Position numbers and translations under genes: made by a program. Below the pieces are notes generated by a model, which saw only the letters and a list, made by a program, of their open reading frames with translations, was not told the DNA's origin and ran no database searches. 64,000 nucleotides of DNA from contig JBBDXE010000032.1 of the NCBI GenBank assembly GCA_040902505.1, forward strand, positions 494,378 through 558,377, read 5' to 3'. Source of the stretch: Dehalococcoidia bacterium (lineage in GTDB: Bacteria; Chloroflexota; Dehalococcoidia; DSTF01; JACRBR01). This document shows, piece after piece, positions 1 through 64,000 of the stretch. Within the stretch, counting starts at the first letter, position 1, and every line of letters begins with the position of its first letter.

Positions 1-936
1 GACGCCGCCGTCGACGCCACCCGCGACGGCGCCGACCCGCCGCTGCTCGACGCCCTGCGCACGTGGACGGCGAAGCGCGGCCTCTCGCCCTCCGCCGACG
101 ACTGGACGCTCTGGTCGCACTTCGCGGCGCAGTTCTACGCCGCCGCCCCTGCCGATCTCGGCTCCGCGAAGTTCATCGAGTCCACGTACGACGGCGACGG
201 CGAGCGGCTGATGTACCGCCTCGTCGAAGGTTACTCGACGCTGATGGAGCGCATCGCCGGCGGCCTCGATGTGCGCCTCTCGACGCCCGTCCGCCGCATC
301 GAGTGGACGCCCGGCAGCGCCCGCGTGCGCACGGACGGCGAGACCTGGGACGCGGACCGTGTGATCGTCACCCTCCCGCTCGCCGTCCTCCAGTCCGGCG
401 ATGTCGAGTTCGACCCGCCGCTGCCGGAGGAGAAGCTCCGCGCCATCGGCGGGCTGGGCGCCGGCGCCACCGGCAAGATCATCCTCCGCTTCTACGAGCC
501 GTTCTGGCCGCCCGAGACGACGCTCATCTTTACCACGCACGACTCGCAGCTCTGGTGGCGTCCCGGCCGCTGCCGCGATGACGAGGCGCCCGTCCTCACC
601 GCGTTCTTCGGCGCCGCCGCGGTCGAGCGCTTCCGCGCCCTCGGCGAGGGCGCCCCTGCCGAAGCCCTCCGCCACCTCGAGGAGATCTTCGGCGTCCGAA
701 ACCTCGCGTCACGGCTGCATACCGCCCGCTTCGTCGACTGGCCCGCCGACCCCTGGGCGAAAATGAGTTACTCCTACACCCCGCCCGGCGCCACTGGCCT
801 GCGCGACAACCTCGCCGCGCCCGCCGGTTCCGCGCTGCACTTCGCCGGCGAAGCCACCAGCCGCCTCCGCCCCGCCACCGTCCACGGCGCCATCGAGTCC
901 GGCCTCCGCGCCGCCGCGGAGATCCTCGCCGCCTGA
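1..936 (+). CDS. Flavin monoamine oxidase family protein (5'-truncated by window)
   Basis: Frame open from base 1; motifs GYSTL, VIVTLPL, W..DPW..MSYS, LHFAGEAT...TVHGAIESG.RAA. Confidence 0.9.
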   Translation, partial: DAAVDATRDGADPPLLDALRTWTAKRGLSPSADDWTLWSHFAAQFYAAAPADLGSAKFIESTYDGDGERLMYRLVEGYSTLMERIAGGLDVRLSTPVRRIEWTPGSARVRTDGETWDADRVIVTLPLAVLQSGDVEFDPPLPEEKLRAIGGLGAGATGKIILRFYEPFWPPETTLIFTTHDSQLWWRPGRCRDDEAPVLTAFFGAAAVERFRALGEGAPAEALRHLEEIFGVRNLASRLHTARFVDWPADPWAKMSYSYTPPGATGLRDNLAAPAGSALHFAGEATSRLRPATVHGAIESGLRAAAEILAA

Positions 937-1138
937 CCACCCCCCCCCGCGTGTCCACAGCTTCTCCGTCCGCAACGCTCCACCCTGGCGCCCGGGATCG
1001 ACGCTCACGTCCGGCTCCTGCCCACCCATGCACAGACCGGGGTGCCTCCACCCCCCGGCGCTGGCCGTGGCGCGACGCTGCAAGGCGCGGCGGGCCGATA
1101 CTCATGTGCAGGCTACGCGACTAGGCGAGGAGACACCC

Positions 1139-2281
1139 ATGAAGCTCGAACAGACGTCGTTCACACAGGCAGCGGGGTGGCAGCCGGCCGCCCCCGGATC
1201 CCTGCCCGAAGCGGACCTCGTGCTCATCTTCGCGAGCACAGCACAACTGGAAGACGGGGCGTGCCTGACGGAGATCAACCAGGCGTACCCGGGAGCGTTC
1301 GTCTTCGGCTGCTCCACCGCCGGAGAGATCCACGGCACGCACGTCAGCGACGAGTCCGTCTCGGTCACAGCCGTCCGCTTCGAGCACACGCGAGTGCAGT
1401 ACGCGGGCATCCACATGTTCGAGGTGGGCGACAGCCTCGGCGCCGGCACGCGGCTGGCCGGGCTGCTGCCACACGAGGATCTCGTCCACGTCTTCGTCCT
1501 TTCGGACGGGCTGGCCGTGAACGGCAGCGAGCTGGTGAAGGGGCTCTCGGCCGCGCTCCCGCCCGGCGTCAGCATCACCGGCGGCCTCTCCGGCGACGGC
1601 GGCCGCTTCGAGAAGACGCTCGTCGTCCTGGGAGGCAAGGCCGAAGCCGACGCCGTCGGCGTCGTCGGCCTGTACGGCGGCGCGCTCACCGTCGGCTACG
1701 CCTCGCTCGGGGGGTGGGACTCCTTCGGTCCGGAGCGGCTCGTCACGCGCTCGGAGGGCAACGTCCTGTACGAGCTGGACGGCCGTTCCGCGCTGGACCT
1801 GTACAAACAGTACCTGGGCGAAGAGGCGAAGGGCCTCCCCGCGACCGGCCTCCTCTTCCCGCTGAGTCTGCGCATCGGTGAGGGCGATACCCCCGTCGTC
1901 CGGACGATCCTCGCCATCGATGAGGAGAAGCAGAGCATGACCTTCGCCGGCGATGTGCCGGAGGGCGCCTACGTGCGGCTCATGAAGGCCAACTTCGACC
2001 GCCTGATCGACGGCGCCGCCGGCGCCGCCCGCGCCACCCGCGCGACCGGCGGCCGTTCCTCGCCGGACCTCGCCATCCTCATCAGCTGCGGGGGGCGCAA
2101 GATGGTGCTCAAGCAGCGGGTCGAGGAGGAGGTGGAGGGCGTCCGCGACGTCCTCGGCGAACGCACCGCGCTCACCGGCTTCTACTCCTATGGCGAGATC
2201 TCGCCCTTCACCCCGAACGCCAGGTGCGAGTTGCACAACCAGACCATGACCATCACCACGTTCACGGAGCACGCAGCCTAG
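1139..2281 (+). CDS. FIST N/C domain (NosP-like) sensory protein
   Basis: GCSTAGEI, GGLSGD, LYELDG, SCGGR, GFYSYGEI, LHNQT motifs; GAGGAG RBS before ATG 1139. Confidence 0.9.
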   Translation: MKLEQTSFTQAAGWQPAAPGSLPEADLVLIFASTAQLEDGACLTEINQAYPGAFVFGCSTAGEIHGTHVSDESVSVTAVRFEHTRVQYAGIHMFEVGDSLGAGTRLAGLLPHEDLVHVFVLSDGLAVNGSELVKGLSAALPPGVSITGGLSGDGGRFEKTLVVLGGKAEADAVGVVGLYGGALTVGYASLGGWDSFGPERLVTRSEGNVLYELDGRSALDLYKQYLGEEAKGLPATGLLFPLSLRIGEGDTPVVRTILAIDEEKQSMTFAGDVPEGAYVRLMKANFDRLIDGAAGAARATRATGGRSSPDLAILISCGGRKMVLKQRVEEEVEGVRDVLGERTALTGFYSYGEISPFTPNARCELHNQTMTITTFTEHAA

Positions 2282-2292
2282 GAGCGTCGAGC

Positions 2293-4935
2293 ATGCACAG
2301 TCTGCTCCGGCGCCAGCTCCGGCGGCAGTCCATCGACCCGGAGTCGCCGCCGCCACACTTGGCGGGGTTCGTCCAGGCCGTCGGCGAGGCGTACGAGTCG
2401 TTCGACGCCGACCGCCTGATGCTCGAACGCTCGCTGGACCTCAGTTCGCAGGAGCTGCTCTCCGCCAACTCTGACATGCGCGCGGCCAGCCGGGTCCTGC
2501 GCGCCACGCTCGAGTCGACGGAGGATGGCATCCTCGTCGTCGACGGCGGCGGCAAGGTGATCTACGCGAACGAACGGATGGCCCGGCTCTGGCGGATCCC
2601 GCCTGACCTTCTCGCCGCGGGCGATGACGCCGCGCTCCTCGCCCACGTCCTCGACCAGCTCACCGAGCCGGACGCGTTCCTGGCCAAGGTAAACGAGCTG
2701 TACGCCAGCCTGGACGAGAGCATGGATTCGATCGCCTTCCGGGACGGCCGCGTGTTCGAGCGCTACTCGCGTCCGCTGCTCGAGCAGCGCGGCGGCGCCT
2801 CCGGGAGGGTCTGGAGCTTCCGGGATGTGACCGAACGGCGCCGGGCGGAGGAAGTCCTGCGCGAGAGCGAGCAGCGCTTCCGCACGCTGGTGCAGAACTC
2901 CTCTGACATGATCGTCATCGTCGACGAGACAACCACCCCGGTCTACGTCAGCCCGTCCGTCGAGCGGATCATGGGCTACACCCCGGACGTACTGCAGGAG
3001 CTGGGCGTGGTGCCGCTGCTCCATCCCGACGACCTGGAGCGGGGCTCCCAGTCGCTCGCCGGTGTCCTGGCCACCGAGGGCGTGCATCCGCCCACGGAAG
3101 TGCGCCTCCGGCACCGCGACGGATCCTGGCGTGACATTGAGCTGATCGCCAACAACATGCTGCACGACCCTACCGTCGGCGGCGTCGTCTTCAACGCGCG
3201 CGATGTGACGGACGGCAAGCGGGCGGAGATGGCGCTCCGCCAGAGCGAAGAGCGCTTTCGATCGCTCGTCCAGAACGGCTCGGACATCATCACCGTCATG
3301 AACAGCGACTACGTCATCACCTACCAGAGTCCATCCATCGAACGCGTACTGGGCCATCCCCCCGAGGCGACGATAGGCAAGCTGTTCACCCACGACATTC
3401 ACCCGGAGGATGTGGAGCTGGTCTTCAAGTTCGTCAGTGAAGGCCTGCACCGCGGCGGCGCGGCCGCCTCCGTCGAGGCGCGCGTCCGCCACGCCGACGG
3501 GTCCTGGCGTTACATGGAGTTCGTGGGCTCCGACCTGCGCCACGTGCCGGCGATCGAGGGCTTCGTCCTCATCGTGCGCGACATCACCGAGCGCAAGGAC
3601 CTGGAGCAGCAGCTACGGCACCAGGCATTCCACGATCCGCTCACCGGACTGGCCAACCGCGCGAGCTTCACCGACCGGATGGCGCACGCCCTCGCCCGCA
3701 CCACGCGCACGCATGCGCAGGTAGCCGTCCTGTACATGGACGTCGACAACTTCAAGTCCATCAATGACACGCTCGGGCATGACGCCGGCGATCGCCTCCT
3801 GATCGAGTTCGCACGAAGGACGGAACTCAACATCCGCCCCGGCGACACGGCGGCACGGCTTGGCGGCGACGAGTTCGCGCTGCTCCTCGAGGACCTGACA
3901 TCGCCCGCCGACGCGCTCGACGTCGCCGAACGGATCACCGGCCAGCTCCGCACGCCCTTCGACCTCGACGGCCGGGAAGCATTCGTGCAGGCGAGCATCG
4001 GCGTCGCCCTCAACGGAGTCGGGGAGACCAGCGTGGACGCACTGCTCCGGAATGCGGACGTGGCCATGTATGTGGCGAAGAGCCGCGGCAAGGCCCGGGT
4101 AGAGTTGTACGACGAGGGCATGCACGTCTCGATGCACCGGCGGATGCAACTGCTCGCGGACCTGCAACGGGCGCTGGAACGCGACGAGTTCCTGATCGAG
4201 TATCAGCCCGTCATCGAGCTGTCCTCCGAGAAGATCTCCGGCGTCGAGGCGCTGGTGCGATGGCGCCATCCTCAGCACGGCATCATCCCCCCGGCAGACT
4301 TCATCTCCCTGGCCGAAGAGTCCGGGATCATTCACGCCCTGGGGGCGTGGGTCCTCCGTACCGCCTGCTTCCAGATGCGGGCCTGGCACGACCAGTTCCC
4401 CGATCGCGCGAAGATGGACATGAGCGTCAACGTGTCGGGGCGCCAGCTCGTGCCGAGCTTCGTCGATGACGTGCGGCTGATCCTGGCGGAATCGCGGTTG
4501 GACCCGCCCCGGCTGGTGCTGGAAGTGACGGAGAGCGTGATGGTGGCCGAGTCTCCCGTCATGATCGCGCTGCTCACACAGCTCAAGTCACTCGGCCTCC
4601 GCCTCGCCATCGACGATTTCGGCGTCGGCTACTCATCCCTCAGCTATCTCCGGACACTCCCCTTTGACATCCTCAAGATCGACAAGTCGTTCGTCGACGA
4701 CACCGGATCCGACTCGGAGCAGGAACTCACCAGCGCCATCGTCGAGATCGCGAAGACGCTGAAGCTCGACCTCGTCGCCGAGGGGATCGAGCGGGTCGAC
4801 CAGATGCAACGCCTGGTGTCGCTCCACTGCCGCCTCGGCCAGGGCTTCTACTTCGCCGAGCCCATGTCGCCGGACGCGATCGCCGCGCTCCTCACCGAAG
4901 CCCCCGCATCCTCCGCCGAGCCCGAAGCGGCATGA
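2293..4935 (+). CDS. PAS-PAS-PAS-GGDEF-EAL diguanylate cyclase/phosphodiesterase
   Basis: Three PAS repeats, HDPLTGLANR, RLGGDEF, EALVRW, IDDFGVGYSSL; GGAG RBS before ATG 2293. Confidence 0.93.
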   Translation: MHSLLRRQLRRQSIDPESPPPHLAGFVQAVGEAYESFDADRLMLERSLDLSSQELLSANSDMRAASRVLRATLESTEDGILVVDGGGKVIYANERMARLWRIPPDLLAAGDDAALLAHVLDQLTEPDAFLAKVNELYASLDESMDSIAFRDGRVFERYSRPLLEQRGGASGRVWSFRDVTERRRAEEVLRESEQRFRTLVQNSSDMIVIVDETTTPVYVSPSVERIMGYTPDVLQELGVVPLLHPDDLERGSQSLAGVLATEGVHPPTEVRLRHRDGSWRDIELIANNMLHDPTVGGVVFNARDVTDGKRAEMALRQSEERFRSLVQNGSDIITVMNSDYVITYQSPSIERVLGHPPEATIGKLFTHDIHPEDVELVFKFVSEGLHRGGAAASVEARVRHADGSWRYMEFVGSDLRHVPAIEGFVLIVRDITERKDLEQQLRHQAFHDPLTGLANRASFTDRMAHALARTTRTHAQVAVLYMDVDNFKSINDTLGHDAGDRLLIEFARRTELNIRPGDTAARLGGDEFALLLEDLTSPADALDVAERITGQLRTPFDLDGREAFVQASIGVALNGVGETSVDALLRNADVAMYVAKSRGKARVELYDEGMHVSMHRRMQLLADLQRALERDEFLIEYQPVIELSSEKISGVEALVRWRHPQHGIIPPADFISLAEESGIIHALGAWVLRTACFQMRAWHDQFPDRAKMDMSVNVSGRQLVPSFVDDVRLILAESRLDPPRLVLEVTESVMVAESPVMIALLTQLKSLGLRLAIDDFGVGYSSLSYLRTLPFDILKIDKSFVDDTGSDSEQELTSAIVEIAKTLKLDLVAEGIERVDQMQRLVSLHCRLGQGFYFAEPMSPDAIAALLTEAPASSAEPEAA

Positions 4936-5027
4936 GTTGACATCGCGCCGCACCCCGCACGTGGCCGGACGCTGGGACCGGTGGTATACACTTCACCCCC
5001 AGACGCCACGCCGGGGGACGACGAAAC

Positions 5028-6737
5028 ATGAGCGGATACTGGCAGCGCTTCGCGGACATGCGCGTGTCGCGCCGGCGGATGCTCCGCGCGCTCGGGTCAG
5101 GCGCCGTCGCCGCCGGACTGATCCCCATCGCTGGCTGCAGCAGCGACTCCGGCGGCACCGGCGAATCGCGCGGCGCCCGCACCTCCACAACCACCACGCC
5201 CGACCGCCCGGATCTCCTCAACCCCGGCGGCATCCCCCGCAGCGGCGGCACCTTCATCACCTCCGAGGCGGCTGAATTCGGCACCTTCGACCCGCATCTC
5301 GGCATCGCCCTGGCCTCCGCGTACTTCCCCCGCGTCTACAACGTGCTCGTGAACCAGTCCGCGACGAAGCCCGAGTTCATCTACTTCGACCTCGCCTCCT
5401 CCCTCGAAACGCCCGATGAGCAGACCTTCATCTTCCACATCCGCCCCGGCGTGAAAGTCACCCCGAACAGCCTCGGCGTCCCCGAGCGCGACCTCGATGC
5501 CGAGGACGTGCGCGTCAACCTCGACCGCATCAGCAGCCTCCCCGCCGCCAACAACTACGCCTTCGTGCACGACTACATCGACTCCACCGTCGCCGAAGGC
5601 GACACCGTCACCATCCGCACCACCAGCCCCTACGCGTGGTTCCTGAACCGCATCGGCCTCTTCGTCAACACCATCGCCCCCCGCGAGCTGCTGACGGGCG
5701 ACCCCGCCCGCATGGCCCAGCAGGCGGCCGGCGCCGGCCCGTTCGTCCTCGCCTCCCTCCGCGAGGGCGAAGGCGGACGCTTCGAGCGCAACCCCAACTA
5801 CTACCGCACCGGCGAGTCGGACGGCGCCCGCCTCCCCTACCTCGACGCCATCGACCTGCGCGTGATCGTCGACCGCAGCACCGCCCGCACCGCCTTCGTC
5901 TCCGGCCAGATGCACCGCTACACCCCCTCCGACGCCCTCGAGGCCCAGGACCTCGCCAGCAAGTTCGTCATCCAGCGCGACCCCAACTTCTCCTACATCG
6001 CCTTCACCATGAACCCCCGCCAGAAACCCTTCGACGACCCCCGCGTCCGCCGCGCCTTCTCCCGCGCCATCGACCGCACGCAGTACGCCGACATCATCTA
6101 CGGCGGCGAAGCGAAGCCCGACGGGCTGGTGCACTGGTCCGTCGGCTCCTACGCCCTCGACCCGGACGAGCTGGCGACCACGTACCAGCCCTACGACGTC
6201 GAGGAGGCGCGCCGCCTCGTCGAGCAGGTCGGCGGCATCCGCGTGCGCATGATGTATCCCGCCGAGACGCTGCTGGAGGAGCACGACAAGCACCTCCCCA
6301 TCTTCCTCGAGCAGATGCGCGCCGCCGGCATCCAGATCGACTCCGAGCCGCAGGCCCTCCCCGCCTGGATCGACAACTATCGCGCCATCAACTACCAGTG
6401 CTCCCTCGCCCTCAACCAGTTCTACGAGACCCCGGAGATCCCCCTCGGCTTCCACACCCTCTCCGGCCCCCTCGCCGACGGCACCTACGTGCAGGGCCTC
6501 GGCGACCCCGAGATCGAGGCGGCGGTGAAGAAGTCCCGGGAGACGCTGGACATCAACGAGCGCATCCAGGCCGTCCACGACGCGCAGAAGATCATCTACG
6601 CCAAGGACCCGATGATGCTGCCGCTCGTCACGCCCTACACCTACCAGGCCTACTGGGACACCGTCCACGACATCCCCGCCGGCGTCGGCACCACCGCCTA
6701 CCTCCTCAACACCCTCTGGCTAGACCCCGGCGCCTGA
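5028..6737 (+). CDS. ABC transporter substrate-binding protein, family 5, Tat/lipoprotein signal
   Basis: SRRRML twin-Arg motif plus IAGC lipobox; GAGPF, RNPNYY, PFDDPRVRRA motifs; no permease nearby. Confidence 0.88.
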   Translation: MSGYWQRFADMRVSRRRMLRALGSGAVAAGLIPIAGCSSDSGGTGESRGARTSTTTTPDRPDLLNPGGIPRSGGTFITSEAAEFGTFDPHLGIALASAYFPRVYNVLVNQSATKPEFIYFDLASSLETPDEQTFIFHIRPGVKVTPNSLGVPERDLDAEDVRVNLDRISSLPAANNYAFVHDYIDSTVAEGDTVTIRTTSPYAWFLNRIGLFVNTIAPRELLTGDPARMAQQAAGAGPFVLASLREGEGGRFERNPNYYRTGESDGARLPYLDAIDLRVIVDRSTARTAFVSGQMHRYTPSDALEAQDLASKFVIQRDPNFSYIAFTMNPRQKPFDDPRVRRAFSRAIDRTQYADIIYGGEAKPDGLVHWSVGSYALDPDELATTYQPYDVEEARRLVEQVGGIRVRMMYPAETLLEEHDKHLPIFLEQMRAAGIQIDSEPQALPAWIDNYRAINYQCSLALNQFYETPEIPLGFHTLSGPLADGTYVQGLGDPEIEAAVKKSRETLDINERIQAVHDAQKIIYAKDPMMLPLVTPYTYQAYWDTVHDIPAGVGTTAYLLNTLWLDPGA

Positions 6738-6770
6738 CCCCCCCGCCATCGGTCAGGTAGATTGTCCAGC

Positions 6771-8279
6771 ATGGAGCTTGGCGACACTGTCCGCCTGGAA
6801 ATACGACCGTCGTCCTTTGTACGCGGTTCTCCGTTCACAGTCACCTTAAACGGCTTACCCGCTTCGCTTCGTAAGTCCATTTCCCACATTCAAGTAAACG
6901 TGGCTCATATCACGCCGGCTGCAACCACTTGGATATTGGGATCGGCAGGCGAGGTTTCCCGCCACGCCCGATCTATGAGCCTAACAGTCAGCCCCACGAA
7001 GACTCTTCCGCGCAGTGCCGTATTAGAACTACAAGACATCGAGCTACGCCACGGTCCTGAGCCATCCGACGCTGTCCTGAAACTGGTAGCTAGCCGGGAC
7101 TTCAAGAGAACGTTCTTCGAAACGCGCACCAAGCGCGCAACCCCCCGCACGACCGAGCAACTACGGTTGGCGGCTAGCCAGATCGAAGATGTACGGGCGA
7201 CGGACTTCGCGCGACCTCTGATAGCGCCAGGTGGGCAAAGGCTCGGCGGTGCCCAGTTCGAGATCTTTTCGTTCGTCAAGCGTTGTCTCATCACGCAGCA
7301 GTTTCAATTGCCCGGATTCGATATCGCGCCGCTTTCCGTGGGCTTGGCCTCGGTGGATGAAGTTGGTCTCGTCAATACCGTGCTGGCGCGTTCTCGTTGG
7401 ACGGCTCAGATCGACGAAAGCGCATGGATGCGCCGGAGCACAGAAGAGAACCCCGTGGTGTTGTTTCGCTTTCCTAGGGTCAATGCTACCGACGTGGACG
7501 AAGCGATCGCATTCGCCATCGACGTGCGCGACCGTGCGCTGGACCTCTTGGCACTGTATCGCGGAGCCCGCGGCGAACCCTTCGCAACTGCGGCACGAAA
7601 CACACGAACGGACGAGACCGAACTACGGGGCGAGTTTCCCATCTATCGAGGCAACCGCTTGGGGGGTGTCTTGGGAGGCGAGAGTACAACTGCGTTCATC
7701 GCGCATGCTGAAGCCATCAGTAGCAATCCACTCGCGTATCTGTTCGTCACTTTGTTTCGCGACGCCCAGGCGACTCGGTCGCCGGACTTTCAATACTTTC
7801 AGTACTTTGGTCTACTCGAAGTGATTGCGCGATCCCGTGTAGCCACCAACAAGGTCGTTGTGGACTTCAGCGGCTCACCTATCCTCGGGCTCAACGGGAA
7901 GCCGATGACGACAGATGGAGCCCAAGGCGCGGTCTACGACCTCTTGCGCGGCCGACTGCAATCCGCGAACTTTGTCGACGATACGTTTTCTGTCCCACAA
8001 GGCTCCCAGTTCTGGGACACTGTCATGGTCTGGTCAGCCTTTCGGAACGCTACCGCCCATTACGGCGGGTTCCGAAGGAACTCGCCCGAGCAAATATCGA
8101 AGTGGTGGTACCCGTTCGCGAACCAGGCGCGGTCATACGTTGAGTCGCAAAATCCCCCGAATACACCGCGTAGATTGCAGCACGATTCGTATCTATTCAC
8201 CCTTGCCAATCTCACCAAGATAATGGTCGAGGCCGAGGTGAGTCTTGCGGCTACACCCTACCGACCGGCTACTCGCTAG
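6771..8279 (+). CDS. Hypothetical protein with C-terminal HEPN-like (ApeA/MauJ-type) domain
   Basis: Visibly lower GC than neighbours; QYFQYFGLLE helix and Rx4H motif RNATAH. Confidence 0.55.
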   Translation: MELGDTVRLEIRPSSFVRGSPFTVTLNGLPASLRKSISHIQVNVAHITPAATTWILGSAGEVSRHARSMSLTVSPTKTLPRSAVLELQDIELRHGPEPSDAVLKLVASRDFKRTFFETRTKRATPRTTEQLRLAASQIEDVRATDFARPLIAPGGQRLGGAQFEIFSFVKRCLITQQFQLPGFDIAPLSVGLASVDEVGLVNTVLARSRWTAQIDESAWMRRSTEENPVVLFRFPRVNATDVDEAIAFAIDVRDRALDLLALYRGARGEPFATAARNTRTDETELRGEFPIYRGNRLGGVLGGESTTAFIAHAEAISSNPLAYLFVTLFRDAQATRSPDFQYFQYFGLLEVIARSRVATNKVVVDFSGSPILGLNGKPMTTDGAQGAVYDLLRGRLQSANFVDDTFSVPQGSQFWDTVMVWSAFRNATAHYGGFRRNSPEQISKWWYPFANQARSYVESQNPPNTPRRLQHDSYLFTLANLTKIMVEAEVSLAATPYRPATR

Positions 8280-8345
8280 GGCCTATCGCTCGGGCACTCG
8301 GAGCACGGCTTGGTCTGGTCATGATGTACATGCCTGAGCACACTC

Positions 8346-8375
8346 TTGACACTCACCCCCCACCACCCTTAACCT
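8346..8375 (+). promoter_or_regulatory. sigma70-type promoter of the TetR/steroid operon
   Basis: TTGACA (8346-8351), 18 nt spacer, TAACCT (8370-8375). Confidence 0.5.
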
Positions 8376-8387
8376 CTCCCTCACCAC

Positions 8388-9065
8388 ATGGTAGTGAAAC
8401 CACCCACCAACGGTCAGGAACGCGCCTCCCGGCCCGCCCGGCGCCGCGCCATCCTCGACGCCGCCACCACCCTCTTCGCCGACCGCGGCTTCGCCGCCGT
8501 CTCCGTCCAGGAGATCGCCGACGCCGCCCGCACCCACAAGACCACCGTCCTCTACCACTTCGCCACCAAGGACGCCCTCCACGAAGAGGTGCTCGACGAA
8601 GCGCTCGGCCGCATCGCCGAGGTCATGGACGAGTTCCTCGGCGGCGAGTTCCGCCGCGAGCGCGTCGCCTACATGCTCGACCAGATCCAGGCCTTCTTCG
8701 CCGAGCACCGCGCCCTCGCCCGCATCCTCGAGCGCGAGCTGCTGGAGTCGTCGGGACCGGAGGCGTACCTGTCCCGCTTCGTCGAGCCCATCTACGTCCC
8801 CGCCGTCGCCACGCTGGAGCGCGCGATGAAGGCCGGCGTGATCCGCCGCATCGACCCCGCGCTCTTCATCCACGACGTGCACGTGCAGCTCATCGGCTAC
8901 TTCTGCCACGGGCCGCTGATCGAGCGCCTGCGCCCGGGCGACCCCTTCTCCATCGAGGCGCTCATCGCCCGCCGCGATCACCTGGTCGACCAGATCTTCC
9001 ACCAGCTCACCATCGACGACGAGAAGCTGGCACAGCTCACAGCTACCGCCGGAGGGACATCATGA
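8388..9065 (+). CDS. TetR/AcrR family regulator
   Basis: ILDAATTLFADRGF..VSVQEIADAA.....VLYHF.TKDAL helix-turn-helix. Confidence 0.92.
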   Translation: MVVKPPTNGQERASRPARRRAILDAATTLFADRGFAAVSVQEIADAARTHKTTVLYHFATKDALHEEVLDEALGRIAEVMDEFLGGEFRRERVAYMLDQIQAFFAEHRALARILERELLESSGPEAYLSRFVEPIYVPAVATLERAMKAGVIRRIDPALFIHDVHVQLIGYFCHGPLIERLRPGDPFSIEALIARRDHLVDQIFHQLTIDDEKLAQLTATAGGTS

Positions 9066-10081
9066 CCATGACCATCGACGCCGAAACCGCACGCTTCCCC
9101 GGCGCCCCGGAGGGCTACCGCTTCGAGATCCCTCCGTTCCCCAACGGATGGTTCCAGGTCGCCTACAGCGACGAGCTGGAAGTCGGCGGCGTCACGCCGC
9201 TCCAGTATTTCGGCACCGACCTCGTGCTCTTCCGCGACGCATCCGGCGCCGCCCACGTCCTCGACGCGTACTGCCCCCACCTCGGCGCGCATCTCGGCTA
9301 CGGCGGCGTCGTCGAGGACAACTGCATCCGCTGCCCCTTCCACGCCTGGCGCTTCGACGGCGAGGGCCACTGCGTCGACGTGCCCTACGCGAACAAGATC
9401 CCGCCCCTCGCCCGCCTCGACGCCTGGCCCGTCTACGAGGCGAACGGCCTGATCATGGTCTACCACCACATGGAGAAGAAGCAGCCCGCCTGGACCCCGC
9501 CGCAGCTCTCCGAATACGGCTCCGATTCGTGGACCGAATACACCCGCCGCCGCTGGAAGATCCGCACCCACAACCAGGAGATGGCCGAGAACGGCGTCGA
9601 CTCCGCTCACTTCAAGTACGTCCACGGCACGCCGGAGCAGCCCCAGACCCGCGCCGAGATGGACGGCCACATCTTCCGCGTCCGCTCGCCAGTCCAGTAC
9701 ACCACCCCCCAGGGCGCCATCGAGGGCCAGATCGCCTCCGACTCCTACGCCTTCGGCTTCAGCCTCGTGCGCTTCACCGGCATCGTCGAGACGCTCATCG
9801 TCTCCTCCGTGACGCCCATCGACGGCGAGTACGTGGACGTCCGCTTCTCCTTCACCACGAAGAAGCTCGGCAACGAAGCCGCCACCGCCAACGTCGCCAG
9901 GGCCTTCATCGCCGAGATAGAGCGACAGCTCGGACAGGACATCCCCATCTGGGAGCACAAGGTGATGAAGATGCGCCCCATCCTCTGCGATGGCGACGGC
10001 CCCATCGGCCTCTTCCGGCGCTGGTGCAAGCAGTTCTACCTGCCCGAGCCGAACGGATCGCAGGGGGCGGGAGAGAACTGA
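9062..10081 (+). CDS. Rieske oxygenase, KshA/cholesterol-7-desaturase-like
   Basis: FPNGWF, CPHLGAHL...CPFHAW Rieske motif, ENGVDSAHF..VH iron site, DIPIWEHK, CDGDGPI; ATGA overlap with TetR stop. Confidence 0.88.
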   Translation: MTMTIDAETARFPGAPEGYRFEIPPFPNGWFQVAYSDELEVGGVTPLQYFGTDLVLFRDASGAAHVLDAYCPHLGAHLGYGGVVEDNCIRCPFHAWRFDGEGHCVDVPYANKIPPLARLDAWPVYEANGLIMVYHHMEKKQPAWTPPQLSEYGSDSWTEYTRRRWKIRTHNQEMAENGVDSAHFKYVHGTPEQPQTRAEMDGHIFRVRSPVQYTTPQGAIEGQIASDSYAFGFSLVRFTGIVETLIVSSVTPIDGEYVDVRFSFTTKKLGNEAATANVARAFIAEIERQLGQDIPIWEHKVMKMRPILCDGDGPIGLFRRWCKQFYLPEPNGSQGAGEN

Positions 10082-10926
10082 TGCCGCGCGCCATCGACAC
10101 CTTCGTCAACGTCAACATGGGCTCCGTCGAGCGCCCCCCGTGGCTCGTGCGCGTCGCCGAGGACTACTTCAACCGCTCCGACGCCATCTTCAAGGACATC
10201 TCCATCGCCGAGCTGACCGAGACCATGGACCGCGCCGGCGTCGAGAAGGTCGTCCTCACTACCACCGCCGAGAACCCCGCCGAACACGTGCTCGCGTTCC
10301 CGCGCGCCAACCCCGGCCGCTTCGTCCTGTCGATCTCGCTCGACCCCCGCCTCGGCATGCAGGCCATCCGCTCCCTCGAACGCCTCGTCCGCGACGAGCC
10401 CGTCGTGCTGGCGCGCATCACGCCCTTCATGATCGACCTGCCGCCGAACGACCGGGTCTACTACCCCGTCTACGCGAAGTGCATCGAGCTTGACCTGCCC
10501 ATCGCCATCAACACCGGCATCCCCGGCCCGCCCATGCCCGGCAAGTGCCAGGACCCCATGTACCTCGACGAGGTGTGCGTCTTCTTCCCGGAACTGAAGC
10601 TCATCATGGCCCACGGCGCCGACCCCTGGTGGGCCGTCGCCATCCGGCTGATGCTCAAGTACCGGAACCTCTACCTGCAGACGTCGGCCTACGCCCCCCG
10701 CTACTTCCCGCCGGAGCTGATCCAGTTCATGAACACCCGCGGCCAGGACAAGATCCTCTTCGCCTCCGACCACCCCGTCCTCTCGTTCGAGCGCTGCATC
10801 AAGGAAGCGCAGGAGCTGGACCTCCGCGAAGGCGTCCTCGACAAGTTCCTCTACGCCAACGCCGAGCGGCTGTTCTGGGGAAGCCGCCAGCCCGCCGCCG
10901 CCACGAACGCCGCCCGCCCCGCCTGA
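10081..10926 (+). CDS. Amidohydrolase_2 family protein
   Basis: YYPVYAKC.ELDLP, MAHGADPW, KILFASDHP, NAERLF. Confidence 0.88.
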   Translation: MPRAIDTFVNVNMGSVERPPWLVRVAEDYFNRSDAIFKDISIAELTETMDRAGVEKVVLTTTAENPAEHVLAFPRANPGRFVLSISLDPRLGMQAIRSLERLVRDEPVVLARITPFMIDLPPNDRVYYPVYAKCIELDLPIAINTGIPGPPMPGKCQDPMYLDEVCVFFPELKLIMAHGADPWWAVAIRLMLKYRNLYLQTSAYAPRYFPPELIQFMNTRGQDKILFASDHPVLSFERCIKEAQELDLREGVLDKFLYANAERLFWGSRQPAAATNAARPA

Positions 10927-10938
10927 AGAAGTAGAGAC

Positions 10939-11403
10939 ATGACCGACCGCACCACGAGCGACATCGCCCCACTCACCGCCCCGCACGTGCTGGAGTACGC
11001 GTACACCCGCAGCGTCGGCCCCGTCATCGGCCGCTTCCTCGGCGGCCTGCGCGACCGCAAGCTGCTCGGCGTGCGGACGGCCACGGGCCGCGTGCTCGTC
11101 CCCCCGCAGGAATACGACCCCGACACCGGCGATGCCGTCGGCGACTTCGTCGAAGTCGGACAGTCCGGCACGGTGACCACCTGGGCCTGGGTGGCCGCGC
11201 CCCGCCCGAAGCATCCCCTGCAGCGCCCGTTCGCCTGGGCCCTCGTCCGGCTGGACGGCGCGGACACCGCCATGCTGCATGCCGTCGACGCCGGCCAGGA
11301 GTCCCGGATGCGCACCGGCATGCGCGTGCGCGTGCGCTGGCGCGACGAGACGCTCGGCGAGATCACCGACATCGCCTGCTTCGAGCCGGAGGCGCCCGTA
11401 TGA
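10939..11403 (+). CDS. DUF35/OB-fold thiolase partner protein (no Cys ligands)
   Basis: GRVLVPPQEYDP, GTVTTW, PFAWALVRLDGADT, GMRVRVRW. Confidence 0.85.
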   Translation: MTDRTTSDIAPLTAPHVLEYAYTRSVGPVIGRFLGGLRDRKLLGVRTATGRVLVPPQEYDPDTGDAVGDFVEVGQSGTVTTWAWVAAPRPKHPLQRPFAWALVRLDGADTAMLHAVDAGQESRMRTGMRVRVRWRDETLGEITDIACFEPEAPV

Positions 11404-11900
11404 GCGATCGCGTGAGCGACGTGGTCTACGGGATTAAGACGCCCGTCCGCCTCGACTACACCTACGTCGCCGGCCGTGCCTCGTCGCGCTTCCTCAGCGC
11501 CATCGCCGAGCGCCGCATCGTCGGCCAGCGCTGCCCGGAGTGCGCGCGCGTCTACGTCCCTCCCCGCGGCGCCTGCCCCACCTGCGGCGTCCCCACCCGC
11601 GAGGAGGTGCCCGTGGCGGACACCGGTATCGTCACCACGTTCTGCATCGTCAACATCCCCTTCGCCGGGCAGTCGGTCCGCGTGCCCTACGTCTCCGCGT
11701 CGATCCTCCTCGACGGCGCCGATATCCCGCTCTTCCACCTCGTGCAGGAGGTCGAAGCGCACGAGGTCCGCATGGGCATGCGCGTCGAGGCCGTATGGGT
11801 GCCCTCCGAGGAGCTCGCGCCGAGCATGAACAGCATTCGCCACTTCCGCCCCACCGGCGAGCCCGACGCGCCGTACGAGTCGTACCGGGAGCACCTGTGA
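11400..11900 (+). CDS. Zn-ribbon DUF35/OB-fold protein
   Basis: CPEC..VYVPPRGACPTC, GIVTTF, GMRVEAVW. Confidence 0.88.
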   Translation: MSDRVSDVVYGIKTPVRLDYTYVAGRASSRFLSAIAERRIVGQRCPECARVYVPPRGACPTCGVPTREEVPVADTGIVTTFCIVNIPFAGQSVRVPYVSASILLDGADIPLFHLVQEVEAHEVRMGMRVEAVWVPSEELAPSMNSIRHFRPTGEPDAPYESYREHL

Positions 11901-12985
11901 TGCGCGATGTCGCCGTCGTCGCCTTCGCCCAGTCGCCCTCCGTCCGCTCCGACACAGAGCGCAACGAGGTGGAGATCCTCATGCCCGTCGTCCGCGAGGC
12001 CATCGAGGCTTCCGGCATCCCCCGAGGCGAGATCGGCTTCACCGTCTCCGGCTCGTCCGACTACCTCGCCGGCCAGCCGTTCTCCTTCGTGAACGCCCTC
12101 GACGCCGTCGGCCCCTGGCCCCCCATCCGCGAATCACACGTGGAGATGGACGGCGCCTGGGCGCTCTACGAGGCGTGGGTGCGCCTCCAGCACGGTGACG
12201 TCGACTCGGCGCTCGTCTACGCCTTCGGGAAGTCGTCGCTCGGCGACCTCCGCGACGTGCTGGTGCTCCAGCTCGACCCCTACTGCGTCGCGCCGCTCTG
12301 GCCCGATTCGGTGAGCGTCGCCGCCCTGCAGGCCCGCGCCCTCCTCGACGCCGGCCGCTGCACAGAGCGCGACATGGCCGCCGTCGCCGTCCGCTCCCGC
12401 CGCGACGCCGCATCGAACCCCAACGCGCAACTCCGCGATGCACTCGATGTCGACGCTGCCCTCGCCGAACCAGCGATCGTCTCCCCGCTCCGCGCTCACG
12501 ACTGCCCCCCAATCTCCGACGGTGCGGCCGCCGTCGTCCTCGCCGCCGGCGATCTCGCCCGGCGCGTCTGCGCCCGTCCGGCGTGGATCCGCGGCATCGA
12601 CCACCGCATCGAGCCGGCAGCGCTCGGCGCCCGCGACCTCACCCGCTCCCCCTCGACCGAGCTGGCCGCGAAACACGCCGGCCTGCGCAACGGCGGCGGC
12701 CCCGTCGAAGTCGACCTCGCCGAGCTGCACGCCCCCTTCTCGCACCAGGAACTGATCCTCCGCGACGCCCTCGGCCTCGGCGACGGCGTCGCTGTGAACC
12801 CGTCGGGCGGCGCCCTGACGGCCAACCCCGTGATGGCGGCGGGCCTCATCCGCATCGGCGAGGCCGCCCGCCGCATCATCGATGGCTCCGCCCGCCGCGC
12901 CGCCGCCCACGCCACGTCGGGCCCGTGCCTGCAGCAGAACCTCGTCTGCGTCCTCGATGCGGAAGCGGAAGCGGGGGCCGGCTGA
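11900..12985 (+). CDS. ltp4: Thiolase-like lipid-transfer protein, Ltp4-like
   Basis: SGSSDYLAGQPFSFV, ESHVEMDGAWALYEAW, AHATSGPCLQQNLV; context next to DUF35 genes and ltp3. Confidence 0.8.
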   Translation: MRDVAVVAFAQSPSVRSDTERNEVEILMPVVREAIEASGIPRGEIGFTVSGSSDYLAGQPFSFVNALDAVGPWPPIRESHVEMDGAWALYEAWVRLQHGDVDSALVYAFGKSSLGDLRDVLVLQLDPYCVAPLWPDSVSVAALQARALLDAGRCTERDMAAVAVRSRRDAASNPNAQLRDALDVDAALAEPAIVSPLRAHDCPPISDGAAAVVLAAGDLARRVCARPAWIRGIDHRIEPAALGARDLTRSPSTELAAKHAGLRNGGGPVEVDLAELHAPFSHQELILRDALGLGDGVAVNPSGGALTANPVMAAGLIRIGEAARRIIDGSARRAAAHATSGPCLQQNLVCVLDAEAEAGAG

Positions 12986-14142
12986 TGGCGGAACGCTGCG
13001 CCGTCATCGGCATCGGCCAGACGAAGCACGCCTCGCACCGCAACGACGTGTCGATCCCCGGCCTCGTGCGGGAGGCCGCCCTCCGCGCGCTCGACGACGC
13101 CGCCCTGACCTGGCGCGACATCGACGCCGTCGTCATCGGCAAGGCACCCGACATGTTCGAGGGCGTGATGATGCCGGAGCTGTACCTCGCCGACGCCCTC
13201 GGCGCCGCCGGCAAGCCCATGATCCGCGTGCACACCGCCGGCAGCGTCGGCGGCTCCACCGCCCTCGTCGCCGCCAGCCTCGTCCAGGCCGGCCTCCACC
13301 AGCGCGTCCTCACCGTCGCCTTCGAGAAGCAGTCGGAGAGCGACGCCATGTGGGCGCTCGCCCCCCGCATCCCCTTCCAGCCCGCCGTCGTCGCCGGCGC
13401 CGGGGGCTACTTCGCCCCCCACATCCGCGCCTACATCCGGCGCTCCGGCGCCCCGCCCGACGTGGGCATGCGCGTGGCGCTGAAAGATCGCCTCAACGCC
13501 CTCCGCAACCCGTATGCGCACCTCCACCAGGAGGACATCACGCTCGAGAAGATCGCGGAGTCGCCCATGCTCTGGGACCCCATCCGCTTCCTCGAGACCT
13601 GCCCCTCCTCCGACGGCGCCTGCGCCATGGTGCTCGCCGGGGAGACCGCCGCGAAGGACGCCCCCCGCCCGCCCGCGTGGGTCCGCGCCACCGCCATGCG
13701 CAGCGAGCCGACGATGTTCGCCGGCCGCGACCAGGTGAGCCCCCGCGCCGGCCGCGACTGCGCCGCCGAGCTGTACCGCGCGGCCGGCATCACCGAACCC
13801 CGCCGCGAGATCGATGTCGCCGAGGTGTACGTGCCCTTTAGCTGGTTCGAGCCCATGTGGATGGAGAATCTGGGCTTCGCCCCGGAGGGCGAGGGCTGGC
13901 GCATGGTGCTCGACGGCGCCACGGCCTTCGACGGCGACATCCCCATCAACCCCTCCGGCGGCGTGCTATCGTCGAACCCCATCGGCGCCTCCGGGATGCT
14001 CCGATTCGCCGAGGCGGCGATGCAGGTGCGCGGACAGGCGGGAGAGCACCAGGTCGAAGGCGCGCGCGTCGCGCTCGGCCACGCCTACGGCGGCGGCTCC
14101 CAGTTCTTCGCGATGTGGATCGTCGGCAGCGAGAAGCCGTAG
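12985..14142 (+). CDS. ltp3: Thiolase-domain protein, Ltp3-like (steroid side-chain aldolase family)
   Basis: GKAPDMFEGVMMPELYL, RVHTAGSVGGST, CPSSDGACA, HAYGGGSQFF. Confidence 0.85.
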   Translation: MAERCAVIGIGQTKHASHRNDVSIPGLVREAALRALDDAALTWRDIDAVVIGKAPDMFEGVMMPELYLADALGAAGKPMIRVHTAGSVGGSTALVAASLVQAGLHQRVLTVAFEKQSESDAMWALAPRIPFQPAVVAGAGGYFAPHIRAYIRRSGAPPDVGMRVALKDRLNALRNPYAHLHQEDITLEKIAESPMLWDPIRFLETCPSSDGACAMVLAGETAAKDAPRPPAWVRATAMRSEPTMFAGRDQVSPRAGRDCAAELYRAAGITEPRREIDVAEVYVPFSWFEPMWMENLGFAPEGEGWRMVLDGATAFDGDIPINPSGGVLSSNPIGASGMLRFAEAAMQVRGQAGEHQVEGARVALGHAYGGGSQFFAMWIVGSEKP

Positions 14143-14160
14143 CGGGAGGAGACGGCCGGT

Positions 14161-15798
14161 ATGGAGTTCAATCTGGCGGACCTGTTCGAGTGCGTCGCCG
14201 GCGCCGTGCCGGAGCGCGAGGCGCTGGTCCACGGCGACCGCCGCCTCACCTTCGCCCGGCTCGACGAGCGCGCCACCCGGCTGGCGCATCACCTGCACGC
14301 GCGCGGCATCAAGCCCGGCGACCACGTCGGGCTCTACATGTACAACTGCACGGAATACATCGAGGGCGCACTCGCGGCTTACAAGATCCGCGCCGTCCCC
14401 GTGAATATCAACTTCCGCTACGTCGAGGACGAGCTGCGCTACCTCTTCGACGATGCGGACCTCGCCGCTCTCATCTACCACGCCGAGTTCGGTCCCCGCG
14501 TCGCCGCCGTCGCCCCCTCCGTGGCGACCCTCCGCACGTTCGTCCGCGTCGCCGATGACACCGGTGCCGCCGGCGGCCCGTCCGGGGCCGAAGACTACGA
14601 TCGCGCCCTCGCCGAAGCCTCCCCCGACCGCGACTTCCCCGCCCGCTCCGCGGATGACCTCTACCTCATCTACACCGGCGGCACGACCGGCATGCCCAAG
14701 GGCGTCATGTGGCGGCAGGAGGACCTCTTCTTCGGCGCGCTCCAGGGCGGCAACGTCGGCGGCGCCCCGATCACCGACCCCGCGCAGATCGGCGAGCTGG
14801 CGAAGGCCCGCACCGAGCCGCCGACCGCCATGCCCGTCGTGCCGCTGATGCACGGCACCGGCCACTGGTCCGCCATGATCGGCATGCACGGCGGCGGGAA
14901 GGTGGTGCTGACCGCCAGCAAGCGACTCGACCCGCATGAGGTCTGGACGCTCATCGAGCGCGAGCGCGTGAACGTGCTCTCCATCGTCGGCGACGCCGTC
15001 GCCCGCCCCCTCGCCGAGGCCCTCGCCGCGCCCGGCGCCTCCTACGACACGTCGTCGCTGGCCGTGCTCACCTCGGGAGGGTCGATCTTCTCGCTGGCCG
15101 TGAAGGAGCAGATGCGCGCCCTCCTCCCGAAGACGCTCCTCATCGACGCCATCGGCGCCTCCGAGGCCGGCCACCAGGGCATGAACGTCGGCGCTACCTC
15201 CACCGGCAAGCCCCGCTTCTCCGTCGACTCGAAGGTCGCCGCCGTCCTCGACGAAGATCTGCGGCCCGTCGCGCCCGGTTCGGGCGTCGTCGGCAAGTTC
15301 GCCCGCCGCGGCTACATCCCCCTCGGCTACTACAAGGACCCCGAGAAGACCGCCGCCACCTTCGTCACTGACCCCGACGGCACCCGATGGGTGGTCCCCG
15401 GCGACATGGCCACCGTCGAGGCCGACGGCACCATCACCCTCTTCGGACGCGGCTCCGGCTGCATCAACAGCGGCGGCGAGAAGATCTACCCCGAGGAGGT
15501 CGAGTCCGCACTGAAGTCGCACGACGCCATCTTCGACGCGGTCGTCGTCGGCGTGCCCGACGAGCGCTGGGGCGAGCGCGTGGCAGCCGTCGTGCAGCTG
15601 CGTCCCGGCCACACCCTCAGCCTCCCCGAGCTGGACGCTTACGCCCGGACGAAGATCTCCGCCTACAAAGTGCCGCGCCAGCTCACCCTCGTCGACGAGA
15701 TCGGCCGCCAGCCCAGCGGCAAGGCCGACTATCGTTGGGCGAAGGCCCGCGCGACCGAAGCCGCCGCCCCCGCCGCATCCGAAAGGAAGGACAGGTGA
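14161..15798 (+). CDS. fadD19: Acyl-CoA synthetase, FadD19-like
   Basis: FNLADLFE, YTGGTTGMPKGVMWRQED, GYYKDPEKTA, INSGGEKIYPEEVE. Confidence 0.82.
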   Translation: MEFNLADLFECVAGAVPEREALVHGDRRLTFARLDERATRLAHHLHARGIKPGDHVGLYMYNCTEYIEGALAAYKIRAVPVNINFRYVEDELRYLFDDADLAALIYHAEFGPRVAAVAPSVATLRTFVRVADDTGAAGGPSGAEDYDRALAEASPDRDFPARSADDLYLIYTGGTTGMPKGVMWRQEDLFFGALQGGNVGGAPITDPAQIGELAKARTEPPTAMPVVPLMHGTGHWSAMIGMHGGGKVVLTASKRLDPHEVWTLIERERVNVLSIVGDAVARPLAEALAAPGASYDTSSLAVLTSGGSIFSLAVKEQMRALLPKTLLIDAIGASEAGHQGMNVGATSTGKPRFSVDSKVAAVLDEDLRPVAPGSGVVGKFARRGYIPLGYYKDPEKTAATFVTDPDGTRWVVPGDMATVEADGTITLFGRGSGCINSGGEKIYPEEVESALKSHDAIFDAVVVGVPDERWGERVAAVVQLRPGHTLSLPELDAYARTKISAYKVPRQLTLVDEIGRQPSGKADYRWAKARATEAAAPAASERKDR

Positions 15799-16601
15799 GC
15801 GAAGCCCTCCTCGTCGAGCGGGACGGTCACGTCCTCACCCTGACCATGCACCGGCCCGAGGTCAAGAACGCCCTCAACCCGGAGATGCTCTGCCGCCTGG
15901 CCGACGCGTGGGCCCTAGCCGACGAGGACGACGGCATCCGCTGCGTCATCCTCACCGGCGCCGGCGGTGACTTCTGCGCCGGCGCCGACCTCGACAAGCT
16001 CGTCGCCCGCTCGCTCGCCGGCGCCCCGCCCGAGGACGACTTCGAGCGCCGCATCCGCGAGGACTACAACATCATCTTCGATGGCCTCCTCCGCACCCGG
16101 CAGCTCAAGAAGCCCCTGATCGCCGCCATCGAGGGCTACTGCGTCGCCGGCGGCACCGAGATCCTGCAGGCCACGGACATCCGCATCGCCGGTGAGAGCG
16201 CCATCTTCGGTATCACCGAGGTGAAGTGGGCGCTCTTCCCCCAGGGCGGCTCCACCATCCGCCTGCGCCGCCAGATCCCCTACACGAAAGCGATGGAGAT
16301 GCTCCTCACCGGCGATACGTACCCCGCGCAGGAGGCGCTGGGCTTCGGCTTGATCGGGCGCGTCGTGCCGGACGGCCGGGCCCTCGTCACCGCCCGCGAG
16401 GTCGCGGAGCGAGTCTGCCGCAACGGCCCCGTCGCCGTGCAGGCCGTGAAGGCGTCAGTCCAGGCGACCGAATGTCTGCCCGAGAAGGAAGCCCTGGCCC
16501 TGGAGTTTCAGATCGGCATGAAGGTCACCGCCACCGAGGACGCCCGCGAAGGCCCGCGCGCGTTCAAAGAGAAACGCGCGCCGCAGTTCAAGGGACGCTG
16601 A
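15795..16601 (+). CDS. echA19: Enoyl-CoA hydratase, EchA19-like
   Basis: FCAGADL, AGGTEILQATDIR, EGPRAFKEKR; GTG start overlaps upstream TGA. Confidence 0.82.
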   Translation: MSEALLVERDGHVLTLTMHRPEVKNALNPEMLCRLADAWALADEDDGIRCVILTGAGGDFCAGADLDKLVARSLAGAPPEDDFERRIREDYNIIFDGLLRTRQLKKPLIAAIEGYCVAGGTEILQATDIRIAGESAIFGITEVKWALFPQGGSTIRLRRQIPYTKAMEMLLTGDTYPAQEALGFGLIGRVVPDGRALVTAREVAERVCRNGPVAVQAVKASVQATECLPEKEALALEFQIGMKVTATEDAREGPRAFKEKRAPQFKGR

Positions 16602-16602
16602 C

Positions 16603-17796
16603 ATGGCTCTCGACTTCACGCTCAGCGAGGAGCATCAGCTCGTGCGCAGCTCCGTCCGCACCATGCTCCAGAAGTACATCCCGCGCCGCGAGGAGTTCCG
16701 CCGCATGAACGCCGAGCGGAAGTTCCCCCAGGAGCTGTGGGACGACTTCGCGAAGATCGGGCTGCTGGGCTGCCTGATCCCGGAGCAGTACGGCGGCACG
16801 AACGCCGGCCTGCTCGCCCTCACCGTCGCCTTCGAGGAGCTGACCGCGCAGGGCTTCTTCCCCGGCCTCATGCTGGTGACCTCGATGGACGCCGCCTGCA
16901 TCGTCAAGAACGGCTCCGACGAGCTGAAGGCGCGCGTCCTCCCGAAGATCGTCTCCGGCGAGATGAAGCTCTGCTTCGCCGTCACCGAGCCCAACGCCGG
17001 CACCAACACCTTCCGCATCGAGACCCACGCCCGCCGCGACGGCGACGTCTATCGAGTCAACGGGCAGAAGGTCTTCATCACCGGCGTCGACCAGGCCGAC
17101 TACATGCTCCTCGTCGCCCGGACGACGACGCTCGACGAGCTCCAACGCGAGGGCAAGTCCAAGTCGCAGGGGATCTCGCTCTTCCTCGTCGATACGAAGG
17201 CGCCCGGCCTGCAGAAGACGCTGCTCCCCACCATGTCGAACGACGGCGCCGGCCAGTTCCAGCTCTTCTTCGATGACGTCGAGGTCCCGGCAGCCGACAT
17301 CATCGGCACTGAGGGCAACGGTTCGATGGCGATGTTCAACTCCCTGAACCCCGAACGCGTCCTCGCCGCCGCCATCTGCTCCGGCATGACCCACATGTGC
17401 CTCGAGAAGTCCGTCGCCTACGCGAAAGAACGGCGCGTCTTCAAGGACACGCCCATCGGGGCCTACCAGTCGATCGCCCACCCCCTCGCCGAGGTGAAGA
17501 TCTGGCACGAAGCGGTGAAGCTGATGATGTACAAGGCCGCATGGTCGTTTGACCAGGGCTTCGACCCGCTCGAGGTAGGGACGCAGTCGAACATGGCGAA
17601 GTTTCTCGCCGCCGATCTCGCCCTCAAGGCCGTCGACGCCGCCCTCGAGACGCACGGCGGCAACGGCTTCTCCGAGGACTACGGGCTGATCAACCTCTGG
17701 TTCGGCGCCCGCCTGTTCAAGACCGCCCCCGTGAGCCGCGAGATGATCCTGAACTACGTATCTGAATGGAGCCTGCAGCTGCCCCGCTCGTACTGA
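16603..17796 (+). CDS. Acyl-CoA dehydrogenase
   Basis: IPEQYGG, FAVTEPNAGTN, NGQKVFIT, HGGNGF. Confidence 0.92.
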   Translation: MALDFTLSEEHQLVRSSVRTMLQKYIPRREEFRRMNAERKFPQELWDDFAKIGLLGCLIPEQYGGTNAGLLALTVAFEELTAQGFFPGLMLVTSMDAACIVKNGSDELKARVLPKIVSGEMKLCFAVTEPNAGTNTFRIETHARRDGDVYRVNGQKVFITGVDQADYMLLVARTTTLDELQREGKSKSQGISLFLVDTKAPGLQKTLLPTMSNDGAGQFQLFFDDVEVPAADIIGTEGNGSMAMFNSLNPERVLAAAICSGMTHMCLEKSVAYAKERRVFKDTPIGAYQSIAHPLAEVKIWHEAVKLMMYKAAWSFDQGFDPLEVGTQSNMAKFLAADLALKAVDAALETHGGNGFSEDYGLINLWFGARLFKTAPVSREMILNYVSEWSLQLPRSY

Positions 17797-17823
17797 GCCG
17801 GACCGGCCGATCGGAGAGACACC

Positions 17824-19041
17824 ATGGTGCAACTGACCGAAGCCGACCTCTACAACCCGGACATCTACGCCGAGCGCGTCCCTTACGACGTCTTCCGGCA
17901 GCTCCGCCGCGAGGCCCCCGTCTGCTGGCAGCGCGAAGCGGATGGCCCCGGCTACTGGGCCCTCACGAAGTACGAGGACATCGTCACCGTCTCGCAGGAC
18001 TCGGCGACGTTCTCGTCGTACGCCGGCGGCACAAACATCGACGACATGCCCCCCGACGCGCTGTCCATGATCCGCACCCTCATGCTCAACATGGACCCGC
18101 CCCGACACACCATCTACCGCCGCCTCGTCGCCACCGGCTTCACCCCCGCCATGATCCGCAAGCTCGAACCCCACGTCCGCGAGATCACCGGCCGCATCAT
18201 CGACAACGTCAGCCCTCGCGGCGAGTGCGACTTCGTGACCGAGGTCGCCGCCGAGCTGCCGCTGCAGGTGATCGCCGAGATGATGGGTGTCCCCCAGGAG
18301 GACCGCCACAAGGTGTTCGACTGGAGCAACCGCCTGATCGGCTTCGACGACCCGGAGTTCCAGCACACTGAGGACGACGGCCGCCAGGCCGCCACCGAGA
18401 TGTTCCTCTACGCCCACCAGCTCGCCGCCGCCCGCCGCGCCCTCGGTGAAGACGACCTCATCAGCACCCTCGTCCGCGCCGAGGTCGAAGGCGCCGCCCT
18501 CAGCGAGGCCGACTTCGACGCGTTCTTCATCCTCCTCGCCGTCGCCGGCAACGAGACCACCCGAAACCTCATCTCCGGCGCCATGCAGGCGTTCTGCGAG
18601 CACCCCGAGCAGCGCCAGCGCCTCATCGACGATCCGTCCCTCATGCCCCTCGCCGTCGAGGAGATGCTCCGCTGGGTGTCGCCCCTCATCTACTTCCGCC
18701 GCACCGCCACCCGCGACACCGAACTGCGCGGCCAACGCATCCGCGCGGGCGAGAAGGTCGTGATGTACTACCCCTCCGCCAACCGCGATGAGGACGTCTT
18801 CGACCGTCCCGATGAGTTCGACGCCGGCCGCGAGCACAACCCGCAGGTGGCGTTCGGCGGCGGCGGCCACCACTTCTGCCTCGGCGCCAGCCTCGCCCGC
18901 CTCGAGATCCGCGTCATGTTCGAGGAGTTGTTCCGCCGCCTCCCCGACGTCGAACTGGCCGGCCCGCCCCGCCGCCTGCGCTCCAACTTCATCAACGGCA
19001 TCAAGCACCTGCCCGTGCGATTCACGCCCGAGCGCGCGTAG
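17824..19041 (+). CDS. Cytochrome P450, CYP125/CYP142-like
   Basis: MDPPRH, AGNETTRN, EMLRW, FGGGGHHFCLG heme motif. Confidence 0.93.
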   Translation: MVQLTEADLYNPDIYAERVPYDVFRQLRREAPVCWQREADGPGYWALTKYEDIVTVSQDSATFSSYAGGTNIDDMPPDALSMIRTLMLNMDPPRHTIYRRLVATGFTPAMIRKLEPHVREITGRIIDNVSPRGECDFVTEVAAELPLQVIAEMMGVPQEDRHKVFDWSNRLIGFDDPEFQHTEDDGRQAATEMFLYAHQLAAARRALGEDDLISTLVRAEVEGAALSEADFDAFFILLAVAGNETTRNLISGAMQAFCEHPEQRQRLIDDPSLMPLAVEEMLRWVSPLIYFRRTATRDTELRGQRIRAGEKVVMYYPSANRDEDVFDRPDEFDAGREHNPQVAFGGGGHHFCLGASLARLEIRVMFEELFRRLPDVELAGPPRRLRSNFINGIKHLPVRFTPERA

Positions 19042-19055
19042 CGAGGAGCGAGCAC

Positions 19056-20192
19056 ATGCACACCCGTATCTGCGACGAATTCGGCATCGAGTTCCCCATC
19101 TTCGCCTTCAGCCACTGCCGCGACGTCGTCGCCGCCGTCAGCCGCGCCGGCGGCATGGGCGTGCTCGGCGCCCTCGCCTTCTCGCCGGAGCAGCTGAAGA
19201 TCGAGCTGGCATGGATCGATGAGCACGTCGATGGCAAGCCCTACGGCGTCGACATCGTCATGCCCGCGACGTCCGTCACCGCCGGCGGCGACGTCTCCGA
19301 GGAGCAACTCCAGAAGATGATCCCCCAGCAACACCGCGACTACGTCGAGCAGGTGCTCTCCCGCCACGGCGTCCCTCCCCTCCCCGAAGGCGCCCCCCGC
19401 CCCATGGAGCTGCTCGGCTGGGTGCCCGGCACCGCCCGCTCCCAGGTCGACATCGCCCTCGAACACCGCGTCGCACTGCTGGTGAACGCGCTCGGCCCGC
19501 CCCCGCCCGACGTCGTCCAGAAGGCGCACGACCACGGCATCAAGGTCGCCGCCCTCGTCGGCGCCGCCGATCAGGCCCGCAAGCAACAGCAGGCCGGCGT
19601 CGACATCATCGTCGCCCAGGGCCACGAGGCCGGCGGCCACACCGGCGAGGTCGCCACCATGGTCCTCGTGCCCGAAGTCGTCCGCGCCGTCCACCCCACC
19701 CCCGTCCTCGCCGCCGGCGGCATCGGCAGCGGCAAGCAGATGGCCGCCGCACTCGCCCTCGGCGCCGACGGCGTCTGGACCGGCTCCATCTGGCTCACCG
19801 TGAAGGAAGCCGACACCGGCGACGTGCTCATGGACAAGCTCCTCCACGCCGGCTCCCGCGACACCGTCCGCTCCCGCTCCATGACCGGCAAGCCCGCCCG
19901 CCAGCTCCGCACCCCCTGGACCGAAGCATGGGACGGCCCCGATTCCCCCGGCACCCTCCCCATGCCCCTGCAGTTCATGCTCACCGCCGAGGCCCAGGCC
20001 CGCATGCGCCGCGCCGCCGAGACCGGCGCCCCCGGCGCCGATCTCGCCCCCATGCCCGTCGGCCAGATCGTCGGCAGCATGGACGCCATCCGCCCCGCCC
20101 GCGACGTCATCTTCGACATGGTCGAGGAGTACGTCGACACCGTCGCCCGCATGTCCGAGGCGCTCGCCTCCGCCGGCAACCCCACACCATGA
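19056..20192 (+). CDS. Nitronate monooxygenase/enoyl-ACP reductase II family flavoprotein
   Basis: FAFSHCRDVV, AQGHEAGGHTG, VLAAGGIG. Confidence 0.88.
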   Translation: MHTRICDEFGIEFPIFAFSHCRDVVAAVSRAGGMGVLGALAFSPEQLKIELAWIDEHVDGKPYGVDIVMPATSVTAGGDVSEEQLQKMIPQQHRDYVEQVLSRHGVPPLPEGAPRPMELLGWVPGTARSQVDIALEHRVALLVNALGPPPPDVVQKAHDHGIKVAALVGAADQARKQQQAGVDIIVAQGHEAGGHTGEVATMVLVPEVVRAVHPTPVLAAGGIGSGKQMAAALALGADGVWTGSIWLTVKEADTGDVLMDKLLHAGSRDTVRSRSMTGKPARQLRTPWTEAWDGPDSPGTLPMPLQFMLTAEAQARMRRAAETGAPGADLAPMPVGQIVGSMDAIRPARDVIFDMVEEYVDTVARMSEALASAGNPTP

Positions 20193-21229
20193 GCAAGCAG
20201 CTCAAGCTCGGCCTCGCCACCGGATACTGGGCCTCCGGCCCGCCCGCCGGCATCGAAGACAGTATCGCCGAGGCGGAGCGCCTCGGCTTCGACTCCATCT
20301 GGACCGCCGAGGCCTACGGCTCCGACTGCCTCACCCCCCTCGCCTGGTGGGGCGCCCGCACCTCCCGCCTCAAGCTCGGCACATCCATCGCCCAGATCTC
20401 CGCCCGCACCCCCTCCGCCATGGCCATGGCCGCCATCACCCTCGACCATCTCTCCGGCGGGCGCTTCATCCTCGGACTCGGCGCCTCCGGCCCGCAGGTC
20501 GTCGAGGGATGGTACGGCCAGCCCTACCCCCGCCCCCTCGAGCGCACCCGCGAGTACGTCGACATCATCCGACGCATCGTCGCCCGCGACGCCCCCCTCG
20601 AGTTCTCCGGACGCCACTACCAGGTCCCGTTCGCCGGCGGCACCGGCCTCGGCAAGCCCCTGAAGTCGATCGTCCACCCCCTCCGCCGCGACATCCCCAT
20701 CTACCTCGGCGCCGAAGGCCCGAAGAACGTCGCCATGACCGCCGAGATCGCCGACGGCTGGATGCCCGTCTTCTTCTCCCCGAAGAGCGACCCCTACTAC
20801 CGCGCCGCCCTCGCCGAAGGCTTCGCCCGCCCCACCGCCCGTTGCACCCCGGACGACTTCGAGGTCGCCGCCGCCGTCTCCATCATCGTCAACGACGACG
20901 TCGAAGCCGCCGCCGACATGATGCGCCCCATGGTCGCGCTCTACGTCGGTGGCATGGGCGCGCGCGAAGCGAACTTCCATTACGACGTCGTCGCCCGCCT
21001 CGGCTACGAGGGCGAGTGCCGCCAGATCCAGCAGCTCTACCTCGAAGGCAAGCGCCGCGAGGCGATGGCCGCCGTCCCCACCCGCCTGATCGAAGACATC
21101 GCCATCATCGGGCCCGCCGGCAAGGTCAAGGACAGACTCGCCGAATGGCAGACCACCGCCGCCACCACCCTCCTCGTCGGAGGCCCCCCGCCAACCCTCC
21201 GCACCATCGCCGCTCTGGTGAACAAGTAG
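20189..21229 (+). CDS. LLM-class F420-dependent oxidoreductase
   Basis: WTAEAYGSD, TLDHLSGGRFILGLGASGPQVVEGW, GAEGPKNV. Confidence 0.92.
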   Translation: MSKQLKLGLATGYWASGPPAGIEDSIAEAERLGFDSIWTAEAYGSDCLTPLAWWGARTSRLKLGTSIAQISARTPSAMAMAAITLDHLSGGRFILGLGASGPQVVEGWYGQPYPRPLERTREYVDIIRRIVARDAPLEFSGRHYQVPFAGGTGLGKPLKSIVHPLRRDIPIYLGAEGPKNVAMTAEIADGWMPVFFSPKSDPYYRAALAEGFARPTARCTPDDFEVAAAVSIIVNDDVEAAADMMRPMVALYVGGMGAREANFHYDVVARLGYEGECRQIQQLYLEGKRREAMAAVPTRLIEDIAIIGPAGKVKDRLAEWQTTAATTLLVGGPPPTLRTIAALVNK

Positions 21230-21299
21230 TCACCCCGCTCGATTGGCTTCTTGGGCATCAGTCCTTGCACCGCGCCGGTGCCTGTGACACCATCCGCCG

Positions 21300-21989
21300 A
21301 TGGCCAGCTACATCGATCGCGCGACGCTCCATCCCAAAGGCTGGAATGACAACGTTGCCCTTCCCTACGGCCTTCGACCCTCGGAGACCAAGGCCGCGGT
21401 CGACGACATCTACGACTTCCTCTACAACGTCAATCGCTTTCTGGTCGAGCGCGGCTGGGATCGCCTCGAAGAGACGCTCTCCGCCGCTACCTTCAGCGGT
21501 GTCATGAGCGAGCTCGTCGTGGAAGGTGTCTCGAAGCGCAGCGACACGGTCGTCAAGAACCAGTATCACAACGGCCGGCCGGACCTCATCCCTCGGGGCA
21601 TGTACGCCGATGACGCTTGCCAGCGCGGAGCGGACGGCATCGAAGTAAAGGCCTCGCGATGGTCAAACGGCTGGCAGGGTCACAACGTCGAGGACGGTTG
21701 GATCATGATCTGCCAGTACTTCATCGACCGCAACACCACACCGGTCGAGAATCGGTCGCCAAGCCGTTTCGACAGAATCATGTGCGCGCAACTGAACGAA
21801 GACGACTGGAGCTTCTCCGGCCGCGGCGCCGCCAGCCGGCGCACACCCACCGCGTCGATCAAGCGTTCCGGCGTGGCAAAGCTCGAAGCGAACGCGATCT
21901 ACCTCGACCCGAACTACGTTCCGCGTTCGAGATCGAAGAGGACGACTCGGGCACCGACAGCTGGGACAGAGCCGGAATCGCCGTCATAG
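21300..21989 (+). CDS. Putative type II restriction endonuclease (PD-(D/E)xK)
   Basis: PDL...DGIEVK motif; convergent with a DNA methyltransferase. Confidence 0.6.
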   Translation: MASYIDRATLHPKGWNDNVALPYGLRPSETKAAVDDIYDFLYNVNRFLVERGWDRLEETLSAATFSGVMSELVVEGVSKRSDTVVKNQYHNGRPDLIPRGMYADDACQRGADGIEVKASRWSNGWQGHNVEDGWIMICQYFIDRNTTPVENRSPSRFDRIMCAQLNEDDWSFSGRGAASRRTPTASIKRSGVAKLEANAIYLDPNYVPRSRSKRTTRAPTAGTEPESPS

Positions 21990-22851
21990 CGAGCGTCACG
22001 TAGTCCGCGTCTACTTCGACGCCAACGCCGCGATAGCCAACCGCCTCACACGCCGCCAGCGTAGAGCCGCTGCCCGCGAACGGATCGAGCACCGTCCCCT
22101 CGCCCAGCGGAAGCGCCGCACGGACAACCTGGCGCAGGAACGCCTGGGGCTTGAGGCTCGGGTGCGGTGCCAGCTTCCGCTCGTCCGGACGCGTTGGCCG
22201 GCTGCTGATGACGTCAAGAAACGGTCCGGTCTCTAAGCGACGCAATCCGCCTGTGCGCCACTTGCGGAGGTTCTCCGCGACCGTCCCCTCGCAGCGCTTG
22301 CGGAAGATCACCCACGGTTCCCACGCGGAACGCGGCATCACCGTCACGGCGCTGAACTCATCCTCCGCGTTCTTCGGACGGTCGCCGCCGCGGAGCGTCT
22401 GCGTCAGCCGCACGATCTCGCCGCGCTTCTCGAACGCCGCGTCCACCATCGCCTGCGATACGACGTGCGACAGCAGCGGACTCGTCGCGATGAAGACGTG
22501 CGCGCCCGGCACTAGCTTCGGCCGCAGCGTCTCGCCCCACTCCCTGAAGAAGTCGTAGAGCGCCGCCAGATCACGGTCCTCCAGCACGGTGAACCGCGGG
22601 ACGGGCGCGCGCTTGTGTCCACCGATCGACGGCGGGATGCGCCAGACCCCGCCGCGTCCCTGCCGGAGCTTCTTCATCTGCTCCGGCGTGTACTCCAGCA
22701 TGCCGTACGGCGGGTCCGTGACGACGGCCTCGAACGAGTGGTCCGCCTGCTCGGCCAGCCAGCGTAGACAGTCCCCCTCGTGGAGCTGCACCAGCCCCGA
22801 GGGCGAGACGATGACACGTGAGACGGGAGCTTGCTCGCGCGGCTGAATCAA
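21859..22851 (-). CDS. Site-specific DNA methyltransferase (N4/N6, beta-class motif order)
   Basis: GDCL, TDPPY, HPSLKP, LDPFAGSGST. Confidence 0.92.
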   Translation of the reverse strand: MIQPREQAPVSRVIVSPSGLVQLHEGDCLRWLAEQADHSFEAVVTDPPYGMLEYTPEQMKKLRQGRGGVWRIPPSIGGHKRAPVPRFTVLEDRDLAALYDFFREWGETLRPKLVPGAHVFIATSPLLSHVVSQAMVDAAFEKRGEIVRLTQTLRGGDRPKNAEDEFSAVTVMPRSAWEPWVIFRKRCEGTVAENLRKWRTGGLRRLETGPFLDVISSRPTRPDERKLAPHPSLKPQAFLRQVVRAALPLGEGTVLDPFAGSGSTLAACEAVGYRGVGVEVDADYVTLAMTAIPALSQLSVPESSSSISNAERSSGRGRSRSLRALPRRNA

Positions 22852-22866
22852 CGACTGGCTCCATCC

Positions 22867-22886
22867 AGAAGGTATGTTCTATTCTA
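22867..22886 (-). promoter_or_regulatory. Putative -10 element plus LexA-type SOS box upstream of the MTase
   Basis: Minus strand TAGAAT followed directly by AGAACATACCTTCT (one mismatch to AGAAC-N4-GTTCT). Confidence 0.45.
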
Positions 22887-22936
22887 TTCTCGCGCACCCG
22901 CTCTGTCTATCACTGATTTCCCACCGCCGCCTTCAC

Positions 22937-23641
22937 TCAATGCCTAACCTCCCCCTCCACCTCCCGGCGCCCCGCCTGCCGCCTCCCCAACCCCACCATC
23001 GCCTCCACCGAGAACTCCCCCGACTGGCACAGCGCGATCACCTCCCGCTCCTCCGCCTCCAGCTTCCGGATCGCCTCCGGCAGCCCTCCCGCGATCGACG
23101 CCGGCACCGAGATCACCCCGTGCTGGTCGCCATGGATGATGTCGCCCGGCCGCACCACCAGCCCCCCGACCGTCACCGGCGCCCCCACCTCCACCACATG
23201 CACGTACGCGTGCGACACCCCGACCGACCCCGCGAAGAAGTGGAAGTCGCCCAGCGCCCGCACCTCGTCCAGGTCGCGCACCGACCCGTTCGTCACCACC
23301 CCCGCCGCCCCCAGCGCCCGGTGCGTGTTCCCGTTCACCTCCCCCCACAGCGCGCCCACACCCGGCGGGTCGTCGAGGTCCTGCACCACCACCACCCGCG
23401 GCGCCGGCACCGACAGCACGTGCTCCCATAGCTCCGATGCCGCCACCCGCTCGCCCGGTTCCGCCGCCCGCATGGTCGCCGTCGCCGCGTACCCCACCAT
23501 CCGCCCCAGCTCCGGGAAGATGCAGCGGACGCTCGCGTCCATGAACCCCTCGTGGCGCTTCCGCACGCCGAACGTCTCGATCCCGTTCGCGATCGAGGGA
23601 GTGCTGAACGCCCGCAGCTCCTCCAGTATCCCGTCGCTCAT
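22937..23641 (-). CDS. RraA/HMG aldolase family protein
   Basis: VGYAAT, ALWGEV, GVVTNGSVRD, PGDIIHGDQHGV. Confidence 0.88.
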   Translation of the reverse strand: MSDGILEELRAFSTPSIANGIETFGVRKRHEGFMDASVRCIFPELGRMVGYAATATMRAAEPGERVAASELWEHVLSVPAPRVVVVQDLDDPPGVGALWGEVNGNTHRALGAAGVVTNGSVRDLDEVRALGDFHFFAGSVGVSHAYVHVVEVGAPVTVGGLVVRPGDIIHGDQHGVISVPASIAGGLPEAIRKLEAEEREVIALCQSGEFSVEAMVGLGRRQAGRREVEGEVRH

Positions 23642-23713
23642 GGTGCCCACCTTTCTCATCGCCGCCCGCAGACCGTAGGCAGCACGCCGATCTCGTCAAT
23701 TGCCAACCTATTC

Positions 23714-24892
23714 TCACTGACGGCCAACCCAACGACCCGTTGCGTCATAGTTCCGGGAACCGCGCATTCCGCCCGCCTGCCACACGGCGTCAAATGCAGG
23801 TTTCAGTACCACATCAACCGGAATTCCCCACTCCTCCACCACCAACTCCGGCATAACGAGCAGATCACGTTCGATTGGTAGCAGATCGCTTGGGAACACG
23901 TTTTCGACACCCAACCGATGACCCTTCACGCCGAACAGTGACAACATGACGAACAACGGCATGCCCACCTGGAGGGTCTCGAGTAGCCGGAGGTACCGTG
24001 TTAGCGACTCGATGATCTCCTTCTCGTAAGCCTCGGTTGGTATCGCATCGCCTCTAGCGGTTAGCATCCTCGCGTCTACAGCTTCTATGGCTCCACTGCG
24101 GAACAACTGTGCGTAGCTGGAGCATCCACCTTCTCGAGTCGCCGAGTACGTCAGAAGCCCATCGAAGTTGATTCGATTGTTCCAGTCAGCAGCATAGAGC
24201 GGTGGAAAATCGACTGGACTCACGGCGGCGAAATCCACTCCTGCGCTCGGATCGAAGGCCCGGCCATGAGTCACGTGAAGCACGACGCGCGAGGTACCCA
24301 GGAGAGCGGTCGGCGTCTGGTCAGCAACGACCTGGGCGAGTCGTTCGTCGCGAAACCGGCGGATCCGCTCGGGTAGCTCTTCAGCCGCCGCAAATGCCGT
24401 CTTAAGCTCCAGCGTGTCGAGCGGATACTTTCCCGCGCTGTTACGTGAGTAGAACCTGGATGAACCCTTGTACGCCACTCTGTGCGGGCCGAACAGACTA
24501 CGCGGCACGCGCATCAGGATTACTGCCCCTGGCGAGATGTCAGTTATCCCCTTCGTTTGGATCCCATGAATACGGGGATCGATGGAGTCCCTGCAAAGAG
24601 ACTCGAGCCGCAGTATTTCGGCATCCAAGTTCGCGTTGCCAAGTCCGCAGATGCTATCAGGCACACCAGTAGCGCGACCTTCGTCATCTCGTCTATCCAA
24701 GACCCCGAACACCACATCCCCGCCACTCGCCGTCGCCAAGGAGGCCACGTCGGATAGGAACTCGCGCTTCTCAGCGTCGGTGTTACCCGGAAGCTCTGCC
24801 TTGTACTCAAGGGTTCTTCGTTCTCGAACTGCGTTCTCGACGAGAAGTTCGATGTCGCGAGGGTCGACCGCATCTAACGGTTTGTTGATCAT
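23714..24892 (-). CDS. AlbA_2 (Schlafen-like) domain protein
   Basis: E.RTLEYK, DVASLATASGG.VVFGV.D, FYSRNSAG; lower GC than flanks. Confidence 0.8.
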   Translation of the reverse strand: MINKPLDAVDPRDIELLVENAVRERRTLEYKAELPGNTDAEKREFLSDVASLATASGGDVVFGVLDRRDDEGRATGVPDSICGLGNANLDAEILRLESLCRDSIDPRIHGIQTKGITDISPGAVILMRVPRSLFGPHRVAYKGSSRFYSRNSAGKYPLDTLELKTAFAAAEELPERIRRFRDERLAQVVADQTPTALLGTSRVVLHVTHGRAFDPSAGVDFAAVSPVDFPPLYAADWNNRINFDGLLTYSATREGGCSSYAQLFRSGAIEAVDARMLTARGDAIPTEAYEKEIIESLTRYLRLLETLQVGMPLFVMLSLFGVKGHRLGVENVFPSDLLPIERDLLVMPELVVEEWGIPVDVVLKPAFDAVWQAGGMRGSRNYDATGRWVGRQ

Positions 24893-24992
24893 GGCGCGAT
24901 CCTAACCTCCCCGAGCGATAAGGCCCGCAGATGGCGAGACACCCATTAGTACGTATCCCGTTCACAGGCAACCTAATCACGTATCGCGTCGC

Positions 24993-25988
24993 TCATGGTC
25001 CCCCCTCCGTCGACTGCGTCGCCGACAGCGCCTCCGGATTCACGATGCGCGCGCACGGCTCACCCGCCAGGCACGCCAGCAGGTTGCCCGTCGCCAGCTC
25101 CTGCATCGCCGCCCGCGTCTCAACCGTCGCGCTGCCGATGTGCGGCACGATGTAGACGTTCGGCAGCTGCAGCAGCGGGTCCGCCGCGTCCGGCGGCTCC
25201 ACCTCCAGCACGTCCAGCGCCGCCCCCGCGATGCGCTGCTCCGACAGCGCCGCGGCCAGCGCCTTCTGGTCCACCACCGGCCCGCGCGCCGCGTTGATCA
25301 GGAACGCGCCCTTCCTCATGTGCGACAGCGCCGCCTCGTCGATCAGGTGTCGCGTCGACGGGTTCAGGTCGACGTGCAGCGACACGAAATCGCCCGCCGC
25401 CATCGCCTCGTCCAGCGTCGCCAGCCGCTCCACCCCCGCCTCCGGCTCCAGCTCCGGACGCGCGTCGTAGCAGACGACCCGCATCTTGAACGCCGCCGCC
25501 CGCGCCGCCACCTCCCGCCCGATCCTCCCCAGCCCGATGATCGACAGCGTCTTCCCCGCCAGGTCCGACCCCAGCGGGATCCGCAGCGTCGCGTCCCACC
25601 GCCCGCCCCGCACCGCCTGCTCGCTCTCCCGCAGCCGCCGCGCCATGACCACCATCAGCCCGAACACCAGCTCCGCCACCGCGTCGCTCAGCACCCCCGG
25701 CGTGTTCGTGACGACGATCCCCCGCTCCGTCGCGCACGCCAGGTCCACGTTGTCGAACCCCACCCCCACGTTGCTGATCACGCGCAGCCGCGGCGCCGCC
25801 TCCAGCACCTCCCGCGGATACGGCAGCTGCGCCGACCCCACCACCCCGTCCGCCTGCCGCAGCGCTCCCATCAGCTCCTCGCGGCTGATCGGCGTCCGCC
25901 CCCCGTACACCTCCACGTCGCAGCGCTCCCGCATCGCTTCGACGTACCGCTCCCCCAGCCCCATCGCCACGAACACCGTCGGCTTCAT
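24993..25988 (-). CDS. D-2-hydroxyacid dehydrogenase (glyoxylate reductase-like)
   Basis: VGFDNVD, NTPGVL, GLGRIG, LINAARG, PHIGSAT. Confidence 0.92.
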   Translation of the reverse strand: MKPTVFVAMGLGERYVEAMRERCDVEVYGGRTPISREELMGALRQADGVVGSAQLPYPREVLEAAPRLRVISNVGVGFDNVDLACATERGIVVTNTPGVLSDAVAELVFGLMVVMARRLRESEQAVRGGRWDATLRIPLGSDLAGKTLSIIGLGRIGREVAARAAAFKMRVVCYDARPELEPEAGVERLATLDEAMAAGDFVSLHVDLNPSTRHLIDEAALSHMRKGAFLINAARGPVVDQKALAAALSEQRIAGAALDVLEVEPPDAADPLLQLPNVYIVPHIGSATVETRAAMQELATGNLLACLAGEPCARIVNPEALSATQSTEGGP

Positions 25989-26048
25989 CCGCTCCCTCTC
26001 CCTCTCTTCGAACAACGCAACCCCTCACCCCAAACCCCCACCCCAAGA

Positions 26049-26137
26049 GCGCGGGCTTTCAGCCCGCGCGTGCAACGCACACATCCCCCAACCCGTCCCC
26101 TCCCCGCAACGGGGAGGGTGGCCGAAGGCCGGGAGAG
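26049..26137. repeat. REP-like palindromic cluster
   Basis: Hairpins GCGCGGGCT-TTC-AGCCCGCGC (26049-26069), CCCTCCCCG-CAA-CGGGGAGGG (26098-26118), GGCC-GAA-GGCC. Confidence 0.5.
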
Positions 26138-26338
26138 GTCCCCCACCCCACCCGCGCGGTGCAGTGTCACCGGCCGCTACGACATCGCCACCGCCCCGTG
26201 CAAAGCTCCCGGGTGATGCTGTACCCGATCTCCCGCCCGCCCGATCTCGTTCTCGAGGTCAATCAGCCAATTGAACCCTTCGCAGATTCCCCGACGGCGC
26301 GATTTTTTTCGAAACAGCCCAACAATCAAAGCCCGCCC

Positions 26339-27121
26339 CTACCCGTACGAGGGCAGGTTCGCCTTCCGGACGTCCCGCACCAGCGCCAGGTCCTCGGACG
26401 CGGCCCGCGCCATCCCGCTCACGTCCGCCGCCACGGTGATCATCTGGTACCCGTTCCGCGCGTGCCCCGCCGCCAGCTTCGCGTTCGCGTGGATGCCCGC
26501 CACCACCCCGTGCCGCACGCACCCCGCCACGATCGCGCGGCTGGCCTCCGCGAACGCGCCCTCATTGTCCATCCGAGGCTCCAGCCCCAGCGTGATGCTC
26601 AGGTCCGCCGGCCCCACGTACACCGCATCGATCCCCGGCACCGACAGGATCTCGTCCAGATGCTGGACCGCCGTCGCCGTCTCGATCATCGGGATGCACG
26701 CCACCTGCTCGTCGGCATGCCGGAAGTAGTCCGCCCTGGCGTAGAAGGTCACGCGATTGGGGCCGTAGCTTCGCCTCCCGCCCGGGGCGTACCGGCACGC
26801 CGCCACAGCCGCCTCAGCCTCCGCCCGGGAGTTCACCATCGGGACGATCACACCGTAGGCGCCCGCATCCAGCACCTTGCCGATGATCCCCTGCTCGTTC
26901 CAGGGCACCCGCACGAAGGGGATGGTCTCCGTCGTCCCCACCGCCCGCAGCATCGCCACCGCGTCCCGGTAGTCGATGACGCCGTGCTGCATGTCCACGC
27001 ACAGCCAATCGAACCCCACCTGCGCCATGGCCTCGGCGGCGTACGCATCGGGGATGGAGAGCCAGCCGCCGTACGTGATCTGGCCCGCGCGCCACAGGGA
27101 CTTGACGGTGTTCTCGCGCAC
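26339..27121 (-). CDS. HpcH/HpaI aldolase family protein
   Basis: GFDWLCVDMQHG, LDAGAYGVIVPMV, MIET, YVGPADL; GGAGG RBS before GTG 27121. Confidence 0.92.
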   Translation of the reverse strand: MRENTVKSLWRAGQITYGGWLSIPDAYAAEAMAQVGFDWLCVDMQHGVIDYRDAVAMLRAVGTTETIPFVRVPWNEQGIIGKVLDAGAYGVIVPMVNSRAEAEAAVAACRYAPGGRRSYGPNRVTFYARADYFRHADEQVACIPMIETATAVQHLDEILSVPGIDAVYVGPADLSITLGLEPRMDNEGAFAEASRAIVAGCVRHGVVAGIHANAKLAAGHARNGYQMITVAADVSGMARAASEDLALVRDVRKANLPSYG

Positions 27122-27235
27122 GCTCTGCCTCCTGGGTCGCCGCAGTCGGACGTAGTCTCCCGCATCCGCCCCGATAGAGCACGGGACCACCCCACCACCT
27201 GCGCCTATCTACCGGGAGTGCCACAATCACCCGCC

Positions 27236-28213
27236 ATGGCTACGATGCAAGTCTTCGTGACCCGTGCGCTGCCCGGCGGCGCCCTCGACACGCTCCGCGC
27301 CCTGCCGGACGTGGCCTGCGACGTCTGGCCGGACGACGAGCCCCCTCCCTACGAGACCATCCGCGACAGGGTGCCGGCCCTCGACGGCCTCCTCTGCCTC
27401 CTCACGGACCGCATCGATGCGCCGCTGCTGGAAGCGGCGCCGCAGCTCCGCGTGGTATCGCAGATGGCCGTCGGCGTCGACAACATCGACCTCGCGGCGG
27501 CGACGCGCCTGGGCATCCCCGTCGGCCACACCCCCGGCGTCCTGACGGAGACGACCGCGGACCTCGCGTGGGCGCTGATCCTCGCGACGGCCCGCCGCCT
27601 CCCCGAGGCGGAGCGCTTCCTGCGCGCCGGAAGCTGGCGGCACTGGTCGCCCGGCCTGCTCCTCGGCCGGGACGTGCACGGGGCGACGCTCGGCATCGTG
27701 GGGATGGGCGCAATCGGCGCTGCCGTCGCCCGGCGGGCCCGCGGCTTCGACATGCGCGTACTCTACTCCTCCCGGTCCCCGAAGGAGGTGCCCGACGCCC
27801 GCCCCGTCCCCCTCGACGAGCTGCTACGCGATTCCGACATCGTCTCAATCCACTGCGCCCTGACGCCGGAGACGCGCGGCCTCATCGGGCGCCGCGAGCT
27901 TGAGCTGACGAAGCCGTCCGCCTGCCTCATCAACACGGCCCGGGGCGAGATCGTCGATGAAGGGGCACTGTTCGAGGCGCTCTCCGCGGGCCGGATCGCC
28001 GCTGCGGGGCTCGACGTCTACGAGAAGGAGCCGCTCCCCGCCGACTCGCCGCTGCTCGTGCTGCCGAACGTCGTGCTGCTTCCGCACGTCGGCTCCGCCA
28101 CGCTCGAAACCAGAGGCCTGATGGCGGCGAGGGCGGTCGACAACCTCATCGCCGGCCTGCGCGGCGAACGGCTGCCGTTCTGCGCCAACCCGGACGTGTC
28201 GCCACGCGGATGA
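27236..28213 (+). CDS. D-glycerate dehydrogenase/glyoxylate reductase
   Basis: AVGVDNID, HTPGVLTETTAD, GMGAIG, INTARG, PHVGSAT. Confidence 0.92.
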   Translation: MATMQVFVTRALPGGALDTLRALPDVACDVWPDDEPPPYETIRDRVPALDGLLCLLTDRIDAPLLEAAPQLRVVSQMAVGVDNIDLAAATRLGIPVGHTPGVLTETTADLAWALILATARRLPEAERFLRAGSWRHWSPGLLLGRDVHGATLGIVGMGAIGAAVARRARGFDMRVLYSSRSPKEVPDARPVPLDELLRDSDIVSIHCALTPETRGLIGRRELELTKPSACLINTARGEIVDEGALFEALSAGRIAAAGLDVYEKEPLPADSPLLVLPNVVLLPHVGSATLETRGLMAARAVDNLIAGLRGERLPFCANPDVSPRG

Positions 28214-28282
28214 TCCCCCAGCGGCCGGAATGATGTGGCCCTCCAGGCAACCGAGGGCTCTCATGCCGGCGAGATCGCGGGT

Positions 28283-28315
28283 TTCATGCTGCCTTCATGC
28301 TCCCGATGCTATCGT
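28283..28315 (+). promoter_or_regulatory. OmpR-type tandem direct repeat plus -10 element
   Basis: TTCATG-N5-TTCATG (28283-28299), then TATCGT (28310-28315), 8 nt before ATG 28324. Confidence 0.6.
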
Positions 28316-28323
28316 GAGCCAGC

Positions 28324-29004
28324 ATGCGCGTACTCGTGGTCGAAGACGAGGCGACGATCGCCGACTTCCTCGTGCGGGGGCTCACCGAGCAGGGCTACGC
28401 CGTCGACCTGGCGCGCGACGGCGAGGCGGCGCTGGACCTGCTCGCCACGACCACTGTGGACGTGGTCGTCCTCGACATCATGCTGCCGCGGCTGGACGGG
28501 CTCGAAGTGTGCCGGCGACTGCGTGAACGGGAGAACCGGACGCCGGTGCTGATGCTCACCGCCCGCGATGCGGTCGAGGACCGCGTGCGAGGCCTTGATA
28601 CCGGGGCCGACGACTACCTTGTGAAGCCGTTCGCCTTCAGTGAGCTGGTAGCCCGCGTCCGGGCCCTCTCGCGACGCGAGCCGGCCACCACCGGACTGAT
28701 GCTCCGGGTGGCCGATCTGGAGCTGGATACCACAACCCGAGAGGCGCGTCGTGGCGGCAAGGCGATCGGGCTGACAACCAAGGAGTACGCCCTGTTGGAG
28801 TATCTGATGCGGAACCCAAGGCGCGTCCTCAGCCGCACGATGATCACGGAGCGCGTCTGGAACTACGATACATTCAACGTTGCCAACGTCATCGACGTCT
28901 ACATCGGGCACCTGCGGCGCAAGATCGATGACGGCCATGCCGAGAAGCTCATCCACACGGTGCGCGGTGCCGGCTACAGGATCGCCCCGCCGGGAGAGCC
29001 ATGA
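28324..29004 (+). CDS. OmpR-family response regulator
   Basis: VVEDE, LDIMLP, GADDYLVKPF, IHTVRGAGY. Confidence 0.95.
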   Translation: MRVLVVEDEATIADFLVRGLTEQGYAVDLARDGEAALDLLATTTVDVVVLDIMLPRLDGLEVCRRLRERENRTPVLMLTARDAVEDRVRGLDTGADDYLVKPFAFSELVARVRALSRREPATTGLMLRVADLELDTTTREARRGGKAIGLTTKEYALLEYLMRNPRRVLSRTMITERVWNYDTFNVANVIDVYIGHLRRKIDDGHAEKLIHTVRGAGYRIAPPGEP

Positions 29005-30398
29005 AGCCCCGCTCACTCCGCGTCCGTCTGATGCTGTGGTACCTGGCGATCCTCGCCGTGATCCTCTGTCTGTTCGCAACGGTTATCTATGTGACGCTGC
29101 AGCGCACACTCCTGGAGCAGCTGGACGATGGGCTTTCGAACAGGGCCTTCTTTGTCAGCGAGTTGGTCACGTTCAGCGCCGCTGGCGAGCCTCAGCTCAG
29201 CCTTGGCGGGGAAGGGGCGAACCCTGACGCTGACGACACGTTTCAGCGCCTTCTCGACCCTGCGGGCGCCGTCATCTTCGATACGAATCAGGCGTTCGGC
29301 AAGGTGCCGGTCGATCCGGAAGCACTCGATGCGGCGCGCGAAGGCCGTCACCATGGCGCGACGGTCGACACCGGCAACGGGGAGGCTCGCGTGCTGACAT
29401 TGCCGCTCCGCCGTGACGGCGCGGTTGCCGGCGTCCTGCAGGTCGGCGAGTCCACAGGCGACATGCAGGAGACCCTGAGGACGCTCCTACTGATCTTCGC
29501 CGTGGCACTGCCCTCCTCGCTGGTCCTGGCCAGTCTCGGCGGATGGTGGCTCTCCTCCCGCGCGCTGGCGCCGATCGATCCCATCACGCAGGCGGCACGA
29601 GAGATCTCCGGCGGGAGCGACCTCAACCGGCGCCTCGCGCTCGACCTCCCCGACGACGAGGTCGGGCGGCTGGCTCGCACGTTCGATGAGATGCTCGCGC
29701 GCCTCGACGCAGCGTTTCAGCGCCAGCGCCAGTTCACCGCCGACGCGTCGCACGAGCTGCGGACGCCGCTCACCGCCATCCGGGGGCAGATCGACGTCGC
29801 GCTCGAACGGCCGCGGGACACGGCGGAGTACCGCCGGGTGCTGGGCGCCGTCAACGAGCAGGTCGACCGCATGACGCGTCTGGTCGGAGGCCTGCTGATG
29901 CTCGCACGCTCGGACGCGGGGGCTCTGCCCGTGGAGCGGGAGCCCGTGGACCTCCGCGACCTCGTCGAGTCCGTCGCCGAGCAGGTCCGGCCCCTCGCCG
30001 CTCAGAAGAGCCTCGATCTGCGGATCGAGCCCGGCGGCCCGCTGGCCGTCAGCGGCGATGAAGATCTGCTGCTCCAGCTCATGCTCAACCTGGCCGATAA
30101 CGCCGCGAGGTACACCAGCCGCGGCAGCATCACGCTGGGCTGGCGGAAGGGAGACCGCGCTGAGATGTTCGTGCGAGACACCGGCGCCGGGATCCCGCCC
30201 GAACAACGCGAGCGCATCTTCGAACGCTTCTACCGCATTGAGGCGTCCCGATCTCGCGAGGGCGGCGGCGCCGGCCTTGGTCTCGCCATCTGCCGCTGGA
30301 TCGCCGAGGCCCACGGGGGCGCCCTCTCCGTCGAGAGCGACCATGCCGGGGCCACGTTCACCGTCGGGCTCCCGCTCGACGGCTCATCGGATACCTGA
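29001..30398 (+). CDS. HAMP sensor histidine kinase
   Basis: Two TM helices, ASHELRTPL, NLADNA, DTGAGI, GAGLGL. Confidence 0.95.
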   Translation: MKPRSLRVRLMLWYLAILAVILCLFATVIYVTLQRTLLEQLDDGLSNRAFFVSELVTFSAAGEPQLSLGGEGANPDADDTFQRLLDPAGAVIFDTNQAFGKVPVDPEALDAAREGRHHGATVDTGNGEARVLTLPLRRDGAVAGVLQVGESTGDMQETLRTLLLIFAVALPSSLVLASLGGWWLSSRALAPIDPITQAAREISGGSDLNRRLALDLPDDEVGRLARTFDEMLARLDAAFQRQRQFTADASHELRTPLTAIRGQIDVALERPRDTAEYRRVLGAVNEQVDRMTRLVGGLLMLARSDAGALPVEREPVDLRDLVESVAEQVRPLAAQKSLDLRIEPGGPLAVSGDEDLLLQLMLNLADNAARYTSRGSITLGWRKGDRAEMFVRDTGAGIPPEQRERIFERFYRIEASRSREGGGAGLGLAICRWIAEAHGGALSVESDHAGATFTVGLPLDGSSDT

Positions 30399-30405
30399 GC
30401 CGAAG

Positions 30406-30448
30406 TTCAGGCCCGCTTCATGTCGCGTTCATGCTGGCCTTCTAGAGT
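30406..30448 (+). promoter_or_regulatory. OmpR-type triple direct repeat plus -10 element
   Basis: TTCAGG/TTCATG/TTCATG at 30406, 30417, 30428 (11-bp period); TAGAGT at 30443. Confidence 0.6.
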
Positions 30449-30500
30449 CAAGGTATCGGAGGGGCGAGATTCGCCCGCCGATTCGAAGGGAGAACAGCAC

Positions 30501-30845
30501 ATGCACCGGATGAAGAGGGTCCACGTACTCATGACGGGCGGAGTGCTCGTGCTCGCGGCTATCGGCAGCGCGGCCGGGATCGCCGCAGCGACCGGGGGCG
30601 ATGACAACGAGAGCCCGATCACGGGCACCGCGCTCGAGAAGGCGAGCGCGGCCGCTCTCGCCCACACCGGGGAAGGTTCTGTCACCGAGACAGAAGTCGG
30701 CGATGAGGACGGTTACTACGAGGTCGAGGTCACCCTGGGCGACGGCAGCCAGGTCGACGTGCATCTCGACGCCGGCTTCAACGTCATCAGCTCGCAGGCC
30801 GACGATGACAACTCCGGCGACAACGACGGCTCCGGCGACGACTAG
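30501..30845 (+). CDS. Secreted PepSY domain protein
   Basis: Signal peptide; ASAAALAHTGEGSVTETE...YEVEV...VDVHLD. Confidence 0.85.
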   Translation: MHRMKRVHVLMTGGVLVLAAIGSAAGIAAATGGDDNESPITGTALEKASAAALAHTGEGSVTETEVGDEDGYYEVEVTLGDGSQVDVHLDAGFNVISSQADDDNSGDNDGSGDD

Positions 30846-30915
30846 GCGTCACCACGATCACGAGACGCACGGAGGAGCGAGACGATCCCGCTCCTCTTCA
30901 CAAGGGAGAGGTCAC

Positions 30916-31839
30916 ATGAACCGGATCACCATGCTCGCCGCCGCCGCTGTACTCACCGTCGGGATACTCGCGACCTCCGGAGCGGGCGCCCCGGCGCGGG
31001 CGCAGCAGCCGATCGACCCAGCCGCCTTCTCGCCGGCGATCACCAATCCGCTCTACCCCCTCTCCCTCATCGGCCCGAAGGTCTTCGAGGGTGAGGACAT
31101 TGACCCCGACACCGGCGACGTCATTGAGACACGCCTCGAGTCCCGCGTGCTCCCGCAGACGAAGGTCGTGGCCGGCGTCACCGTCACGGTCCTCGAAGAG
31201 AAGGCGTTCGAGGAGGGCGAAGTCGTCGAACTCGCGCTCGACTACTTCGCGCAGCACCGGGATGGGAGCGTCTACTACTTCGGCGAGGCGGTCGACAACT
31301 ATGAAGGCGGCCAGCTGAAGGACCACCACGGCCAGTGGCTTGCCGGAGAGGACGGCAACCAGCCCGGCATCATCATGCCCGCGCAGCCGGTCGCCGGCCA
31401 GACGTTCGAGCAGGAACTCGCACCGGGCGTCGCCGAGGACAAGGCGACGGTGCTGGCCCTCAACGAGACCGTGACGGTCCCCGCTCGCAACTACACCGGC
31501 TGCCTGAAGACGCGCGAGTTCTCCCCCATCGAGCCTGGCGTCGAAGAGCTGAAGTGGCACTGCCCGGGCGCCGGCCTGGTGAAGGAAGAGGGCGATGGTT
31601 CCCTCAGCGAGCTGGTCTCGGTCGCTGCGGCGCCGGCTGCCAGCCCCACCACGGCGCCCACCCCGTCATCCCCGACGCCGCGAGGAGTCGTCGCGCCGAA
31701 CGCAGGCGACGGCTCCGGCACCGGCGACGCCGCAGGACCGCCCGGCTGGGTGATCGCGGTTGGCGTGGGTGCGCTGGCCCTGGCGTTAGGCCCCGTCGTC
31801 ATCGTGAGGGCAGCGGCTGCGCGCCGCTTGGAGGGATGA
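30916..31839 (+). CDS. Secreted/anchored hypothetical protein
   Basis: Signal peptide, ITNPLYPL, DYFAQ..DGSVYYFGE, Pro/Thr linker, PNAGDG motif + TM helix + RR tail. Confidence 0.75.
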   Translation: MNRITMLAAAAVLTVGILATSGAGAPARAQQPIDPAAFSPAITNPLYPLSLIGPKVFEGEDIDPDTGDVIETRLESRVLPQTKVVAGVTVTVLEEKAFEEGEVVELALDYFAQHRDGSVYYFGEAVDNYEGGQLKDHHGQWLAGEDGNQPGIIMPAQPVAGQTFEQELAPGVAEDKATVLALNETVTVPARNYTGCLKTREFSPIEPGVEELKWHCPGAGLVKEEGDGSLSELVSVAAAPAASPTTAPTPSSPTPRGVVAPNAGDGSGTGDAAGPPGWVIAVGVGALALALGPVVIVRAAAARRLEG

Positions 31840-31925
31840 TGCTGGGCATCACACGCCCGCGGGCTGTGAAGGTGGTGTCGGCGACGGGGATGGGGGCGAC
31901 TAGGACCACCCAAACGACATGTAGG

Positions 31926-32687
31926 TCAGGCGGACGCTTCACGAAGGAGCCCGAAGAGATCTTCGACCGCTTGGCGTGAGAACATCGAGTAGTCGTCGAG
32001 TGACCGGAGCAACAGCTGCCGTTGACTTCCGGCCAGTTCGTCTTCAAGAGTCTTGATCAGGGTGATCGCTTCCTTGCGCAACTCTAGGTTAGGCCATTCG
32101 ACCACTGCAGCCCGGGCGAGGGAAAGGGATACCCCAGCTTCGGGGAGATAGAGGTACTCCGGTTCGGTTGGAAGGATCTGCTGGCTCAGGTCGATGCCAG
32201 TGCGAAAGGCCACGTCGACCAGGTCGGCCTAGGAGAAGTCGTTGCCGTGGAACTCGTTACGCTCACGCCGCACTGCCCTTCGGTCGTCCTTCGGCACGGT
32301 CCCATTGAAGACCGACTTGACGATGCGCCCGCTGAAGATACAGTCGACCATCTCGACCGCGAAGCAGAACCAATCGTACAGTTCAGCGTTGCGGAGCGAG
32401 CACCGCACGAAACGAGCATACCCACCCGGGACGAACCAGATGCGCGCACCGTCGAAACTGCACTCGACGTACTCCGACATCTCGCGGCCCGCACCGAAAG
32501 AGCCGCTCTCGATGCGGGTGTCCTCGAAACGACAAGCCTCTAAGCGCGAGCCGTGAGCACCAAAATACGTGAGTTCACGTCCAGAGAAGTCGGCGCCTCG
32601 AAGTCGCGCGTGGTCCAGGAAGACTCCGCTCGCCGGGCCAATCTTCACCTTGCCCACTAATCTTGCCTCAAACCTCACAACGGGCAC
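31926..32687 (-). pseudogene. Second pentapeptide-repeat immunity copy with in-frame stop
   Basis: Paralog of 34026-34775; TAG at 32229-32231 inside NDFS*ADLVDV. Confidence 0.8.
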
Positions 32688-32705
32688 CCTCGCTGATGCG
32701 GAAAC

Positions 32706-33770
32706 CTAAGGGAGTACATATATCGCGTAACTGACGCCCTCGAACCCGGGGCGCTTCATGTGCCCGGCCACTTGCCCCGGGGTCATCAACTCGACGACAT
32801 CACCCGTCAGTCTATCCAAGAAATCCGGGGGCCTCGTGTGCTGTACTGGAACCTTCCCGGATAGCAGACTTCCAAGGCCTTGGCCGTAGCTCTGTGGACA
32901 GCTTGGCTCAAGAATCGGCTTCCCTGAGCTGGATCCGCTTCGAGCGCCCTTCGTTCGGGTTTAGATAGATAGCCCTTCAAGACATTCACACCCAGTCTCG
33001 ACTGCTTCTGCGCCATGCCAGAAACGATCTTCGCCGATGGTCGCCTAAGCATCCCCATTGCAGCCTTGCCACCGCCTGCGCTGTAATACGCCGTCGCAGC
33101 CTCGAAGGCGATGGCGCCGCAGTCGCCTGCGCTGCCCTTGGCGCACGGCGCAGCGTTGTCCAGAGACGCCAAGAGGGCACCTGCGGCGGCGCAACCTAAC
33201 GCTGCGCCCGTCACAGCCGTGCACTCGATCACGCCAGCGCTGATCGCCACGTTGCCCCAGCACGCGACGGTGGCGTCCTTGGCCCCCTTCCCCGTCGCTA
33301 TCGACACTTGCATCCCGAGGTCAAGGCCGCCCGCCGCCGAGTCCCACGCCGCACCAGCCGTGGCAGCCACCGATTCGAAGGCGCTCATCGAGGTTCCCGA
33401 GGCCTTGTTCCACACCGCCTCGCCGCAATCCTTCACCCCGCTCCAGGACGTGACCCCGCAATAGCCGCTCGGATCGGTGAAAGCGAGCCGGGTTGTTCAT
33501 GACGTACGAGTAGCGGTTCAGCCCGTCGGCGGTGAGGGGGTCGGCGCTGAGGAAGCGACCGGTGAGGGTGCTGTACATGCGGGCGTTGTAGTTGTAGAGG
33601 CCCAACCCGTCGAAGTCCTCGTCGCGCTGGCCCGTGAACCACTTGTCCGTGATGCGCTGGTCGCCGGAGAGCTGGCGCTCCATCCCGAACGGCCAGTACT
33701 TGCGCCTCGCGATCAGGTTGCCGTCCGCGTCGAGCACACCCGTCGTGCCGCCGAGCTGGTCGGCGAGGAG
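32706..33770 (-). pseudogene. Orphan RHS core-end plus toxin tip, frameshifted
   Basis: Begins abruptly at LLADQLGG; frameshifts near DPSG (~33480) and GPDF (~32830); ends ..YVLP* like the main toxin. Confidence 0.82.
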
Positions 33771-33808
33771 CTTAGGGTAGTGACATCAGGGGAGTGTCGT
33801 GTAGGGGT

Positions 33809-33921
33809 CTACGAGCCGACGTGGGCCATGGTCTGGCGGTGTGGGCGTTGGGGATGGAGAGCCAGGCGCCGTAGGTGATGCGCCCCGCTCGCCACGCCGC
33901 CTTCGCCGTATTCGTCCGCAT
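33809..33921 (-). pseudogene. 5' fragment of an HpcH/HpaI aldolase
   Basis: GGAGG RBS; MRTNTAKAAWRAGRITYGAWLSIPNAHTA/TMAHVG matches the N-terminus of 26339-27121; 1-nt deletion then stop. Confidence 0.75.
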
Positions 33922-34025
33922 GCCGTTCGCCTCCGGCAATGGAGGATGCCCCATCCCCCATCCCGGCGCCGGCCGGCGGGCCGGCTGATGCCGCCTCCGG
34001 GCGAGAACCTACGATGATGAGCAGG

Positions 34026-34775
34026 TCAAGCCGAGATGTCCCGGAGAAGGTCGAACACCATGTCCACCACTTCGCGCGAGTAGATTGGGTATGCATCGGA
34101 AGCGCGGAGCAGGAGTTGCACTTGACCGCCTTCGAGTTCGTTCTTTAGACCGTCAATCTGCTGAAGTGCCAGTCGCCTCATCTCCGCGTCCTGCCAGCCG
34201 GCCGCGACCGCGCGGGCCTCCGCCAAGGTTGTTTCGGCTGAGGGAAGGTAAAGGTAGTCGGGTCCGGTTGGAAGACGCTGCTGGCTCAGATCGATCCCTG
34301 TCCGGAAGCCCACGTCGACGAGATCAGCACCGGAAAAGTCATTCCCGTGAAACTCGTTGTGCAAGCGCTTGAATGTCTTGCGGTACTCCTTCAATACGGT
34401 TCGGTTGAACACCGATCTGACGATGCGTCCGGTGAACGTACAGTCGATGAACTCGGTCGCAAAGCAGAACCACTCGTGGAGTTCGACATCTCGGAACGAG
34501 CAGCGGACGAAGCGCGCGCAACCACCGCCGGACCAGATGCGCGCACCGTCGAAGTTGCACTCAATGTAATCGGAAGTGTCGCGACCAGCACCAAAACAGC
34601 CGTCCTCAATGCGGGTATGCTCGAAGGTACAGTGCTCCAGGCGCGAACCGTGGGCGCCGAAGTAGTCGAGTTCGCGTCTGCTGAAGTCGCTACGCCGGAG
34701 CCGAACGTGATCGAGGAAGACGTGCTTCGCTGGGTCTATCTCCACCTTGCCTACCGACCGAGCCCTGAACTTCAC
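34026..34775 (-). CDS. Pentapeptide-repeat protein, candidate toxin immunity protein
   Basis: Starts 8 nt after the RHS stop; LEHCTF/IECNF/FVRCSF/IDCTF/ADLVDV five-residue periodicity. Confidence 0.75.
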   Translation of the reverse strand: MKFRARSVGKVEIDPAKHVFLDHVRLRRSDFSRRELDYFGAHGSRLEHCTFEHTRIEDGCFGAGRDTSDYIECNFDGARIWSGGGCARFVRCSFRDVELHEWFCFATEFIDCTFTGRIVRSVFNRTVLKEYRKTFKRLHNEFHGNDFSGADLVDVGFRTGIDLSQQRLPTGPDYLYLPSAETTLAEARAVAAGWQDAEMRRLALQQIDGLKNELEGGQVQLLLRASDAYPIYSREVVDMVFDLLRDISA

Positions 34776-34783
34776 TGTGGACC

Positions 34784-37700
34784 TCAGTGGCTTGGGAGAA
34801 CGTATGTCGCGTAGTTCACGCCCTCGAAGCCCGGCCGCCGCATATGGCCGGCGACTTGACCGGGAGTGGTTAGCTCTACGAGATCACCAGTCAGTGTATC
34901 CAAGAAATCCGGCCCTCGCCTGCTGTAGCGGAACCTCCCTGGATATCGGACTTTCAGGGCTTCCGCCGTGGCGCGATGCACGGCTTGACCCAAGAATCGA
35001 CTCCCACGGGCGGGATCAGCATCGAACGCGCGGCGTTCGGGCACACTCAGGAAGCCCCTCAGACCCCGCACACCAAGCGCAGACTGCTTCGCGGCGGTGC
35101 GGGCGACGATCTTCTCCGATGACCGGCTGAGCAACCCCACCGCCGCCTTGCCGCCACCGGCGCTCAGATACGCCGTCATTGCCTCGAAGCCAATGGCACC
35201 GCAGTCGCCCGCGCTGCCCTTTGCGCAGGGGACGACATTGTCCAGCGATCCCACGACGGCCCCCGCTGCGGCACAACCGACTGCGCCTCCGCCTCCAGTG
35301 GCCGCCGTGCATCCGATTACACCTGCGCTGATCGCCACACTCTGGCAGAGTTCGTTCCCCCAGCACGCGACGGCGGCATCCTTGGCCCCTTTCCCCGTCG
35401 CTATTGCCGCTTCCATCCCGAGATCGAGCGCTCCTGTCACAGGATCCCAGACTGCACCCGGCGTAGATGCCACGGCCTCGTAGGCGCCCACAGCGGCGCC
35501 GCCAACGACGTCGCGCACCTTCCCGGCAGCTGCCTTGGCTGGACCCTCAATGAAATCAGGCACGCCGAAGTATCCGCTGGGGTCCGTATAGCCCATTGGG
35601 TTGTTGCCGACGTAGGAGTAGCGGTTTAGGCCGTCAGCGGTGAGGGGGTCGGCGCTGAGGAAGCGCCCGGTGAGCGTGCTGTACATCCGGGCGTTGTAGT
35701 TGTAGAGCCCCAGCCCGTCGAAGTCCTCGTCGCGCTGGCCCGTGAACCACTTGTCCGTGATGCGCTGGTCGCCCGAGAGCTCGCGTTCCATCCCGAACGG
35801 CCAGTAGCGCCGGCTCGCGACGACGCCCCCGCTCGCGTCCAGCACCGTCGTCGTCCCGCCGAGGTGGTCGGCGAGGAGGTAGTGCAGCGTCCCGGCGGGA
35901 CTCTCGCCCGGCTTCACGCGGCGGACGGCCGTCGCGCCGAGCGCGTCGTAGTACTTCGTGATCTCGATGGTCTCTACATCGTTGGCGTCTTCGTAGACCG
36001 TGCGCTCGTAGATCCCGCCGACGTAAACCGTCGTCTCGTGCCCTGACTCCCCGTCCGTATCGCGCCTGATGAGGCTGCCCTCGGCGCTGTACTCGTAATC
36101 GACACTCGCCTCGCCGTACTCTCTGTCGCTCAGCCGGTTCTCAACGTCGTACCGATAGAGGTCGGTCTCCGCCTCGTCGCATGGCAGGGACGACTCGAAG
36201 GAACACAGGTTGCCGTTCTCGTCGTACCCGAACTCCTTGTACACCGTCGACGTGCCGGTAAAGAAGAGCTGCGAGACGGCGTGTGGCCGCACAGATCCCG
36301 CGCCCGAGGGTGGATACGTCAGCGTGAGGTCAAGCTGGCCTTCGCGCTTGCGCGTGAGGTTCCCGATCGCGTTGTACTCGTATTCCGCGCTGGTTCCGCC
36401 CGCGAAGCCTGTCGCACCGATCAGGCGGTTCCGCTCATCGTAGTCGTACGTCACCGTCTCGCCCGTGACGTGGTCGATCGTGGTCATGACGTTGCTCGCC
36501 TCGTCGAAGCTAAGCTCGAAGTCTTGGACCGGCAGGGGCTGGCTGCCGGTCGTGATGCGCTTCAAACGCAAGCGGTAGTCGTAGTCGTACGTCATCGGCA
36601 GCTGACCGCCCAGAAGATCGACGGACGCGGTCGCACCCCAGGGCGTCAGCGTCAGGCCGCTGGCGAGGATCTCGGTCGGCTCTCCGGGCGGCGTCGTCTG
36701 TACGCCGGTGATGGTGCCATATGCGTCGGCGAGGTATTCGAGGACTTCACGATCGCCGGGGTCGCCGCCCGGCTCGTCCTCCGGATATGTGACCGTGCGC
36801 GGCTGGTCTAGGGCATCGTACGCCGTGTCGATGTCGTATTCATTCTCGACCCCGGCGGACACGACGTACCGCGTCTTGACCGACCTGCCTCGGAGGTCGT
36901 AGCAGTGCAGCTCGCCGTCTCCCTCGTCGACATCGGTCGACGTGAGCCGCCCCGCCGCAGTCGCCGGCACGCTGCACGGGGACTCCTCGGGGTAAACGTC
37001 ATACTCAAAGTCGAGATCGCTTTCGCCGCCAACGCTGGGTGCGTCGTATACCTTGTCCGTCAACCGCTGCAGGTCGTCATAGTCGAGCGTGGTGACCACC
37101 CCGCGTGGGTCGGTCTGTTCGGTGAGGTTGCCGACGACGTCGTACTCGTAGAGCCAGTCGCCCATGTCGGGGTCGTGCATCGACGTCTTACGGCCGGCCA
37201 GGTCGTACGTCATAGACGTCACGTTGTCCAGCGCGTCGGTCACGGTCGTGAGGCGCCCCGCCTTGTCGAAGTGGTAGGCCGTCGGCGATGTGGCGGCTGG
37301 CTCCCACACCTCGAGCGAACGGGCCCCGATGTTCCGGACCTCCTGCGTGGTGTTCCCACGTTCGTCGACGAACGTCGTGGTCACGCCGTTGTAGTCGGCA
37401 GTCGAGAAGGGCCCAGAGGACCCCCCCGGTCTCGAGGGATGTCGCCCTCACGACATTGCCCAGCGTGTCGTACTCAGAGGTGACACGGTCGCGTCCGCCG
37501 ATGGGGTCCAACATCGCGGCGCAGTCGATCGAAGCGCCCTGCCCGCCGAGTACGGGGTTCGAGACAGACTGCTGCATCCCGCGACCGTCGTAGTCCGTGC
37601 GGACGCTGTTGTACCAGTCGCCGAAGAAGTGGCTCCGAGTCTCGACAGTGCGCCCGAGACCGTCCGTACAGGTGGTGATCTTCCGCGTGGTCGCTTCACC

Positions 37701-40700
37701 GTGCTCAACCCGGGTGGCAGCCGTCGTGCGGTTAGGGACGGTGCCCCATGCGTAGGTGAATTCGCTCGTTGGAACTGTCTCAGAGTCGAGGTTGTCCCAG
37801 GCCATCGTGAGCCGGCCGAACACGTCGTACCTCATCTCGGCGAACCCCACGCCTTCATCGGTCGGAGACGTTGGCGGTACGAACGGCCCGGTAACGGTGA
37901 GCGGCTTCCCGAGCACGAAGTCGTACGACGTCGTCGCCACATGCTCCACGGGGTTCTTCTGTGACACTGGGTACAGATGATGTTCGCCGTCGTAGGTCGT
38001 GAGAGAGAAGCCCTCTCCTTCGCCACTTCCCGGATACCATCCGTTTACCCAGCCGAAGCCCCAGCCAAACTGTCCTGGGTCGGGTTCGCTGCCGATCCCA
38101 TGGGACTCGGGCGCGTCCTCTTCCACCAGAGATTGCGCGACGACGTTGCCGTACGTGAGCGGCTCGCTTCCGTAGGTGTCGTATAGCAGGTACGTGTTCG
38201 CAGAACTCGGAAGCTGACCTTCACTCTCGCACTGCGTGGCGGTCGCGTCGAGAGCCGTGGACGCGGTGGTCACCAGCCCGCGCGCCGGGGCCGTTGCGAC
38301 CGTGTTCGCGCCATCGTAGTACGTCCGCGAACAGCCCAGCAGCTCGCCCGTGACGGGGTCGATGACTTCCTGGAAGCGGGGCACGAAAAGCCAGGCGACC
38401 TCGTTCTTGTGATAGCCCGTCTTCGTCGTGACGTCGTCGCCCGTGCCCGTCACGCCGAGGTCGTCGGCACGCGTGAGCAGCCCGAAGCACGTCGTAGTCG
38501 ATGCGATCGGACAAGTCTGGCCGGCGTCGTATTCGTTGGTCGCCGAAAGCGCCGTGCCGTCCCGCAGCGTCGTCGTCGTGCCCGCCGGATGGATGAAGTT
38601 CACATAGTAGCGTCCGCCACTCTCATTGGCCACGGGCCGGATCGACCAGGTGGTGACCGTCTTGTGCCACTGCGCACCGACGGAGTCCCTGACGATGGTC
38701 TCGTACTCGCGTCCGTGGCGCAGCTCGTCGTCCCAGTCTCCCAGATCCGAGGCCACGAAGTACTTGTGTATCACCTGGTTGCCGTCGGCGTCCGTTTCGG
38801 TCACGTCGGAGTAGCCGCGGTTCTCCGCGTTGAAGGGGTCACTGTTCGAAGGCTGATAGGGATCGGGGTAGTCCCACTCGAATGGACCCACATAGGAGTA
38901 CGTCGTGACGATCGAAGGCTGGCCGGCCCCCGGGCTCGCCGTCTCGCTCTGTACGGCGTTGCGCGACCAGTGCAGGCAGGCGCAACCGTTGTCAAGCGAC
39001 TCATCGTAATAGTCAAATGTGATGGTCCCGCCGAAACCGTTGTTGATCTCCGTCAGGTGCGCCCAGTCATATCCGAACGCCTCCGACGCGCCGTTCATGA
39101 ACGCGTGGTGTTCCGGCTCATGCTCGAACGTCATCTCGTAGAGTGCGGATGTGCCGTCGGTGCCCTTGAGTGCGATAGTGTCGAGCGTGTTGTTGCCGGT
39201 GAAGGGCTGGGGCGGGCAGGCCGTGTCCGTCGAGAACGGCGCCGTGGTGTACGACAGGTCATAGCGCCGGGCGAGTTTCCACTGGTCGTCGTCATAGACC
39301 CGCATCTCCACGCTGTCCAGCTTCCGGATCTCCAGGACCTTCGGCGCCTCGTATCCGTTCCCGCAACCGCCCGGAGTCACGTTGTACGGCGTGTCGTTGC
39401 GCACGAGCACCTCTGGCTCGCGGCCGAAGGCATCGTTGTCGTTATCCCAGCCCAGGTTGAAGTGGACGTTTGCGCGGGCCTGCACACCGTTGTAGTTGTA
39501 GAGGATGTCCTCCGGGTACGCCGCCAACACGTACTCGCACTCCGGCCCGGAGCCGCAGTTCGGGTCGTCGTACCGTTGCTGCCAGTAGGTGTAGTCCACC
39601 CGGTTGCCCAACCGGTCGACGACGTACGTCAGGTCGAGGCGGTAATAGCGGCGCACCCACTCTCCGCCAACGTATTCGATATACCATCGCCGGTGGGCGT
39701 CGTCCGTGCCGTAGACGTACAGGGTCCCGGACTGGTCGGTGACGAAGAAGGGGCAGCTTGCGTCGAGGCAGTCGGAGCGAACGCGCAGGTACGGTTGTTC
39801 GCGGAGCCGCCAGACTCGAGCCGCGGCGGTGATCGCCATGCCATCATCGCCGAGTGCGCTCGAACTCAGCCCGTCGAGTGCTTCCTCAAGGTTGTCGGAC
39901 GCATCAACAGACGCAATGGGCGCGCTCGCCGTCGCTGCTGAGGGGAGGGCGAGCACGAGCGGGTCGTAACCCCAGCGATTCCGCAGGTACAGCGTGTCGG
40001 ACTTCGCGTCGTACTCGGCACTGGCCGACGTGGCCTCTGCCCCGCTCACCTCGTAGATGCGCTCCCAGTTCTGGCCCAAGTTCGTCGTGCGCCACACCTC
40101 ACCCACACCACCTGCATGGATGAGGAAGGCGACCCCATCGGGACCGACCTCCAACTCGCCGGTCCTGATCGACGGCGGCCAGCCATCACCTACGACTGCG
40201 TCCGTGGCGTTGTCGGGCCACTTCGCCCAGGTCACCGTGACGCCGTAGTCGAAGGAGTACGAGATGTGAGTCCCGTCGAGTGCGACCATGCGGCCGTCGT
40301 GCAGCAGCCCGACGTACCCTCGTGTCGGATACCAACCGTCCTCGATCGTGCTGAGCGTGCGTGCAAAGGTCTCGCCCGCATCGTCGGTGTGGAAGAAGAG
40401 CATGCCTTCGGCGAACAGTTCTGCTTCGAGTACGACCACATTCGGATCGGTCGGGTGTGTCATGACGCTCTCGACGGACACCATATCGTCAGTCGCTGAG
40501 CGTTCGTCCACTTCAAGGATCAGCGAGAAGGTCACGCCATCGTCAACACTCTTGTAGAGGCGAGCAGGCATGGCGTTGGCGGCCTCGGACAGCTGCGGGT
40601 TCCCGGCTGCCAGATAGATGCTGCCGTCAGCCGCCTCAGCGACCATCCAGGCGCCGCCTTCTTGCCCGCTTGAGTCCGTCTGCGGCGGCGGGCCGACGTC

Positions 40701-42056
40701 AACCCAGCTGAGCCCCCGATCCACGGATCGCTGCAGGTACGGACCCACCGCGTGGTAGGCGGTCGCGACGTTGAACCATGCGATGCGGAAGAGATACGGG
40801 CCGATCGCCTCGACGTTCATGTACTCCACGCTTTGTTCGAGCGCCGTAGAGCCGGTGGAGAACCATGTCGTCTCGTTCAGTCCGGCGATCCGGGAACGAT
40901 TCTTCTCGTGCGCGTACAGGATCGATTCGGTGCCGTCCTGCATCATCTCGCCGCCGAACCCTTGACCCTCCAGGAAGTAGCGGTCGCCGGTGGGCTCGTA
41001 CGAGACTTGCACGCTGCCCGTCCCCAGCTCCCAGCCCATACCCGCCCAGCCCGAGAGGGAGCTGTACGTCCGCATCTCCCCGACGCGCATGGAGTCGTAT
41101 GACAGGTTGAGCTGCGGGGCCACGCCGTTCCGCCCAGGTGGCGCAGCGAGAGGGACGTTGAAGCTCGCGGAGCCCGTTTGTGTACCGACGTGGCTCCCGG
41201 AAAGCAGCGGAGCGGTATCGACTATCGGGCTGGCGGTCGCACCACTCAGGCTGAAATGGTCGACCCGTGCGGTCAGGGTCTTCGTCCGCGCGTCGACCAC
41301 CGCTGGCGCCGGAACCCACGTCTGTGAGTTCTCGTCGAAGCTCCAGTACGTGAGGGTCTGGGGGTCGCGCCCGCGGAGTTCTTTGTCGTCAAAACGCAGC
41401 GTCACGTTCAGGGCGGCATCGAACTTGTGCAGGTCCGATCCGCGGTCGTCCGTCGCATCGAACCTCCAGAGCCCCACGAACGGATTGTCGGGCGATGGCG
41501 GTAGGACACTTTGCAACGCTTCCCTGGTGATGCTCACATTGAGCGGATCGAGCGCCGCCCCCGGCGGGAAGTCGATGACCACGCGCCCGTCAGCCGTGCT
41601 GACCCGGCCACCCGCCTCCGTGACCGTGCCTTGCGCGACGGTGTCCGAAGGATCCGGGTTCGGCTCCAGGGTCGGCAGCGCCGGCGTCGGCACCGGCGTG
41701 ACCGACGCGCCAGGCGTCGTCGTCGGAGTTATTGACGGGGCCGGGATCGATGTGTCCGTGGCGATGGCCGCCGGCCCGCCACCCGTCCGCGTGGGGCTCG
41801 GAGTCGCCGTAGGCACCGGCCCGGCCGAGGCCGTCGGTTGCGGCGTCGCCGTGCCCGTTGGGTCGGCTGTGGGCTGCGCCGTCTCCGCCGGTTCCTGCGC
41901 CCGGGCGAGGGGCACCGGCTCGAGGGCGTACTGCGCCGATGACACGAGCAGGGCGATGAGGACGCAGAGCGCGAGCAGCCCGCGGCGGACGGCGGCGAGC
42001 CGCACGAGGGTGCGTCCCGACTTCCCTACTTGCCCCCGTCTGTTCAATGCCATCAC
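34784..42056 (-). CDS. Secreted ZU5-SpvB-BNR-RHS/YD polymorphic toxin, split by a +1 frameshift in a G7 tract (37421-37427)
   Basis: ORFs 37188-42056 and 34784-37384 fuse if G7 becomes G6 (..ETGGSSGPFSTADYNGVTTTFVD..); YD repeats; RHS core YNYNARMY...GRFLSADP...NNPMGYTDPSG. Confidence 0.88.
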
Positions 42057-42060
42057 ATGC

Positions 42061-44016
42061 TCACTTGCAGAGGTTCGCGGTCAGTGCGAACCGGGCCAGC
42101 GTGAGGACGTCGCCTGAGAAGTTGACGACGCCGTTCTTGTCGATGTCGAAGACCTGGGTCTTGCCAAACCCCGCCACGAGCGCAGCGTTGGCGGCATGGA
42201 TCACGTCCCCGCTGAAGTTCACTGCGCCGTTACCGTCGACGTCCGCTGCCTCCTTGCAGTCCCCGAGGCCGTCGCCGTCGGAATCGATGACGCTCGGGTC
42301 CGTCCCCCAGCCGCTCACCTCCCAGCTGTCCTTGAGACCGTCACCGTCCGTGTCAACGTCCGGGTTCACCGAGGCGGGCCTGCTCGACACGTCCCGCGGG
42401 TTGTAGCCGTTCGCACATTCCCAACCGTCGAGCTTGCCGTCGTTGTCGGTGTCCCAGGACGGCCCGTCGTCGTCCGTGTCCGCCCCCATCAGCGGCGCGG
42501 GATACGCGTCGCCGTCGTCGTCGTTGGTCACGTCCCCGCCCTCCGGTGCCGGGTGGGTTGTACCGCTCAGGTCGAAGGAGCCGCAGGCGGTGGACGACAG
42601 CTCGTCGGCGTCCGGCAGCCCGTCGTTGTCGTGGTCCGCGTCACAGACGTCCCCGACCCCGTCCCCGTTCGGAATGCTCCCGTCGTCGAGCGGGACCCCG
42701 GGGCCGTTGTCGTGGGCGCCCCGATTGCCGGGGTATGCGGCCGTCGGGCGGCCGCTGTCGCTGTTCAGCTGCGTGGGGTTGTAGTCGTCCGGGCAGTTGT
42801 CGGCGCTCCCGAAGACACAATCGTTGTCGTCTTCGTCGTCTTCGCAGGCCGCCAGCGACTCCCCCTCGCCGTCCCCGTCGTCGTCCGGGTCCACGGCGTC
42901 GTCGATCCCGTCGCCATCGGTGTCCGTCCCGCTGGCCGTGACCAGGTCGAGGGCGTCGACGTTGTCGTCCCCGTCCTCGGAGAAGGGGTTGCAGAGGCCG
43001 TAGCTGCGCTTGACGCAGAGGCCCAGCTGCTCCCCGTCCAGGTAGGGCGCGAGCTCCCCGGTCTCCGTCCACACCCAGAGGTCCGCCCCGGTGGCGTCGC
43101 CGGCCTCGAAGCAGTTGGTCTCCAGCGTGTCCAGCGAGGGCGACCCTGGGGCCAGCGAGAAGACGACGATGTCGTCTTCGTCCAGCTCGCCGCTCGTGCC
43201 CGCGTCGTACACCGCGAGCGCATCGATCTCGTCCTCGGCGTCCAGCCCCAGGTCGCCATCGGCGTCGGCGAACTTCACCAGCGATCCCGACCCGGGCTTG
43301 AGGTAGATGTCCGCCCCCGTCCCCGGCCCGAACTGCGCCGTGTCGTCCGGGACGCTGAAGAACACCGCTCCGTCGACGTCGCCGTCAGGGCCCGCGCTTT
43401 CGGTGTCCACGACCACTGCGCCGCTCATCTCCAGGAACGACAGCTCGCTGCGGTTGGCGGTGCCCGGCGGCCCGGGCGGGTCCTCGTCGAGCCCGATGCC
43501 CGGCGCCTCGGCGCGGGGAGCGCCCTTCCCCAGCAGCCCGTCGCCGTCGATGATGAGCCGGTTCCGCATCGCCGGGCCGCAGCCCGGGCCGTAGGCGTTC
43601 GGGAGCGGCTCGGTGATCGAGAAGACGTCCGCTGCCGCCGCGGCGTCGACCCCGAGCGTCTCCGCGTAGACGTCGTGGGTCGCCCGCGGGTAGCCGGCGG
43701 AGGTGTTATCGACGGAGAATACGACGATGACATCCTGCACCGAGGGGTCGTCGTTGCCGTAGGAGAGGCCGTCGAGCGTCGCGCCGGAGAGGCCCAGCGC
43801 CGACGCCGGGAGCGCTACGACGTACGCTGGCTGGTTCGGGATGTCGCTGGGCACCACGGGCTGGTAAGAGGGCGGGCGCAGCACGTCGCCGGAGCCCAGG
43901 AGCCCGAAGGAGGGGTCGGCGGACGTCTGCCGCACCGCCACCAGCACAGCGACCCCCGCCACGGCGAAGACACCGATGCGGACAGCGAGTGGGACGCGGC
44001 GCCAGCCCCGCTTCAC
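42061..44016 (-). CDS. Secreted Asp-rich (TSP3-like) protein with C-terminal dockerin-like repeat
   Basis: Signal/TM segment; DTDGDG, DNCP..YNP.Q, GVGDVCD; paired DVDGNGAVN/DIDKNGVVN loops; GGGGAG RBS before GTG 44016. Confidence 0.8.
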   Translation of the reverse strand: MKRGWRRVPLAVRIGVFAVAGVAVLVAVRQTSADPSFGLLGSGDVLRPPSYQPVVPSDIPNQPAYVVALPASALGLSGATLDGLSYGNDDPSVQDVIVVFSVDNTSAGYPRATHDVYAETLGVDAAAAADVFSITEPLPNAYGPGCGPAMRNRLIIDGDGLLGKGAPRAEAPGIGLDEDPPGPPGTANRSELSFLEMSGAVVVDTESAGPDGDVDGAVFFSVPDDTAQFGPGTGADIYLKPGSGSLVKFADADGDLGLDAEDEIDALAVYDAGTSGELDEDDIVVFSLAPGSPSLDTLETNCFEAGDATGADLWVWTETGELAPYLDGEQLGLCVKRSYGLCNPFSEDGDDNVDALDLVTASGTDTDGDGIDDAVDPDDDGDGEGESLAACEDDEDDNDCVFGSADNCPDDYNPTQLNSDSGRPTAAYPGNRGAHDNGPGVPLDDGSIPNGDGVGDVCDADHDNDGLPDADELSSTACGSFDLSGTTHPAPEGGDVTNDDDGDAYPAPLMGADTDDDGPSWDTDNDGKLDGWECANGYNPRDVSSRPASVNPDVDTDGDGLKDSWEVSGWGTDPSVIDSDGDGLGDCKEAADVDGNGAVNFSGDVIHAANAALVAGFGKTQVFDIDKNGVVNFSGDVLTLARFALTANLCK

Positions 44017-44143
44017 GTGATGCTCCCCCACGCCTGCGCTGATCCCTGCCAGACTGAGACGCGGAGGACGAAGCGGGCGTCGCCTACCGTGCGTCAAGCG
44101 GAGGGTTCCTTCCGAGTAGGGCGCGAGCTTAATACAGCGTCTG

Positions 44144-44174
44144 CGAGAGTGTCAAGGGTGTGCTGACACTCTCG
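44144..44174. promoter_or_regulatory. Palindromic operator candidate overlapping the -35 of the dockerin-RHS operon
   Basis: CGAGAGTGTCA-N9-TGACACTCTCG; minus-strand TTGACA at 44150-44155. Confidence 0.55.
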
Positions 44175-44382
44175 TCGTAATGTTGCGTTAGTGCGGGATT
44201 TCTCAAAGTGCGAATCGTCATAACACCACGCTTACTATGCGCGGCTCAAATCGGCGGCGCAACGTCGCGCGGCTCACAGCGACTCGCCCTGGCAGCACGC
44301 GTGTCCACCGTCAGAACTTGTAGCCAAGGAGGCGATTGCCTTACCGCAGACGGGTCGCGAAGCCCTCGCTTGGTCCCAACAG

Positions 44383-45891
44383 CTAGCGGGCGGCCATGGA
44401 TATGCCGGTGGGGATGGCCGAGCCCTGCCACGCCAACCGGCCCTCCGCGAACGGATCGGCGACGAGCTGACACTCGCCAGCATCGAAGATCATCGTGGCC
44501 CGGTCCGCCGGTGCGTACTCCGGCCACCGCGGTAGTCCCTCGTGCGACGGTTCGCCGCCCCGGGCGAACGAGATCCAGGCATCGCTCATCTGTGCGGCAA
44601 GCGCCGCGCGCGTGGGCGATTCGGGCATGACGGGCGGACGGGCATTGTCGAACACGAACGGGATCTCATATCCGTGCGCGGATCCGAGCGGGCCCGCAGC
44701 CCAGCAGAACAGATACATGAAGACGGACGTGCCGCCGCCGGTCAGCTTGCGCTCCGCGAGTTCGATGGAGGGCAGGCGCATCATCCGGTCGCTCTCCATC
44801 GCGACATAGAGGTCGCGCGGCGAGGCGTCCGGCCGGGCAGCGCGATACGCGTCGACCACCCGATCGGCATCTTTGCCGTACGGTGCGACTCGACGCCGCA
44901 AACCAGCTTCATCCAGCGCATCCAGATCGCTGTTCGACGGGTTCATCGCCAGAAAGAGCGTGGCCTCGTCACGGTTGCAGCCGATAATCATCGGGACGTC
45001 GTGCGCCGTGCCGTTCGAGAGAGCCGCGCCGGGATGATCAGCCACCGTCACGCCGTCGAGCACGGGGCTGAAGTCGGCGAACGACATGCGCCCGCGCTTC
45101 GCCTGCGCGTCGAGGAGGTGTTCCGTCGACAGGGCGGCGAGCGCGCCATGGTCGCGAGCGTCCACCTGGAGTCCGGCGAGGAGTTGCGCCGCGGATTCCG
45201 TCGCCTGCTTCTGCTGGCGCACGCGCAAACCCGGCCCGCTCTGTACGGCCGCGCGATGGAAGAGCCCCGCCGCCGCCGGCATCGCGAGGAGGGTAGACAC
45301 CTTCGCGCCCCCCCCGGACTCGCCGAAAATCATGACGTTGTTGGCGTCCCCGCCAAACGCTTCGATGTTGTCACGCACCCACGAGAGCGCCGCCACCAGG
45401 TCGAGCATCCCGGCATCGCCAGAACTGACGAATTCGTCCCCTGCCAGCTCGCCCAGGTGAAGATAGCCGAAGATCCCGAGGCGATGGTTGACCGTGACCA
45501 CGACGACGTCGCCGCGCCGGGCGAGCGCCCGGCCGTCGTAGACCGGCCAGGAGCCCGACCCGATGCTGAATCCTCCTCCGTGAAACCACACCATCACCGG
45601 GCGGCGTGTGTCTCCCGTGATGCCGCTGCTCCAGACGTTGAGGTACAGGCAGTCTTCCGACAGCGATGGCTCCTGGGACCAGCCGGCCGGGCGCGCTGAC
45701 ATCTGCGGGCAGGACGGCCCGTACTCGATTGCGTCTCGTATCCCCGTCCACGGTGGGACCGGCGCCGGTGCTTGGAAGCGCCGAGGCCCCGTGGGCGGTG
45801 CGGCGTACGGGATGCCCCTAAAGATGAACACATCGCCCTCGAGCCGGCCCAGCAGCTTCCCCGTACGTGTCTCGACGACTGGACCGGTCAT
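44383..45891 (-). CDS. Carboxylesterase type B
   Basis: FRGIPYA, SEDCLYLNVW, HGGGF, FGESGG. Confidence 0.93.
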   Translation of the reverse strand: MTGPVVETRTGKLLGRLEGDVFIFRGIPYAAPPTGPRRFQAPAPVPPWTGIRDAIEYGPSCPQMSARPAGWSQEPSLSEDCLYLNVWSSGITGDTRRPVMVWFHGGGFSIGSGSWPVYDGRALARRGDVVVVTVNHRLGIFGYLHLGELAGDEFVSSGDAGMLDLVAALSWVRDNIEAFGGDANNVMIFGESGGGAKVSTLLAMPAAAGLFHRAAVQSGPGLRVRQQKQATESAAQLLAGLQVDARDHGALAALSTEHLLDAQAKRGRMSFADFSPVLDGVTVADHPGAALSNGTAHDVPMIIGCNRDEATLFLAMNPSNSDLDALDEAGLRRRVAPYGKDADRVVDAYRAARPDASPRDLYVAMESDRMMRLPSIELAERKLTGGGTSVFMYLFCWAAGPLGSAHGYEIPFVFDNARPPVMPESPTRAALAAQMSDAWISFARGGEPSHEGLPRWPEYAPADRATMIFDAGECQLVADPFAEGRLAWQGSAIPTGISMAAR

Positions 45892-46108
45892 GGCCGCACC
45901 TCCGCATGTTCAACCGTTGGGCATCTTGGCGCGATCGGAGCCAGCCGTCCAGACCTGGGCGTGACGACGGCGTCCAGAACATGCTTTCTCACCCGGAAGG
46001 GGTGCCTCCACCTATCTGTCTATGCCCGCTCCTCGCCAACGCCGATATATGGAGAGGAACGATCGCCTGTCGAACCGGGATTTCGGGGCCTTCGAGAGTA
46101 CTATTGCG

Positions 46109-48868
46109 ATGCCAAACGAGCTGTTCCATGTAGCGAATTATTCGTTCAGCCCGTACTCGCTGCCCCTCGCGGTGGTGGCTGGCATCGACATCGCCCTGGG
46201 CGTCGCGACACTGATCCGCGAGCGTGCTTCGGCGGTGAGCCTGGCCTACGTCCTCCTCGGAGTCTGCACGACGATCTGGCTGGCCAGCTTCGCGTTCATC
46301 TACTCGACGGACGATCCATCCGTCGTGCGCGGTTGGGTCGCCGTGGAACACGTCGGCGTGATCCTGATACCCCTGGCGCAATACGCCTTCGCCGCGGCAG
46401 TGACCAGGACCTTTCGCTGGAAGAGCGTCGCGACATGCGTGGCCGTGGTCTGGGCTGTTGCGCTCTACCTGCTCGTCGTTTCAACGGACTGGGTGGTGAC
46501 GGGCGTCCAGGAGTACTACTGGGGCTACTACCCCGCGTACGGGTGGCTGTCCCCCCTGCTCCTCGGGTACTTCGTCGTGTTCGTGGGGCTGAGCCTGCAC
46601 GCCTACCGGCAGGCGTACACGCGGACACAGTCGTCGATGCAGCGGCGGCGGCTTCGTACGCTGCTCGTGGCGATCTCTGTCGCCAACATTGCCACGGTTG
46701 ACTTCCTACCCGGGTTCGGCGTCCCGGTCTACCCGTTCGGCTACGTCTTCGTCACCGCTTTCTTCATCGTCGCCGGCGTGACCATGTGGCGCGAGCGGCT
46801 CGTCGACATCACGCCGGCGCTGGCGGCGAAGCAGATCATGGACACCATGGCCGAGGCGCTGCTCGTCGTCGACCGCGACGGCATCGTGCGCGTGGCGAAC
46901 AACGCCGCCGAGGCCGTCTGGGGTGCGAAGAGCCTGGTCGGGTTGTCCTGCGCTCAGCTGGACGGCAGTTGGAATCAGCCCGCCCTGATGCGCCTGCTGG
47001 ACCCTGACCGCGAAGACAAGCTCGAGGTGACCTACCGCGCCCACGACGGGTCGTCACGGACCACGGCGCTGGCGGCGTCGAAGCTGCCGGACCATCGCGG
47101 CGACTGGGTCGGCACCGTCTACGTCCTTCACGACATCACGGAACGCTGGCAGGCGGAGCGGGCGCTGCGAGAAAGCGAAGAGCGCTTCCGCTCCCTTGTC
47201 CAAAACGCCTCCGACCTCATCACAGTCATCGATCCCGACACGACGGTCCGCTACCAGAGTCCAGCGATTCAGCGTATGCTCGGGTTCGCACCGGAATCCA
47301 CATTGGGCGTCAAGCTTTCGGACACCGTCCATCCCGACGACGCCGCCCGGTTCGTCGCGTCCCTCGGCGATCTGATAACCAAGCCGGCCGGCACGATCAC
47401 CGGCGAAGGACGCGTGCGCGACAGCAAGGGTGAATGGCGGCACCTCGAGTTCACGGGGAGCGACCAGCGCACAAACGCGGCGATCGGCGGGCTGGTCCTC
47501 AATGTGCGCGACATGACCGAGCGCAAGCAGCTCGAGGAGCAGCTCCGTCATCAGGCTCTGCACGATCCACTAACGAAGCTCGCGAACCGCACGCGCTTCG
47601 CGGACCGCCTCGATCACGCGCTGACGCGCCGCGCGCGGTCACTCGGGCATGTGGCGGTCCTCTTCATGGACCTCGACGACTTCAAGGGCATCAACGATGG
47701 CCTGGGACACACGGCCGGCGACCTTCTTCTCGCGCAGGTGGCCGAGAGAGTGACGCAGTGCGTGCGGCCCGAAGACACCGTCGCGCGACTGGGCGGCGAT
47801 GAGTTCGCCATCCTGCTGGAGGACATCACCTCCATCGACGATGCCACGGCGGTAGCCGACCGCGTCCTCGAAGCCTTCCAGGTCGCGTTCGATCTCGAAG
47901 GAAAGGACGTGGCTATCCGGGCCAGCGTGGGCATCGCGACCACGGCCGGCGAGAGTCCCGCCGACGCGGGGTCTCTGCTCCGCGACGCCGATATCGCCAT
48001 GTACGTTGCGAAGTCCCATGGCAAGGGGCGCTACCAGATCTTCGAGACCAGCATGCAGACGTCGATGGTGGAGCGGCTGGAGTTGCTTGCGGACCTCCCC
48101 CGGGCGGTGGAACGCGATGAATTCGTCCTCCACTATCAGCCGATCTTCCTCCTGCAGGGCGGCGGCTTGTTCGGCGTTGAGGCCCTCGTGCGCTGGCAGC
48201 ACCCGCGTCGCGGACTCCTGCCGCCGGGCGATTTCATCCAACTCGCCGAGGAGTCGGGGGCGATTCTTCCGATCGGAAGATGGGTCCTGACCCAGGCCTG
48301 CCGTCAGGCCTTCCAGTGGCAGTCGATGTTCGCCGCCACCGACGAGCCGTGGACGATGAGCGTGAACGTGTCCGTCAGGCAGCTGGAACAAGCCTCGTTT
48401 GTCGACGAAGTGGCCCGGACGCTGGCCGAGACCGGGCTCGAGCCTCGGCGGCTCATCCTCGAGATCACCGAGACCGTCATGATGCACGACATCAACCTCA
48501 CGCTGAAGCGACTGCGCGACCTCAAGGCGCTCGGCATCGGGCTGGCGATCGACGACTTCGGGACGGGATATTCCTCGCTCAGCTATCTACGTCAGTTCCC
48601 GTTCGACCTGCTGAAGATCGACAAGTCGTTCATCGACGACCTGGGCACGATCATCAACAAGAAGGAGCTCACGAAGGCAATCATTGAACTCGGCAAGTCG
48701 CTGGACCTGGAGCTGGTGGCGGAAGGCATCGAGCGGGGCGAGCAGCTCTCCAGACTGCAATCGATGGAGTGCGAACTCGGTCAGGGCTTCCTGTTCGCGA
48801 AGCCGATGGAGGGCGCTGAAGTCGAGAAGCTGCTCGAACGGCTTAGCCGTGAAGCGGAAGCGGCGTGA
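46109..48868 (+). CDS. HisKA_7TM-like membrane sensor with PAS-PAS-GGDEF-EAL
   Basis: About 7 hydrophobic helices, two PAS domains, RLGGDEF, EALVRW, IDDFGTGYSSL; start could be 46049. Confidence 0.9.
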   Translation: MPNELFHVANYSFSPYSLPLAVVAGIDIALGVATLIRERASAVSLAYVLLGVCTTIWLASFAFIYSTDDPSVVRGWVAVEHVGVILIPLAQYAFAAAVTRTFRWKSVATCVAVVWAVALYLLVVSTDWVVTGVQEYYWGYYPAYGWLSPLLLGYFVVFVGLSLHAYRQAYTRTQSSMQRRRLRTLLVAISVANIATVDFLPGFGVPVYPFGYVFVTAFFIVAGVTMWRERLVDITPALAAKQIMDTMAEALLVVDRDGIVRVANNAAEAVWGAKSLVGLSCAQLDGSWNQPALMRLLDPDREDKLEVTYRAHDGSSRTTALAASKLPDHRGDWVGTVYVLHDITERWQAERALRESEERFRSLVQNASDLITVIDPDTTVRYQSPAIQRMLGFAPESTLGVKLSDTVHPDDAARFVASLGDLITKPAGTITGEGRVRDSKGEWRHLEFTGSDQRTNAAIGGLVLNVRDMTERKQLEEQLRHQALHDPLTKLANRTRFADRLDHALTRRARSLGHVAVLFMDLDDFKGINDGLGHTAGDLLLAQVAERVTQCVRPEDTVARLGGDEFAILLEDITSIDDATAVADRVLEAFQVAFDLEGKDVAIRASVGIATTAGESPADAGSLLRDADIAMYVAKSHGKGRYQIFETSMQTSMVERLELLADLPRAVERDEFVLHYQPIFLLQGGGLFGVEALVRWQHPRRGLLPPGDFIQLAEESGAILPIGRWVLTQACRQAFQWQSMFAATDEPWTMSVNVSVRQLEQASFVDEVARTLAETGLEPRRLILEITETVMMHDINLTLKRLRDLKALGIGLAIDDFGTGYSSLSYLRQFPFDLLKIDKSFIDDLGTIINKKELTKAIIELGKSLDLELVAEGIERGEQLSRLQSMECELGQGFLFAKPMEGAEVEKLLERLSREAEAA

Positions 48869-48967
48869 AAGTCGGCCCCGTTGTGCGGGAGTCGTGCCTG
48901 GGCCGACTCACCTGGGCCGCGCTGCGCGCCTTAGCAGGCTCTTGACACGCGCCTCATGCTATGCCGT

Positions 48968-51900
48968 TCATCGATGCGCGTGGCAGCGACGACCGAGTTG
49001 TCGCATCGCCAGCACCAAGTCCCCGTATCCGACTTTGCCGTTTCGGTCCACATCGTAGGTCCCGTTGCGGCTCTGCGACGCGATCGCTTTCGCGATACGC
49101 ACCACGTCGCCCAGAGTCACGCGCCCGTCGCCGGTCACATCGGCGCAGGGCTTCGGCCGCTTCCCGTGCGTGGGACTCGCGGTTGCGGTCCGTGACGGTG
49201 CAGCCGTACGCGTCGTCACCACCGTGCGCGTCGCCCCCACCGTGCGGGTCGTCATCACCGTGCGCGTCGCAACGACCGTGCGCGTCGGCGACACGGTCCG
49301 CGTGACGTGAGCCGTTGCGCCCGGTGACGCCGTGTGGATCACCGCCGGCGTGCGGGTCGAAGACGGCGTACTGGTCCCGGTCGCGACGGCCGTGCTCGTC
49401 GCAGTAGGGCTGGGCGACGCTGTCGATGTCGCCGGGGGTGGAGTCGTCGCTGTCGGCTCCGGCGTGTCCGTGGCGGTCGGCACGGGCGTGCTCGTGGCGG
49501 AAGCCATGGAAGTCGGTGTTGCCGTCGATTCAGGTGTGTGCGTTGCCGTCGGCTGCGGGGTATCGGTGGCCGTCGGCACCGGCGTGTGCGTCGATGTCGA
49601 CTCGGGCGTGTCGGTTGCCTGCGCAGTGTTGGTCGCGGTCGGCGGCGGCGTACCGGTGGAGGTCGGTCCGGCGGTATTCGTCGCCGTGGGCTCGGCGGTG
49701 TTCGTCGGCGTGGGTGTGGGCGTGCCGGTGGGCACTGAGGTGCTGGTCACCGTGGCCGCGGGCGTATCGGTGGCGGTGGCCACGGGCGTTTCGGTCGCCG
49801 TCGGCGACGCGGTGGCGGTACCGGTGGGCGAGGGCGTGGGTGTTGCAGGCGGCGCGACGCCTTCGAGTTCAAAGGCGCCGATATCGCAGGCGGCGCCCTG
49901 GGGCCGCGTCACGCCGCGCTGGTCGGCCGGCGGACAGCCGCCGTTCGTGGCCGCGTCGATCGCGGGACTTCCAGCGAGGAGCGCGTGCGTGAAGGTGTCG
50001 CCACCGTTGTCGGCGAGCGGGCCGAGCATCGGCGGCTGGCCCGTGACGTCGAGCGATGTTTCGCCGTCCATCTCGCACCCGGTCATGTCGCCGACCAGGT
50101 TGTAGCCTTCCGAGCTGAGACTCCCGAACTGGACCGCGCAGTCGGGCGCCTCGCCTCCCGTGTCGGTGTTGCCGGCCACGATGCTGTTCTTCAACTGCGT
50201 CAGGTTCGAGAACTGGAAGATGCCGCCACCGTCTCCGGTGCCGTTCGCGTCGCTGTCCGCGCTGTTGTCCGCGACCGTGACATTGATCAATCGCGCCTGG
50301 GGGAAGGCGGCACCGTGGATACCGCCGCCGTGCCGGCCGGCGTCGTTGCCGCTGACCGTACTGTTGATGATCTCGAGCGTACTGCTCGCGTGGATGCCGC
50401 CGCCGTCGGTTGTCGCGGTGTTGCCGCTGATCGTGGTGTCCACGATGGTCATGGGGCCGCCGTTGGCGACGCCGCCGCCCTGACCCGGGGAGCTGTTGCC
50501 GATGATCGTGCTGCCGGTGATGCGGGTGGTGCCGTTGCTGAACACACCACCGCCGGATCCGGCAATCGCGGGGGCCTGGTTGCCGGCGATCGTGCTGTCC
50601 TGGATGTCGAGCCTGCCAATCGCCGGGCCGACCACGCCGGTGTTCGCATTGCCCTGGACCGTCGAGCGCACGACGGCCGCCCCCACCTCGAAGCCCGACA
50701 AGGACAGCCCGGACTGCATGTTGTTCGACAGCAAGCTGTCGATGATGGAGACTGTCTCCCCGAGGAAAATGGCCGACTGCACGCCATGCTCCGTGTTGAA
50801 ACTGATCTCACTATCTCGCACGATGAGGGTGGACGCGGCCACACCCGGCCCACTGTTCGCCGTGACCAGCACGTTATCGAGTGACAACGTCGCTCCCGTC
50901 ACCTGAACCTGGATGCCACCGTTGGGCGGGGTGGTGGACGGGCTGCCCGGCGGGCGAGCGCCGTTCCTCACGGTGAGACCCGACAGCTCGAAGGGCGCAC
51001 GCATCCTGGGCGGCGGGGCTTCCACGCCGAACACGTGGGAGAGCCCGCCGCCGTCGATGATGCTGAGTTCGCGGCCGAGGCCGCGGATCAACGTCGGACC
51101 CATAATGTCGAAATCACCGACGGACTCGTCGACATTGAAGTTGAAGAACCCCTCGGTGGTCGGCCTGGTGATCGCGTAGGTGCCCTCGCCGAGCAAGATG
51201 ACGTTCGGTCCGGCGACGGAGTTCGACTCCATGACGGCGGCGCGGAGCGTGCAGGTACCGGTGGCGCCGGCGCAGACGCCGTTGAGGGCGGCGTCGGGCA
51301 GATCGGTGGTGTCGTTCACGACGAACGTCACCGGAACACCCGGCGCCGGGGGCACGGGAGGGCCGGCGTCCGCCGGCGGCACATCGTGCTCGAAGGCGCC
51401 GACGTCGCACGCCGGCCCCTGCGGCCGTGTCACGCCACGCTGGTCGGCCGCCAGGCAGCCGTTGCCGGCCGCGTCAATCGCAGGGCTGCCCGGCGGGAGG
51501 CCGTGCGTCTGCGTGGGGCCGCCGTTGTCGGCGAGCGCGAACAGTCCGGAGTTGACCCCGGTGAGATTGCCGGGCAGGAGGCCGCATCCACCGGCGTTGC
51601 CGATGAGGTTCATAGCCCCGCTGAACGCTCCGGCGCAGTCCGGCGCCTCTCCCCCGGCATCGGCGTTCTCGTCGATGAGCGTGCGCGCGATCGATGACTG
51701 GCCCACCCCTCCCGGGCCGTTAGCGACGCCACCGCCGTCACCGGTCCCGTTGCCATCGGCGTCGGCGAGGTTCGCCGCGAACGTCGAGTCGGTGATCGTG
51801 AGCGCGGCCAGGCCGGTGTAGTCGTTGAAGATGCCGCCACCGTCCATGCCGGCACGGTTCCCGCTGAAGGTGCTGTTCGTGATCGTCGCGTCGCGGTAGT

Positions 51901-54900
51901 TCGCGAGGCCGCCGCCACGCGCGCCGGCGCGGTTCCCGCTCACCGTACTGTCGGTCATCGTCAGGACTCCACGGTTGTAGATGCCGCCACCGTCGGTACT
52001 GGTGCCGTTATCGGAGATCGTGCTCCGGACGATGAGCGCCATCTTGTTGGGGACGATGTTGATCCCGTTCGCGCCGTTTCCGGACACGACGCTGTCGTAC
52101 ATTTCGAGCCCTGGCATAACGGCGCCGGGAAGGCCGAAGAGGGACACACCGTTGCCACCGTTGTTTTCGATCCGGCTGTCCCGGACGATGAGCAGACCAC
52201 TGTTCAGGACTCCCGCGTTGCCCGCGAGGTCCGTAGGCACGGCTCCGTTGCCGGTGACGACCACGTCTTCGAGCGTGAGGGGAGACTGGGCGGCCACCCC
52301 CTGTGAACCGGCGTTTCGCAGGGTCATCCCGCGTACCAGGGCGCCGCTGAGGAAGCTGAGGATCCGCCGGAACCCGCCGCCATCGACGATCGTCTGGTCC
52401 GGGCCGTCTCCCACGATCGTCCAGGTCTTGTTGCCAGAGAAATCCAGGTCGCCCTGGGCCGGCAAGAACTCGTTATTGAACGGGTCATCCGGCCCGAGCG
52501 TCAGGACGTAGGCGTTGGCGTTGGCGGGGACTACGATCGTCACCGCCGTGCCCGCCGGCTTTTGATTGGCCTCCATGACGGCGGCGCGCAGCGTGCATTC
52601 GCCCAGGCTGTCGGCGCACACTCCGTTCCCCGGAGTCGCATCGACGCGGTCGGCGGTGCTGTTCACCACGAAAGTATTTCCGCTCGGTGTCGGCGTTGGC
52701 GTCGGCGTGTTGGTGATGGTCGGCGTGTTCGTCACCGTGGCGGTGTCAGCCAGCACCGTATCGGTCGGCGATGGTGTCGCGCTGGAGGTGGGCGTCGGAG
52801 TCGCGGCGCAGCCGGGGTCAGCGCCGTCCGTCAGGCCATCACCGTCGTTGTCGAGACCGTCGGAGCAGCTCCCGGCTACGGATGCGCCCTCGGGAGTGCT
52901 TTCGGCATCGAGCGGGTCGGAGCCCAGCGCGTCCTCTGCGTCATCGTCGAATCCGTCGCCGTCGGCGTCAGGGCAGACGTCGACGATGACGGAGGTGGCG
53001 CGCTCGAAGTGCTCGGTGTTGCTCGACCCGATGGCGGTGAACGACACGATCCATGGCCCGCAGTCCAGGAAGGTCATCTGCGCGGCGAAGACGCCGTCGG
53101 CGGCGCTCTCGTCGGGACTGGCGCCGTCGTCGAGCAGGTCGACGGCCATCGGGGCGGCTCCGGATGTGACGGCGCCAACGGAGACGGTTGCGTCGAGCCC
53201 GGGCACAACGCTGAGGTCGGCGGTGAGCTGGACAGTCTGGCCGGCGTCGACGGTGTTGGGCGAGGCGTCGGCGCTGAGTACGATGGCGCTCTCCATCGCA
53301 GTGAGCAGCATGAACTCCCCGGGTTCGGGGAGGGGCGAGACGGGCGTCACCTCGAGCGTCCAGTAGCCAGCCGCGGGCGCCTGGATGGCCCAGACGTCCG
53401 CTAGTTGACCTTCCATGTACGGTGATGCAGCGTCGTGCGAGACACCGGCGTCGGCGTCGAGGACCAGACTGTTGTCAGGCCGGCGGACGCTGATCTGGAA
53501 GTCGGGCGCGAGGTCGCCGTCTTCCCAGATCAGCGATAAGACGACGGAGGTCGCGGACGCTTCGACGTACACCTGATGTACGTCGGTGGTGGACTGTGTC
53601 GCGTTGACGTACAGGTCGGCAACCCCGGACTCGTCGCCCACGGCGGCGATGGACACCGCGTCGTTCACGGCGTCGCCGGTCGCACCCTGGGCGGACAGCG
53701 AGCCGATCGACCCTGCGGAGACCCCGGCCTCGACGGGGATCTCCAGGAACTGGTTGATCTGGCAGAAGGTATGGACGAAGTCCGCCTGGCAGTTCGTGAG
53801 GGGCGGGTCGTCGGCGACACCGGGGACGGCGAAGCACTTGGCCTTGTGTGAGACTTCCTGATACACGAGCGTCGTGGCGGGCGGGAAGGGCCCCGCGGCG
53901 CTGGCGCTGGACACGAGGCAGTCATCGGGACCGGGGATGATGAGCGTCATGCCGCTCCCCGGAAGGCTGGCGCCCAGAGAGACCTCGCCGGCGAGCACGT
54001 GATACTCCGTGTCCGATGCGGTCCAACCCGGGTTGATCTGAGGGTAGATGGGCGACACTAGGCTCATGTCGCGCGCGCCGAGGTCGTCCTGCCAGTCGCC
54101 GTCGAGGAGGTCCACGAGGCACGCCACGGACAGCAGGGGGATGGGCCCGCCGAACGCGCAGGCGCCGAGATCGCCGATCATGGCGAAGTCGGACGCGATC
54201 GTCCCCAGGTTCGGCGTGCCGAGCATGATCAGTTGATCGACGTACTGGCTGCCGCCGCGCTTCTCAATGTAGTAGCGCGAGTTCACGCCGCCGTAGCTGT
54301 GCGCGATGATGTCGATCTTGTCGTCGGGGACCGGGCTCACGCGCTCCAGGAACCCGCCAGTGGCCTCGACGTACGCTTCCATCTGTGCACTGATGGCGAG
54401 CGTGCCCAGCTTCCAGTCGTAGCCGCGGTCGTTGGCGCCGGGTGAGGGGTTGCCTCCCGGGGGATCGAAGCATTCGACGCGCTCAGCCACCTCGGCCTCC
54501 GCGCCGGGGAAGACCGCGAAGTCGACGAGGTGCTGCTCGAGCCAGGGCTCGACGGCGTACATCCCCTGCTGGCAGCTGCTCCCGTAGCCGTGTACCAGGA
54601 GGACGGCGGGGACGCGCTGGATGGTAAAGGGGAGAGTGACGCTTCGCCCGCTCAACTCCTGGACCTCGACCTGCCACTCCCCGGCGAAGGCGGCGCCGAG
54701 CGACGGGACGGGATCGACGTCGTCCGACGTCCAGTTCGTGCCGTCGATGGGAAGTGAGACGAGACCGTCGAACACGCAGGGACAGCCGCCAGGAAAGGTG
54801 TCGATCTCCTCGAACTCCTCCGGGTTGCCGGCATAGTCACAGTTGCGCAGCGCGGTCGGCACGTCGTTCTCGAGCAGCACGGCGATGGTGCATGCTGGCA

Positions 54901-56566
54901 GCTCGACCGTGTTGCCGTCGTCGGGATAGTTGGGGCGGGTAAATGTGATCCTGAACACATCGTTCAACTCGGCCTGAAACGACATCACGACGATGGCGGC
55001 GTCGTCGGTAGAGATGAACTGGCCGGTAGGAGCCGCGATTGGGCATGGTGCGGAGCCGATCTCCGGGCAGCGGCTGAAGCGGACTTCGAGGAGGCCGACG
55101 TCCGGCGTGACGACGTCTACCGGCGCGTTGACGCCAACGAACTCCGGCGTGGTCAGACCGTTCCCGAGCTGCCCGAAGTGGTTGTAGCCCCAGCACTTGG
55201 CGGACCCGTTGAGCAAGATGGCGCAGTTGTGCGTGCCGCCGCCGGCGATGCTCTCGACGCCTGACCCCAATCCGACGACCGGTTGGGGTGTGGTCTCGCG
55301 CGCTCCGATCTCGCCGTTCCCCACAGCGCCCAGGTTGTTGAGCCCCCAGCACCAAACGCCATCCAGTCCGTCCAGAGCGCAAGAGCTGTCGGACGTCGTG
55401 ATCTGCCGAATCGTCTCGTCGAGGAACTCATCGACGAACTCCGGCGAAGGCACGGCGTACGGGTCCGACGGCTGGTGAGGATCGCCGGGATCGGCGGGCC
55501 AGCATTGCGGGTCGACGAGTTCACTCCCGTTGCAGCCAACCTGGCCGTGTGCGTTGTAGCCCCAGCAGTAGGCGTCGTTGATGAGGTCGACGACGCAGGT
55601 TTCCGCGCCGCCGACGGCGAGCTCCAGCGCCGGGAAGGGAAGAATCACGTTGACAGGCAGCGCACGACAGCCGATCGACGTTCCGCTCGTGCACTCGGCG
55701 GTTGTCGGTACCTCGTCGGGGCTGTCGCCGATCCCGAGCTGGCCGTTGTAGTTCATGCCCCAGCACTTCACCGCGCCGTCGAACATGAGCGCGCAGGTAT
55801 GCAGCCCGCCCGCCTCGACTTCCAGGACGCCGGACAGGCGCTGGCCGCCGGTACAGTCGAAGCCTGTGCCCGTCTCACACACCGGAGTAGGTCCGAGCCA
55901 GGCGTTGCCGCTCGTATTGTTGCCCACCTGTCCGTAGTTGTTCAGGCCCCAGCACCAGACTTCGCTCTCCGTGGTGACAGCGCAGGTGTGGTCGTGGCCG
56001 GCGGATACCTGCGCGACGAATAGCGTGTCACTGACGAGAAGCGGGAGCGGGTTGGCCGCGGCCGGCCCGAACTCTCCGTTCCCCAGCTGTCCCCACAGGT
56101 TGTCGCCCCAGCAGCGGACGCGGCTCGCCGCGACGGCGCAGGTGTGCGCCCCGCCCGCCGACACCTGCTGCGTGCCCCCCAACCCGAGCGCCACCACGTT
56201 CTGCGGCAAGGCGCTGTTCAGAAAATCGCCTGTACCAAGCTGCCCGGAGCTGTTCAGCCCCCAGCACCTCAGTCCATCCGCGGTGGTGATGCCGCAGGTG
56301 TGGTTCACGCCGACATCGATCTCCGCCCACCCGGGCGGCTCGTCCGCGCGCGTCGGCCCTGCGTCGACGAGCAACCCGGCGCCTACGAGCACGGCGATCA
56401 AGCCAATCAGCGCCAGAAGGAGTGCCTGTCGGAAACCGGGCACACCTCGCCTCGGGATGGCAGCGCTCAGAAGCGGCCGGCTGCGCGCAGAAGCTTCGCG
56501 GCTTATGACTCGCGCGAGCATACCCGGGAGGGTAGATGCGGCAGAGTGTGCGCGTGCCGACGGCAT
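48968..56566 (-). CDS. Giant secreted mosaic protein: RCC1 repeats, alpha/beta hydrolase, two CSLREA/beta-helix modules, Pro/Thr linker, dockerin-like end
   Basis: HTC..CWG.N..GQLG repeats; VHGY/AHSYGG/GTPNLG; CTLRAAV.E; [30 protein letters not shown]; DVTGDG/DVDRNG; start codon uncertain. Confidence 0.85.
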
Positions 56567-56839
56567 TGCGTAGCCCAGCTTCTGCGGCGGGATGAGAGTC
56601 CTTCGACGGTCAATTGCGACGGGGGCAGCGTCAGAATAGACTCTTGACCGGTATCTGCCAAGGCAGCGAAACCCGGCCTCCCTGCTTGACACGCGGGCCG
56701 AAGACGAAGACCGTCATCATCCGTGCTGGGTGACTACGGCGATACGTGGGAGCGGTGGCAGGAGCGGAGAGCCGCGCGGGCCATGCGCATAGCGCCCTCT
56801 CCGGAAACAGCGCGACCGCCACTGATGCAGGGTGTCAAG

Positions 56840-56887
56840 ACAGTGGCGCGGGTGGAGGACTCGAACCCCCGACCGGCGGTTTTGGAG
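56840..56887 (-). repeat. Displaced 3' half of tRNA-Trp (att site), slightly decayed
   Basis: Matches 58091-58139 with one substitution and one deletion; identity stops at anticodon loop CTCCAAA. Confidence 0.9.
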
Positions 56888-58139
56888 GACGATTGGGTTG
56901 GTCCCACTGAACCCTTTCAAGATCCATAGCGTCCCGTTTCGTATCTGGGTGTTTGGGCTATACCATAGTGGCACGATCATTGGGGCAGCAAAATGGCAGT
57001 AACATCGGCGGTCTATTTCCGCCCGCAGCGGTCCTTCTAACCGCAGGTCGCAGACGACCGAGACGATTGGGACTGTAAGAGTAGCTCGGCGGCACGCCGG
57101 GCGGTCAGATTAGTGCTGCGAGCACATCCGGAGTTGTTCGTGAACGCGGAGCTGCTGCGCGACCTCGGCTTCCAGCTGGAGGGCCGTGCACCCGGGGGCG
57201 AGTCCGGCGGCGCGTGGTTCGCCATCTCTGCCGATGGTGAGCGCGTCGTGCTGAAGTGGTTCGCCGGCGAGGGCGTGGCCGACCGCTATGCGGCGCTCCT
57301 GCCCGCGCTCGACGTGTTGCGTTCGCGTGGCGTGCCCGTGCCCGAGTACCCGTTCGTGCGCGCCGTCGACGGGTGGACGCTCTCCGCACAGCAGGTGCTG
57401 CCGGGACGATCGTTCCCGATCTGGCCGCCGCAGCTGGTCGACCGGATGATCGAGTGCGTCAGCGCTGCAGCCGGCATCGTCGGCCCACCGCCGGCACCAG
57501 CGCTGCAGGGGTGGGGTGAGTTCGTGATTCACACCCTCACGGTCGGCGAGGACGGCTGCGCGCAGCACGACTCGCTCCGGGCGCACTCCGATCGCGCCCG
57601 GCGCATCATCGACTTCGTCGAGTCGGTCGGCGCCGACGCCGAGCCGTCATGGTTCCCGACGAGCGGGCTCGTCCACCTCGACCTGCACACCGACAACGTG
57701 CTCGCCCTCGATGACGGCACGCTCACCGGGATCATCGACTGGGAGGGTGCGTGCGCGGGCGATCACCGCTACGACCTGGTGGCGTTCGCGTTCGACCTCG
57801 ACGGTCACGGCCAGCAGATCTGGGACCGGGTCGAGACGCTCGTCGAGCCGCACGTGCTGCGGGCGTACGTCGCGCACATGGCGCTCCGTCGCACGGACTG
57901 GGCGATCCGCCACCGCCCCGAGGATGTCCCCCGGCAGCTGGACCGCGCCGAGCGCATGCTCGACCGGTAAATCCGCAGCACACCTTCGCTCGCTAGTTGA
58001 GCCAGCAAGGCGTGCTGCGCGGTCGACGGACGGCCCGGACGCACCAACACACGGCGGCAACCGATGGCACGCGAGCGTACGAAAAGCCAAACAGTGGCAC
58101 GGGTGGAGGGACTCGAACCCCCGACCGGCGGTTTTGGAG
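56881..58139. mobile_element. ~1.25-kb integrase-less islet/remnant at tRNA-Trp
   Basis: Bounded by the tRNA 3'-half duplication; carries one phosphotransferase gene. Confidence 0.65.
57113..57970 (+). CDS. Aminoglycoside phosphotransferase (APH)/choline kinase family protein
   Basis: VVLKW, LVHLDLHTDN, IIDWE, YDL; start uncertain. Confidence 0.85.
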   Translation: MLRAHPELFVNAELLRDLGFQLEGRAPGGESGGAWFAISADGERVVLKWFAGEGVADRYAALLPALDVLRSRGVPVPEYPFVRAVDGWTLSAQQVLPGRSFPIWPPQLVDRMIECVSAAAGIVGPPPAPALQGWGEFVIHTLTVGEDGCAQHDSLRAHSDRARRIIDFVESVGADAEPSWFPTSGLVHLDLHTDNVLALDDGTLTGIIDWEGACAGDHRYDLVAFAFDLDGHGQQIWDRVETLVEPHVLRAYVAHMALRRTDWAIRHRPEDVPRQLDRAERMLDR

Positions 58140-58170
58140 ACCGCTGCTCTTCCAACTGAGCTACACCCGT
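58095..58170 (-). tRNA. trnW: tRNA-Trp (CCA)
   Basis: 76 nt; acceptor stem ACGGGTG/CACCCGT, anticodon arm GCGGT-CTCCAAA-ACCGC, GTTCGAGTC T-loop, encoded CCA end. Confidence 0.97.
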
Positions 58171-58318
58171 GCGCGAAGCTACCGTGAATCTAGCGAAACC
58201 TTGAGATCTGGCGCCCGATCTGCCATACTTCTACCACATTTCTACCACGGACGGATTCCGCCTGACTCACGCGGTTAGGATAGCAGAGACGGGAAGTCTC
58301 CTACGAACAGGAGACGAC

Positions 58319-59512
58319 ATGGCGACGGCTTGGGAGACGGTCGAAGCTCACATCTACCGCAAGCCCGGCAACACGAACAGCCTTCAAGTGACCGCCGGTA
58401 GACCGCGCAAGTGGCGCGCCGTGCGACGTAGCGTCACGGTCGAACGATCCCCGCACGAAGCACCGCACAACGAGACCGCGAAACAGCACCTAACACGCGC
58501 CCGCCTGGAACGCGCACGCCTTGAGACGGAGATCGCAGAGGGACGCGGCGCGACGAAGGGCAAGATCACAGTTCGGACGCTTGTAGCACGCTACTTCGCC
58601 GAGTATATCGCCGAGGACTCAGACGAGCCGCGATTAGGCGCGCGTACGATCACGTCCTACAGGCAGCTACTTGATAACCACGTACTGCCGGAGATCGGCA
58701 CGAAGCGACTTCGCGATCTGGAACCGCTCGACGTTGACGGCGTGTATAGCAAGATGGAAGCGAAGGGACTTTCGGGTACGACGCGGCTACACGCGCACGT
58801 CTCGCTATCGGGCGTGTTGAAGTGGGGCGTACGGAAGGGACTTGTTGATCGCAACGTCGCGGCGTTCGCGGATATCCCGAAGAGTTCAACGAAGCGGCAA
58901 CGCACGTCTACGGCGGACGAGGTAGCAAGGATCCTCGCAGCGACGAAGGCAGAGATTGATCCCGCCGTGGCACCGATGATCGCGTTGACGGCGCATACGG
59001 GGATGAGACTCGGCGAAGTCCTGGGGCTTAGATGGCAGGATGTTGACTTCGAGCAACACCGCCTACACGTCATACAGACGTACGGCAGCGATCGGAAGTT
59101 CCGCAAGCCCAAGAACGAAAGCTCGGCTCGGACAGTCGATCTTGCGCCCGATATTATCGCCATGCTGCGCGAACACAAGCGCGAACAACAAGCGCACTAC
59201 ATTGAGCATGGACTACGCCCCGATCTCGATATCGTGTTCGCACTCGCTGACGGTTCCGCGCGTGATCAGGACAGAGTAGCGAAGGTGTGGAAGCGCATCC
59301 GTACTCGCGCCGGGGTTCCCGGCTTTCGCTTCCACGACTTGCGCCATGCTACCGCCTCTCTACTGCGGTCGAAGGGCGTAGACTTCGGCGTAATCGCTCA
59401 CCGCTTGGGCCACGCATCCGAGAACACGACGCGGGAGATTTACCGGCACGTTCTCCCCGAGGAAGCGTCAGAAGCGGCGGCGATAATGTCACGCGCGCTC
59501 GGCGCGCAATGA
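58319..59512 (+). CDS. int: Tyrosine recombinase/integrase
   Basis: TGMRLGE (R), PKN (K), FHDLRH (HxxR), LGH, IYRH (Y); N-terminal SAM-like domain. Confidence 0.95.
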   Translation: MATAWETVEAHIYRKPGNTNSLQVTAGRPRKWRAVRRSVTVERSPHEAPHNETAKQHLTRARLERARLETEIAEGRGATKGKITVRTLVARYFAEYIAEDSDEPRLGARTITSYRQLLDNHVLPEIGTKRLRDLEPLDVDGVYSKMEAKGLSGTTRLHAHVSLSGVLKWGVRKGLVDRNVAAFADIPKSSTKRQRTSTADEVARILAATKAEIDPAVAPMIALTAHTGMRLGEVLGLRWQDVDFEQHRLHVIQTYGSDRKFRKPKNESSARTVDLAPDIIAMLREHKREQQAHYIEHGLRPDLDIVFALADGSARDQDRVAKVWKRIRTRAGVPGFRFHDLRHATASLLRSKGVDFGVIAHRLGHASENTTREIYRHVLPEEASEAAAIMSRALGAQ

Positions 59513-59733
59513 GCGAGCCCGAAGAGCGTCCGGTACTCACCGTGCAAGAGACGGCGGAGCTTCTAGGGATTGAGCGCCACTTCGTATATAGGCTGATCGC
59601 GTCTGGCGTCATACCGTGTGTGAAGCTCAGCCCGAGCGTATGGCGCGTCCCGCGCGCGATGCTGCTACAGAGGCTTGAAGAGATCGCCTCGAACGCGCCC
59701 GAGACGGACACAGAAAGCCCCTCGCTGCGATAG
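59509..59733 (+). CDS. xis: Excisionase-like HTH_17 protein
   Basis: LTVQETAELLGI....VYRLIASG.IP.VKL....RVPR; ATGA overlap with int. Confidence 0.85.
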   Translation: MSEPEERPVLTVQETAELLGIERHFVYRLIASGVIPCVKLSPSVWRVPRAMLLQRLEEIASNAPETDTESPSLR

Positions 59734-59775
59734 CGAAGGGCGTTCCTGTTCAGCCGTGGGAAGTGTACCGGCGGA

Positions 59776-60063
59776 CTATATGCGGCGCGGCTTGCCGCGC
59801 TCTGCCGACGGATCCGCCGTCGCGTGTTCGCTCTCGAAGATGAGCCAGGCGCCGCGCGTGTAACCCTCTATCGTTCGCGTATCGGGCGGCGGCGGGCCGC
59901 TCGCCTCACTCCAACCCTCGGCGCCTTTCGTGTTGATCATGTGATCGGCGATCACGGTCTTTAGGGTGAACCCATCATCGGCGATCTTGTTGAGTTCCGC
60001 CGTGATCTTCTCGCAGCCGTTGTCGTTGCGCGGCAGTTCGACAAAGCGCATTAGGTATTGCAT
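59776..60063 (-). CDS. Small hypothetical protein (DUF4177-like)
   Basis: MQY...ELNKIADDGFTLKTV...LIFE pattern. Confidence 0.5.
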   Translation of the reverse strand: MQYLMRFVELPRNDNGCEKITAELNKIADDGFTLKTVIADHMINTKGAEGWSEASGPPPPDTRTIEGYTRGAWLIFESEHATADPSAERGKPRRI

Positions 60064-60079
60064 TGGATCAGTCTCCCAT

Positions 60080-60295
60080 CTACGGCTTGCCGCGTACCGG
60101 CGACTCACGCATGAACTCGATCAGCTCCGCCCATGTGCGCTGTCCGCCGTCACGCTTCTTAGGAGACCGCCATACGAGGGTGCCCTTGCTAACGTGTAGC
60201 GTCCCTTTGAGCTTGTCGCCGATCCAGACCTTAAACTCTACGTCGGCCCGCTCTAGCTCTCGCTCCGGAGGCTTAAACAAAATCCGATTCGCCAT
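60080..60295 (-). CDS. Small hypothetical protein
   Basis: 71 aa, globular composition, AGGA before ATG, co-directional with the downstream ORF. Confidence 0.6.
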   Translation of the reverse strand: MANRILFKPPERELERADVEFKVWIGDKLKGTLHVSKGTLVWRSPKKRDGGQRTWAELIEFMRESPVRGKP

Positions 60296-60433
60296 GTCCT
60301 GATCCTTCCGGTACGGGCTTAGACGCTGGCCTTGAGAGAGGATCGCCCCCTACGGCCTCGAATCCATATCGGGGAGACCCCTAAAGGGTAGTCACGTCCC
60401 GTGCCGACAATCTAGAGAGTAGGAGCGTGGCAC

Positions 60434-61168
60434 ATGGTTATCCCGATCCGAGCCGGGTGGCGCGATAAGGTCGAGGCGCAACCTGAATGGCGTGGCGCCT
60501 TAGAGTGCGAGTGGGATTGCAGTCAGGGCGGCAAGCTCGATGGCATGTGGACATATCACGTTGGGTATAAGGCCAAACGGCAGGTCACGCTCTACGGTCT
60601 ACCAGTCGCCCCGCTCGGGGATTCATCGGTGGGCTACATCGCCTGTGAACGATGTCGGCAAGGCCGCTGGTACAAGCGCGATGCCTATCAACAGGCGAGC
60701 AGGGATGCGGCCACAAACCTCGCAATTCTCAATCAGGGCGACAACAAGCGCGGTGGTACTCCGTTCCGCCAACTGTTCGACAACAACGCGAACGAGCGGG
60801 CGGAATGGAAGGGCATCATGGAGTGTCCGAAGTGCGCCCCTCAACGTGACAAGCTGACGCTGTTCGTTGGGTTCCGAGTTCCCGTGACCATCAACGAACC
60901 GTCACGCCCCGAACCTCACCTTACCGGCTGCATCATGTGCTTGCGATGCGAGTTTGGCGCGTGGTTATCCGATGCTGAGTTCGCCGAGTGGGGCGGCATT
61001 GCGTCGAACAATCGCCGGAAGGTAGACCCCGACGGCTTGGCGAATGACAAAAGCTGTTGGCAGAAGAACGCAGCGGAGACAAAGCGTAGGTTGTGCCCTG
61101 AGTGTGGGCGGGACACGACGCAGTTTGACCACACGCCAGAGTGTGACTACGGCGTTCTGTTGGCCTAA
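60434..61168 (+). CDS. Hypothetical protein with tandem zinc-ribbon-like repeats
   Basis: AGGAG RBS; two W.G..EC..C...VG...VT...G.I.C.RC..G.W units plus C-terminal CPEC...H..EC. Confidence 0.7.
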   Translation: MVIPIRAGWRDKVEAQPEWRGALECEWDCSQGGKLDGMWTYHVGYKAKRQVTLYGLPVAPLGDSSVGYIACERCRQGRWYKRDAYQQASRDAATNLAILNQGDNKRGGTPFRQLFDNNANERAEWKGIMECPKCAPQRDKLTLFVGFRVPVTINEPSRPEPHLTGCIMCLRCEFGAWLSDAEFAEWGGIASNNRRKVDPDGLANDKSCWQKNAAETKRRLCPECGRDTTQFDHTPECDYGVLLA

Positions 61169-61264
61169 GCCCGGCGAATCGATTTCGCGATCCGCAACCG
61201 CGAAAATTGACAGTGGTTTTCGCTCACCTTTGACAGCATTGGTCGCGTACAGGTAGGTTGAACC

Positions 61265-61550
61265 ACAACCGAATAGCAAGTGCTTCTGACCCTCGCAAAG
61301 AGGGGCCTTCGCGCCGACGATGGCGGGCCATATAGATCATACGTGATCTGTTTGGTGCCGCCTTTTCGTTTGCCCGAAACGGAGCGCGGCGACTCGGTTG
61401 AGGGGACGTTGTGCGTTCGGCGTCTCCGTTCAACTTGCAGACGCGGCATACCGATGCCCGGCGCGATACCGCTCGAAAGAGCCGTCCCTCCGCCCGGCGT
61501 CGGAGTCGCGTCACGGTAAGAGGAAGCGCGCGACGTGAACGCCGTCGCTG
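61265..61550 (+). ncRNA. Candidate structured ncRNA or long structured 5' leader
   Basis: Follows TTGACA(61230)-N18-TAGGTT(61254); about 9 nested helices with UACG and GAAA tetraloops; folded by eye only. Confidence 0.55.
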
Positions 61551-61592
61551 CGATCGAGCGCGTGTAACGAACAGCGAATGAAAGGCGAACCG

Positions 61593-61760
61593 ATGATTAC
61601 GGCATCGGAAAGACTCACGCTCCTGGGGCGCGTGAGCGATCTCCGAGGGAACTACGAAACGCTCAACAAGGCCGGGCGCGCGAAGGAAGCGCAAGCGGTT
61701 ATGAAAGAGATCGAGTCCGTTCTGGACAAGCTCGAAATCGCACAGGGCGAGACCCGGTAA
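61593..61760 (+). CDS. Small helical hypothetical protein (55 aa)
   Basis: GAAAGG RBS before ATG 61593; amphipathic helices. Confidence 0.6.
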   Translation: MITASERLTLLGRVSDLRGNYETLNKAGRAKEAQAVMKEIESVLDKLEIAQGETR

Positions 61761-61987
61761 AATCTGCGGGAGACGCGAGGTATTTTCTCGTTGAGGTAGG
61801 CGCGTCTCGAAGGGCCGCTAGGCCCGCAGAGACGGTACGCACGATCCCTCCGCGCTCCCGCATATACCGGTTATCTACCAAACGGGACGATCCAGGCCGC
61901 AACACGAGCCCGCCATCTGTCCCGCCTCAGATACGAAACGAGCCCCAACGGGCTTGATTATGTCTGCCTGAGACCCTCGCGAGCGCA

Positions 61988-62029
61988 TTTGGAGACCGCT
62001 GCTCTTCCAACTGAGCTACACCCGTGCGC
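61988..62029 (-). repeat. Displaced 5' half of tRNA-Trp (att site)
   Basis: tRNA nt 1-38 plus 4 upstream nt, identical to 58133-58174. Confidence 0.93.
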
Positions 62030-62035
62030 TTGCCC

Positions 62036-62064
62036 AGTATACGAAACACCGGACGGCTGGCGAA
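62036..62064 (-). promoter_or_regulatory. Probable native tRNA-Trp promoter, now upstream of the truncated 5' half
   Basis: Minus strand TTCGCC-N17-TATACT, 10 nt before tRNA +1. Confidence 0.55.
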
Positions 62065-62066
62065 AC

Positions 62067-62813
62067 TCAGCGGGCGGCCGATCGCCCGTGCGCGTCTACA
62101 ACGCGGCGCACTACGTCCGGAAAGTCGCTGCAGATGCTGTCGGCGCCTGCCGCTGCCATGCGGGCCATGTCCGCTTCATCGTCGACCGTCCACACCATGA
62201 ACGTCAGCGAGCGCAGCTGGCCCTGCCGCACCCGCTCCGGCGTCGCGCTCGCATAGTGGACGCTGACGCCCTGCGCGCCCAGTGAGAGCGCGAACGAGAA
62301 GAACTCATCCCAGTCGACGATGCTCCGGCCGTCGGTCAGCAGAGCCGCCGCCATCCGCGGCTCGACCTTCCGCATGCGCTCGACGTTCTGCGGCCAGAAC
62401 GAGTGCGTCTCACAGCTGGGGATGGCGTCCGCGTCGCGCACCACGGCCGCGATCTGCTCTTCGATCTCCGCCTGCTTGATCTCGATCTGCAGGAGCACCC
62501 GATCCTTCGTTAGCGCCAGCACCTCCGCCAGCGTCGGGATGCGTTCCCCCTGGAACTGCGGGACGAATTGCCGCGCGCCGGCATCAAGCGCCCGCACCAC
62601 GTCGAGCGTCATGCCGTGGACATCTCCGGAGCCGTCGGTCGTGCGGTCGACAGTCTTGTCATGCAGCAGGATCGGCACGCCGTCCGACGTGCAGTGGACG
62701 TCGATCTCGATCGCGTCTGCGCCGAGCGCGATCGCTCGCTGGATACCCGCCAGCGTATTCTCGGGCGCGTGCCCCTTGCACGCCGCGTGCGACGTCACCA
62801 GCGGACGTCTCAT
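62067..62813 (-). CDS. Glycerophosphodiester phosphodiesterase family protein
   Basis: PENTLA, IEIDVH..SDG...LHD.TVDRTT, IPTLAE, IEIK, WTVD. Confidence 0.9.
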   Translation of the reverse strand: MRRPLVTSHAACKGHAPENTLAGIQRAIALGADAIEIDVHCTSDGVPILLHDKTVDRTTDGSGDVHGMTLDVVRALDAGARQFVPQFQGERIPTLAEVLALTKDRVLLQIEIKQAEIEEQIAAVVRDADAIPSCETHSFWPQNVERMRKVEPRMAAALLTDGRSIVDWDEFFSFALSLGAQGVSVHYASATPERVRQGQLRSLTFMVWTVDDEADMARMAAAGADSICSDFPDVVRRVVDAHGRSAAR

Positions 62814-64000
62814 CGCGCGCTCCCCTCGCGCGGGACGAGTGCCAGCAGCGCATCGGCCAGGGTGAGGCCCGCACGGCGACCGAGGGACACCGACTCCTCG
62901 TAATTGTTGTTGCGACCGGTCATCCACTCGTCCTCCGGCACGAAGTATCCCAGCGTATCGTGCGCGAGCCCCAGGAAGAGCCGGTGCCGCGCTGTCAACG
63001 CCCCGCGAAGCGGAAGGCCGAGCCGCGTCAGCACCTCTCCCGGTGCCGCGAACGCTTCCACATCGTCGCCGATGCGCAGGTACCCCGCGTGAGTGAGCAC
63101 GGACGTCTTGCCATCGCGGTGCACGAGGCTGCGTTCTGACATCGACGCCAGCGCCGCCACCATCTGCGCCAGGTCGCGGCGGCCAGCAGCGTGCAGCGCG
63201 ACCGACGCGGCGTGCATCCCACCCGCCCTCGTGAGGACGCTCAGCGCGGGGCCCGCGCGCGCGACGGCAGCGTTGACGCGCTCCGACAGGCCTTCGATAT
63301 TCATTGGCACCTCCAGCGGCACGGTCCGCACGACGACGGCGCCCTCTACGGAATCCGCCGACGCAAGAGATGCGAGGGCGCGCTCCGCCACCGCCTCGCC
63401 GAGCGATTGCGCGGCCTCGAAGCCTCCGTCCCGCGCGGGACTCACGTCGCCGATGGCGCCGTTCATGTACAGCGCCACACCACCCACCGCCTGCTCGACC
63501 GCATCGACCGCGTAGCCGCACCAGTCGCGCGAAACTTGGACGTTCTCTCTCCCTGAGGCCGTTGGGTGACAGGCGTAGTTGATGATCGTGCCGATGGGCT
63601 CACCGCCCGGCGTGGCAAAGCGCAGCGACGTCAGGGTCTCGTCGGTCTCCGGCCAGCCCCGGCGGTTGCGCGTGACGCCCGCAAGCGATGTGGTGGCCGC
63701 GGACCCCCGGGCGGGCTTCATCGCCCCGTACGCCTCGACGATTGCTGAGACCGCACGCTGCGACAAATGCGTGCGATACGCCTCGCCCACGCCGCCCCAC
63801 AGCCCCTGCGTATCGGGGCTGGCGTGGCTGTGCGTGCAGGCGAGGATGATCGACTCCGGCGCCAGGCCGCTCATGCCTGCGGCATCCGTGCGGATCGCGG
63901 CGAGCAGCGGCCCGCTTGCGCCGACCAGATCCAGGGCTGCGAGCGCAAACGCGTTCGTACCGTCACTCACCGCCATGACGCGACACTGCGGGGCGTCATG
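62810..64000 (-). CDS. Neutral/alkaline ceramidase-like hydrolase (5'-truncated by window)
   Basis: HD...R, CTHSHASPD, NYACHP, NGAIGD, PGE, GYF..YEE; frame open to the window end. Confidence 0.8.
   Translation of the reverse strand, partial: HDAPQCRVMAVSDGTNAFALAALDLVGASGPLLAAIRTDAAGMSGLAPESIILACTHSHASPDTQGLWGGVGEAYRTHLSQRAVSAIVEAYGAMKPARGSAATTSLAGVTRNRRGWPETDETLTSLRFATPGGEPIGTIINYACHPTASGRENVQVSRDWCGYAVDAVEQAVGGVALYMNGAIGDVSPARDGGFEAAQSLGEAVAERALASLASADSVEGAVVVRTVPLEVPMNIEGLSERVNAAVARAGPALSVLTRAGGMHAASVALHAAGRRDLAQMVAALASMSERSLVHRDGKTSVLTHAGYLRIGDDVEAFAAPGEVLTRLGLPLRGALTARHRLFLGLAHDTLGYFVPEDEWMTGRNNNYEESVSLGRRAGLTLADALLALVPREGSAR

Follow-up and report, generated by a model that had tools for sequence, protein, structure and literature searches.

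The last gene of a 3.86-kb integrase-carrying mobile element, integrated in a tRNA-Trp gene, is preceded by a stretch that, read as plus-strand RNA, is predicted to fold much more stably than chance would allow for. Our preferred reading, held tentatively, is that this RNA serves as a 5′ leader of about 325 nt that would gate the translation of a 55-codon open reading frame (ORF). The features of the element, which lies within the 64,000-nt stretch of Dehalococcoidia DNA analysed here (the window), are listed in Table 1.

The element is poorly connected to known families. Relatives of its integrase within the order share at most 39% identity (the best in the unpublished genome G021, the next, at 38%, in G053), and no sister element was found among them; nor did the contigs of the one DNA run containing the stretch, which may be the source sample, yield an excision joint. 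Searches with Pfam and PHROG revealed no recognisable replication or transfer genes in the element and no relaxase, Rep or terminase nearby. For the Cys-rich protein of 244 aa whose gene immediately precedes the RNA, two relatives were detected in 5.8 billion proteins, both in Logan assemblies (contigs of 1,211 and 8,801 nt), and none in genome, viral or metagenome contigs or, by tblastn, in phages and plasmids. When its profile was run against 92 other genomes of the order, only the N-terminal zinc-ribbon-like domain matched, in unrelated contexts.

Table 1. Features of the mobile element and of the structured RNA (positions in the window; probabilities are computed pair probabilities)
Feature	Position	Strand	Evidence or property
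attL, 47-nt direct repeat within tRNA-Trp (58095-58170, minus)	58128-58174		
Tyrosine integrase, 397 aa	58319-59512	+	Pfam Phage_integrase 4.2e-26; PHROG integrase
Excisionase-type HTH_17 protein	59521-59733	+	Pfam HTH_17 1.1e-12; TIGR01764 excise 9.5e-10
Cys-rich 244-aa protein, without family	60434-61168	+	
TTGACA-N18-TAGGTT, weak putative promoter	61231-61260	+	sequence only
Structured non-coding RNA, candidate leader	61267-61592	+	5′ end assumed from the putative promoter
Fold A: closing helix P1 (61280-87/61522-29) around a multi-branch core	61280-61529	+	
Closing-helix strands GTGCTTCT / GGAAGCGC	61280 / 61522	+	
P2 hairpin CCCUC-GCAAA-GAGGG	61290-61304	+	0.99-1.0; in all folds
CCCTC / GAGGG	61290 / 61300	+	
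P3 long hairpin, UACG loop, then UUUUCGUUU	61322-61371	+	most pairs 0.89-1.0
GGCGG / CCGCC	61322 / 61358	+	
AGATCA / TGATCT	61334 / 61344	+	
Fold B: unbranched irregular rod, ~229 nt, GAAA apex at 61475-61478	61359-61587	+	
Anti-Shine-Dalgarno CCUUUU	61361-61366	+	partner 61581-61585; best-partner probability 0.5-0.97
TTCGTTT / AAACGGA	61365 / 61377	+	
GCGACTC / GAGTCGC	61389 / 61503	+	
GAGGGGACG / CGTCCCTC	61400 / 61483	+	
GCGTCT / AGACGC	61420 / 61439	+	
GGCAT / ATGCC	61445 / 61454	+	
GCTC / GAGC	61471 / 61479	+	
Shine-Dalgarno AAAGG, 7 nt 5′ of AUG 61593	61581-61585	+	
CCGAUG/CAUCGG hairpin, 6 bp, with the start codon	61590-61608	+	0.84-0.86
CCGATG / CATCGG	61590 / 61603	+	
55-codon ORF (60 codons from ATG 61578), hydrophilic, without homologues	61593-61760	+	
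Terminator-like hairpin, just 5′ of attR	61939-61956	+	terminator scan
attR, second 47-nt repeat copy, 96% identical to attL	61983-62029		

The initial annotation had proposed a highly structured RNA on the plus strand, and the folding energies agree. Segment 61270-61540 folded with −132.8 kcal/mol on that strand (z −5.04), and none of 200 shuffles was as stable; the minus strand reached z −0.57, and 52 of 200 shuffles were as stable. For the longer segment 61267-61612, the corresponding values were z −5.26 (0 of 100 shuffles) and z −1.20. Every one of 76 random 271-nt windows from the same genome was weaker than the RNA, with a mean z of −0.2, a standard deviation of 1.15 and a minimum of −3.42. 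A sliding scan of the element with 250-nt windows at 26 positions on both strands gave 52 values, among which only plus-strand 61200-61449 (z −8.2) and 61350-61599 (z −6.2) stood out; the remaining 50 lay between −3.15 and +2.47. Wobble pairs favour the plus strand as well, as had been claimed: 13 of the 94 pairs in its fold are G-U, and an unbiased alignment of the two arms, in which G.U and A.C were scored alike, contained 16 G.U-type versus 6 A.C-type positions (one-sided binomial ~0.026). The RNA is 62% G+C, and 74% of it is paired.

Every helix motif named in the initial annotation was found at its position, and the 5′ hairpins P2 and P3 hold in the computed folds as proposed. The proposed set of 3′-half helices fared worse: at best it gave −109.5 kcal/mol versus −130.6 kcal/mol for the unconstrained fold of 61278-61531, about 21 kcal/mol worse, and the latter contained a local hairpin at 61399-61432 and a long hairpin of 87 nt at 61434-61520. 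As for the closing helix, it formed with pair probabilities of 0.82-1.0 in a truncated 254-nt context (cut at 61531) but not once the transcript reaches the ORF. In such transcripts, fold A amounts to −156.0 kcal/mol versus −165.8 kcal/mol for the rod of fold B, so that closing the helix costs about 10 kcal/mol. Fold B is the minimum free energy structure of both 61267-61612 and 61267-61660, and it keeps P2 and P3. The duplex between its arms (61359-61432 with 61521-61587) has an energy of −69.4 kcal/mol versus −49.3 ± 4.5 kcal/mol for shuffles (z −4.4, 0 of 300). The alternative folds are 2-10 kcal/mol less stable than the best one, and in fold B the 5′ strand of the P3 base is contested by a small hairpin at 61305-61324. 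Since the 3′ strand of fold A precedes 61530-61587, this fold would be the first to form during transcription.

Three readings had initially been offered, namely a new noncoding RNA, an attenuating leader and an RNA-plus-small-protein module. A leader fits best. The predicted structure continues past 61529 to 61587 and includes the Shine-Dalgarno (SD) sequence. Both the SD and the start codon are paired in the predicted ensemble, with a mean unpaired probability of 0.01 over 61579-61586 and of 0.13 for the AUG, and the annotated placement of the start codon within a CCGATG/CATCGG hairpin was borne out (pair probability 0.86). In the model that we favour, the default state would be translation OFF, with the base of the rod pairing CCUUUU (61361-66) with AAAGG (61581-85) and the AUG held in its separate 6-bp hairpin. 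Opening of the rod base would switch the gene on, at a predicted energy cost that is small: 2.2 kcal/mol would suffice for the P3 base (GGCGG:CCGCC) to re-form and reclaim the anti-SD strand, 6.2 kcal/mol would free SD and AUG outright, and ~10 kcal/mol would lead to the P1-closed multi-branch fold. Candidate triggers are kinetic effects of folding during transcription, an RNase specific for double strands (such as RNase III) that would cut the rod, and a binding factor, for example, the zinc-ribbon-rich 244-aa protein from the gene directly upstream. P3 with the following UUUUCGUUU may, moreover, end part of the transcripts early.

The 55-codon ORF looks coding by its base composition. Its G+C content at the three codon positions is 0.62/0.39/0.73, similar to that of the other five genes in the element (GC2 0.43-0.51, GC3 0.70-0.76). 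Its predicted product is highly charged (18 of 55 residues) and has no hydrophobic stretch. Neither the 55-aa nor the 60-aa form had any relative in the protein search, the 55-aa product had no match in Pfam, NCBIfam or PADLOC, and the ESM Atlas held no match at 0.9 or above for the 55-aa protein; the gene itself is therefore unsupported by conservation. With this G+C content and paired fraction, a purine-rich SD would be expected to pair to some extent anyway, a counterpoint to a leader function.

The promoter motif that had been pointed out upstream is present, but its −10 hexamer fits TATAAT at 3 of 6 positions, and a consensus scan of 59700-62100 called no plus-strand promoter. Given this weak fit to the sigma-70 consensus, the 5′ end is only assumed, and the RNA might alternatively belong to an operon that includes the 244-aa gene, as its intergenic portion. 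The same scan called no minus-strand promoter within 61170-61990. The G+C-rich base of P3 (GGCGG/CCGCC) is directly followed by UUUUCGUUU and resembles an intrinsic terminator; it was not called by the terminator scan, and the bulged P3 stem falls outside the simple model of that scan. TTTT occurs only 14 times on the 64-kb plus strand. No usable upstream antiterminator for P3 was found, and neither the sequence nor the scan revealed a terminator after 61529. An efficient terminator at P3 would mean that most transcripts end near 61370, without the rod, which is a further counterpoint to a leader. The stretch occurs in no listed RNA run, which is uninformative for expression either way.

Searches for homologues showed that the structured RNA is a singleton in the genome, phage, plasmid, viral and metagenome sets covered. 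A covariance-model search of Rfam 15 yielded no family at the gathering threshold, the tRNA at 58098-58170 being the only match in the whole window, in line with the earlier remark that the RNA was not recognised as a tmRNA, RNase P, SRP, 6S RNA or common riboswitch; for 61000-62100 at E up to 10, mir-1013 noise alone appeared (16.9 bits versus a gathering score of 60). A blastn-type search of its own genome, 60 relatives and 400 phylum genomes returned only chance matches of 27-63 nt, found in 9 of the 400 phylum genomes, including the unpublished G098. In its own 3.03-Mb assembly the RNA is single copy, other matches all being 30 nt or shorter, and a MITE- or REP-type repeat was rejected on this ground. 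Distant blastn of the phage and plasmid collections found no homologue, and exact 20-mers of P3 and the rod apex had no match in metagenome and viral contigs. Two covariance models were built from the single sequence, R1 for its 3′ half and R2 for its 5′ half. They matched two (E ~0.03) and four (E 0.05-0.085), respectively, of 35 other family genomes; one of the R1 matches falls within a 408-aa ORF, and the family-genome alignments share little sequence. Among 150 phylum genomes, R1 had no match and R2 had two, at E ~0.005-0.006 per genome, as chance alone would give. With no homologue found, no base pair has covariation support. The papers listed by a full-text literature search were all general ones on RNA-motif discovery. 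That the region itself encodes protein was rejected, as the G+C content by codon position is flat in the ORFs over the RNA. A 156-aa minus-strand ORF there has no homologue, and a 79-aa plus-strand ORF has one match, a 535-aa tandem-repeat protein, with an E-value inflated by the eightfold repetition of a weak 29-residue match.

A comparison with known systems brought out partial likenesses. FourU and ROSE thermometers are SD-sequestering leaders, and hok and tisB mRNAs are long-range-folded and translationally inert. The RNA resembles this group in that a U-run (CCUUUU) is predicted to pair with the SD and the start codon to lie in a hairpin, and also in a predicted long-range closure of >200 nt, a very small gene on a mobile element and alternative folds that would follow the order of transcription. 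However, RNA thermometers have a short, marginally stable SD hairpin, whereas the rod is far too stable for this (−69.4 kcal/mol for the arm duplex alone), and a fourU- or ROSE-type element was rejected. A type I toxin-antitoxin mRNA was also rejected: unlike the membrane toxins of that type, the 55-aa protein is hydrophilic and lacks a hydrophobic segment, and no family match was obtained. The RNA has no sequence or Rfam relation to the thermometers or the hok/tisB systems, and we identified no antisense RNA or second promoter. More generally, the suggested toxin-antitoxin or anti-phage identity found no backing, since the cargo proteins of the element have no PADLOC, Pfam or NCBIfam match.

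RNase III-processed phage hairpins (T7 early mRNA, the lambda N leader and sib) are roughly 60 nt in length. The rod, at ~229 nt, is much longer; like them, it is a long irregular hairpin between two mobile-element genes, and its placement is such that cleavage would free or destroy the ribosome-binding site. For a leader that simply masks an SD, 250 nt would be large, another counterpoint to the leader reading. In fold A, the RNA is also reminiscent of a retron msr-msd, with inverted repeats closing it (P1, 8 bp), short 5′ hairpins followed by a long one, and a location on a mobile element. The retron was rejected: no reverse transcriptase is adjacent, and RVT_1 is absent from the 93%-complete genome versus present in 3 of 14 control genomes. 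P1 and the 87-nt hairpin occur in fold A, and fold B is more stable in longer transcripts. Finally, raiA, HEARO/omega RNA and IS110 bridge RNA share with our RNA a structure of a few hundred nucleotides in a noncoding part of an element, beside a gene without an assigned function. It differs in that the element has no IscB, TnpB or IS110-type gene, in being single copy and in having no Rfam match at E ≤10. A guide RNA was rejected, for the neighbours have no such domain and duplex energies with the attL/attR cores (z −0.93 to +0.45) do not exceed chance.

The main rival, a free-standing structured noncoding RNA of ~250 nt, is unlikely. It would adopt fold A, with the 8-bp closing helix enclosing P2, the P3/P4 domain and the hairpins at 61399-61432 and 61434-61520, and would work in trans or as the RNA component of a complex, for example, one containing the Cys-rich 244-aa protein. 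In the 254-nt context most of its helices besides P1 exceed 0.9, 61270-61540 is highly stable by itself, the two longest hairpins end in UNCG- and GNRA-type loops (UACG, GAAA), fold A would be the first to form, and the 244-aa gene, with its two homologues, and the RNA, with none, are both rare. Against it stand the lack of a terminator after 61529, the energetic disadvantage of fold A once 61530-61612 is present, and an excess stability that extends up to 61599. Moreover, complementarity to the start regions of the other five genes and to the att cores is at chance (z −0.93 to +1.15), the best complementarity elsewhere in the genome (26 nt at 92%, E 0.014) is not above chance, by which a trans-antisense RNA was rejected too, and AlphaFold modelling of the 244-aa protein (pLDDT 49.7) gave an unusable result, too poor to suggest RNA binding. 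We regard as rather improbable a reading in which minimal tRNA-integrating elements bring along, as cargo, a hitherto undescribed class of large structured RNA with this RNA as its first member. It would be either a switch that senses a factor or ligand, or an RNA subunit complexed with the adjacent orphan multi-zinc-ribbon 244-aa protein, and the change between the P1-closed fold and the 229-nt rod would be what controls the 55-aa protein.

It is decidedly improbable that the structure has no function and is a product of chance or a relic, for example, what remains of an inverted duplication that decayed within the G+C-rich spacer of a degenerate element. False positives are known for single-sequence z-scores, the arms carry six A.C-type mismatches, and a singleton offers no evidence of conservation in the collections searched. 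Nevertheless, the z values of about −5 to −8 lie well beyond the worst of the 76 random windows and of the other 50 element windows, the signal is specific to strand and to RNA, and SD and AUG fall precisely in paired segments. Still less probable is a short sRNA or attenuator of ~100 nt, from ~61267 to ~61370 (P2 plus terminator), for which the downstream structure would be incidental or confined to read-through transcripts. The terminator-like base of P3, the rarity of TTTT, the high pair probabilities of P3 and the rivalry of hairpin 61305-61324 for the P3 base in fold B are in its favour. It is weakened by the missing terminator call and by the fact that the sole strong opener of the P3 base is located 200 nt further 3′ and would be made too late for antitermination during transcription. 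The strongest signal, that of 61350-61599 and of the long-range duplex, is also left unexplained by it. Least probable of all is a long imperfect palindrome acting as DNA (an origin of transfer, a single-strand origin, or a packaging or protein-binding site): inverted repeats are frequent in cis sites of this kind, the region is noncoding, and a tiny element without replication or transfer genes would borrow them and carry only the cis site, but DNA energy parameters gave z −1.04 and −1.75 for the two strands, neither beyond shuffles, only 75 of 121 arm columns (~62%) are Watson-Crick, the preference for G.U over A.C in the rest is what RNA, but not duplex DNA, should show, and no relaxase or Rep domain supports an oriT or single-strand origin, although helpers could act in trans.

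Taken together, these results tentatively favour a translation-gating leader, and its two well-defined competing folds are directly testable in vitro. The case also illustrates that thermodynamic signals from a single sequence, here strand asymmetry and the counts of G.U versus A.C in hairpin arms, can tell RNA from DNA palindromes where homologues are lacking. The wider importance is limited for now, as the RNA is a singleton, leader and transcript are predicted and the protein is without family. If the leader reading is true, a tiny gene would be under compact, self-contained control by RNA structure, on a host element that is, at 3.86 kb, among the smallest integrase elements and comes from a poorly studied uncultured lineage.

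Contig C32 of the host assembly (3.03 Mb, 93% complete) carries the mobile element with the predicted structured RNA (the plus-strand stretch ~61267-61592). The initial annotation correctly placed the stretch in a mini-element, since it sits in the intergenic gap of a repeat-bracketed insert in tRNA-Trp. The G+C content is ~57-64% in the insert (58175-61982) versus ~69-72% in the flanking chromosome, and the nearest integrases in the host's order share 39% (G021) and 38% (G053) identity with that of the element; both results suggest that the element is a recent arrival from a different lineage. The single sequencing run containing it is a DNA run, possibly its source sample, in which a Logan contig of 3,873 nt corresponds to 58145-62017, exactly between the two att repeats, and neighbouring contigs end within these repeats. 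Word depth in the run was 18.6 for the element, 24.4 to its left and 16.9 to its right, and no excision or circle joint was present among the contigs of the run.

Features of the element and of its predicted structured RNA
Feature	Position	Strand	Remarks
Direct repeat, 47 nt	58128-58174 and 61983-62029		Copies 96% identical; bracket the 3.86-kb insert
tRNA-Trp	58095-58170	minus	Contains first copy of the 47-nt repeat
Tyrosine integrase	58319-59512		Pfam Phage_integrase, 4.2e-26
Excisionase-type HTH protein	ends 59733		HTH_17, 1.1e-12; TIGR01764, 9.5e-10
Two small ORFs	59776-60108 and 60080-60295	minus	No solid family
Cys-rich 244-aa ORF	60434-61168		No family
Gap, 425 nt	between 244-aa and 55-codon ORFs		Houses the structured RNA
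55-codon ORF	61593-61760		Last in gene order of the insert
Fold A	61278-61531	plus	Unconstrained fold: P1, P2, P3/P4 domain, hairpin 61399-61432, 87-nt hairpin 61434-61520
P1 (closing helix)	61280-87/61522-29	plus	
P2 (5′ hairpin)	61290-61304	plus	
P3 (5′ hairpin)	61322-61362	plus	UACG loop
GAAA-capped hairpin	61471-61482	plus	
Fold B arms	61359-61432 with 61521-61587	plus	Form a rod with the 61434-61520 hairpin

Several other sequences in and beside the element were recorded. The two small minus-strand ORFs (71 and 110 aa, 29-nt overlap) read towards a terminator-like hairpin (59741-59717), show a weak DUF4177 match (E 0.001, below cut-off) and no other family, and could encode a regulator or a toxin-antitoxin-like pair. 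Two 27-nt sequences with 85% identity, one in the integrase coding region (58701-58727) and one in the spacer just 3′ of the 244-aa gene (61175-61201), form a direct repeat that may be due to chance. The spacer between the 55-codon ORF and attR (61760-61985) has moderate plus-strand structure (z -2.82, 1/200 shuffles), is closed by a terminator-like hairpin (61939-61956) and probably also contains integrase arm sites. Just left of the element, a 2,574-aa minus-strand ORF (48968-56692) displays, by eye, RCC1-like repeats, many parallel beta-helix-type repeats, Thr/Pro-rich linkers and a dockerin-like end.

The 244-aa protein has only two relatives (72% and 33% identity), both in Logan assemblies. 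Its N-terminal zinc-ribbon-like domain has more distant relatives in unrelated contexts; single-domain relatives starting MI(I/A)(F/W)GW... were seen in G015 and G478, again in unrelated contexts. A low-confidence model (pLDDT 49.7), the DNA repeat D6 and an alignment suggest that the protein contains an internally duplicated unit (~residues 19-104 and 125-192), rich in strands, bearing CxxC and followed by a helix, and that it has a C-terminal CxxC...C motif.

All motifs listed in the initial annotation were found where it had placed them. Folded as RNA, the plus strand of 61270-61540 reached -132.8 kcal/mol versus -108.8 +/- 4.8 for 200 dinucleotide shuffles (z -5.04), none of which was as stable, so that the shuffle comparison it had proposed came out in favor of structure. 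For the minus strand, z was -0.57 and 52 of the 200 shuffles were as stable, and folds with DNA parameters were not significant on either strand (z -1.04 and -1.75). In a scan of 58200-62199 with 250-nt windows on both strands (52 values, noisy at 20 shuffles each), the plus-strand windows 61200-61449 and 61350-61599 scored -8.2 and -6.2, and the remaining 50 values ranged from -3.15 to +2.47. Random 271-nt windows of the same genome (n = 76) had a mean z of -0.2 (sd 1.15, minimum -3.42). These data indicated that the structure is well above chance and specific to the plus-strand RNA; the observation is genuine and has strong statistical support.

The proposed secondary structure proved half right. 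P2, P3 and the GAAA-capped hairpin are robust, with pair probabilities mostly of 0.9-1.0. In contrast, the pairing scheme suggested for the 3′ half (GCGACTC/GAGTCGC, GAGGGGACG/CGTCCCTC, GCGTCT/AGACGC and GGCAT/ATGCC) is a possible but poor alternative: with all proposed helices enforced, the best energy was -109.5 kcal/mol versus -130.6 unconstrained. In fold A, 74% of the bases are paired (94 pairs: 58 G-C, 23 A-U and 13 G-U). The proposed closing helix P1 appears in this fold, as a free-standing ncRNA of ~250 nt might have it, but is dropped from the best fold once the RNA reaches the ORF; such an ncRNA is unlikely. Most telling, the excess stability continues beyond 61529: the RNA extended to the ORF (61267-61612) folds at -165.8 kcal/mol (z -5.26, 0/100 shuffles; minus strand z -1.20). 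Its best fold, fold B, lacks P1, P4 and the 61399-61432 hairpin, and its arms join the 87-nt hairpin in a single irregular rod of ~229 nt, unbranched and tipped by the GAAA loop. By itself, the arm duplex has -69.4 kcal/mol versus -49.3 +/- 4.5 with one arm shuffled (z -4.4, 0/300). At the rod base, CGCCUUUU (61359-66) pairs with AAAGGCG (61581-87), the Shine-Dalgarno sequence (SD) of the 55-codon ORF, 7 nt before its AUG (61593). The ensemble of 61267-61660 gives the SD region a mean unpaired probability of 0.01 and the AUG one of 0.13, the latter because the AUG lies within the CCGAUG/CAUCGG hairpin, which was noted initially and has a pair probability of 0.84-0.86. Alternative folds are close in energy: relative to the best fold, re-forming the P3 base costs 2.2 kcal/mol, freeing SD and AUG 6.2, and enforcing P1 (fold A) 9.8.

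Among the three interpretations offered initially (an ncRNA, an attenuating leader or an RNA-plus-small-protein module), a leader fits best, and we tentatively favor the RNA as the 5′ untranslated region of the 55-codon gene. As the RNA is transcribed, P2 and P3 could form first, followed by fold A; as 61530-61587 emerges, the more stable rod could take the place of P1, P4 and the hairpin at 61399-61432, burying the SD. One strand, the anti-SD (CCGCCUUUU), belongs to both the P3 base and the rod base, and P3 and rod therefore compete, which could make a simple two-state switch. The folds, their energies and the paired state of SD and AUG come from computation; we infer that the RNA is transcribed, where its 5′ end lies, which way the switch works and what might trigger it. 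Candidate triggers would be the kinetics of folding, a double-strand-specific RNase that cuts the rod, or the binding of a factor, for instance the zinc-ribbon protein encoded next to the RNA. Two TTGACAG heptamers 23 nt apart (within 61207-61236) lie immediately before the RNA, where they might serve as an operator or as tandem -35 boxes. The first falls in the loop of a hairpin (GCGAAAA/UUUUCGC, 61200-61223), and the window as a whole has about as many of these heptamers as chance predicts (4 versus 3.15 expected).

The RNA region is probably noncoding. The 55-codon ORF and the element's five other genes share one codon-position G+C pattern (GC2 0.39-0.51, GC3 0.70-0.76), and ORFs overlapping the RNA are flat, as in a 79-aa plus-strand ORF across its core (0.66/0.59/0.65). 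Neither this ORF nor a 156-aa minus-strand ORF over the RNA matches Pfam, and the latter has no homologue in a collection of 5.8 billion proteins. The single match of the 79-aa ORF among 1.84 billion representatives, a 535-aa tandem-repeat protein, is regarded as spurious, being eight copies of a weak 29-residue match summed.

No Rfam family matched the RNA: the tRNA was the sole match at gathering thresholds, and relaxing the cut-off to E 10 over 61000-62100 gave only a microRNA noise match (16.9 bits). Searches at the DNA level (own genome, 60 relatives, 400 phylum genomes, phages and plasmids), two single-sequence covariance models (35 family and 150 phylum genomes) and scans of metagenome and viral contigs for exact 20-mers gave only short or chance-level matches to the RNA, and no relatives of the 55-aa protein were found. 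A retron was ruled out, as the element has no reverse transcriptase (0 RVT_1 matches in the 93%-complete genome; controls match), and so was a multi-copy repeat, the RNA being single-copy in its genome. A guide or antisense RNA acting on the element's own genes or att sites was likewise rejected: the energies of its duplexes with five translation-start regions, and with either strand of the two att cores, did not depart from chance (z -0.93 to +1.15). Genome-wide, the best complement to the RNA spans 26 nt at 92% (E 0.014). No TnpB, IscB, IS110-type gene, relaxase or Rep was found near the RNA, and no defence-system match for the cargo.

A decaying DNA inverted repeat should carry equal G.T-type and A.C-type mismatches on a given strand, and an arm alignment scoring G.U-type and A.C-type mismatches alike was used to tell RNA from a DNA palindrome. 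The counts were 14 versus 6 in the rod (75 Watson-Crick columns) and 2 versus 0 in P3 (15 columns), 16 versus 6 in total (one-sided binomial ~0.026, our own arithmetic). Together with the non-significant DNA-parameter folds, this bias favors, with modest support, selection acting on the plus-strand RNA. Structure without function is improbable. An sRNA or attenuator of ~100 nt is still less probable: P3 and the UUUUCGUUU after it look like an intrinsic terminator, and TTTT is uncommon in this sequence (14 in 64 kb), but a simple scan did not call it and no timely antiterminator for P3 was found; an attenuation step might be added to the leader. A DNA-level site is very improbable.

In its working, this RNA may resemble leaders that mask the SD. 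FourU thermometers pair a U-run with the SD, as here, but this rod is far too stable for a thermometer. The closure, over a long range, of the mRNA of a small gene on a mobile element resembles that of hok-type mRNAs, but the product here is hydrophilic and no membrane peptide, and no antisense partner was seen. The long hairpin between two genes is reminiscent of phage RNase III sites. Membership in any of these three classes was ruled out, and there was no sequence or model match either. The RNA is a new, so far unique, sequence, tentatively of a known kind, a cis-acting structured leader, that would control the 55-aa protein; something more unusual is rather unlikely.
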